DNA of 57,930 nt from the NCBI GenBank assembly GCA_029240195.1, contig JARBTN010000001.1, positions 1-57,930 of the forward strand. The letters run 5' to 3'. Source of the DNA: Chlamydiales bacterium (lineage in GTDB: Bacteria > Chlamydiota > Chlamydiia > Chlamydiales > JARBTN01). This document shows positions 1-57,930 of this stretch, piece by piece. Every line of letters starts with the position of its first letter. The stretch's first letter is position 1. The notes beneath the pieces are model-generated. The model was not told the DNA's origin and made no database searches. It saw only the letters and a list, made by a program, of their open reading frames with translations. The position numbers were made by a program, and so were the translations under genes.

Positions 1-564
1 CTCGGGCAGAGGTTTTTGGGCTGAGGCTACGGCATTGGCAAAGCGCGCTCCATCCATATGGAGGGAAAGTTGATTCTTGATGGCAATCTCTTGGATGGCT
101 TCTAGCTCTTCTACAGTATAGACGGTGCCGCACTCGCTAGCCTGTGTCAGGCTGATGGTCGTCGGGCGGTTGCAATGAGGGGCAAAAGAGCGCTTGTGGT
201 CGATGAGCGGCTGCAGCTCGCGGCTGATGATTTTGCCATCCTGGCTGGCCACCGCATGCAGCTTGGCCCCCGGGAGAAAGAAGTGGGGAGCTCCGCATTC
301 TTCATTTTGAATGTGCGCCTCTTCAGTGCAATAGATCCCTCCATAAGAAGGACAAAGTGCTTTTAATCCCAGGCAGTTGGCGGCCGTGCCTGTGGAGACG
401 AAAAATACAGCGACCTCTCTTTCAAAAATTTGGCAGAACTGCTGCCGCACCTTTTTTGATAAAGGGTCTTGCCCATAAGAGAGCTGGCATTCGTGATTGG
501 CTTTTGATAGTGCCTCCAAGACATGGGGATGAGCGGGCGCTGTATGGTCGCTTTTAAAGTGCAT
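1..564 (-). CDS. ltaE: Low-specificity L-threonine aldolase (PLP-dependent), N-terminal 188 codons. The 3-prime end runs off the window.
   Basis: Absent from the ORF track because no stop lies inside the window. The reverse-strand frame is open from ATG 564-562 to base 1 by hand translation: MHFKSDHTAPAHPHVLEALSKAN..YGQDPLSKKV..FVSTGTAANCLGL..LHMDGARFANAV. This matches threonine aldolase hallmarks (SD-T-P, YG-DP, TGT-AN, H-DGAR-NA). Track ORFs 147..344 and 363..605 are out-of-frame shadows. Confidence 0.65.
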   Translation of the reverse strand, partial: MHFKSDHTAPAHPHVLEALSKANHECQLSYGQDPLSKKVRQQFCQIFEREVAVFFVSTGTAANCLGLKALCPSYGGIYCTEEAHIQNEECGAPHFFLPGAKLHAVASQDGKIISRELQPLIDHKRSFAPHCNRPTTISLTQASECGTVYTVEELEAIQEIAIKNQLSLHMDGARFANAVASAQKPLPE

Positions 565-743
565 CTGCTTTGGAATACCTTCAGGTCGATTTTGCTGTGG
601 GCCAAATATTAACAAAGGGGCTCTATTTCCCGATAGTGATCCTCGAGAAATTGTAGGCTTTAGAGGCAAAATAAAAGCTATTTTTTTGGCAAATCATCTA
701 TGATATGTGGGCTTTAAAACTTCAGATGAAAATGAGGATGCCT

Positions 744-1370
744 ATGACTGTTTTATATATCACCGCCCACCCTTTAGATGAGACAGAATCAGAGAGTCGG
801 CGCGTCGGCAAGGCATTTATCGATGCCTATCGCCTTTTCAATCCCTCACACTCTATTGTGCACTTAGACCTCTTTAAAGAGCATATCCCATTCCTAGATG
901 CTGATGTCTTCTATGGCCGCAAAAAGCGGCAATTGGGGCAAAGCGACCTGTCAGAACCGCAAAAGGCCAAGCTAGAGCGCCTGGCGGCCATCGCCGACCA
1001 GTTTGCTGCAGCTGACAAATACGTCTTTGTGACGCCGATGTGGAATTTTTCGTTTCCCCCTCTTTTAAAGGCCTATATTGATGCCATCTGCGCAGCGGGC
1101 AAGACGTTTCAGTATACCCCATCTGGGGTGAAGGGGCTTTTGCAGGGCAAGAGAGCTCTTCATATTCAAGCTTCGGGAGACATCTACTCAGAGGGGAGCA
1201 ATGCCCTGATCGAGATCGGCTATCGCCACCTGGAGGCGGTGATGCACTTTTTGGGCGTGCAGGATGTCCAAAAGCTCTTTATCGAAGGGCATAAGAAGTT
1301 CCCCCATCAAGCAGAAGAGATTATTGGTAAAGCGCTTTTAAAAGCAAAACAGATGGCGGAGGCGTTTTGA
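744..1370 (+). CDS. azoR: FMN-dependent NADH-azoreductase / flavodoxin-like quinone reductase
   Basis: MTVLYITAHPLDETESESRRVGKAFIDAY.., PMWNFSFPPLLKAYID and FQYT..G..GLL are typical of AzoR. I trimmed the track ORF (705) to ATG 744, which follows GAGGA at 734-738. Confidence 0.75.
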   Translation: MTVLYITAHPLDETESESRRVGKAFIDAYRLFNPSHSIVHLDLFKEHIPFLDADVFYGRKKRQLGQSDLSEPQKAKLERLAAIADQFAAADKYVFVTPMWNFSFPPLLKAYIDAICAAGKTFQYTPSGVKGLLQGKRALHIQASGDIYSEGSNALIEIGYRHLEAVMHFLGVQDVQKLFIEGHKKFPHQAEEIIGKALLKAKQMAEAF

Positions 1371-1371
1371 G

Positions 1372-1758
1372 ATGAAAAAAATTGAGACGGACGACGCCCC
1401 AAAAGCCATCGGCCCTTATTCACAAGCTGTGCTCAGCGAAAAATTCCTCTTTGTCTCCGGTCAAATTCCAATTGACCTGGCGACAGGTCAAATTATCGAT
1501 TCCACCATCGAGGGGCAGACCCGCTTGGTGTTCGACCACATGGCATCCATTTTAAAGGCGGCCGGCCTTTCTTTTGAGCATGTCGCCAAGGTAGAGGTTT
1601 ATCTCAAGGAGATGAAGCACTTCCAGCAGGTCAATGCCATCTATGCCGAAAAGTTTCCCATGCTAGTCAAGCCAGCGCGGCAGGTGATGCAGGTCGTTCA
1701 GCTGCCGCTCGATGCCCTCATCGAAATTTCATGCATCGCCGTCAAAAATGACTCTTAG
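1372..1758 (+). CDS. ridA: RidA/YjgF/L-PSP family enamine-imine deaminase
   Basis: 128 aa with APKAIGPYSQAV...SGQIPID..TGQI and a C-terminal EISCIA motif. The start lies 1 nt after the azoR stop. Confidence 0.85.
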   Translation: MKKIETDDAPKAIGPYSQAVLSEKFLFVSGQIPIDLATGQIIDSTIEGQTRLVFDHMASILKAAGLSFEHVAKVEVYLKEMKHFQQVNAIYAEKFPMLVKPARQVMQVVQLPLDALIEISCIAVKNDS

Positions 1759-1762
1759 CTAT

Positions 1763-2908
1763 TCACCAATTCAGCCAAAGAAGGGAGATGAGGAATGTGG
1801 CGTAGACGGGAATTTTGACCGGCTGAAAGTGGTAAAGGCGATTTAAGATGTTGCACAAGGTGAGGACGATCAAGCCCGGGTAGATCACTTGCAAGACGGG
1901 CGTTAAGAAAGCGGATATGCCGTTAAACTCCAAAGTGGAAATGGCAAAAGTCAAAAGAAGAGAGAGGGCAAGAGAAGGTGCGTAGGCAAGTTTTCCCTGC
2001 AGCACTTCCTCTTGTAAGAAGGTGGTGAAGGCCGAGATCAAAGCAATTGCTGTAGTCAAGCAGGCCAGCGCAATGGTCGAGTTCACCAAGAGCGCGGCAA
2101 ATGGCCCTGCGATATGCAAGGTGAGAGAGGGGAGGAGCGCTTCTTTATGGATATCGACTAAGGCGTGGCTATGTAAAGAGGAGATTGAGCTAAAGCCGAT
2201 ATAGACGATGCTCAATAAGATGGATCCGATCAGGCTGGCCAGCCCGGAGATTCTTTGCAGCGACTGGTTGGGGTTCTGCTCTTTCAATAGGGAGTAGATG
2301 TGAGAGGAAAAGAAAAAGGCAGCTAGCAAGTCCATCGTGTTGTATCCCTCCTGTAAACCCATCAGAAAAAGGTCAAGGCTCTGCTCGCCAGAAGGAGATA
2401 AATGAGCTGGGGCGTAAAAGAGCCCGAGGGCAATGATGCAGCTTAAGGAGAAGAGCAGCAAGGGGGTGAGAAAGGTGCCGATTAAGGAAATTAACTGGTT
2501 TTTGCGCACCGCCAGCACGAAGATCAAGAGGCAAGAGAAAGCGCTAAAGGGCGCTGCTTCTAAGTGGGGGAAAGAGCTTTGCAAAGTGGAATAAGTCAAA
2601 GCGATGCAGCGGGGAGTCGAACCGAGGGGCCCAAGCAGGGAGATTACGGTCAGGGCAATCAAAAAGCCGGGCCAGCGGCCGAGCCTAGCAAAGAAGCGCT
2701 GGTAGCTTCCCTCATATAAGATGATGGCAAAGACGCCGGCAAAGGGAATGAGGACGCCGGTCAGAAGGAGGCCGGCGATGGCCAAAGTTTGATCCCCTTG
2801 AGCTGCCTTGCCGATGGCTAAGGGAAAGATGACGTTGCCGGCTCCAAAAAACATGGCAAACATAGCCAGTCCTAGGGATAACGTATGAGAAGAGATGCGA
2901 GAGTTCAC
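1763..2908 (-). CDS. brnQ: Branched-chain amino acid transport system II carrier (LIVCS family)
   Basis: Polytopic membrane protein. N-terminal LGLAMFAMFFGAGNVIFPLAIG is the BrnQ signature. Convergent with ridA, with a 4-nt gap. Confidence 0.8.
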   Translation of the reverse strand: MNSRISSHTLSLGLAMFAMFFGAGNVIFPLAIGKAAQGDQTLAIAGLLLTGVLIPFAGVFAIILYEGSYQRFFARLGRWPGFLIALTVISLLGPLGSTPRCIALTYSTLQSSFPHLEAAPFSAFSCLLIFVLAVRKNQLISLIGTFLTPLLLFSLSCIIALGLFYAPAHLSPSGEQSLDLFLMGLQEGYNTMDLLAAFFFSSHIYSLLKEQNPNQSLQRISGLASLIGSILLSIVYIGFSSISSLHSHALVDIHKEALLPSLTLHIAGPFAALLVNSTIALACLTTAIALISAFTTFLQEEVLQGKLAYAPSLALSLLLTFAISTLEFNGISAFLTPVLQVIYPGLIVLTLCNILNRLYHFQPVKIPVYATFLISLLWLNW

Positions 2909-3251
2909 TTTTTTTAAGCCTTTAGAGCAGAGGGAATAGGCCCTTTTTTTGCGCGAGAGATGTAATTTTTTAACCCCTTGTCTATCAAAGGAGTGAAGAT
3001 ATTTTAAAGAGATAAAGGTTTCTTGTCAAAAGAGTCCTAGCAATTTCAATATTTGGGAGAGCCTTTTTTTTTGATAGGAGATTCCTTTTCAAGAGTTTAA
3101 GCCTAATTTTCTAGCCCAATCCCGTAAAACAAACTTTCAGGCCGACGATAAAGTAAATATTTGCTCCCCTTCGTCTCAGAAGAAGATTTGATCAGCTTTA
3201 ATTTCTATGGAGCCCTCCTTAGCTTTTTAGAAGAGAAAGAGAGTTTTTCTC

Positions 3252-3863
3252 ATGTTTTTGATGCATGTAAAAGATGTGGTCGGCAGCTATCTACTCAGTA
3301 AAATTCCTTTTGTAGAAGATTCTGAATTGAATAGGCGGCTCGTTAAAAAGCAGAGGCGGCTCGGCCTTTTAAAGTTCATGCAAGAGCTTTGGGAGCTGCC
3401 AGAGCTTTCTGCGCGCCGCTCCTTGAGCCGCAAGGTAGCGCTCAAGTGCCGCGTGGAATACCTTTCTTTTAAAATCTCAAGCCTACAAAGGGAGATCTGC
3501 TTTGACCAGCTCTCTCGCTTGACTTTGCCTCTATCATTGATTCCACAGACAGCGGTTGCCGGAGCCATGTTGGAGTGCGCCGTGTTAATCGGCGGCACTG
3601 CCAACTGCTATTACATGAAGAAGAAAAAAGAAGATTGCCAAAAAAAGATGGCCAGGCTCAATGCCATCAATCAGGTGGCCTTAAAGAGCTTAAAGAGACA
3701 GCGCAGTTTGGAAAAGCTCGTTAAGCAGATGATGAAAGATCCTTTGCACCATCTTGCCCTCAACCAGCTGCAAAGCTCCCTTGAAGAGCAGGCCATTGGC
3801 CAGCTAGCCGATAAGGTAGGTGTAGCCTCTCTCTTTATGTTTAAACAAGCGCTCGGCCTTTAG
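3252..3863 (+). CDS. Hypothetical protein, basic and helical with one central hydrophobic stretch
   Basis: 203-aa ORF in an otherwise empty interval, followed by a family hairpin. I recognise no motif. Hydrophobic LIPQTAVAGAMLECAVLIGGTANCYY lies mid-protein. Confidence 0.4.
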   Translation: MFLMHVKDVVGSYLLSKIPFVEDSELNRRLVKKQRRLGLLKFMQELWELPELSARRSLSRKVALKCRVEYLSFKISSLQREICFDQLSRLTLPLSLIPQTAVAGAMLECAVLIGGTANCYYMKKKKEDCQKKMARLNAINQVALKSLKRQRSLEKLVKQMMKDPLHHLALNQLQSSLEEQAIGQLADKVGVASLFMFKQALGL

Positions 3864-3916
3864 AGGGAAAAGGGCTTTGCCATCTGTCCACCAAAGGGGC
3901 CCCTATTTCATCCAAT

Positions 3917-3965
3917 AAAAAGTTTGAAGCCTTAGGGCGCTAAGGCCCCTGGCTTCAAACCTTTT
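3917..3965. terminator. Bidirectional hairpin, copy A of a 4-member family
   Basis: aaaaGTTTGAAGCC-ttagggcgctaaggcccct-GGCTTCAAACctttt lies between convergent genes 3252..3863 and 3998..5521. Confidence 0.5.
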
Positions 3966-3997
3966 GCCTGCTTAAAAAGCGCTTGGGGAAAGACTAT

Positions 3998-5521
3998 CTA
4001 GACCTCGAGGGGCATATGGCCCAAGAAATGGGTATCTCTAGTTTGCTCTGAAGAGGCATTACAAGACGAGCAGCATTCCATGAAAACCATTCGAGCGAAG
4101 CAATGGCACTTATTTTTTAGAAGCCTTAAAGAGGAAATGTTTTTTGCCAGATCCCAAATGTATAGGCTATCTGAAGATTGAGAAATTAGCCTGTGCCCCA
4201 CGAAAGTGAGGTCTTGAACTCCTTGTAAATGCCCATGTCGAGCTTTTTGCAGAAGGTGGGCTGTATCTAAGTCCCAAACGCAAAGGGCATCTAACGAAGC
4301 CGAAAAGAGCTTATTGCCGGTAGCGCAAAAGCTAGTCACTGCCTGGGCGTGTCCCTTTAAGCAGCTCACCATCTGGCCTGAGCTGGCATCGCCAATATGG
4401 ACGGTTCCATCGTTCGAGGCGAGCGCTATTTTACTGCCAAATGCGCTTAATTTTGTATAGACGAACTGATGCCGATTTCGCAAGGTGCCAAGGCTTTTGC
4501 CTGTGTGAATATCCCAATGGCGGATCGTTTTGCCATCTCGATTGGATATTAAAAAGAGCTTATCGCCAGCAATACTCATCTTGCCATCAGTGAACAAGAG
4601 CGCCCTGTTTTCTGATTGATTGATGATGCGGTGCTGGTAATTTGTTAGATCCCACATACAAATATGGCTGCGCTCTCGATATCCTCCCACAATCGATACC
4701 AGCTTGTCGCCAGATAAAATGAAGCGGTGGACTTGGCCTCTATGTTGTAAGAGCGCCAAGAAATTGCCCGTGTTCGCATCAAAGACGCGAATGGTGCCAT
4801 CGCGAGAGCTTGAAAATAGCCGCTCTTCAACAAGTTTTAGCCTCGTAATCGGTCGAGTATGGTCTGTGCGAATGTGAAGCGTTTTGTCTTTGACTAGATC
4901 TACAATAGCCACATGGGTTTTTTCTAGGGGGTTTTTCTCTAATACCCAGGCAATTTTATAGCCCGACAAGACACTCAAATGGCGGTATTGACCGTAGGTT
5001 GGGCTGAAGTCAAGTTTTTGGAAGAGAGAACTCACTCTCTTCAGGAGGCGGCCTGTGGCGGTGTCCCAAATGCAGTAATTTCCATGGAGCGACCCTGAAA
5101 TGAGTTGATTGGAGCTTGCGCTTAATTGTGACACCTGCTCGGAGTAGAAGGGGATGGAAAAGTCTGGGCGCAGTTTTTTATGGCGGAGCCGCCAATCGAT
5201 TTTTTGATCCAACAAAAAAGCTTCGACACTATGATTCGAGCTAAAGATTAAATTGAGAGCGAGAGGCTGCCACAATTGAGCATCGCTGCTCACGGCCTTA
5301 AATAGTCGGCAGCTATGTCGAACGCGCAACAAGTCGATTGGATGATCGAGATAAGAAAAAATGCGCAGCCAGATTTCTGGGGGCAGTTCAGTTTGCTGTC
5401 TATAAGGACCTAAAACCGGAGGAGGAAGCCCGTGATTGACGATGGGAGTTGAGGTGGGTTTTTTACTTTTGCCAATTTCCAGTACACTGAGATGGTGGGC
5501 TAATCCTGAGACAAGATCCAT
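3998..5521 (-). CDS. Eukaryote-like F-box / WD40-repeat protein (FBXW-type architecture)
   Basis: F-box: LPPEIWLRIFSYLDHPIDLLRVRHSCRLFKAVSSDAQLW. This is followed by repeated WD-like units: GNYCIWDTATGRLL, SSSRDGTIRVFDANTGNF, HICMWDL, IRHWDIHTGKS, ASNDGTVHIGDASSGQ, LKGHAQAVTSF, LCVWDL, LYIWDL. Confidence 0.8.
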   Translation of the reverse strand: MDLVSGLAHHLSVLEIGKSKKPTSTPIVNHGLPPPVLGPYRQQTELPPEIWLRIFSYLDHPIDLLRVRHSCRLFKAVSSDAQLWQPLALNLIFSSNHSVEAFLLDQKIDWRLRHKKLRPDFSIPFYSEQVSQLSASSNQLISGSLHGNYCIWDTATGRLLKRVSSLFQKLDFSPTYGQYRHLSVLSGYKIAWVLEKNPLEKTHVAIVDLVKDKTLHIRTDHTRPITRLKLVEERLFSSSRDGTIRVFDANTGNFLALLQHRGQVHRFILSGDKLVSIVGGYRERSHICMWDLTNYQHRIINQSENRALLFTDGKMSIAGDKLFLISNRDGKTIRHWDIHTGKSLGTLRNRHQFVYTKLSAFGSKIALASNDGTVHIGDASSGQMVSCLKGHAQAVTSFCATGNKLFSASLDALCVWDLDTAHLLQKARHGHLQGVQDLTFVGHRLISQSSDSLYIWDLAKNISSLRLLKNKCHCFARMVFMECCSSCNASSEQTRDTHFLGHMPLEV

Positions 5522-5631
5522 GTTGTCCTCCTGTTTTTCCAGTTAAAAATCAATTTTAAAAAAGAAACTCAACTCTATGATCAGAGGCAGGGTAACAAAA
5601 TTTTGAATATCAAAGCGCAAAAATATGTGCT

Positions 5632-5922
5632 TTAGGGCTTTTGGCTTAGGGCGCTCAGGATCAATTTTTCCATACTAGCTTCGCTTAAATCCCCTGCGAT
5701 GGAGAGGCGCTTTAAAGGGGCGGTGTGCCCTTGCAAAATGGTCAGTGCATTTTTAGGGAGTGAGAATAGACTTGCCAAAAAGGCAATCAAGGCGGCATTG
5801 GCTTTACCCTTTTCTGGAGTGGCGTGCAATCTCATTTTTAACAGGCCATCTCTAAAGCTGACGATTTCGGTGCGGCGCGCTTGAGGAATGACTTTAACTA
5901 AAAGGATCAGTGGCTTTTTCAT
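5632..5922 (-). CDS. DUF167 (YggU/UPF0235) family protein
   Basis: MKKPLILLVKVIPQARRTEIV...LHATPEKGKANAALIAFLASLFSLPKNALTILQGHTAPLKRLSI matches the DUF167 pattern (P.A...., P..GKAN, G.ts..K). I trimmed the ORF from 6018 to ATG 5922, so it no longer overlaps the palindrome. Confidence 0.7.
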   Translation of the reverse strand: MKKPLILLVKVIPQARRTEIVSFRDGLLKMRLHATPEKGKANAALIAFLASLFSLPKNALTILQGHTAPLKRLSIAGDLSEASMEKLILSALSQKP

Positions 5923-5972
5923 GGATTCTTTTTTTCTTTGTCCTTTTTTCTTTGCACCCCAAGTTTTTTGCT

Positions 5973-6144
5973 CTAGTGCCCGACCACAGATGTTGTTGCG
6001 CATGTTAAACGGCGTCAAAGCCTCTAGAATCGACGATTACCTGTCCCCTCATATTGGCTTAATATGGGGGGACAGGTAATCGATCGATTCTAAAGAGCTT
6101 TCACGCTCGTTTGACATGTAAAAACATCTGTGGTCAGGCACTAG
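5973..6144. repeat. 172-bp near-perfect palindrome (about 80-bp arms, 5-nt apex)
   Basis: The left arm is ctagtgcccgaccacagatgtt..catgttaaacggcgtcaaagcctctagaatcgacgattacctgtcccctcatatt. The reverse complement of the right arm is ctagtgcctgaccacagatgtt..catgtcaaacgagcgtgaaagctctttagaatcgatcgattacctgtccccccatatt. The apex is ggctt, around 6054-6058. Confidence 0.85.
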
Positions 6145-6500
6145 CAGGCAAGGATTGCTAGAAATTGGCGTTTTCAAGATTAAAACAACTCTCTGGATTG
6201 AGGCAATAAAAAGTGTCAGTCAACAGACCCTTAAAATCTTAACCTTGACAAAGAGTGAATAGTAAAAAGTTGCTCTTTATCTCTTGTTATTGTATTGTCT
6301 TCTTTTTCTTTAAAAGTTTTCCCGGTGCTTTTCGCGTAAAAATAGCAAAGCACTTAAGGCGCGCCAAGTGCCTTGATTTGGAAACTTGCTACCCCAGAAA
6401 GGGTATCTGCCAAAGAGTTAGCTTTAAAACAAGCGCTTTGGTTGAGATGAAAGCGCCTTGCGGTGAAAATTAAGTTAACAGATAGGTAAAGACAGTTTAT

Positions 6501-6719
6501 ATGGCCAAAGAAGATACAATTAAGGCTGAAGGGGCAGTAGAAGAGCTTTTGCCGAATATGACATTTCGTGTGAAGTTGCAAAACAGCATGGTTGTCATGG
6601 CTCATCTCTGCGGAAAAATGCGCATGAAGAACATTCGCGTGCTCGTCGGCGACCGGGTGACCGTTGAAATGTCTCCTTACGACCTGAGCAAAGCCCGAAT
6701 CGTTTATCGCCAAAGATAA
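6501..6719 (+). CDS. infA: Translation initiation factor IF-1
   Basis: 72 aa: [28 protein letters not shown]...[26 protein letters not shown]. This is a canonical S1-fold IF-1. Confidence 0.95.
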
Positions 6720-6800
6720 AAAAGAGTGGTTGATTTTATTTGCAAAAATCGCTACACTAACATCCTTTCAGAATCGGGGCCCAGCCCTAGAGAAAGTTAA

Positions 6801-6872
6801 GCCCAGATAGCTCAGGGGTAGAGCACTTGCATGGTAAGCAAGCGGTCGTAGGTTCAATTCCTATTCTGGGCA
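6801..6872 (+). tRNA. tRNA-Thr (anticodon GGT)
   Basis: Acceptor gcccaga/tctgggc. D arm tagctcaggggtagagca. Anticodon stem cttgc/gcaag with loop atGGTaa. T arm gtagg-ttcaatt-cctat. CCA is not encoded. It sits in the conserved position upstream of tuf. Confidence 0.9.
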
Positions 6873-6926
6873 GATTGAAAATAGATCGCCAAAAATATAG
6901 AAAGTTCGTGTGTAACGGAGGAAAAA

Positions 6927-8108
6927 ATGGCAAAAGATAAGTTTGAGAGAACTAAACCGCACGTCAATATTGGAACCATTGGGCACGTCGACCATGGTAA
7001 AACCACATTGACAGCTGCAATCACTAAAACGCTTTCCGAAAGAGGACAAGCTAAGTTCCGTGATTATGCAGCCATCGACAGTTCTCCTGAAGAAAGAGAG
7101 CGCGGTATCACAATCAACGCAGCGCACGTCGAATACGAGACAAACGACCGCCACTATGCGCACGTTGACTGCCCCGGACACAAAGACTACATCAAAAACA
7201 TGATCACCGGCGCCGCTCAGATGGACGGAGCGATTCTTGTTGTGGCAGCGACCGACGGTCCTATGCCGCAAACTAGAGAACACGTTCTGCTCGCCCGTCA
7301 GGTGAACGTTCCAAGCATCGTCGTCTTCTTGAACAAAGTTGACATGATGGTTGGCGAAGAGGAATTGATCGACTTGGTCGAGATGGAAGTGACAGAGCTT
7401 TTGGAAGCGCAAGGCTTCAAAAACTGCCCCATCATCCGCGGCTCAGCTCTGAAAGCACTCGAAGGCGATCCTCAATACGTCGCTAGCATCGATGCTCTGA
7501 TGAAAGCTGTCGATGAGACAATCCCAACTCCACAAAGAGACATTGACAAACCATTCATGATGCCGATCGAAGACGTCTTCTCGATCAGCGGCCGTGGAAC
7601 TGTGGCAACAGGTCGTGTCGAGCGTGGCGTGGTCACATTGAACGCGAAAGCTCAGCTCGTCGGCCTCGGCGAGACAAAAGACACTGTTGTAACAGGCCTT
7701 GAGATGTTCAACAAAGTGCTCGATGAAGCGCGCGCTGGTGAAAACGTCGGACTCCTCCTCCGTGGCTTGGGTAAAGATGACATCCAAAGAGGGATGGTTC
7801 TCTGCGCTCCCAACACAGTGACTCCGCACACTAAGTTCAAAGGTACAATCTACGTTCTGACAAAAGAAGAGGGCGGTCGTCATAAGCCTTTCTTCAGCAA
7901 CTACCGTCCTCAGTTCTTCTTCCAGACGAACGACGTGACAGGTGTTGTGACATTGCCAGAAGGTGTTGAGATGGTCATGCCCGGCGACAACGTCGAGCTG
8001 ATTGTCGAGCTGATTGCACCAGTAGCGATGGAACTCAACCAAAGATTCGCGATTAGAGAAGGCGGCCGTACAATTGGCGCTGGAACAATCTCCGAGATCT
8101 TGAAGTAA
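6927..8108 (+). CDS. tuf: Elongation factor Tu
   Basis: 393 aa with [23 protein letters not shown] and NKVD GTPase motifs, full length. Confidence 0.98.
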
Positions 8109-8137
8109 TTTTAAAGAGAACCAAGACTCTTCTCTCT

Positions 8138-8168
8138 GAGAAGGGGCGCTTTTTGAGCGCCCTTTCTC
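8138..8168 (+). other. 12-bp stem-loop between tuf and tRNA-Trp (processing or weak terminator hairpin)
   Basis: gagaaggggcgc-tttttga-gcgccctttctc, with one G-U pair. No T-run follows. Confidence 0.35.
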
Positions 8169-8176
8169 TAAATTAT

Positions 8177-8249
8177 GGGTGTGTGGCTCAATTGGTAGAG
8201 CAGCGATCTCCAAAGTCGCCGGTTGGGGGTTCGAGTCCCTCCGCACTCG
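8177..8249 (+). tRNA. tRNA-Trp (anticodon CCA)
   Basis: Acceptor gggtgtg/cgcactc (with G-U pairs). Anticodon stem gcgat/gtcgc with loop ctCCAaa. T arm ggggg-ttcgagt-ccctc. CCA is not encoded. Confidence 0.9.
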
Positions 8250-8459
8250 ATTACAAAAACTTATTCTGTCCTGGCATTCTGTCAAAACTAATTTGACAGA
8301 AAGCTAGCGCCTTCTGCAGTCAGTTCAAAGCCGGTCCGCTGAAGATCGATTTGCTTCGCGATGGCCTTCCTTTCGATAAGCCTTGAACTTTTAAGGCGAA
8401 TCCCTTTAGAGGTTTTAATTTTTTTTGCTTAACGGATCACAAAAGAGAGTATAAATCCG

Positions 8460-8708
8460 ATGGATGCTAAAAAAAATCCCCTTACGTCCAGCCCTAAACA
8501 GGCAGAAACCACTCTCTTTGATGCAGCCTCTCATGTGAAGCAAGAATTTCATAAGATTAGCTGGACTAGTGCGGAAGAACTTCGTCTTTATACAAAAGTT
8601 GTCGTTTTAGCGACTTTTTTCTTCGGTATGGCGATTTATGCGGCCGATTTGGTTGTGCAAACGTTTCTATCTGGGATAGGAATCTTTTTTAGGTTGATTA
8701 GCGGCTGA
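8460..8708 (+). CDS. secE: Preprotein translocase subunit SecE
   Basis: 82 aa. FHKISWTSAEELRLYTKVVVLATFFFGMAIYAADLVV shows the amphipathic helix plus single TM. It sits in the conserved position before nusG. Confidence 0.85.
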   Translation: MDAKKNPLTSSPKQAETTLFDAASHVKQEFHKISWTSAEELRLYTKVVVLATFFFGMAIYAADLVVQTFLSGIGIFFRLISG

Positions 8709-8720
8709 AGGAGCGTCAAT

Positions 8721-9266
8721 ATGTCCAAATGGTACGTCGTACAAGTCCTTTCTTCCCAAGAAAAGAAAGTTAAGAAAGTGCTCGAAGAGCAAGCCCGTTT
8801 GAAGGGGATGGATCAGTTCATCGAGCGCATTTTGCTGCCGATCGAGCACGTCTCTGAAGTGAAGCGCGGCCAGCAAAGAATTACAGAAAAGCGGGTGTGG
8901 CCCGGCTACCTTCTCGTGCGCCTGACTTTGACCGATGAGTCGTGGATGTTTGTCAAAAACACCCAAGGCGTCGTCGACTTCTTAGGCGGCGATAAGCCCA
9001 CCTCTCTTTCGGAAGAGGAAGTGCAGGAGATCTTGCAGGACTTAGAAGATAAAACAGACAAAGTGGTGCATAAGCACAAGTTTGAAGTGGGCGATCGCGT
9101 CAAAATCAATGACGGCGTCTTTGTCAATTTCTCCGGTTCGGTGATTGAAGTGTTCCATGACAAAGGGCGTCTCAGCGTGATGGTCTCAATCTTTGGTCGC
9201 GAGACAAGAGTCGACGATTTAGAATTTTGGCAAGTTGAAGAGCTGCCGGCGGGAGCTGAAGAGTAG
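8721..9266 (+). CDS. nusG: Transcription termination/antitermination factor NusG
   Basis: MSKWYVVQVLSSQEKKVKKVLEEQ (NGN domain) plus C-terminal KOW FEVGDRVKINDGVFVNFSGSVIEV. Confidence 0.95.
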   Translation: MSKWYVVQVLSSQEKKVKKVLEEQARLKGMDQFIERILLPIEHVSEVKRGQQRITEKRVWPGYLLVRLTLTDESWMFVKNTQGVVDFLGGDKPTSLSEEEVQEILQDLEDKTDKVVHKHKFEVGDRVKINDGVFVNFSGSVIEVFHDKGRLSVMVSIFGRETRVDDLEFWQVEELPAGAEE

Positions 9267-9357
9267 TTTTTTTTCTGCTTTTTCAGAAGAAGAAGGGGGA
9301 GAGCGAAAGCAATTTGCCCTGTTCTGCTGGGAGAGAATTAAAAAAAAGTAAGTTTTA

Positions 9358-9387
9358 TTGCTCTTTTTTCGTGGTTTATATTATACT
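9358..9387 (+). promoter_or_regulatory. Candidate sigma-70-like promoter for the rplKAJL operon
   Basis: TTGCTC (9358-9363), an 18-nt spacer, then TATACT (9382-9387). This would give a leader of about 290 nt before rplK. The call rests on pattern match only. Confidence 0.25.
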
Positions 9388-9681
9388 TACCGCTTGCTCT
9401 TTCAACAGAGTGTTTTCCAAGGCATTGCCCCTTTTTTAGAGGCCAATGTTTTGATAATAAATTTAGCCTCTAAACAAAGCATGAGTAGTGTGTGGGTTTG
9501 AAGAGAGTGAAAACAAGCTAGTCGATGCAAATTGGCTGTTTTCCACTCAAGCGGCGTTTTCAGCTTTTTTTGGGCCAGATCGTTCCAAGGAAAAGTTGAC
9601 TTTGCTTGAATTAGCGAGATCGCCCGCTCTTTTAGCTCTCATGCCCCATTAAATTTTTTGAGCCTTTTTAGGGAATGATCC

Positions 9682-10110
9682 ATGGCAAAAAAAAAACTGA
9701 TTAAAATCATCAAGCTGCAAATTCCTGCAGGAAAGGCTAATCCAGCACCTCCAATCGGACCAGCACTTGGTTCGGCAGGGGTCAACATTATGGCTTTCTG
9801 TAAGGAATTCAATGCGAGAACGCAGGCGCAGATGGGTGACATTTTACCTGTCGAAATCAGCGTCTTTGCAGATAAGTCGTTCACCTTTATCACAAAGAAG
9901 CCTCCGGTTGCTAATTTAATTAAAAAAGCTGTCGGAATCGATAAGGGCTCTGCAATTCCAAATAGAAATAAAGTCGGCAAGTTGACTTACGCTCAAGCAG
10001 AGCAAATTGCTCAAGACAAGATAGAAAACATGAATGCGCGCGAAACGCAAGCCGCCGTCAGATCTGTCCTGGGTACTGCTCGTTCCATGGGAATTGACGT
10101 TCAACATTAG
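9682..10110 (+). CDS. rplK: 50S ribosomal protein L11
   Basis: [45 protein letters not shown], canonical L11. Confidence 0.97.
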
Positions 10111-10118
10111 GAAGAAAT

Positions 10119-10817
10119 ATGGCGCGAAATAGCAAAAGATATCAAGAAATGGCCAAGCTTGTAGAAGCTAACAAGCTCTACAGCTTAGAAGAAGCTGTGG
10201 CTATTTTACAGCATTGCCCGCCGGTAAAATTTGATCAGTCAGTGGAAACTTCTGTGATTCTCGGCATCGACCCGAGAAAATCGGATCAAGCGGTGCGCGG
10301 CACGGTTTCCTTGCCCAATGGGACAGGTAAGTCGTTGCGAGTGCTCGTTCTCGCCAGAGGCGAGAAGATCCAAGAAGCAGTTGCTGCTGGCGCTGATTTT
10401 GCTGGTCACGATGAGCTCATCATGAAGATCCAAGGGGGTTGGACAGACTTTGATGCGATGGTCGCCACTCCAGATATGATGCGCGAAGTGGGTAAGCTGG
10501 GTAAAATTTTAGGCCCCAGAGGCTTGATGCCAACGCCGAAAGCGGGAACGGTTACAACCGATGTCGCCAAAGCTGTGCAAGAGCTGAAAATGGGTAAAGT
10601 AGAATTTAAGGCGGACCGTCATGGTGCCGTCAATGGCATGGTAGGAAAGCTGTCGTTCAGCAAAGAGCAACTAGTGCAGAACTTTAGAGCTTGGCTTTCT
10701 GCTGTGGTGCGTGCAAAACCGGCGACAGCAAAAGGACAGTTCATCAGATCGATCGCACTTTCCTCGACTATGGGCCCTGGCATGAAAATCGACCTGCATC
10801 AAGTTGATGTAGCTTAA
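10119..10817 (+). CDS. rplA: 50S ribosomal protein L1
   Basis: 232 aa with [34 protein letters not shown] and [16 protein letters not shown]. Confidence 0.97.
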
Positions 10818-10831
10818 AGGAGAGAAGCCGC

Positions 10832-11401
10832 GTGAGAAAGGAAAAACAACTTCTTTTAGATGATATGGCTTCCCATCTTGGGGACAAAAAGTCCTTCTTG
10901 GTGACTCGCTACAAACTAACTGCAAAAAGTGCTGATGATTTTCGCTGCAAAGTGGCTAGCGTCGGCGGCGGTTTTGGAGTGATTCGCAAAAGAATTCTTG
11001 TCAAAGCTGCAGCAAATGTCGGCGTAGAGCTCGATGTCAAGGCTTTAGAAGGACATGTCGGCGTTGTCTTCTCTGCAGAAGACCCGATCGAGACAACCAA
11101 GACCGTGTTTCAATTCAGCCAAGAGAATCAGTCTGCGATTGAAGTCTTGTGCGGAGTTGTCGAAGGACAATTCTATACAGGCGCTCAAGTCGAAAGACTT
11201 TCCAAGCTGCCAGGTAAAGATCAGATGAGATCCGAGTTGCTCGGTCTATTTGAAGCTCCGATGTCTCAAACCTTGTCTGTGATGGAAGCTCTGTTGACCA
11301 GTGTCATCCATTGCCTGAAGAATAAGTGTGAGCAATCTGAGCAGACCGAGTCTGCTGAGTCGACAGAAGCTGGAGAGCCAGCTGAGCAATCTCAAGCTTA
11401 A
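10832..11401 (+). CDS. rplJ: 50S ribosomal protein L10 (acidic Glu/Ser/Gln C-terminal tail)
   Basis: Assigned by position between rplA and rplL, GTG start after AAGGAG, and L10-like body (LVTRYKLTAKSADDFRCKV..GVIRKRIL). The SEQTESAESTEAGEPAEQSQA tail is unusual. Confidence 0.9.
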   Translation: MRKEKQLLLDDMASHLGDKKSFLVTRYKLTAKSADDFRCKVASVGGGFGVIRKRILVKAAANVGVELDVKALEGHVGVVFSAEDPIETTKTVFQFSQENQSAIEVLCGVVEGQFYTGAQVERLSKLPGKDQMRSELLGLFEAPMSQTLSVMEALLTSVIHCLKNKCEQSEQTESAESTEAGEPAEQSQA

Positions 11402-11446
11402 CGAACAATAAATTTAACAGACGCTTATCAATTAAAGAGGTTTATC

Positions 11447-11833
11447 GTGGGTATGAAACAAGAAGAACTCGTTGAAGCCCTTAGTCAACTGACTGTGCTT
11501 GAAATGGCGGAGCTGAAGACAGCTCTTGAAGACAAATGGGGTGTAAAAGCCGCTGCAGCTCCTGTGATGGCCGCAATGCCAGCACAAGCAGCTCCTGAGG
11601 CCGCTCCTGAATCGACAGATTTCGAAGTGACTTTGGTCGAAGCTCCTGCTGACAAGAAAATCGGCGTCATCAAAGTGGTGCGCGAGATCACAGGCCTTGG
11701 CTTGAAAGAAGCAAAAGACGTTGTTGACGGCGCTCCTAAAGTGCTGAAAGACAGCGCTCCTAAAGCACAAGCTGACGAAATCGCTAAGAAGCTCGAAGCT
11801 GCTGGCGCTAAAGTGAAATTGAAAGGGCTGTAA
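11447..11833 (+). CDS. rplL: 50S ribosomal protein L7/L12
   Basis: [28 protein letters not shown], an Ala/Pro hinge, then [27 protein letters not shown]. The start is GTG 11447 or ATG 11453. Confidence 0.95.
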
Positions 11834-11854
11834 TTTACAGCTGGTTCAATCGAT

Positions 11855-11903
11855 GAGGACATCTATAAAATGCTTCAAGGCATGGCGAGATGTCCTCTTT
11901 TTT
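11855..11903 (+). terminator. Rho-independent terminator/attenuator after rplL
   Basis: The gaggacatc...gatgtcctc stem (with inner atgc/gcat pairing) is followed by TTTTTT (11898-11903). This is analogous to the rplL-rpoB attenuator known in E. coli. Confidence 0.7.
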
Positions 11904-12599
11904 AGCTTAAGTTGCCTTAGAATGATAAAATGAAGTCTTTAGTCTAAAAATAGGTGCTGCACTCTTTGGAACCCACTCGCCTTAAATCCTATTTTAGTTT
12001 CCAGATCGAGTGATCTCTCATGTTATTTTTCTCACTATTTTTCTAGTGATCGAGCCAGCTTTCGCCTCATTTAGAGAAAGTGCTGGTTGCTCTTAATTAT
12101 ACTTTCGTTTATTGTTTTTAGCAAAAAAAAGAAGTGGATCCATGGGCTTTATAGAAGGCCTCAAGAAGGGCTCGTGCGGCAGTTTTCAAAGAAAATACTG
12201 ATGGGTCTTTTTTAAATTATCGCTCTTTTGCCTCTGTTTTGCAAGAGATTTTGTAAGAGATTGTGCAAAAGATTGTGACGCCTTTTTGCCTTTTTCAGCG
12301 TAAAAGCCATTAAAAAAAGCCATGAAATGCTTGGCCAGATGCCATGAGCCGTTTTTTAAAACGCGCTTATGATAGAGCTGCATTTTTAAAGGCCTCGGCA
12401 GGCTTTAGAAAATGTTTTAAGCTAAAAAGCGATGAAGCTTTAGGGTTAGGGAAAGGAGTTTTTATCGCGCTTTAAGTTTAGCTTGGGAAGAGAAGGCTTT
12501 CGGGGATTATCTCGCCGGATCTTCCTGTAATCAGCTAACCTTTTCCCTGTAGATATAAAAAGTATCGGCTTGATATCCAAATTTAGATGAGGAGTCTCT

Positions 12600-15500
12600 A
12601 TGTTAAAAAGGCCGCCGCGTCGTGTCAGTTTCACGGAAAAGGATGACATCATCGATCTTCCTAATTTGATTGAAGTCCAAATTAAGTCCTACAATCAATT
12701 CTTACAGTTAAATGTCCTTCCGGAGGAGCGCCAAAACATCGGTCTGCAGGAAGTCTTTACTGAGATCTTTCCAATTAAGTCCTACGATGAAAAAACGATC
12801 ATTGAATTTGTCTCTTACAATCTCGGCGTTCCGAGATACACTCCAGAAGAGTGCATCCGCCGTGGCATCAGCTATAACGTCACGCTGAAAGTTAAATTTC
12901 GCCTGACGGACGAGACGGGGATTAAGGAAGAAGAAGTGTACATGGGCACGCTCCCTGTCATGACCGATAAGGGAACTTTCATCATCAACGGCGCTGAGCG
13001 CGTTGTCGTTTCCCAGCTGCACCGCTCTCCGGGGATTTGCTTTGAGCAAGAGCGCTCGCCTCGTGGCAACATGATCTACTCTTTCCGCATCATTCCCTAT
13101 CGTGGAAGCTGGCTGGAAGGGGCTTTTGACTCCAATGACCTCATCTACATTTACATCGACCGGAAGAAAAGACGGCGCAAAATTTTGGCCACCACTTTTA
13201 TCCGCACCCTGGGCTACTCCAGCAACGCCGATATCATCGAAGAATTTTTTGATACGCGCAAAGTGCGCATCAAATCGGAAAAAGATTTTGCCAAATACCT
13301 AGGGAAAATCTTAGCGCAAGACGTGTTGGATGAAAATACAGGCGTTCTCTTTGGCAAAGCGGGCGAAAAATTGACCACCGCCATGCTCAAGCGGATGATG
13401 GATGCCTCGATCGACCAAATCCGCATTGCGGAAAATGCCGATGAGACCAGCCCCATCATCAAGATGCTGGCCAAAGACCCGACCGACTCTTATGAGACGG
13501 CTTTAAAAGACTTTTATCGCAAGATCCGACCCGGCGAGCCAGCAACTCTCAGCAATGCCAGATCGGCCATCATGCGCCTGTTCTTCGATCCTAAGCGCTA
13601 CAACTTAGGGCGCGTTGGCAGATATAAGCTCAACTCTAAGCTCGGCCTCGAGCTAAACGATGAAGCGCTGCAAGTGGTGACGCTGAAGAAAGAAGACATT
13701 GTCGGCGCCGTCAAATACCTGATCGATTTGAAAGAAGGCAAAGACCACGTTTTAATCGACGACATCGACCACCTCGGCAACCGCCGCGTGCGTTCAGTCG
13801 GCGAGCTGATTCAAAACCAGTGCCGCGTCGGCTTAGCGCGTATGGAAAAGATCATTCGCGAGCGGATGAATCTGTTTGACTTCACCTCCGATACACTGAC
13901 TCCTGGCAAGATCGTCTCTGCTAAGGGCCTATCCGGTGTGCTCAAAGATTTCTTTGGCCGTTCTCAGCTCTCTCAATTCATGGACCAGACCAACCCCGTT
14001 GCAGAGCTGACGCACAAGCGGCGCCTCTCCTCGCTCGGACCTGGCGGCTTGAACCGCGACCGCGCGGGCTTTGAAGTGCGCGACGTGCACTCTAGCCACT
14101 ACGGACGGATCTGCCCGATTGAGACGCCAGAAGGACCAAACATCGGTCTGATCACGTCTCTTTCCTCCTTTGCCAAAATCAATGAATTTGGCTTCATCGA
14201 GACGCCCTACCGCGTCGTGCGCGACGGCATCGTCACCGATGAGATCGAATACATGACAGCGGACCAAGAAGAACAGTGCGTCATCGCCCAGGCTTCGGCT
14301 CGACTCGATGAATTTAAGATGTTCAAAGATTCATTCGTCTGGGCCCGCCATCGCGGCGAGTCTTTTGAGATTGAGCATGAGCGCGTCTCTCATATGGACG
14401 TCTCGCCAAAGCAGCTCGTCTCGATCGTCACCGGCCTCATTCCCTTTTTGGAGCACGATGACGCCAACCGCGCTTTGATGGGTTCGAACATGCAACGGCA
14501 AGCGGTCCCTCTTTTAAGGCCTAAGTCGCCGATTGTCGGCACAGGGCTTGAACTGCGGGCTGCCAAAGACAGCGGCGCTGTCATCATCTCCGAAGAGGAA
14601 GGTGTCATCGAATATGTCGACGGCTTTAAGATTGTCGTCGCGCCAAAAGACCGCCGCAAGGAAAAGAAGACCTACCTGCTCAAGAAATTCTTGCGCTCCA
14701 ATGCCGGCTCCTGCATCAACCAGACCCCTCTTTGCGAAGTGGGCGACGAAGTGCGCGCAGGCGATGTGCTGGCCGATGGGCCTGCCACCGACAAAGGGGA
14801 GATTGCCCTCGGTAAAAACGTTTTAGTCGCCTTCATGTCGTGGCGTGGCTACAACTACGAGGATGCTATCATCATCAACGAAAAGCTGCTGCGCGAGGAC
14901 TACTACACCTCCATCTACATCGAAGAGTTTGAGCTGACTGCCCGCGATACCAAGCTTGGTAAAGAAGAGATCACAAGAGACATTCCAAACGTTTCAGAAG
15001 AGGTCTTGACCAACCTAGGCGAAGACGGCATCATCCGCATTGGAGCTGAAGTGAAGCTTGGCGACATCTTAGTCGGCAAAATCACTCCCAAGTCAGAGAC
15101 GGAGCTCGCTCCTGAAGAGCGCTTGCTGCGCGCTATCTTTGGAGAAAAGGCCGCAGACGTCAAAGACGCCTCCTTGACTGTGCCTCCTGGCACCGAAGGG
15201 GTGGTCATGGATGTCAAGGTGTTTAGCCGCAAAGACGACCTCTCCAATCGTCCAGACCAGCAGATTGTTGAAGAGGCCACGCAGATCAAGGCCATCCAAA
15301 AAGATTATCGCCAAAAGCTGCTCGAGCTCAAGACCGAAAAGCACGAACGTCTGGGCGCTTTGCTCTTAAATGAGATTGCCCCAGGAACTGTCGTCCATCG
15401 CCGCACAGCCGAAGTCCTCATCGACGAAGGCTCTTTGATGACGCAAGAGACCATTCAGCTAGTTGAAGGGGAGAAAGTCGAAGATCTGCTCATGCCAGAA

Positions 15501-16379
15501 AACGACATCTACGATACGCTGAAAGGGATTTTAAAAGATTGCGAGACCGCCTTGCAGACCATTGAGACGCAGTATCGCACAGCTTTGGAGCACACCCGCA
15601 AAGGGGATACGGACTTAGACCCAGGCGTCATCCGCCAGGTGAAAGTCTATGTCGCCTCCAAGAGAAAGCTGCAGGTGGGCGATAAGATGGCCGGCCGGCA
15701 CGGAAACAAAGGGGTTGTGTCCAACATCGTCCCTGAAGCCGACATGCCCTTCTTAGAAGATGGCCGCACCATCGAGATCATCTTGAACCCGATCGGCGTT
15801 CCTTCTCGGATGAACATGGGGCAGCTCTTAGAGACGCACCTTGGCATGGCCGCTCAACGCCATGACATGCATGTCAAGACGCCTGTCTTTGAAGGCTTTC
15901 CAGAGAAAGAAATCTGGCGCCTGATGAAAGAAGTGGGCTGGCCAGAAGATGGCAAGTTCCATCTCTACGATGGGTGCTCAGGCGATCGCTTCGATGGACG
16001 CGTCGTCGTCGGCTACATCTACATGCTGAAGCTCATGCACTTGGTGGCGGATAAAATCCACGCCCGCGCCGTCGGCCCGTACTCCTTAGTCACCCAGCAG
16101 CCGCTCGGTGGTAAGGCTCAGATGGGAGGTCAGCGCTTTGGGGAGATGGAAGTGTGGGCCCTCTTAGCTTATGGCTGCGCCCACGTCCTCCAAGAGATTC
16201 TGACTGTCAAGTCAGACGATGTGGCAGGCCGTACGCGTATCTACGAGTCGATTGTCAAAGGCGAGAACTTCTTAAGCCCAGGCATTCCCGAATCGTTCAA
16301 CGTTCTCGTCAAAGAGATGCAAGGACTCGGGCTCGATGTGCGCACGAACGCTTTAATTGAAGACGAAGCGTCTCTTTAA
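12600..16379 (+). CDS. rpoB: DNA-directed RNA polymerase subunit beta
   Basis: 1259 aa, with [33 protein letters not shown] and [15 protein letters not shown] motifs. Confidence 0.99.
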
Positions 16380-16387
16380 TCCTTAAA

Positions 16388-16416
16388 TAGCCGGGAGCGC
16401 TAGTCGCTCCCGGCTA
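16388..16416 (+). other. 12-bp perfect stem-loop in the rpoB-rpoC spacer
   Basis: tagccgggagcg-ctagt-cgctcccggcta, starting 9 nt after the rpoB stop. There is no T-run, so a processing or stability element is more likely than a terminator. Confidence 0.4.
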
Positions 16417-16531
16417 GAAATACCTGTTATCCAAGGGGATCTTTTCCCTTTGATGGTCTATTAGGCTCTTAAAGCGCTGGCGATTACCCCTTATTCCTTA
16501 AGCCGCGCTTAAAAAAAAATCAGGAGACAGC

Positions 16532-20710
<4,179 letters not shown>

Positions 20711-20817
20711 GCTTTAAGGTTGGAAAGGCGTGTTGGAGGGGAACATTTGCCCCTCTCCAACCCTCTCTCCACTAAAGAGCAGAAAACTTTATAGCTTTTT
20801 GCAATCTCTTGAGATGA

Positions 20818-20870
20818 TAAAAAAGGCTTTAAACCATAGGCCAAAAGCCTAAGGTTTAAAGCCTTTTTTT
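20818..20870. terminator. Terminator hairpin, copy B of the 4-member family
   Basis: aaaaaaGGCTTTAAACC-ataggccaaaagcctaa-GGTTTAAAGCCttttttt, about 110 nt after the rpoC stop. Confidence 0.6.
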
Positions 20871-20964
20871 ATGCCTTCAAAAAATAATTGTTTTGAGTTT
20901 ATTACTTTAATTCTTTTATAATGATAGCTCCTTAGTAATAACTATTCAAAAAAAAGGAATTGTT

Positions 20965-21327
20965 GTGATGAATATATCAGAAGATCGAACCTTTGTCCTC
21001 TGCGCCAATCTCTGGGGAGCCATCCTCCTCGCGCGCTCGCTTAAACCTGCCGCCAAAGGAATCTCTCTCCAGGTTTCTAAAGTCGCCCAGCGCATCTTTC
21101 ACACCTTGAAAAATGTCTTTAACTGGCACGATTCAAGATTCACCCCAGAAAATCGGCAGAAGTACTTCACCAACTGTCAGACTATCCTCAAACTTAGGTC
21201 TATAGCTGCTTTTAGAGAGGCTCGGAGAAAATTTTTCTTTGGGAGCCTTTTAGTGATTCCATTAATCGGCAATGTCGCTGCTGCTTTCCTCTCTAAAAAT
21301 GCTGAATGCAACAAAGCCTTTGCTTAA
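20965..21327 (+). CDS. Hypothetical small protein with a C-terminal hydrophobic segment
   Basis: 120-aa ORF (GTG 20965 or ATG 20968) after AAGGAA. FFFGSLLVIPLIGNVAAAFL lies near the C-terminus. I recognise no family. Confidence 0.35.
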   Translation: MMNISEDRTFVLCANLWGAILLARSLKPAAKGISLQVSKVAQRIFHTLKNVFNWHDSRFTPENRQKYFTNCQTILKLRSIAAFREARRKFFFGSLLVIPLIGNVAAAFLSKNAECNKAFA

Positions 21328-21438
21328 AATTGTATTTGATGCCGTTTAATCTATTATAAAATTTTATTTTAATTTAAATGAATTTTTATTAGTATTTGGT
21401 TAAACGGTGTTAAATAATATTTGAGCTCAGGTGTCTAT

Positions 21439-22155
21439 ATGATAAAATATGTGCATAGTTTTATTTTCTCGGCTGTTCTTTTCCTTTCTCATATTGAGAA
21501 GGGGAACGCCTTGAGCAGAAACCTCAATCAAGATTCTTTCCTCTCTCTCCCATATATAGAGTGCGATTCCAAATCTTTTGGCCGCTATTATAGCGAGACC
21601 GAGCTCTTGTCCCTCCTATCGGCAAGATCTGATGTGCGCCATCTCGACTTGTCGGGGCAATGCGAGATGAGCGAGGCCCTTTTTTACCTGATCGGGCAGC
21701 AAATGCAAAGTTTAGAGTCGCTCTGGCTAGAGGGGCATGTCCTCTTTCATAAGACGCGCTATGGCGGCTGGGAATCGATCCTATTCATGCCCATCACGCC
21801 GCTGAAGCTCGAGCAGCTCTTTTCTTCGGCGGTTGGCTTAAAAGCGCTGTCGCTGAAGATGTCCTCTGTCGATGACGACGGTCTGCTCGCTCTTTCTAGT
21901 GGAGCGACTGCTTTAGAAGAGCTCGACCTCTCCGGCTGCCCCAATGTCACCGACCAGGGGCTCGACTACCTGGTGGCCTTTTGTCCCCTATTAGAAAAGA
22001 TCACTCTGCTGCCGGTCTTTATCAATAAGCCCTGCGGCCATCAAAAGCTCATTCAGCCTCAGGTGTCTTTAGAAAAGGTGGAAGAATTGAGAAGCCTCGG
22101 AATTGAGGTGGAGTGGTTTCCGATGGAGAGCGATCAGCACGGCTTTTGCCGATAG
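21439..22155 (+). CDS. Secreted eukaryote-like leucine-rich-repeat protein (cysteine-containing FBXL/AMN1-type LRR)
   Basis: ATG 21439 lies 5 nt after AGGTG. Signal-like MIKYVHSFIFSAVLFLSHIEKGNA. LRR_CC units: VRHLDLSGQCEMSEALFYL, LKALSLKMSSVDDDGLLAL, LEELDLSGCPNVTDQGLDYLVAFCPLLEKITL. Confidence 0.7.
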   Translation: MIKYVHSFIFSAVLFLSHIEKGNALSRNLNQDSFLSLPYIECDSKSFGRYYSETELLSLLSARSDVRHLDLSGQCEMSEALFYLIGQQMQSLESLWLEGHVLFHKTRYGGWESILFMPITPLKLEQLFSSAVGLKALSLKMSSVDDDGLLALSSGATALEELDLSGCPNVTDQGLDYLVAFCPLLEKITLLPVFINKPCGHQKLIQPQVSLEKVEELRSLGIEVEWFPMESDQHGFCR

Positions 22156-22354
22156 ATATTGCCTGTTGTCAATAGCCCCTGCTCATGGAAGATTTAAATT
22201 TCACGAGAGATTCGGGGGCTTCTTGCTAAAGAAAATTTGAGTGAATAAATAAGGGTATAAACATTCTTTGTTTTGGTTTTTGTTTCAATTAATTAACTAT
22301 TAGAGTATTATACTCTCTCTTAATTAATTATTGAATAGTCAAAAAAGGATGATT

Positions 22355-23263
22355 ATGTACAACTACACGATGCAAAATGGTTCCTCTTATTCAGTGCCAA
22401 ATAGTGGGATGGGCAGCGCGCCACGGCCAATTCAGCAACCAGCACCAAGCCCTGCGCCAAGGCTAAATCCAATCTTTGAGCCTGGGATGCTGCCCTTTCC
22501 AGCATTTTCAACACAGCCAGCTACAGGTCAATCGCAGCCAGCGCCACGCCAGTACTATGTCAATTTAGACCGCCTCCCTGAACTCATCGATGCCGCTGTC
22601 AAAAATATCTTGCAACAGATCCTCATCCCTATACCCCAGACTGAGGTGCAGCTAACCCCTCTAGCTAGAAATGCAGCTGTCGAGACAACCACAACCACCA
22701 CAACCACAACCACGATGACGGCAACAGCCGATTCCTCTCGAGGATCAGCTGTCAATAAAAGGCCGATTGAGGAAGCAACTAGCATACAAAACCCTCGCCT
22801 CCTTAAGAGACGGATCAAAGAAGAGATGACATCTGAAAAAGAATATAGCCTTGAACAGAGAATCATTGTTGAAGAGGAAACAGATCCTGAAGATGAAATC
22901 TCTCCAATAGAAATTCAACCGATGGTTCGGAGGCGCAAATCCAAACTCTTAAGTGAACACCGGGCTCAAGTGATCATCGAATTATTTATGAAACATAGAG
23001 ATGCATTGATCAATGCCATTCAAAAAGAAGAAAATCGGTTGCTTGGGTCTGGGCCTAATCCGGTCAGGTATGTGGTAAATATTTACGAAAATTTTTTGCA
23101 CGCAACTTCAGTAGACGTGGGTCAATCTATTTTTTCCAAAGTATTGTGTGTGATTTGCGAGAGGGAGTTAGGTGATGATCGCTTGGTCCCTTCAGGCTTA
23201 TTGCAATACAGACAGTTATCGCCAACGATTGCCAGATATTTAGACCGAAACATAGGCAAATAG
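22355..23263 (+). CDS. Hypothetical Pro/Gln-rich protein with a Thr10 tract
   Basis: The track ORF starts at TTG 22331. ATG 22355 has the best spacing from AAGGA. The N-terminal third is P/Q/A-rich (PRPIQQPAPSPAPRLNP..QSQPAPRQYY), followed by ETTTTTTTTTTMTATAD, basic KRRIKEE and RRRKSKLL patches, and a helical C-terminal domain. Confidence 0.55.
   Translation: MYNYTMQNGSSYSVPNSGMGSAPRPIQQPAPSPAPRLNPIFEPGMLPFPAFSTQPATGQSQPAPRQYYVNLDRLPELIDAAVKNILQQILIPIPQTEVQLTPLARNAAVETTTTTTTTTTMTATADSSRGSAVNKRPIEEATSIQNPRLLKRRIKEEMTSEKEYSLEQRIIVEEETDPEDEISPIEIQPMVRRRKSKLLSEHRAQVIIELFMKHRDALINAIQKEENRLLGSGPNPVRYVVNIYENFLHATSVDVGQSIFSKVLCVICERELGDDRLVPSGLLQYRQLSPTIARYLDRNIGK
22685..22714 (+). repeat. ACA/ACC codon microsatellite encoding Thr10
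   Basis: acaaccacaaccaccacaaccacaaccacg lies inside CDS 22355..23263. Confidence 0.9.
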
Positions 23264-23293
23264 AGCTCTTTTAAATTCAGGTGATTAGCTTAT

Positions 23294-23344
23294 AAAAAAG
23301 GCTTTAAACCTTGGGCGCTAGCCCATGGTTTAAAGCCTTTTTTG
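23294..23344. terminator. Bidirectional terminator hairpin, copy C of the family
   Basis: aaaaaaGGCTTTAAACC-ttgggcgctagcccat-GGTTTAAAGCCttttttg lies between convergent 22355..23263 and the groEL paralogue. A-run on the 5-prime side and T-run on the 3-prime side. Confidence 0.65.
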
Positions 23345-23434
23345 TAATCTAAAGGGATACCAAAGGGCAAAAGCCCTTTGGCTGGGGAGGAGGTTTGGAG
23401 GAGGGGCGAGCGGCCCCTCCTTCAAAAAAAATAC

Positions 23435-40365: not shown

Positions 40366-41237
40366 TGAAGCCGAAAATGCCGCTTGGCCAGTCCTTACTC
40401 TTTATCTTTCTCTCGACCCTGCTCATCTCAGGGTCTGCGCACCTGGCTTGGAGCTACTACCTCTATCTGCAAAAAGAGCGCTCTCAAGATAGCAAGTATG
40501 CGGTGCAATACATTGTGCAAGACTGCCGCCGCGGCGAGGCGCTCAACACCCTCTACCTGGCCGAACTATTGCAGCTCTCGCAAGATGAACCGACCAATCT
40601 CTATGCCCTAAAAGCTGAGAGCGCCGTGAGAAAGCTACTCAAAAGCCCGCTCATCAAACAAGCTAAAGTGCGCAAGATCTATCCAAATGCCCTCTATATC
40701 GAGTACGCCGCAAGAAGCCCCATCGCTTTTTTGGGCGACTTGGAAAATACCGCCCTCGATGAAGAGGGGTTTATCTTTCCCCTCATTCCCTTTTTTTCAC
40801 CAAAAAGGCTGCCGCAGATCTTTTTGGGCCTGAAAACGGTTCCGCCTCTAGACAATAGCATTTCCGTGCGCGGCCCCGCTCTAAACTTGGCCTACGACCT
40901 GCTCCATGAGCTCTCCTTGATCGGCATTGCTCCCTTTAAAATCAAGGTCATCGATGTCTCCAAGGCCTTTGCTGACGAATTGGCAGCTCAAGAAGTGGTC
41001 ATCTGCTTTGATGAGGCGCTGGAAAATAGAGAGACCGCGCAGCACTTCATGCGCTTATCGCCCAATTCCTATCTCCAGCAGCTGGCTCACTTCAAAGCGC
41101 TGCGAGAAAAGCTTCTACAAGGAAAAACGGCCCAGGGCATTGCCCCAGGCCAACCCCTGCTGATCGATTTGAGGTTTAAGCAGACCGCCTTTTTAAAAAA
41201 TATCACACCAAGCTCTTCAGCGCCTGCCATTCGCTAA
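40365..41237 (+). CDS. ftsQ: FtsQ-like cell division protein (single TM plus POTRA-like domain)
   Basis: TGATG overlap with murC. TM LLFIFLSTLLISGSAHLAW. POTRA-like ...IKQAKVRKIYPNALYIEYAARSPIAFLGDLENTALDEEGFIFP. It sits at the usual end of the dcw cluster. Confidence 0.65.
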   Translation: MKPKMPLGQSLLFIFLSTLLISGSAHLAWSYYLYLQKERSQDSKYAVQYIVQDCRRGEALNTLYLAELLQLSQDEPTNLYALKAESAVRKLLKSPLIKQAKVRKIYPNALYIEYAARSPIAFLGDLENTALDEEGFIFPLIPFFSPKRLPQIFLGLKTVPPLDNSISVRGPALNLAYDLLHELSLIGIAPFKIKVIDVSKAFADELAAQEVVICFDEALENRETAQHFMRLSPNSYLQQLAHFKALREKLLQGKTAQGIAPGQPLLIDLRFKQTAFLKNITPSSSAPAIR

Positions 41238-42384
41238 TTGGCCACTCTTCAAAGTACTTTTCCCGCTTCTTCAACGCGCTCTCAATCATGCGGTCTAATA
41301 CTTCGGTCATCAGCAGCTCAGGCTCCGACTCTTGCCAAAGATAAAAGGCCAGCGATCCGGGGATTGGATTGACCTCGTTGAACAGCAGATGGTCTGTCGC
41401 TAAATCGAGCATGAAATCCAAGCGCACAATGCCGCTGCAGCCGAGAAGAGAAAAGATCTTGAGCGCCCTTTCTTTCACCGCGGCCTTGATCTCAGGGCTT
41501 AGCGAATCGGGATTGATGGCGCGCGCCAAAGAAGCCATGCCGCCTCTCTTGCCTCCCTTTTTGCCGCCCTTCAAATACTTGTCTTCATAGGTCAAAATGC
41601 CCGCATCGTTGCCCTTGGGGATCTCCACAACAGAGGCCATCGGCTCTTTGCCGTCTAAGATAGAGATGTTGATCTCTAAAAAATGCTCTAGGCAAGGCTC
41701 CACCAAGACCTCATAGTCGATGCTGGCAGCAGATAATAGCGCCTCTTCTAAGCTCTCTTTGTCCGTCGCCTTGCCAATGCCAATGCTCGAACCCAATCGA
41801 TTGGGCTTCACAAATAAAGGAAAATCCATTTTAGACATAAGCCCATCGACCGTCTCTTTAAAATGGCTCTGCAAATCGCTCTTCAACACCCGCTCGCCTG
41901 GCAAAACCTCAATCCCATGCTCTTTTAAAAATACCTTCGTCACATGCTTGTTCATCATCATCGCCGACGATAAGAGATTGGAGCTTGCGTATGGCACATC
42001 GGCCATTTCAAAGAGCGCCTGCAAGCGGCCGTCCTCACCATAAGCGCCATGGAAGGCCAAAAAGAAGAGATCGACCGGCAAAAAATGCTCCTTCACCTGT
42101 CCAAAAAGACCTTTTCTTTGGCAAATTAGCCCGCTTCTACCAGGCTTTAACGAGCACGTCACCGCCTCCACCTCTTTCAAAGAGGCCGGGTAGCGCAAGT
42201 AAAACTGCTTGTCATAGAGTGCCTCACCCGTATACCAAGCGCCCTTTTGGTCGACGTAGACCAAGATCGACTCATACTTCACCGGATCGAGCGCTTCCAT
42301 CACCTGCATTGCCGTCAGCACCGAGATCTCATGCTCTAAAGAGCGCTCTCCAAATAAAATAGCTATCTTCAATTTCTCTTTCAT
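41203..42384 (-). CDS. ddl: D-alanine--D-alanine ligase family (ATP-grasp) with a Gly/Lys-rich insertion
   Basis: KIAILFGERSLEHEISVLTA, FLAFHGAYGEDGRLQALFE, LFVKPNRLGSSIGI and FNEVNPIPG. The insertion is KGGKKGGKRGG. I trimmed the ORF to ATG 42384 after GAGAGG. The 3-prime end overlaps ftsQ by 35 nt, convergently. Confidence 0.8.
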   Translation of the reverse strand: MKEKLKIAILFGERSLEHEISVLTAMQVMEALDPVKYESILVYVDQKGAWYTGEALYDKQFYLRYPASLKEVEAVTCSLKPGRSGLICQRKGLFGQVKEHFLPVDLFFLAFHGAYGEDGRLQALFEMADVPYASSNLLSSAMMMNKHVTKVFLKEHGIEVLPGERVLKSDLQSHFKETVDGLMSKMDFPLFVKPNRLGSSIGIGKATDKESLEEALLSAASIDYEVLVEPCLEHFLEINISILDGKEPMASVVEIPKGNDAGILTYEDKYLKGGKKGGKRGGMASLARAINPDSLSPEIKAAVKERALKIFSLLGCSGIVRLDFMLDLATDHLLFNEVNPIPGSLAFYLWQESEPELLMTEVLDRMIESALKKREKYFEEWPISEWQALKSLV

Positions 42385-42486
42385 AATCCTCTCTCTTTGA
42401 AGGGGAAAGGCTTTGCCTCTCCCCTTAGACCCCTCTCTACCAAAGGACTTCGCCCTTTGGAATCCGTATTTTTTTAAGGGGTTTCT

Positions 42487-42582
42487 AGCCTTTTTCTTGG
42501 GCGTCACTGATGGCCAATGCCATCAGAGGCCGCCCCAAGAAAAAGGCTTCCAGTTGCCAAGAAAATAGCATTTTCTTGGCAA
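42487..42582. repeat. Two adjacent hairpins built from four copies of CCAAGAAAA / TTTTCTTGG
   Basis: Hairpin 1 (42487-42548): agcctttttcttgggcg..ctgatggc-caat-gccatcag..cgccccaagaaaaaggct. Hairpin 2 (42554-42582): ttgccaagaaaat-agc-attttcttggcaa, a perfect 13-bp stem. Confidence 0.5.
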
Positions 42583-42740
42583 GTATACCTTCTTAACCCC
42601 AAAGCTACCATTGAAAACGCTCTTCCTTTTTTTTATCAAGCAGCTTTAAGTCTCAATTTTTTCAAGAGAGGATATTTTTTTGCTTTATAAGCAAAACATC
42701 AATAAAATTACTATGTGAACAACAATTTTTTTAAGGAGCT

Positions 42741-43088
42741 ATGGAAATGAATAGTTTTTATGACCAATACCAACAGAACCTAGACACTGTAAGTCAATTC
42801 ATCCAATATAAATTAAGCGGCAGTTTAGACGAAAAAGGAATGAAAGCCGTATTTGATCATAAGGGTCGCAAATGGACGATTTTAAATAGCTCAGAAGAAA
42901 GCCGTCTAGCCATTCAGCAAATTCTCTATGCTCCAGACCTCTTTAGAATGTACGAGATGTATAGTGTACAGCCTGTGGTCGACTTAAAGACAGATGCCCA
43001 GGGGAATTTGCGGATTTCGTTAAAAGGATTCGCAAGGTCTGATGGTATGCAGAGTGCCTTATTTAGCATGGCTCGCGGCGTTAAATAA
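42741..43088 (+). CDS. Hypothetical 115-aa protein
   Basis: ORF with ATG after AAGGAG, followed by family hairpin copy D. I recognise no motif. Confidence 0.4.
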   Translation: MEMNSFYDQYQQNLDTVSQFIQYKLSGSLDEKGMKAVFDHKGRKWTILNSSEESRLAIQQILYAPDLFRMYEMYSVQPVVDLKTDAQGNLRISLKGFARSDGMQSALFSMARGVK

Positions 43089-43164
43089 AAATGCAGAGCC
43101 ATTCTTTAGAAGAGGCAGATCTCTCTCTGCTACAAATGATAGGCTTTAGTGTTTAAAAGGATAT

Positions 43165-43210
43165 AAAAAGGCATTAAGCCTTAGGGTAGGCCCCATGGTT
43201 TAATGCCTTT
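43165..43210. terminator. Bidirectional hairpin, copy D of the family (diverged)
   Basis: aaaaaGGCATTAAGCC-ttagggtaggccccat-GGTTTAATGCCttta lies between convergent 42741..43088 and 43237..45486. Confidence 0.5.
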
Positions 43211-43236
43211 ATCCTTCAAAAAGAAGAGGCTTTTTT

Positions 43237-45486
43237 TCAGCTAAAGCTCTCGGCATAGATTTCCTCGAGCTGTTTGAGTAGCTGAGAGTTTTCCTCAATG
43301 CGTTGGTCTAAATCGATCTGGCGGTCATCTAAAGCTTCGATGAGTTTTACAATTTCTCCCCTTTTTTGTTGGTTGAAGAGCTCTTGAAAGAGCATCGTAT
43401 AGATCTCATCTCTCAAATTTTTGCTGGAAGAGAGGTTTTCTAGCTCCTTGACCAATTTGGTACACTTGATGTGTTCCCCTTTTTTTATCATCGTCACGTA
43501 TTTGTGAAAGAGCAGCAAGTTTGTCTGTTGCTCTGTCTCTAGAATCGTGTCCTTTAAAATCCAGGAAACTTCTGTCTCTTGTTTCTCTGAAGCTTTATCA
43601 AGAGCTAGAAAAATTTCCTCTCTTTTCTCAATGCTTGCCCTCTCTCGCCAATCAGGCGCAATTGCATCTAACCTGGCAGCCAGCTCCCATAAAATCGGCT
43701 GATAAGAGGGAGAAGCCATCTTCTTAAAGAAATGATCATAGCCCAGTTCAACATCTGTACTCCCTTCTATCAATAAAAAGTGAGAGCAACTAGCTTCAAT
43801 GGCTGCTTGCATCACCTCTTCAGCAAAGGGGCTTTGCTGCACTTTCAACCCTTCAAATAGCTTTAAGAGAAAGCTAGTTCGATGAGGCAAATCTTCAGAT
43901 GTTGCCAGCCAGTTCGGCATGCTTTTTTGCATGAAATTGACAAAGTCTCTGAGATATGGCCTAAACTTCAGGGAAGTCAACACGGTATAAAAAAGAATGT
44001 AGGTGCGTATTTTTGGAGAGGATGTGGCATCTAAAAACTCTTGATAGAGTTCAGTCATCTTCCGCTCTTGCAGCAAGCCTTGTATGTTCTCAACGTCTTT
44101 TTCTGGCGCAGAAAGGTCTGACAAGGCTGTCTGTTCTTTCTGATCTAAGCTTGGCAAGACCTTAGATAAGCCAACATGCTCTCCTTTGAATTTCTTGACG
44201 CAAGTCTCTTCTTCTAGCATAGCTTTAAGCATCTCTAGCACATCTTGGCGCTGCAAATGGGCCCAATGAGGGGCTAAGAACTCTTCTAGCACTTTTTTTC
44301 TTAACAGGGGAGGGAGATATTCTAAGAAGAGAAAGATATCTCCATAGCGCTTTTCCTTAGACAGGGCCTCAAAGAAAGTGACAGAAGAGGCATAAGCTGT
44401 ATTTGCTGACTCTGAGCAAAGAGCCCTTGCCTGCAGCCAAAAATAGCCTTGCTGTCGCATGGCTTTATAGATGACATTTTCTAAACCCTTTTTTCTATTG
44501 TCGTCATGCTCAATCAACCTTGCTGTTTCAATAGCTGGGATATAAAAAGAATCTCCTAGTAGGTTCAGAGCGTGTGCTTGAAGCTGCAGATTCTTGAACC
44601 CTTGCGGTACCATACGCTCTATAGATTTTTCCTCAAGCCGACGAAACTGAAGTTGAATGGGTCCAACGAGATCAAAGTCAAAGATACCCTGCTTTTGCCA
44701 GGACCAAATTAAAGGAACTTTTGACTTTAAGAACTGCATGGGCAAGTTGCCGACAAAGAAGGTAAAGGTGCCTTTTAATGGCTCGAGACCCACTTTTGGC
44801 TCGGCTGTCACATTGGATATCAATGCCAAAAGCAGTTCTGCCAATTGTGATAGCTCTATTTGATGAATAGCTGGGTCGAGGGCTTCGCCAATAGAAATCA
44901 TTCCCTGGCAAAGCCTATAGTCATCCGTGTTTGGTTCAAGCCCTTCTAGTCTTTTTGCTATTTGGATGGCGCGGTAGGAGTAGAGCAAGGAAGGGGGCTT
45001 GCCTTCAAAACACTCTTTAAAAAGAGGCCATTTATAGTGCTGAGCAGTCTCAATTTTAAGCATTGTCTGCTCTAAGCGATTGAGTTCTTCTTCGCTCAAA
45101 AACTTTGCTGCCAAACCGACTTGCTGCTTGAGGTTTTGCCTGGCCAATTTAATGTGCTTTTTGATGAGGCTATAAGCCAAAAAAGCAGAGCAATTTGTAG
45201 GGCCATGCTCTTTCAGCTCTTGCTGCACTTGCTCTGCCTTTTCTAGCAGCTCGGTGCTTAGCTTTTTACAGTTTTTGCTCTGGAGCTGACCTGCCAAAGA
45301 AGTATAAGCGGCCTCTATTTGCCCTAAAGCTTTTTGAACGACAGGCTCTAAAACTGCTGCCAGCCATTGGCGATTGACTAGAGAAGCGGATTGCAAAGTT
45401 TCCTTATCGCACACCCTAAAGATTGCGGGCAAGAAGCCTTGTTCGATTAAACTATTCGGAATGGACGAGGTGTTCGATGAAAACAT
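43237..45486 (-). CDS. Large helical hypothetical protein with a degenerate F-box-like N-terminus
   Basis: 749 aa. Residues from about 15 to 50, GFLPAIFRVCDKETLQSASLVNRQWLAAVLEPV, resemble the F-box pattern (LP..i......L....lV...W). The remainder is helical-repeat-like with no recognised motif. Confidence 0.5.
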   Translation of the reverse strand: MFSSNTSSIPNSLIEQGFLPAIFRVCDKETLQSASLVNRQWLAAVLEPVVQKALGQIEAAYTSLAGQLQSKNCKKLSTELLEKAEQVQQELKEHGPTNCSAFLAYSLIKKHIKLARQNLKQQVGLAAKFLSEEELNRLEQTMLKIETAQHYKWPLFKECFEGKPPSLLYSYRAIQIAKRLEGLEPNTDDYRLCQGMISIGEALDPAIHQIELSQLAELLLALISNVTAEPKVGLEPLKGTFTFFVGNLPMQFLKSKVPLIWSWQKQGIFDFDLVGPIQLQFRRLEEKSIERMVPQGFKNLQLQAHALNLLGDSFYIPAIETARLIEHDDNRKKGLENVIYKAMRQQGYFWLQARALCSESANTAYASSVTFFEALSKEKRYGDIFLFLEYLPPLLRKKVLEEFLAPHWAHLQRQDVLEMLKAMLEEETCVKKFKGEHVGLSKVLPSLDQKEQTALSDLSAPEKDVENIQGLLQERKMTELYQEFLDATSSPKIRTYILFYTVLTSLKFRPYLRDFVNFMQKSMPNWLATSEDLPHRTSFLLKLFEGLKVQQSPFAEEVMQAAIEASCSHFLLIEGSTDVELGYDHFFKKMASPSYQPILWELAARLDAIAPDWRERASIEKREEIFLALDKASEKQETEVSWILKDTILETEQQTNLLLFHKYVTMIKKGEHIKCTKLVKELENLSSSKNLRDEIYTMLFQELFNQQKRGEIVKLIEALDDRQIDLDQRIEENSQLLKQLEEIYAESFS

Positions 45487-45737
45487 GTGAACCTGTTAAA
45501 AGAAAAAGCAGTGAACTATCTTTAAAAATAAATAATTTAATAGAAGGGATTATAAATGGGAAAATGGTTATTGAGCAATAGATTATTCTGAGAGTGTCTT
45601 GCAAGGGTGTTGAGGAACTGTAGCCAAATTTTGGGGGTCATATTCCCAAAATCTATCAAATTGACGGCATAGATATTCTCCTTTCTTTAAGGGGAGGAAA
45701 TGCCGTCAATTTGATGGGCTGCAAACTAGACGTTTTT

Positions 45738-45871
45738 ATAGCGGAACGCAACTCTTCGCGGGTCACACGCGTAACGCCTATCAGCGAATTAAGGTTTTTG
45801 CTGGAGGCAAAGGTGGGGGTGAGGGCTAAAGATAGCGTCTCTTTGAGAATGGCTTTAGTGCTGGTCTTGCC
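45738..45871 (-). pseudogene. Fragment of murF (copy of 48260..48400)
   Basis: About 134 nt align by eye with the intact murF segment at roughly four-fifths identity. For example, both copies contain ggcaaaggtggggg, agcgtctctttgagaat and gtgctggtcttgcc. The segment encodes GKTSTKAILKETLSLAL-like residues with no start and out of frame with the neighbouring ORF. Confidence 0.8.
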
Positions 45872-46110
45872 TCTCTAATTTTCTCCGGGCAACCACCTCC
45901 TGATCCAAATATCTCTGCATCTACGTATTTCTTAAACTGGGCAACATGCTCATCTACAATTTGATTTCTCCTATTAATATAATATCTAATAGGCTTACCA
46001 TCAAATATTGCCGGACTTCGAACTAAAGGCCCTTCTAGCGAGGCTCCTTGAAGAGCTCCAAGCTGAAAAACATAGCTCAAAATGATGCTGAGAAGGAACT
46101 TATTCTGCAT
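45826..46110 (-). CDS. Truncated/chimeric paralogue of 46132..46767 whose 3-prime end reads into the murF fragment
   Basis: Signal-like MQNKFLLSIILSYVFQLGALQG. GKPIRYYINRRNQIVDEHVAQFKKYVDAEIFGSGGGCPEKI is near-identical to the 211-aa neighbour. The out-of-frame murF-derived tail is REARPALKPFSKRRYL. Confidence 0.45.
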   Translation of the reverse strand: MQNKFLLSIILSYVFQLGALQGASLEGPLVRSPAIFDGKPIRYYINRRNQIVDEHVAQFKKYVDAEIFGSGGGCPEKIREARPALKPFSKRRYL

Positions 46111-46131
46111 TTTGACTCCATTTGAAAGCTG

Positions 46132-46767
46132 TTACCATTGGAAACGCTCTCCTTCTTTGATGGGCTGGGTTAAATTGGGCTTTTTCTGTTCTAAAACCTT
46201 TAACACGTCTTCAATGGATGCCCTGTATACTTCTATCCCATCGAGGGGTGCTGAATTCACTTCGGCTTTGATTGAAGCGTAACATACTGTACAGCTAGTA
46301 ATCCTCTCTAAGCTTTCTTCTCCAGCAGGTGTGATATAAATTTGTCCTTTTTTATCAGCAAATAGGATTGAATAGAATAGATTGCCTGTTGTGAAAGGAT
46401 AATTATTAAGGCCTGGGCGTACAGTTTCATCTAGGTTCACGCGATAAAGTAAATCCTGGTATCCCTTAATAATCAATTCCTTAGCTTTTTCAATATCTAC
46501 AGGCCCTGGAGCCGTGACTATAAATGAAAGATGAATGTTTGTGATTTTCTCTGGGCAACCACCTCCTGATCCAAACACCTCTGCATCTACATATTTCTTA
46601 AACTGGGCAACATGTTCATCTACAATTTGATTTCTCCTATTGATGTAATACCTAATGGGTTTGCCTTCGATAATATTAGGTTTTCTTACGTATTCAGTCA
46701 TAAACCCCAGTTGATTAGATGCAATAAACAATAAAAAACAGTAAAAAATAAATGATTTTCTTTTCAT
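46132..46767 (-). CDS. Hypothetical secreted protein
   Basis: 211 aa with signal-like MKRKSFIFYCFLLFIASNQLG. No recognised family. Visibly AT-richer than the backbone. Confidence 0.55.
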   Translation of the reverse strand: MKRKSFIFYCFLLFIASNQLGFMTEYVRKPNIIEGKPIRYYINRRNQIVDEHVAQFKKYVDAEVFGSGGGCPEKITNIHLSFIVTAPGPVDIEKAKELIIKGYQDLLYRVNLDETVRPGLNNYPFTTGNLFYSILFADKKGQIYITPAGEESLERITSCTVCYASIKAEVNSAPLDGIEVYRASIEDVLKVLEQKKPNLTQPIKEGERFQW

Positions 46768-46805
46768 TAAATACCTGTAATCATTTTAATAGATTTAGCT
46801 CTTCT

Positions 46806-47174
46806 TTAATCGCACTGTGAATTTCCTTTGATCTTGCTACCATTTGGAGGACATTTAAGATTTGGATCTGACCTATCTACTATTTTGAGAAAAAAGCAAG
46901 CATAGTTCAAAGAGACTCCTCTACCAAAAGAGGATACAGGAGACCAATAGATACTTTTATGGTCATAGTACCTAATGAAGGAGAGGGGCTCGGGTCCAAG
47001 CACTTCTAAATCGACGAAGCTAGCAGTGTAGGCTCGATTAGCCAAATTGACATTTTCGTAAATGGAGCTCGGTTCGATGCCATACTCGCTAGAAAGGGGG
47101 GCCGGGTCGTCCTCTGCTTTCAGTGAGTTTAGGGTGATCATGAAGAGGGTGAATGCAAGGAAAACGTTCATCAA
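46806..47174 (-). CDS. Hypothetical small secreted protein. The N-terminal motif is reminiscent of the start of Rhs/YD-repeat proteins.
   Basis: Signal MMNVFLAFTLFMITLNSLKA. IYENVNLANRAYTASFVDLEVLGPEPLSFIRYYD resembles the v.v.tG.y....Dl...Gp.pl...R.Y motif that precedes Rhs repeat regions. The protein is only 122 aa, so at best it is a fragment. Confidence 0.4.
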   Translation of the reverse strand: MMNVFLAFTLFMITLNSLKAEDDPAPLSSEYGIEPSSIYENVNLANRAYTASFVDLEVLGPEPLSFIRYYDHKSIYWSPVSSFGRGVSLNYACFFLKIVDRSDPNLKCPPNGSKIKGNSQCD

Positions 47175-47327
47175 TTTTCTCCTTCAAATAAAAAAACGCT
47201 CAATCAAGTATTTGAATATAGAAAAAAAATGAGAAAATATTCGAGAAAAAAATAAAATTTTTATCTGATATATTATAGAGGGGAAAGGGCTAATTGAATA
47301 ATATTAGTCCTTTTTAATAAAAGAATT

Positions 47328-47373
47328 GCTTTTAGCTTTTGGGAGGCCGCGCCGCCTCCCAAAAGCTAAAAGC
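47328..47373 (-). terminator. 20-bp perfect stem hairpin overlapping the murF stop codon
   Basis: gcttttagcttttgggaggc-cgcgcc-gcctcccaaaagctaaaagc. On the minus strand it begins inside the last murF codons and includes the TAG stop. Confidence 0.55.
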
Positions 47374-48949
47374 CAGCCGGCTGTTCGTAGATGTCGGTCA
47401 GGTCGTTTTCGATGAGCCACGCATCTTCTTCTTGCCGCATGCGGCTGATGGCCTGAAAGGCCTCTTCGCGCGTTTGACAGAGGTGAATGCGCTCAGGTTC
47501 AAGCCCGCCTGCCAGCAACCCCTCTGAGAGGGCTTGGCGGTTTTCGGTGCCGACGAGAAAGACCTCATGGCAGATTTTGGCTGCCCTTTCACCAATCTCT
47601 TGATTGGCGATGAATTGCTTGTCGCCCAGTTCGATCATGCCGGGCGTCATGAGCAGGCGCCTTTTTGCAGGCAATTCGGCCAGCACCTCCAAAGCGGTGG
47701 CAAAGCCGGCGGGATTGGAGTTATAGGCATCTCGGATGAGCCAGCCAGACCCCTCGCGCAGCACTTGCAGCCGGTTGTCGACGGGCCTTAAAAGGGCAAA
47801 GCTGCGCATGACTAATTGGGGATCGGCGCCAAGAGCTACGGCCAAGGTGAAGCATGCGGCGCAGTTGAGCACAGCCCCTTTGCCAAAAAGGGGGGTGCGG
47901 CCGCTATAGTCTTGGCCCTGCCAGCGCAGGGTGAAATGGGAGCCGCGCTCGGAGAGCTGATAGGCGGTGATGTGGCAATCGAGGGGCTGGGAGGCGTCAA
48001 AGCCGTAGAGCAAGTTCAGGCGCTTGGGGTGGTCTTTAGAGATTTGGCGCGCTCCTGGGTTGTCGCCATTGCAGACTAAGATGCCGTCAGCGGGGAGCGC
48101 TTTGGCCAGTTCTGACTTGGCTTGAAAGACGTTCTCAGGAGAACCAAAGCGATCGAGGTGCATGTAGTCGACAGCGGTAATGATGGCCGCTTGAGGCGGC
48201 GTCAGCTTCGCCATTCTAGCGATAGAGCCGATGCGGTAGGCGCCCATCTCAAAGATGGCATAGCGGTGAGCGGAGCGCAGCTCTTCGCGAATCACACGCG
48301 TGACGCCCATCAGCGTGTTGATGCTCTTTTTAGGGGCAAAGGTGGGGGCGAGAGCTAAAGAGAGCGTCTCTTTGAGAATAGCTTTGGTGCTGGTCTTGCC
48401 AAAGCTGCCGGTGATGCCGATGATGTAGGGGTTTTTTTTCTGGATGATCTCTTGAGCCTCTTCTAAAAAGAGCGCTTGCTTTCTCTTTTCAAAGGGCCAG
48501 GTGCAGCGGTTGGAGAGGGCCAGCAGAAAGGGGAGGGTTTGCACAGCGATAGCTAAATCGAGCGGCAGGAGGGCGGGGAATTGGCACATGAGGGCATATG
48601 CCAGGATGACAAAGAGAAATAAGCTGACATAGAGCGTATTTTGCGCCCGCTCGGTCAGGTGCAGCCGGATTTTGCCGCTCTTTCTCGGGTCCTCTTCAAA
48701 GAGAGCTAGCAAAGAGATGCCAGAGAGAGCCCAAAATAGGGGATATGGCAGCCAATAAGCAATGAAGCAAACGGCAGATGCCCTGCGGTCAAAGCTCTTG
48801 GTGGCTAAGAGCCAGCGGATGAGGCGTATGGCTTCATAATCCTCTTGCTGCAAGATGCGCAAATAGCGCAGCTGCCTTCGATAAGCAAAGAAGAGGGAAA
48901 ACAGGATGAAAAGATAGTCGATCATAGAGCCGAAAGCTAAGGGTGTCAA
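47366..48949 (-). CDS. murF: MurF-type Mur ligase (UDP-MurNAc-tripeptide--D-Ala-D-Ala ligase family) with a polytopic membrane N-terminal domain
   Basis: IIGITGSFGKTSTKAIL P-loop, IFEMGA and IRDAYNSNPAGF (MurF DxYNxNP signature). The first approximately 150 aa are hydrophobic (YLFILFSLFFAY, FIAYWLPYPLFWALSGISLLALF, LYVSLFLFVILAYALMCQF, LAIAVQTLPFLLAL). The start is TTG 48949 (TTGA overlap with the hydrolase stop) or ATG 48925. Confidence 0.8.
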   Translation of the reverse strand: MTPLAFGSMIDYLFILFSLFFAYRRQLRYLRILQQEDYEAIRLIRWLLATKSFDRRASAVCFIAYWLPYPLFWALSGISLLALFEEDPRKSGKIRLHLTERAQNTLYVSLFLFVILAYALMCQFPALLPLDLAIAVQTLPFLLALSNRCTWPFEKRKQALFLEEAQEIIQKKNPYIIGITGSFGKTSTKAILKETLSLALAPTFAPKKSINTLMGVTRVIREELRSAHRYAIFEMGAYRIGSIARMAKLTPPQAAIITAVDYMHLDRFGSPENVFQAKSELAKALPADGILVCNGDNPGARQISKDHPKRLNLLYGFDASQPLDCHITAYQLSERGSHFTLRWQGQDYSGRTPLFGKGAVLNCAACFTLAVALGADPQLVMRSFALLRPVDNRLQVLREGSGWLIRDAYNSNPAGFATALEVLAELPAKRRLLMTPGMIELGDKQFIANQEIGERAAKICHEVFLVGTENRQALSEGLLAGGLEPERIHLCQTREEAFQAISRMRQEEDAWLIENDLTDIYEQPAGF

Positions 48950-49698
48950 GCATTTAAAAATTGGCGGATATGGTACGCGAGGAGGTGGGTGCTTAAATTG
49001 CCAAAGGGGTCGTGGCCCTGCCGCGGCAGTCTGATCAGCTGAGAGTGGGGCAAGAGGCGGTGCATCCTTTCAGCCATTTCATAAGGAGTCTCTTGATCCC
49101 TCTCTCCCCAAAGGAGAAGGGTGGGCGCTTGGATAGAGGGGAGAATGGGCTGCAAATCTTCATGGATGGTCTTGAGGAAGGTGCCTCTCATCTCATTCGC
49201 TTCGAGATAGTCTTTAGAGGCAAAACGGGGCACAAAATAATTGGCAAAGAGATGGGTGTGAAATGTCTGATCGACTATCTTTAGCGCCGCCCTTAAGCTA
49301 GAGAGCATTTTCCTCTGAGCCCGTCTTTTAAAGCTATGCTTTCTCTTCAATCCTGAGGCGCTCACTAAGATCAAGCGGCGCACCCGCTCTGGAAAGCGGC
49401 TAGCAAAGGAGAGGGCGACTTTGCCGCCAAAAGAGTGGCCAAATAAGTCGACTTGAGGTTGCTTAAGCCGGTCGAGATGCTCTTTTAAAGAGAGCGCGTA
49501 GTCAACAGAACTCCAAGGAACTGGGGGAGGGGGAGATTGACCAAAACCGGGCAAGTCGATGAGGTGGGGGGAGATGGGACTTTTGATGAGCTTGGCTAGC
49601 CCTTCTAAGCTCTCTAAAGAGCGGTTCCAGCCGTGCAACATGACTAAAGGAAATTGTCCTGTCAGGGATTGTCGAGAGTGCAGGAAAGCCGAATGCAT
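48946..49698 (-). CDS. Alpha/beta-fold hydrolase
   Basis: 250 aa. LVMLHGWNRS, nucleophile elbow FGHSFGG, a late GERD and a GHDPF histidine motif. Confidence 0.8.
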   Translation of the reverse strand: MHSAFLHSRQSLTGQFPLVMLHGWNRSLESLEGLAKLIKSPISPHLIDLPGFGQSPPPPVPWSSVDYALSLKEHLDRLKQPQVDLFGHSFGGKVALSFASRFPERVRRLILVSASGLKRKHSFKRRAQRKMLSSLRAALKIVDQTFHTHLFANYFVPRFASKDYLEANEMRGTFLKTIHEDLQPILPSIQAPTLLLWGERDQETPYEMAERMHRLLPHSQLIRLPRQGHDPFGNLSTHLLAYHIRQFLNA

Positions 49699-49709
49699 CT
49701 TTGCCGCCT

Positions 49710-50159
49710 TTAAGAAAAAGAATGATTGGGCAGCTTCGTTGTTTGAAACCAGTAGTGGTGGACTTGTTCGATCATTTTGTAAAAGGTCAGGTGGTCAAAG
49801 CTTTTGCAGATGTAGCTATTGGCCCCTTTGAGGTAGCATTCATTGATATCTTTTTCATCTTTAGAAGAGGTGAGTATAATCACCGGAATGGAATTGAGGC
49901 TCTGGTCTTTTTTAATTTCAGCGAGCACTTCGCGCCCATCTGTACCTGGTAAATTGAGATCGAGCAAGATGATATTAGGCCTTGGGGCGACATCTGGGTT
50001 GCTATAAGACCCTTTGCGATGTAAGAAATCTAAAGCTTCGTCGCCATTTTTGCAGCGGAAGATGGGGCACTTAGCTCCAGCCTTGCGAAAGTAGCGCTTT
50101 GTCGCTTCATACTCTTCTGAGTTGTCTTCGATGACTAAAATTGAATATTCCGTATGCAT
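49710..50159 (-). CDS. Stand-alone response-regulator receiver domain (Rcp1/CheY-like)
   Basis: ILVIEDNSEEYE, PNIILLDLNLPGTDGREVLAEIKKD, IPVIILTSSKDEKDI, GANSYICKSFD and a C-terminal HHYWF. No output domain and no kinase in the window. Confidence 0.88.
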   Translation of the reverse strand: MHTEYSILVIEDNSEEYEATKRYFRKAGAKCPIFRCKNGDEALDFLHRKGSYSNPDVAPRPNIILLDLNLPGTDGREVLAEIKKDQSLNSIPVIILTSSKDEKDINECYLKGANSYICKSFDHLTFYKMIEQVHHYWFQTTKLPNHSFS

Positions 50160-50388
50160 GGCTAAAGTCCATCATATTTTCTGGTGACAGCTTCTGGTAA
50201 TCGCATTTGGCAGAGCTGATGTGCCGGTCTGCCGGCAGATGGAGGGCCCCTAAAGGCATGATTGGGCGGCCCTTTAAGCTGTTAAAAGGCGGCCTCTCTA
50301 AATTTTATACTATACCAGCTACAAACTATTATTGGTAGCAGGCGCTTCACTTCTTGCCAGACCTAAAAAAGGCGCTTGCATTGAAGAT

Positions 50389-52356
50389 TTAGTGGGATTG
50401 CAGCAAAAGCTCGCCCTCGATCAAGACGCGGTGAATCTTCTCGATGTCATTGCGGTCGAGCTTCTGCTCGGCGGCAAGCCAGCTCTTAATTTCCTTGGCC
50501 TGCTCTAAGAAGGGTTCAAAGTGCTGCTGGGCAGTGCCCTCTCTTTTAATCAACAGCTCGAGATGGGTCAGAAGATCGCTGAGTTTGGCTAAGAAAGGCC
50601 TGGCCACTAAGTCCGCCTCATCCCCTTCGATGGAGGTGGAAAGAATGAGCTTTAAAATCGTCTCTTGCCGCTGGAATAAATTGCTCCAAAGCTGCTCGAG
50701 CGTTTCTTTGGCCCCCTCTAAAATGAAGAGCAGATCGCCTTTTTCGCTAAAGCCATAGTAGAGGTTCGCTTGCATCTCGTCAAAGAAGGGGCGATAGTCA
50801 ACTTTTAAGTAGGCAAAGCGCTCCTCTTTCAAAGATTGCTGCATTTTAGTCACAGCCTTTAGCCAAAGCGAGCTCAGCTGGCTCTCTTGATAGAGCCCGA
50901 TCAGGCTGGGCGCAATGCTTTGTGCTTGTTCTAAAGGAATATCTTGCAGCGCCAAGAGAGCTTCTAGCCGCCAATCTTCTTGGCTTTCTGCCGTCTTCTC
51001 GATCCAGTCGACTAATTCCTTTAAAGAATCCCTATCTTCTAACTTGACGTGCATCGCTTCTGCTGTCTCTACAAGGAGCGCGCGCTTTTCGGCCAGCTTT
51101 TGCTGCAGGGCTTCTGCTTCTAAATCGATGGCCATGGCCTCTGAGAAGGCATCTTGCAAGTCCCCTTGCCGTTCGCTGAACCACTCTTCAAATTTAAAAG
51201 AGGGAGAAGCGGCAGGAGGGGGAGGCAATTCAGCCAGCGTCAGCAAGGCCTGGATGCGGGCCCGGATCTTCGCAAAATGGCGCTTGCCGCGGTAGGCCTC
51301 TAGCGTCTTTAAGAGCACATTTGATAAGCGGTGCGCTTCTTTTGCAAATGTCAAAAGCGCTTCTTGCCGCTCTTTCAGCGAGGAACGAATGCTGATCAAG
51401 TAGGTGGCACACTTTTCATCGAGCTCTTCAAATTTGCCTTTAAAGGGGGCAAATTCTGAGGCAAACTGCCTTTGTGGCGCATCTTTTTTAAGGGCAAACA
51501 GCTCTTCCAAGCGCTTTTTCAGCTTTCTTTGCAAGTCTTTGGCATAATCCCATAGGCTATCTTCTTCCAGGTTGGAGCACTCTTCGATGCGATTTTCAAT
51601 TTGCTCCAGCACGGCGAGGGTCTGCTGCCGGAATTTTTCCTCTTTCAAGCTCTCCAGCCTGCCAGAGTTGGCTGCCATCCGCTCTTTTAAGGCGTGCACC
51701 CAGTCCTCGATGGCCCGCCTCGGCTGCTGTGGGCTGGGGGCTGAGGGAAGGGGCCAATCAATCATCTCCTGAATTTGCTCTTGCAGCTGAGGGAAGTTTA
51801 GGTATTCGGGGATTTCCCCTCTCAGGAAAGAAAGGTGGCTTTCATAATTTTTGATTTGTTCGTGCAAGTTCGATTTGACCACAATTTCGGCAATATCGAT
51901 TTTGAGGTCGTCTGAGAGTTTATCTTCTTCGCCTCTTTTGCTATTGATCGAGTCGATAAGGTGGTTGAATTTTGTGCACACCTCGAGCACCATTTCCAAG
52001 GGGGGGTACTCTTTGGGATTTAGTGATCCCTCATTTTGGATGTAGAGAGCCACCAGCGATCTAAGGTGCAGCGCCGACTGCTCAATGTCGATTTTATAGA
52101 AGTTTTTCTTCACATAGGGGATCTTGCCGATGCCGACGAGGCGCAGCAGCTGCCCCATCCACCCTTTCTTGCGCACTCTCAGATCAGAGAGGATCCAGTA
52201 GTGATGAAAATCGACTGGATAGAGAGATTCAAAGATTTGCTTAATGTCGTCGATGACGAGATGATTCATAAGGTAGGCCCTGTCCACATGATAAAGTTGA
52301 AATGGCTCAATAGATATTCCATAACTATAGCAAAAAGTGTTTTTATTACCCATCAC
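50389..52356 (-). CDS. Hypothetical 655-aa protein with a globular N-terminus and a long coiled-coil-like body
   Basis: Long ORF rich in E/L/K/Q heptad-like sequence. No recognised motif. Confidence 0.55.
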   Translation of the reverse strand: MMGNKNTFCYSYGISIEPFQLYHVDRAYLMNHLVIDDIKQIFESLYPVDFHHYWILSDLRVRKKGWMGQLLRLVGIGKIPYVKKNFYKIDIEQSALHLRSLVALYIQNEGSLNPKEYPPLEMVLEVCTKFNHLIDSINSKRGEEDKLSDDLKIDIAEIVVKSNLHEQIKNYESHLSFLRGEIPEYLNFPQLQEQIQEMIDWPLPSAPSPQQPRRAIEDWVHALKERMAANSGRLESLKEEKFRQQTLAVLEQIENRIEECSNLEEDSLWDYAKDLQRKLKKRLEELFALKKDAPQRQFASEFAPFKGKFEELDEKCATYLISIRSSLKERQEALLTFAKEAHRLSNVLLKTLEAYRGKRHFAKIRARIQALLTLAELPPPPAASPSFKFEEWFSERQGDLQDAFSEAMAIDLEAEALQQKLAEKRALLVETAEAMHVKLEDRDSLKELVDWIEKTAESQEDWRLEALLALQDIPLEQAQSIAPSLIGLYQESQLSSLWLKAVTKMQQSLKEERFAYLKVDYRPFFDEMQANLYYGFSEKGDLLFILEGAKETLEQLWSNLFQRQETILKLILSTSIEGDEADLVARPFLAKLSDLLTHLELLIKREGTAQQHFEPFLEQAKEIKSWLAAEQKLDRNDIEKIHRVLIEGELLLQSH

Positions 52357-52550
52357 ATCAAACGAGTTTTATGCGGTCCCTTTAAAAAAAAAGGGATGGG
52401 CGCTTCCATTTGGCCAAAAAAATGTTAGGAAACGGCCTTTTGCCGATGAAAGCTGGATGGAAAATGAGGCGGTCAGCTTGGGCGCAGAAGACTTTTTTTC
52501 TTTGAAAAGAAAGCTTTTGTTAATCACTAATTTATTTTTTGAATAAGGTC

Positions 52551-52583
52551 ATTGTTTTAAATAGCTGTGGGATATAAAATTTG
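52551..52583 (+). promoter_or_regulatory. Candidate promoter, copy 1 of a duplicated 33-nt block
   Basis: attgttttaaatagctgtgggatataaaatttg. TTGTTT (52552-57), a 17-nt spacer, then TAAAAT (52575-80). An identical block lies at 54642..54674. Confidence 0.4.
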
Positions 52584-52705
52584 TCAATTTTTTTTGAATT
52601 AAAATTAAAAATATGAGGGCCCTGACATGCAGGCGTTAGCGCTCATTTTGCTCATAAAAACAGCCTACTAGGCACTAGTTGCGATTCATAGGAGATCAAA
52701 AAAAC

Positions 52706-54520
52706 ATGGCAGCTCCCCATTCCTCTTCATTCTTTCCAGGAGGCGGCTACCCTATTCCTCAACCCTCCCCACCTCTTTTAGCGCCCAGCCCAGCCCCAGT
52801 TCAAGGCGCTTTGGTCAGCTGCATTGCGCAGCAGGCTCTCTCCACATCGGCTTCTGAGGAGTGCAAGGCAGAAAATGCAAAAGAGGCGCCGCGAAAAAAG
52901 GCGCGCCTTGAAAAAAGCCTCGCAACCTCTCCCTTAGATTGGCTGGCAGATGAAGTAGTCAACTGCATCTTTGACTTCCTCGATCCCGATAGCTTAAAGA
53001 GCATGGCTCAAACGTGCCGCCGCTGGCACTTGCACATGCAATCGAAGCCTTTACGCCCAGTCCTTACATTGCACCAAGGCTGCGCTCCATTCAACCCTGA
53101 AGAATTTGGCGCCTTTTTAGGCAGACTGGCAAGCTTCGATGATTCCTTTGGCATCGATTTTAAGGGCTGCCGGGAGCAATTGATTTTGCTTTTACAGCAT
53201 CCGGCCATGAGCCGCGTCAATTACCTAAAAATCAACTTGCCCGATATCGAAAATCATAGGGAAGTGCAGCGCGCTGAACAAGACTTGCTGCAAGTTGAAA
53301 GAGCGGGAAAAAGAGCGTTATCTGATCTAGACAGCCTTCCCTATCAGGCTGCATTGGAAGAGACTTTGCAACAAGTCGGCATCTTGAGAACCGAGATGAG
53401 AAAGAATGGCGTCAATGTCAATAAAGCGCAAAAGCATCTCTCTCTCTTAGCCCAAAGAGAGGAAGAGATGAATATGCTGAAAGAACAGTTAGGGCAGACG
53501 CAAGATGCTACGGTGTATGAGACCTTATCGCTTCGCATAAAAAATTGCCAAGGAGCGATAAAATATCATACAAAGAAGGCGAAAGTGCTGGAAAAAGGGC
53601 TGGAAAACCCTTCTCTTTTCCAACAGAGATATGCCAAGGTCGGCGCTTTTTTTACCGCTATGCCTGTCTTTGCAGCTTTGAAAGTGCTCGATGTCCGCTG
53701 TAGAGTTTTAGAACATCTGCGGATTTTAGAGCAGCTGATTAGAAATGCTCCTTACCTAGAGGCATTTAGAGTGCCCACCCCAGAGAAAATGAAAGACCCC
53801 GGTTTTAATGATGATGAGGACGAGAGCATCTACACTCCTCTTTTCCAGCCTTGCGCAGAATCGCTGACCTACCTCAACCTATCCGTGCCGCAGAACCAAT
53901 CCTCCCTATCGGGAAAGTGGTGTTCTATTTTAGGTGGAGCCTCCAACCTGCGTCACCTAGTCTTGGGTCGTGGAGCTGATGAAGAGGAGCTCACCAGCAT
54001 CCACCAGATTTACAGGCAAAATCCGTTAGAAATTTTATCTTTACATGACAGCGTCGGCGAGCCGTGCACCCTTGGCCTTTCCGAAGGGGAGCAAGAGCCC
54101 CTTTGCCCAAACTTAAAGAGGTTGCAGCTCTTCTATCCGAATGTCGACTTGGGAAGAATGGAAAATATTTTAGGTCATTGCCCCAATCTAAAAAGCTTGG
54201 CCATCATCACCCGCTTGCCAAATCCTTCCCCTGATGGGCTTACTCGTTTTAAAGAGGCATTGCAGTCGATGAGTGAACTTTTGAAGGAGCGGGGAGTGGT
54301 TCTTGAATGGTATCTTTATGTCTCCATCAGGAAAATAACAAAATTTGAGGCGCTGAGATCCCTCTGCCCAGATTTGGTTTTTGACCCTTTAGAGATAGAG
54401 CAAGCAGAAAAGCTGATCCATCAGCCCTATCAATTGCCGACCGATTCCAAAGTTCAAATGAAGGTGCTCAATAGCCGCTGCCCCACCCACAAAAAAAAGA
54501 TCATCAAAGTGAGTCTTTAA
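52706..54520 (+). CDS. Eukaryote-like F-box protein with C-terminal cysteine-type LRRs and an NLS-like basic patch
   Basis: ATG 52706 after AGGAG. PRKKARLEK, then F-box SPLDWLADEVVNCIFDFLDPDSLKSMAQTCRRWHLHM. C-terminal LCPNLKRLQLFYPNVDLGRMENILGHCPNLKSLAI. Confidence 0.75.
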   Translation: MAAPHSSSFFPGGGYPIPQPSPPLLAPSPAPVQGALVSCIAQQALSTSASEECKAENAKEAPRKKARLEKSLATSPLDWLADEVVNCIFDFLDPDSLKSMAQTCRRWHLHMQSKPLRPVLTLHQGCAPFNPEEFGAFLGRLASFDDSFGIDFKGCREQLILLLQHPAMSRVNYLKINLPDIENHREVQRAEQDLLQVERAGKRALSDLDSLPYQAALEETLQQVGILRTEMRKNGVNVNKAQKHLSLLAQREEEMNMLKEQLGQTQDATVYETLSLRIKNCQGAIKYHTKKAKVLEKGLENPSLFQQRYAKVGAFFTAMPVFAALKVLDVRCRVLEHLRILEQLIRNAPYLEAFRVPTPEKMKDPGFNDDEDESIYTPLFQPCAESLTYLNLSVPQNQSSLSGKWCSILGGASNLRHLVLGRGADEEELTSIHQIYRQNPLEILSLHDSVGEPCTLGLSEGEQEPLCPNLKRLQLFYPNVDLGRMENILGHCPNLKSLAIITRLPNPSPDGLTRFKEALQSMSELLKERGVVLEWYLYVSIRKITKFEALRSLCPDLVFDPLEIEQAEKLIHQPYQLPTDSKVQMKVLNSRCPTHKKKIIKVSL

Positions 54521-54529
54521 TAGCATCAG

Positions 54530-54565
54530 GCTTTAGCTTCACCTCGCCGAGGCTAAAGCATTTTT
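54530..54565 (+). terminator. Candidate rho-independent terminator after the first F-box gene
   Basis: gctttagc-ttcacctcgccgag-gctaaagc, followed by attttt. Confidence 0.5.
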
Positions 54566-54641
54566 AAGTGTAAAAGCTCTGTTAAAAGAAGAATCGATGC
54601 AAAAGCGTCTACTAAGCCCTATTTTTTCCCCTTGGATAATT

Positions 54642-54674
54642 ATTGTTTTAAATAGCTGTGGGATATAAAATTTG
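54642..54674 (+). promoter_or_regulatory. Candidate promoter, copy 2 of the duplicated 33-nt block
   Basis: Identical to 52551..52583. It lies about 140 nt upstream of ATG 54815. Confidence 0.4.
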
Positions 54675-54814
54675 CCCTTTTTTTTTGGGAAATCGATCAA
54701 AAATACAGATATCAGGCGGCAGGTGCTTGATCACACAGGCTTTAGCGCTCGTTTTACCTATAAAAAATTCGCTCGCCTTAACCCATATGAAAACAACTTA
54801 AGTAGGTGCAATCG

Positions 54815-55915
54815 ATGCATATCCCCTCTTTTTCCTCGCCTTCAAGTAGCTCCCAGGGCCTAGCAGAGCAAGGGCTCCAACCCCCTTTTGAAATGAAAGA
54901 AAAAGAAAATGGCGGCGCCATCAGTGCAATCGGAAAAGAATTGCTGCAAGCCTCATCCTTTCCTTCTAATGCTGCTCAAGGCAGCACGCTCCCTCTCAAA
55001 AAGAGAACATGGTCTTCGAAGGGCAAAGAAAAAGCCGATTCCAGCGATTCATTTGACGAAAAGGTTGATGAAATAAACGCGGCCCCTCTCACTAGAAAAA
55101 GGGGGCGAGAGAGTGATCGGGAGAACGTAGCAGAGGTAGAGGCGGAAAAACCAGTAGCCAAACAAAATGGCCGCACGGCCTCTTTCTTTGAGCCGCTATT
55201 TGATAAAAAAGAGCTGCTGATCACTTTAAAGACCTGCCATCAAGCCCTTAAAAAAGGCGATTTCGCTGCCCTTTTAGAGCATCTCACCGAGGGCTCGGCC
55301 AAGGACAACCTTCCTATTAAACTTGACATCAGCCTCTGCTCGATCAAAGAAGCCAGACGAATTTTTCAGCATCCCATCAGCGCTCAAGTCCGCCAGCTCG
55401 TGATCGATGCCGGCTTGATCGATGCGCCGCCGTCCATCAAACAAATGGTCAGCCATTTAGAAAATGCCGCCCTTAAATTGCATGCCCTGGAAAAAGACCC
55501 CACTTTGCCGCCTGAGAAGGCTTTTGATTGGCATCACAGGTCTCGCTTCATTAAAAATAAGTTGTGGTGCGTTTGGCATGAGGCTTACATTGCAAAACCG
55601 GCTGAGGAGAGGGAGCGATTGCCCCTCTTTTCTAAAGAATTACAAAATCTCGGCCAAATGGAGGCCCCGCTTTGCCCAAATCTAGAGAGCTTATCCTTGG
55701 ACACGCTCTTTATCTCTACCAAAGAGGGAGCCGAGCTAAAGGCCCTTCTATTCCATTGCCCCAAGCTAAATCGGCTCGACATTACAACTTTGATCTTTGA
55801 AGAGGAAGTCTTACCGGCAAAGGCTCAGCAGGTCGCTTGGCGCATCCAACAAAACCTGCTGCAGCGCCAAATCACCTGCTACATTCAAAATTCCCAATCG
55901 AAAAGAAGCAAATAG
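54815..55915 (+). CDS. F-box-less member of the same family (basic NLS-like patches plus shared C-terminal LRR region)
   Basis: ATG 54815 lies 6 nt after AGGTG (the track start GTG 54806 is also possible). LKKRTWSSKGKEK and LTRKRGRE. IKLDISLCSIKEARRIFQHPISAQVRQLVID and APLCPNLESLSLD..LLFHCPKLNRLDITTL parallel the neighbours. No F-box seen. Confidence 0.6.
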   Translation: MHIPSFSSPSSSSQGLAEQGLQPPFEMKEKENGGAISAIGKELLQASSFPSNAAQGSTLPLKKRTWSSKGKEKADSSDSFDEKVDEINAAPLTRKRGRESDRENVAEVEAEKPVAKQNGRTASFFEPLFDKKELLITLKTCHQALKKGDFAALLEHLTEGSAKDNLPIKLDISLCSIKEARRIFQHPISAQVRQLVIDAGLIDAPPSIKQMVSHLENAALKLHALEKDPTLPPEKAFDWHHRSRFIKNKLWCVWHEAYIAKPAEERERLPLFSKELQNLGQMEAPLCPNLESLSLDTLFISTKEGAELKALLFHCPKLNRLDITTLIFEEEVLPAKAQQVAWRIQQNLLQRQITCYIQNSQSKRSK

Positions 55916-55962
55916 GCGCGGCCATTTCCCACTTTCAAATTCATAGGAGACCTTAAAAAAAC

Positions 55963-57930: not shown

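Follow-up and report, generated by a model that had tools for sequence, protein, structure and literature searches.

In a deep-branching environmental chlamydia, a decayed Rhs toxin/immunity locus ends in a probable dead rearrangement scar

A tandem duplication creates, at its join point, a novel joint that runs in direct orientation from a downstream point back to an upstream one. Rearrangement by template switching is the subject of the models of microhomology-mediated break-induced replication/fork stalling and template switching (MMBIR/FoSTeS; Hastings et al. 2009, PMC2621351). Homologous recombination between the tandem immunity paralogues esaG/tipC is documented (Garrett et al. 2022, PMC9484751); also documented are toxin/immunity modules found as orphans or remnants after rhs and cdi genes (Poole et al. 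2011, PMC3150448; Zhang et al. 2012, PMC3482391). RHS-repeat polymorphic toxins have already been listed for chlamydiae (PMC3150448; PMC3482391).

Here we describe a short stretch of the window (the whole 57,930-nt piece of DNA analysed) that is, in our reading, probably a dead rearrangement scar ending a decayed Rhs toxin/immunity locus, reached by either of two routes. The host is a deep-branching uncultured chlamydia; the best database matches of the EF-Tu encoded in the window are 77-80% identical to it, and the named ones among these belong to Chlamydiae, Parachlamydiales, Simkania and Rubidus.

The stretch holds two short copies separated by six bases, both of which were recovered without gaps by a repeat search and by blastn of the scar region against the whole genome (2.13 Mb, 112 contigs). 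The copies, the genes that supplied them and the toxin remnant described below all lie on the minus strand. Block B2 (45878..46002) matches its source, block B1 (46544..46668), over 125 nt at 90.4% identity, with 12 mismatches and 0 gaps (E=1e-43). It copies, in frame, codons 34-75 of p211, an intact gene for a 211-aa signal-peptide protein at 46132..46767, and this source segment runs from helix 1 through strand 1 into the next turn. Block A2 (45740..45871) matches block A1 (48269..48400) over 132 nt at 84.1% identity, with 21 mismatches and 0 gaps (E=6e-35), and copies codons 184-227 of a Mur-ligase-family gene; the source segment begins in the P-loop (GKTSTK...). Beyond the two sources, the genome contains a single further match, a 75% paralogue on contig C6.

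Each block keeps the orientation of its source. The order of the two is permuted compared with that of the sources, with B preceding A on the minus strand. Between them lies the filler TAGAGA (45872..45877), six bases that match neither source (three of the six agree with p211 and none with the ligase). The joint is thus distal-to-proximal and direct, passing from the end of B at 45878 across 6 nt to the start of A at 45871. The first-pass annotation had read 46005..45878 as a copy of the middle of the 211-aa gene and 45871..45738 as a copy of an internal ligase piece. Both copies are borne out, although its ends at 46005/46672 and 45738/48260 overshoot the alignments by 3-9 nt.

Across the joint runs a 94-aa chimeric ORF, p94 (45826..46110), which starts 21 nt past the p211 stop and has a GGAG Shine-Dalgarno motif 7 nt upstream. 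Its own 5′ end (46003..46110) encodes a signal-peptide-like N-terminus and a weak version of the family motif, VR.P.I..GKP. Within block B, p94 is read in the frame of the p211 family; block A is out of the ligase frame and contains the stop, at 45826. The resulting tail of 16 residues includes the unique peptide REARPALKPFSK. The ORF is present as first annotated, including the signal-peptide-like start and the out-of-frame, ligase-derived tail.

The gene context is that of an Rhs locus. Upstream of p211 lies a 122-aa ORF (46806..47174), residues 2-95 of which are 65% identical to residues 1-94 of the Rhs protein of contig C6 (E=1e-39), a region comprising the signal peptide and DUF6531. At the nucleotide level, the similarity to C6 begins 93 nt ahead of the gene and continues through its first ~270 nt. 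The C6 Rhs is intact (1895 aa), with a Sec signal, DUF6531, RHS repeats (RHS_repeat, E=5e-41), a DPHGL core end of the DPxGL type and then an unassigned C-terminal domain of ~325 aa; only the N-terminal 95 codons of such a gene are kept in the window. Measured against C6, the window's Rhs gene has lost ~5.4 kb and is left with its first ~95 codons. The segment 46768-46897, in which the remnant ORF ends (its last ~25 codons) and the 38-nt spacer to p211 follows, has no match in the C6 locus.

The intact locus on contig C6 (L001:7450-15669) carries several relatives of p211 directly after the Rhs gene. The first, C6_212, encodes 212 aa, is 67% identical to p211 and starts 28 nt past the Rhs stop; the next gene, of 219 aa, is 47% identical to p211. 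A 158-aa ORF follows, and after it a 241-aa p211 paralogue. Because a 53-residue stretch of the 158-aa ORF is 51% identical to the Rhs C-terminal domain, we regard this ORF as an orphan toxin fragment.

An HMM built from four paralogues retrieved 1,625 proteins at E<=1e-3 from a set of 1.84 billion representative proteins. The majority are secreted and ~180 aa long, a protein sometimes containing 2-4 domains, and none carries a Pfam domain; Pfam likewise gave no match on p211, on p94 or on the C6 Rhs C-terminal domain. AF2 modelled p211 with confidence (pLDDT 92.3) as one compact alpha/beta domain, for which Foldseek found no PDB fold match at E<=0.001. We scored the Rhs adjacency of remote family members in metagenome contigs with enough upstream sequence. 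One member overlaps the Rhs stop (L019), another starts 3 nt past it (L025), and Rhs cores lie upstream of members in two further contigs (L027 and L028). This conserved position directly after Rhs genes, and thus synteny only, points to p211 and its relatives as a candidate immunity-like family. The label of secreted-protein gene given to p211 at first pass misses this link to Rhs genes. In L028, the last family match (8001-8132) spans no more than residues 88-131 and falls in no ORF of at least 100 aa; we read it as a further truncated immunity-like remnant ending an array.

The locus had no match in 40 GTDB relatives, all from other families of the same order. A search of genome contigs returned only ligases at <=33% identity, and a search of metagenome contigs gave no close relative of p211.

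The source of block A is a 527-aa protein of the Mur-ligase family (47366..48949). It matches the Pfam domains Mur_ligase_M and Mur_ligase_C; its N-terminal ~150 aa are hydrophobic, with no Pfam match to a Mur N-domain, and the gene stands outside the dcw cluster, which sits at 33-42 kb. Its nearest homologues are ~50% identical (at most 51%), and the name MurF attached to them comes from automatic annotation only. We therefore do not retain the name murF used in the first-pass annotation, which would call for three domains, and predict a non-canonical Mur ligase with a membrane N-terminus.

The ligase gene has a GC content of 56% (GC3 68%) against 48.6% for the genome, and adjoins an alpha/beta hydrolase gene (48946-49698). 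Together the two genes form a GC-rich island (47366-49698), with 51-63% GC in 200-nt windows and 40-45% in the neighbourhood, and the nearest ligase homologues include proteins annotated from SAR324 and Bdellovibrionales. The GC-rich composition in AT-richer surroundings and the source of these homologues suggest that the island was acquired horizontally. A near-perfect, terminator-like palindrome with 23-nt arms (47328..47373) lies at the ligase stop codon and sets the GC-rich ligase gene apart from the Rhs islet, which is AT-rich.

A codon-aligned nucleotide comparison reveals p94 to be a mosaic. In its 5′ part, p94 and p211 are 40% identical, as against 70% between p211 and C6_212; in block B, p94 and p211 are 90% identical, as against 74% between p211 and C6_212. 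The identity profile switches sharply from 40% to 90% at 46002, an incongruence of the kind left by recombination between paralogues. Because of this split, and because p94 has an N-terminus and family motif of its own, its 5′ end appears to derive from a separate, older paralogue in which block B was later overwritten with p211 sequence.

Downstream of the scar, on the minus strand, a palindromic hairpin (45655..45715; 16-nt arms at 45655-45670 and 45700-45715) has a predicted dG of -32 kcal/mol (z -4.9) and is followed by a U-run; it looks like the terminator of the operon. The palindrome, CATCAAATTGACGGCA(A/T)...(A/T)TGCCGTCAATTTGATG around a CT-rich loop, is common to the window (45655-45715) and to a contig from another chlamydial family (L003, G002:C36, 1501-1563). 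Half of it recurs on C98 (1646-1685), and single arms with up to 2 mismatches are found on C75 (twice) and C108. This shared element may serve as a conserved terminator or as a protein-binding site, or may be a small mobile element. We dropped an origin of the hairpin's 5′ arm by snap-back copying, as the palindrome is also present in the genome of another chlamydial family. Rfam returned nothing relevant, only sub-threshold miRNA-like hairpin matches, and a promoter scan gave no more matches than shuffled sequence.

No intact remnant of the older paralogue's 3′ end was found. A 12-nt match to the p211 3′ end at 45721-45710 (CAGCCCATCAAA, 'LQPIK') was considered as such a remnant and rejected, as it overlaps the palindrome found in the other family's genome. 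The match scored at P ~0.05 for the region, at 0.11 for residues 76-end and, in a different frame, at 0.004 for the last 25 aa, and we do not treat it as significant. The 100 nt beyond block A2 aligned to the ligase gene no better than shuffled sequences did (P=0.07).

Isolated fragment copies are also found elsewhere in this genome. At least eight others, of 70-310 nt and 83-98% identity, lie 1-4 kb from their parents, with flanks that show no similarity, and consist of gene ends or gene-internal pieces. They include C5:3963-4141/8204-8382, C93:13151-13329/15548-15727, C41:15674-15967/17067-17360, C28:16596-16903/20427-20735 and C108:3028-3124/4247-4344, with others on C58, C59 and C12. Because so many isolated copies lie near their parents, local duplication followed by deletion seems to have recurred, and remnants of local duplications seem to be common in this genome.

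From these features we infer how the scar may have arisen. The ancestral locus would have comprised, in order, the Mur-ligase gene, a terminator, the Rhs toxin gene, p211, a second, older immunity-like paralogue and the terminator hairpin, with the Rhs gene later reduced to its first ~95 codons. Three breaks would account for the present arrangement. At the first, within the second paralogue, a homology-guided switch at 46002/46668 would have put p211 sequence (block B) in place of the paralogue's own. The second would be an illegitimate backward (duplication-type) joint from p211 codon ~75 to ligase codon 184, with the six filler bases, and the third a forward joint or deletion that follows ligase codon 227 and leads back to sequence just upstream of the terminator hairpin.

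Either of two routes could have produced these breaks. In the stepwise route, a local tandem duplication would make the joint between B and A, unequal exchange between the tandem paralogues (or gene conversion) would graft this joint onto the 5′ end of the older paralogue, and a deletion would remove nearly all of the distal copy. In the other, a single replication or repair event would pass through three template switches. The absence of microhomology and the other isolated fragment copies near their parents fit the stepwise route; the similar synonymous divergence of the blocks (dS 0.46 for A and 0.60 for B), their similar lengths and the 6-nt filler fit the single event.

Taken by itself, a one-step, MMBIR/FoSTeS-like origin, with switches from the older paralogue to p211 by homology, back to the ligase gene and then onward to the paralogue's 3′ flank, so that two short patches are copied and the body of the paralogue is lost, is in our judgement possible but doubtful. 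The patches are near-equal in length, adjacent and in the same orientation, one event is more parsimonious than three, and complex patchwork joints have been described for template-switch models (PMC2621351). The agreement in dS, however, carries wide errors (pS 0.34 for A vs 0.41 for B, each +/- about 0.09). Moreover, the joint alignment reveals no microhomology at the joint between B and A or at the end of A2, where after ~16% divergence it may no longer be recognisable. The other fragment copies in the genome resemble ordinary duplication remnants at gene ends, and such a mechanism has not so far been shown in chlamydiae.

In the AF2 model, the part of the p211 domain that p94 keeps amounts to helix 38-60 and strand 62-70. 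Since a signal peptide, one helix and one strand are all that p94 keeps of a single-domain protein, with an out-of-frame tail added, we regard it as most likely a non-functional stub, probably still co-transcribed with p211.

The substitutions in the two blocks bear on this point. In block A, dN/dS is 0.21 and its nine replacements are consistent with neutral decay of the copy (P=0.16); replacements in A2 fall on the near-invariant ligase positions P206, T212 and I220. In block B, dN/dS is 0.04, 12 of the 13 differences are at third codon positions, and a simple neutral-copy model is rejected (P=0.005). We polarised the block B differences with C6_212, a saturated outgroup. Six synonymous changes thereby fall on the p211 branch, whereas the p94 branch receives two synonymous changes (2-5 with ambiguous ones) and the two replacements, which are conservative (E>D, V>I); three changes are ambiguous. 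Strong coding constraint on p94, as the dN/dS of 0.04 taken at face value would indicate, was dropped because both replacements polarise to the p94 branch. For the same reason, the block B pattern argues weakly for constraint, although p94 could be, or could long have been, under it.

That p94 is instead a functional, selected small secreted protein, made up of signal peptide, helix, strand and a new basic tail, is in our view quite unlikely. Its ORF has stayed intact after a dS of ~0.5, with no indels in 257 nt; it has a good Shine-Dalgarno motif and a signal-peptide-like N-terminus and lies close after p211, and block B shows the low dN/dS and the rejected neutral-copy model given above. Against this, p94 keeps only two of ~11 secondary-structure elements of one compact domain, and the sample is 13 differences only. 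Both amino-acid changes, with few synonymous ones, on the p94 branch are compatible with relaxed constraint, and protein database searches found no homologue of the truncated form.

The first-pass annotation had explained the stretch by a single tandem duplication of roughly 48400-46545, with the joint made in place and most of the second copy then deleted. Part of this account stands: the joint is backward and duplication-type, in direct orientation from distal to proximal as expected of a novel joint, and it unites true copies with compatible synonymous divergence. The literal model, however, predicts the order ligase, Rhs remnant and truncated p211, joined to the ligase 3′ part, Rhs remnant and complete p211, whereas the complete p211 is observed upstream of the joint. 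Nor does the sequence upstream continue the first copy, the 5′ end of the joint-bearing gene being 40% identical to p211 where block B is 90% identical, and the ligase similarity ends after 132 nt. This event alone therefore cannot yield the structure, and at least one additional homologous exchange with an older paralogue, or another mechanism such as serial template switching, is needed. We consider the literal model very improbable; the duplication keeps a place only where the stepwise route begins.

The scar is real sequence and not a mis-assembly, since the copies have diverged by 10-16% from their sources (33 differing positions) and the identical sequence is found in two other assemblies. 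A JGI metagenome contig (27 kb) is 100% identical to the window over the 10,676 nt compared, a Logan contig of SRR35179801 (919 nt) is 100% identical and spans both joints, and each encodes the exact 94-aa product. That the chimera is nonetheless an assembly artefact, or that both patches were recently imported from a diverged related strain, is least probable of all: the genome is a 112-contig draft of 88% completeness, the three assemblies may come from one sample, and a functional orthologue as donor would also give a low dN/dS in block B, but 33 differences are not those of collapsed repeats, the k-mer-based Logan contig and the JGI contig agree through both joints, the closest sequences among 5.8 billion proteins are 50% (ligase) and 67% (p211 family, from this same genome) identical, and A2 is altered at near-invariant residues, unlike a functional donor.

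The scar, then, probably offers a clean and datable example (dS ~0.5) of the decay of a polymorphic-toxin locus in a deep-branching environmental chlamydia, in which the toxin gene has been gutted, one immunity-like gene kept, and a second reduced to a mosaic stub with a captured piece of the ligase gene nearby, itself probably of horizontal origin. It adds one more case to a known kind of genome decay and is not a new system. It also carries a warning for annotation, as neither the 94-aa 'secreted protein' nor the ligase-like fragment is likely to be a gene in its own right. Of wider use than the scar are the unannotated family that follows Rhs genes (~1,600 members, with a confident model and no PDB match) and the set of similar fragment copies elsewhere in the genome, which suggests that the process recurs in this lineage; neither alters the understanding of such loci. 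It is unlikely, by our estimate, that the stretch holds either a secreted peptide of 70 residues, newly made by the rearrangement from an immunity-like protein's first helix and strand and still under selection, or a preserved one-step event with three switches; if it did, this would be the first such case documented in a chlamydial genome.

Compared with the orphan toxin/immunity modules known after rhs and cdi genes, the C6 locus follows the same plan, with a main Rhs gene, tandem immunity-like paralogues and toxin C-terminal fragments. The window locus keeps a 5′ remnant of the Rhs gene with one intact and one truncated immunity-like gene; its truncated gene ends in a piece of the Mur-ligase gene, which is unrelated and of housekeeping type, where in those modules the cap would be another toxin or immunity module. 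With recombination between esaG/tipC paralogues it shares mosaic identity between neighbouring paralogues and a sharp switch at a conserved block. In contrast to that system, p94 shows one exchange only, which goes together with an illegitimate joint to a gene that is not homologous, and the outcome is a truncated product and not a new full-length immunity gene. Like MMBIR/FoSTeS products, the scar combines short templated segments from nearby loci with a duplication-type joint and a deletion; its joints differ in having no visible microhomology and a 6-nt filler, and the event is old. Finally, as at classical tandem-duplication join points, a downstream point is linked to an upstream point in direct orientation, but here no two recognisable copies flank the joint, the distal copy is down to 132 nt, and the proximal side is grafted onto the 5′ end of another gene.
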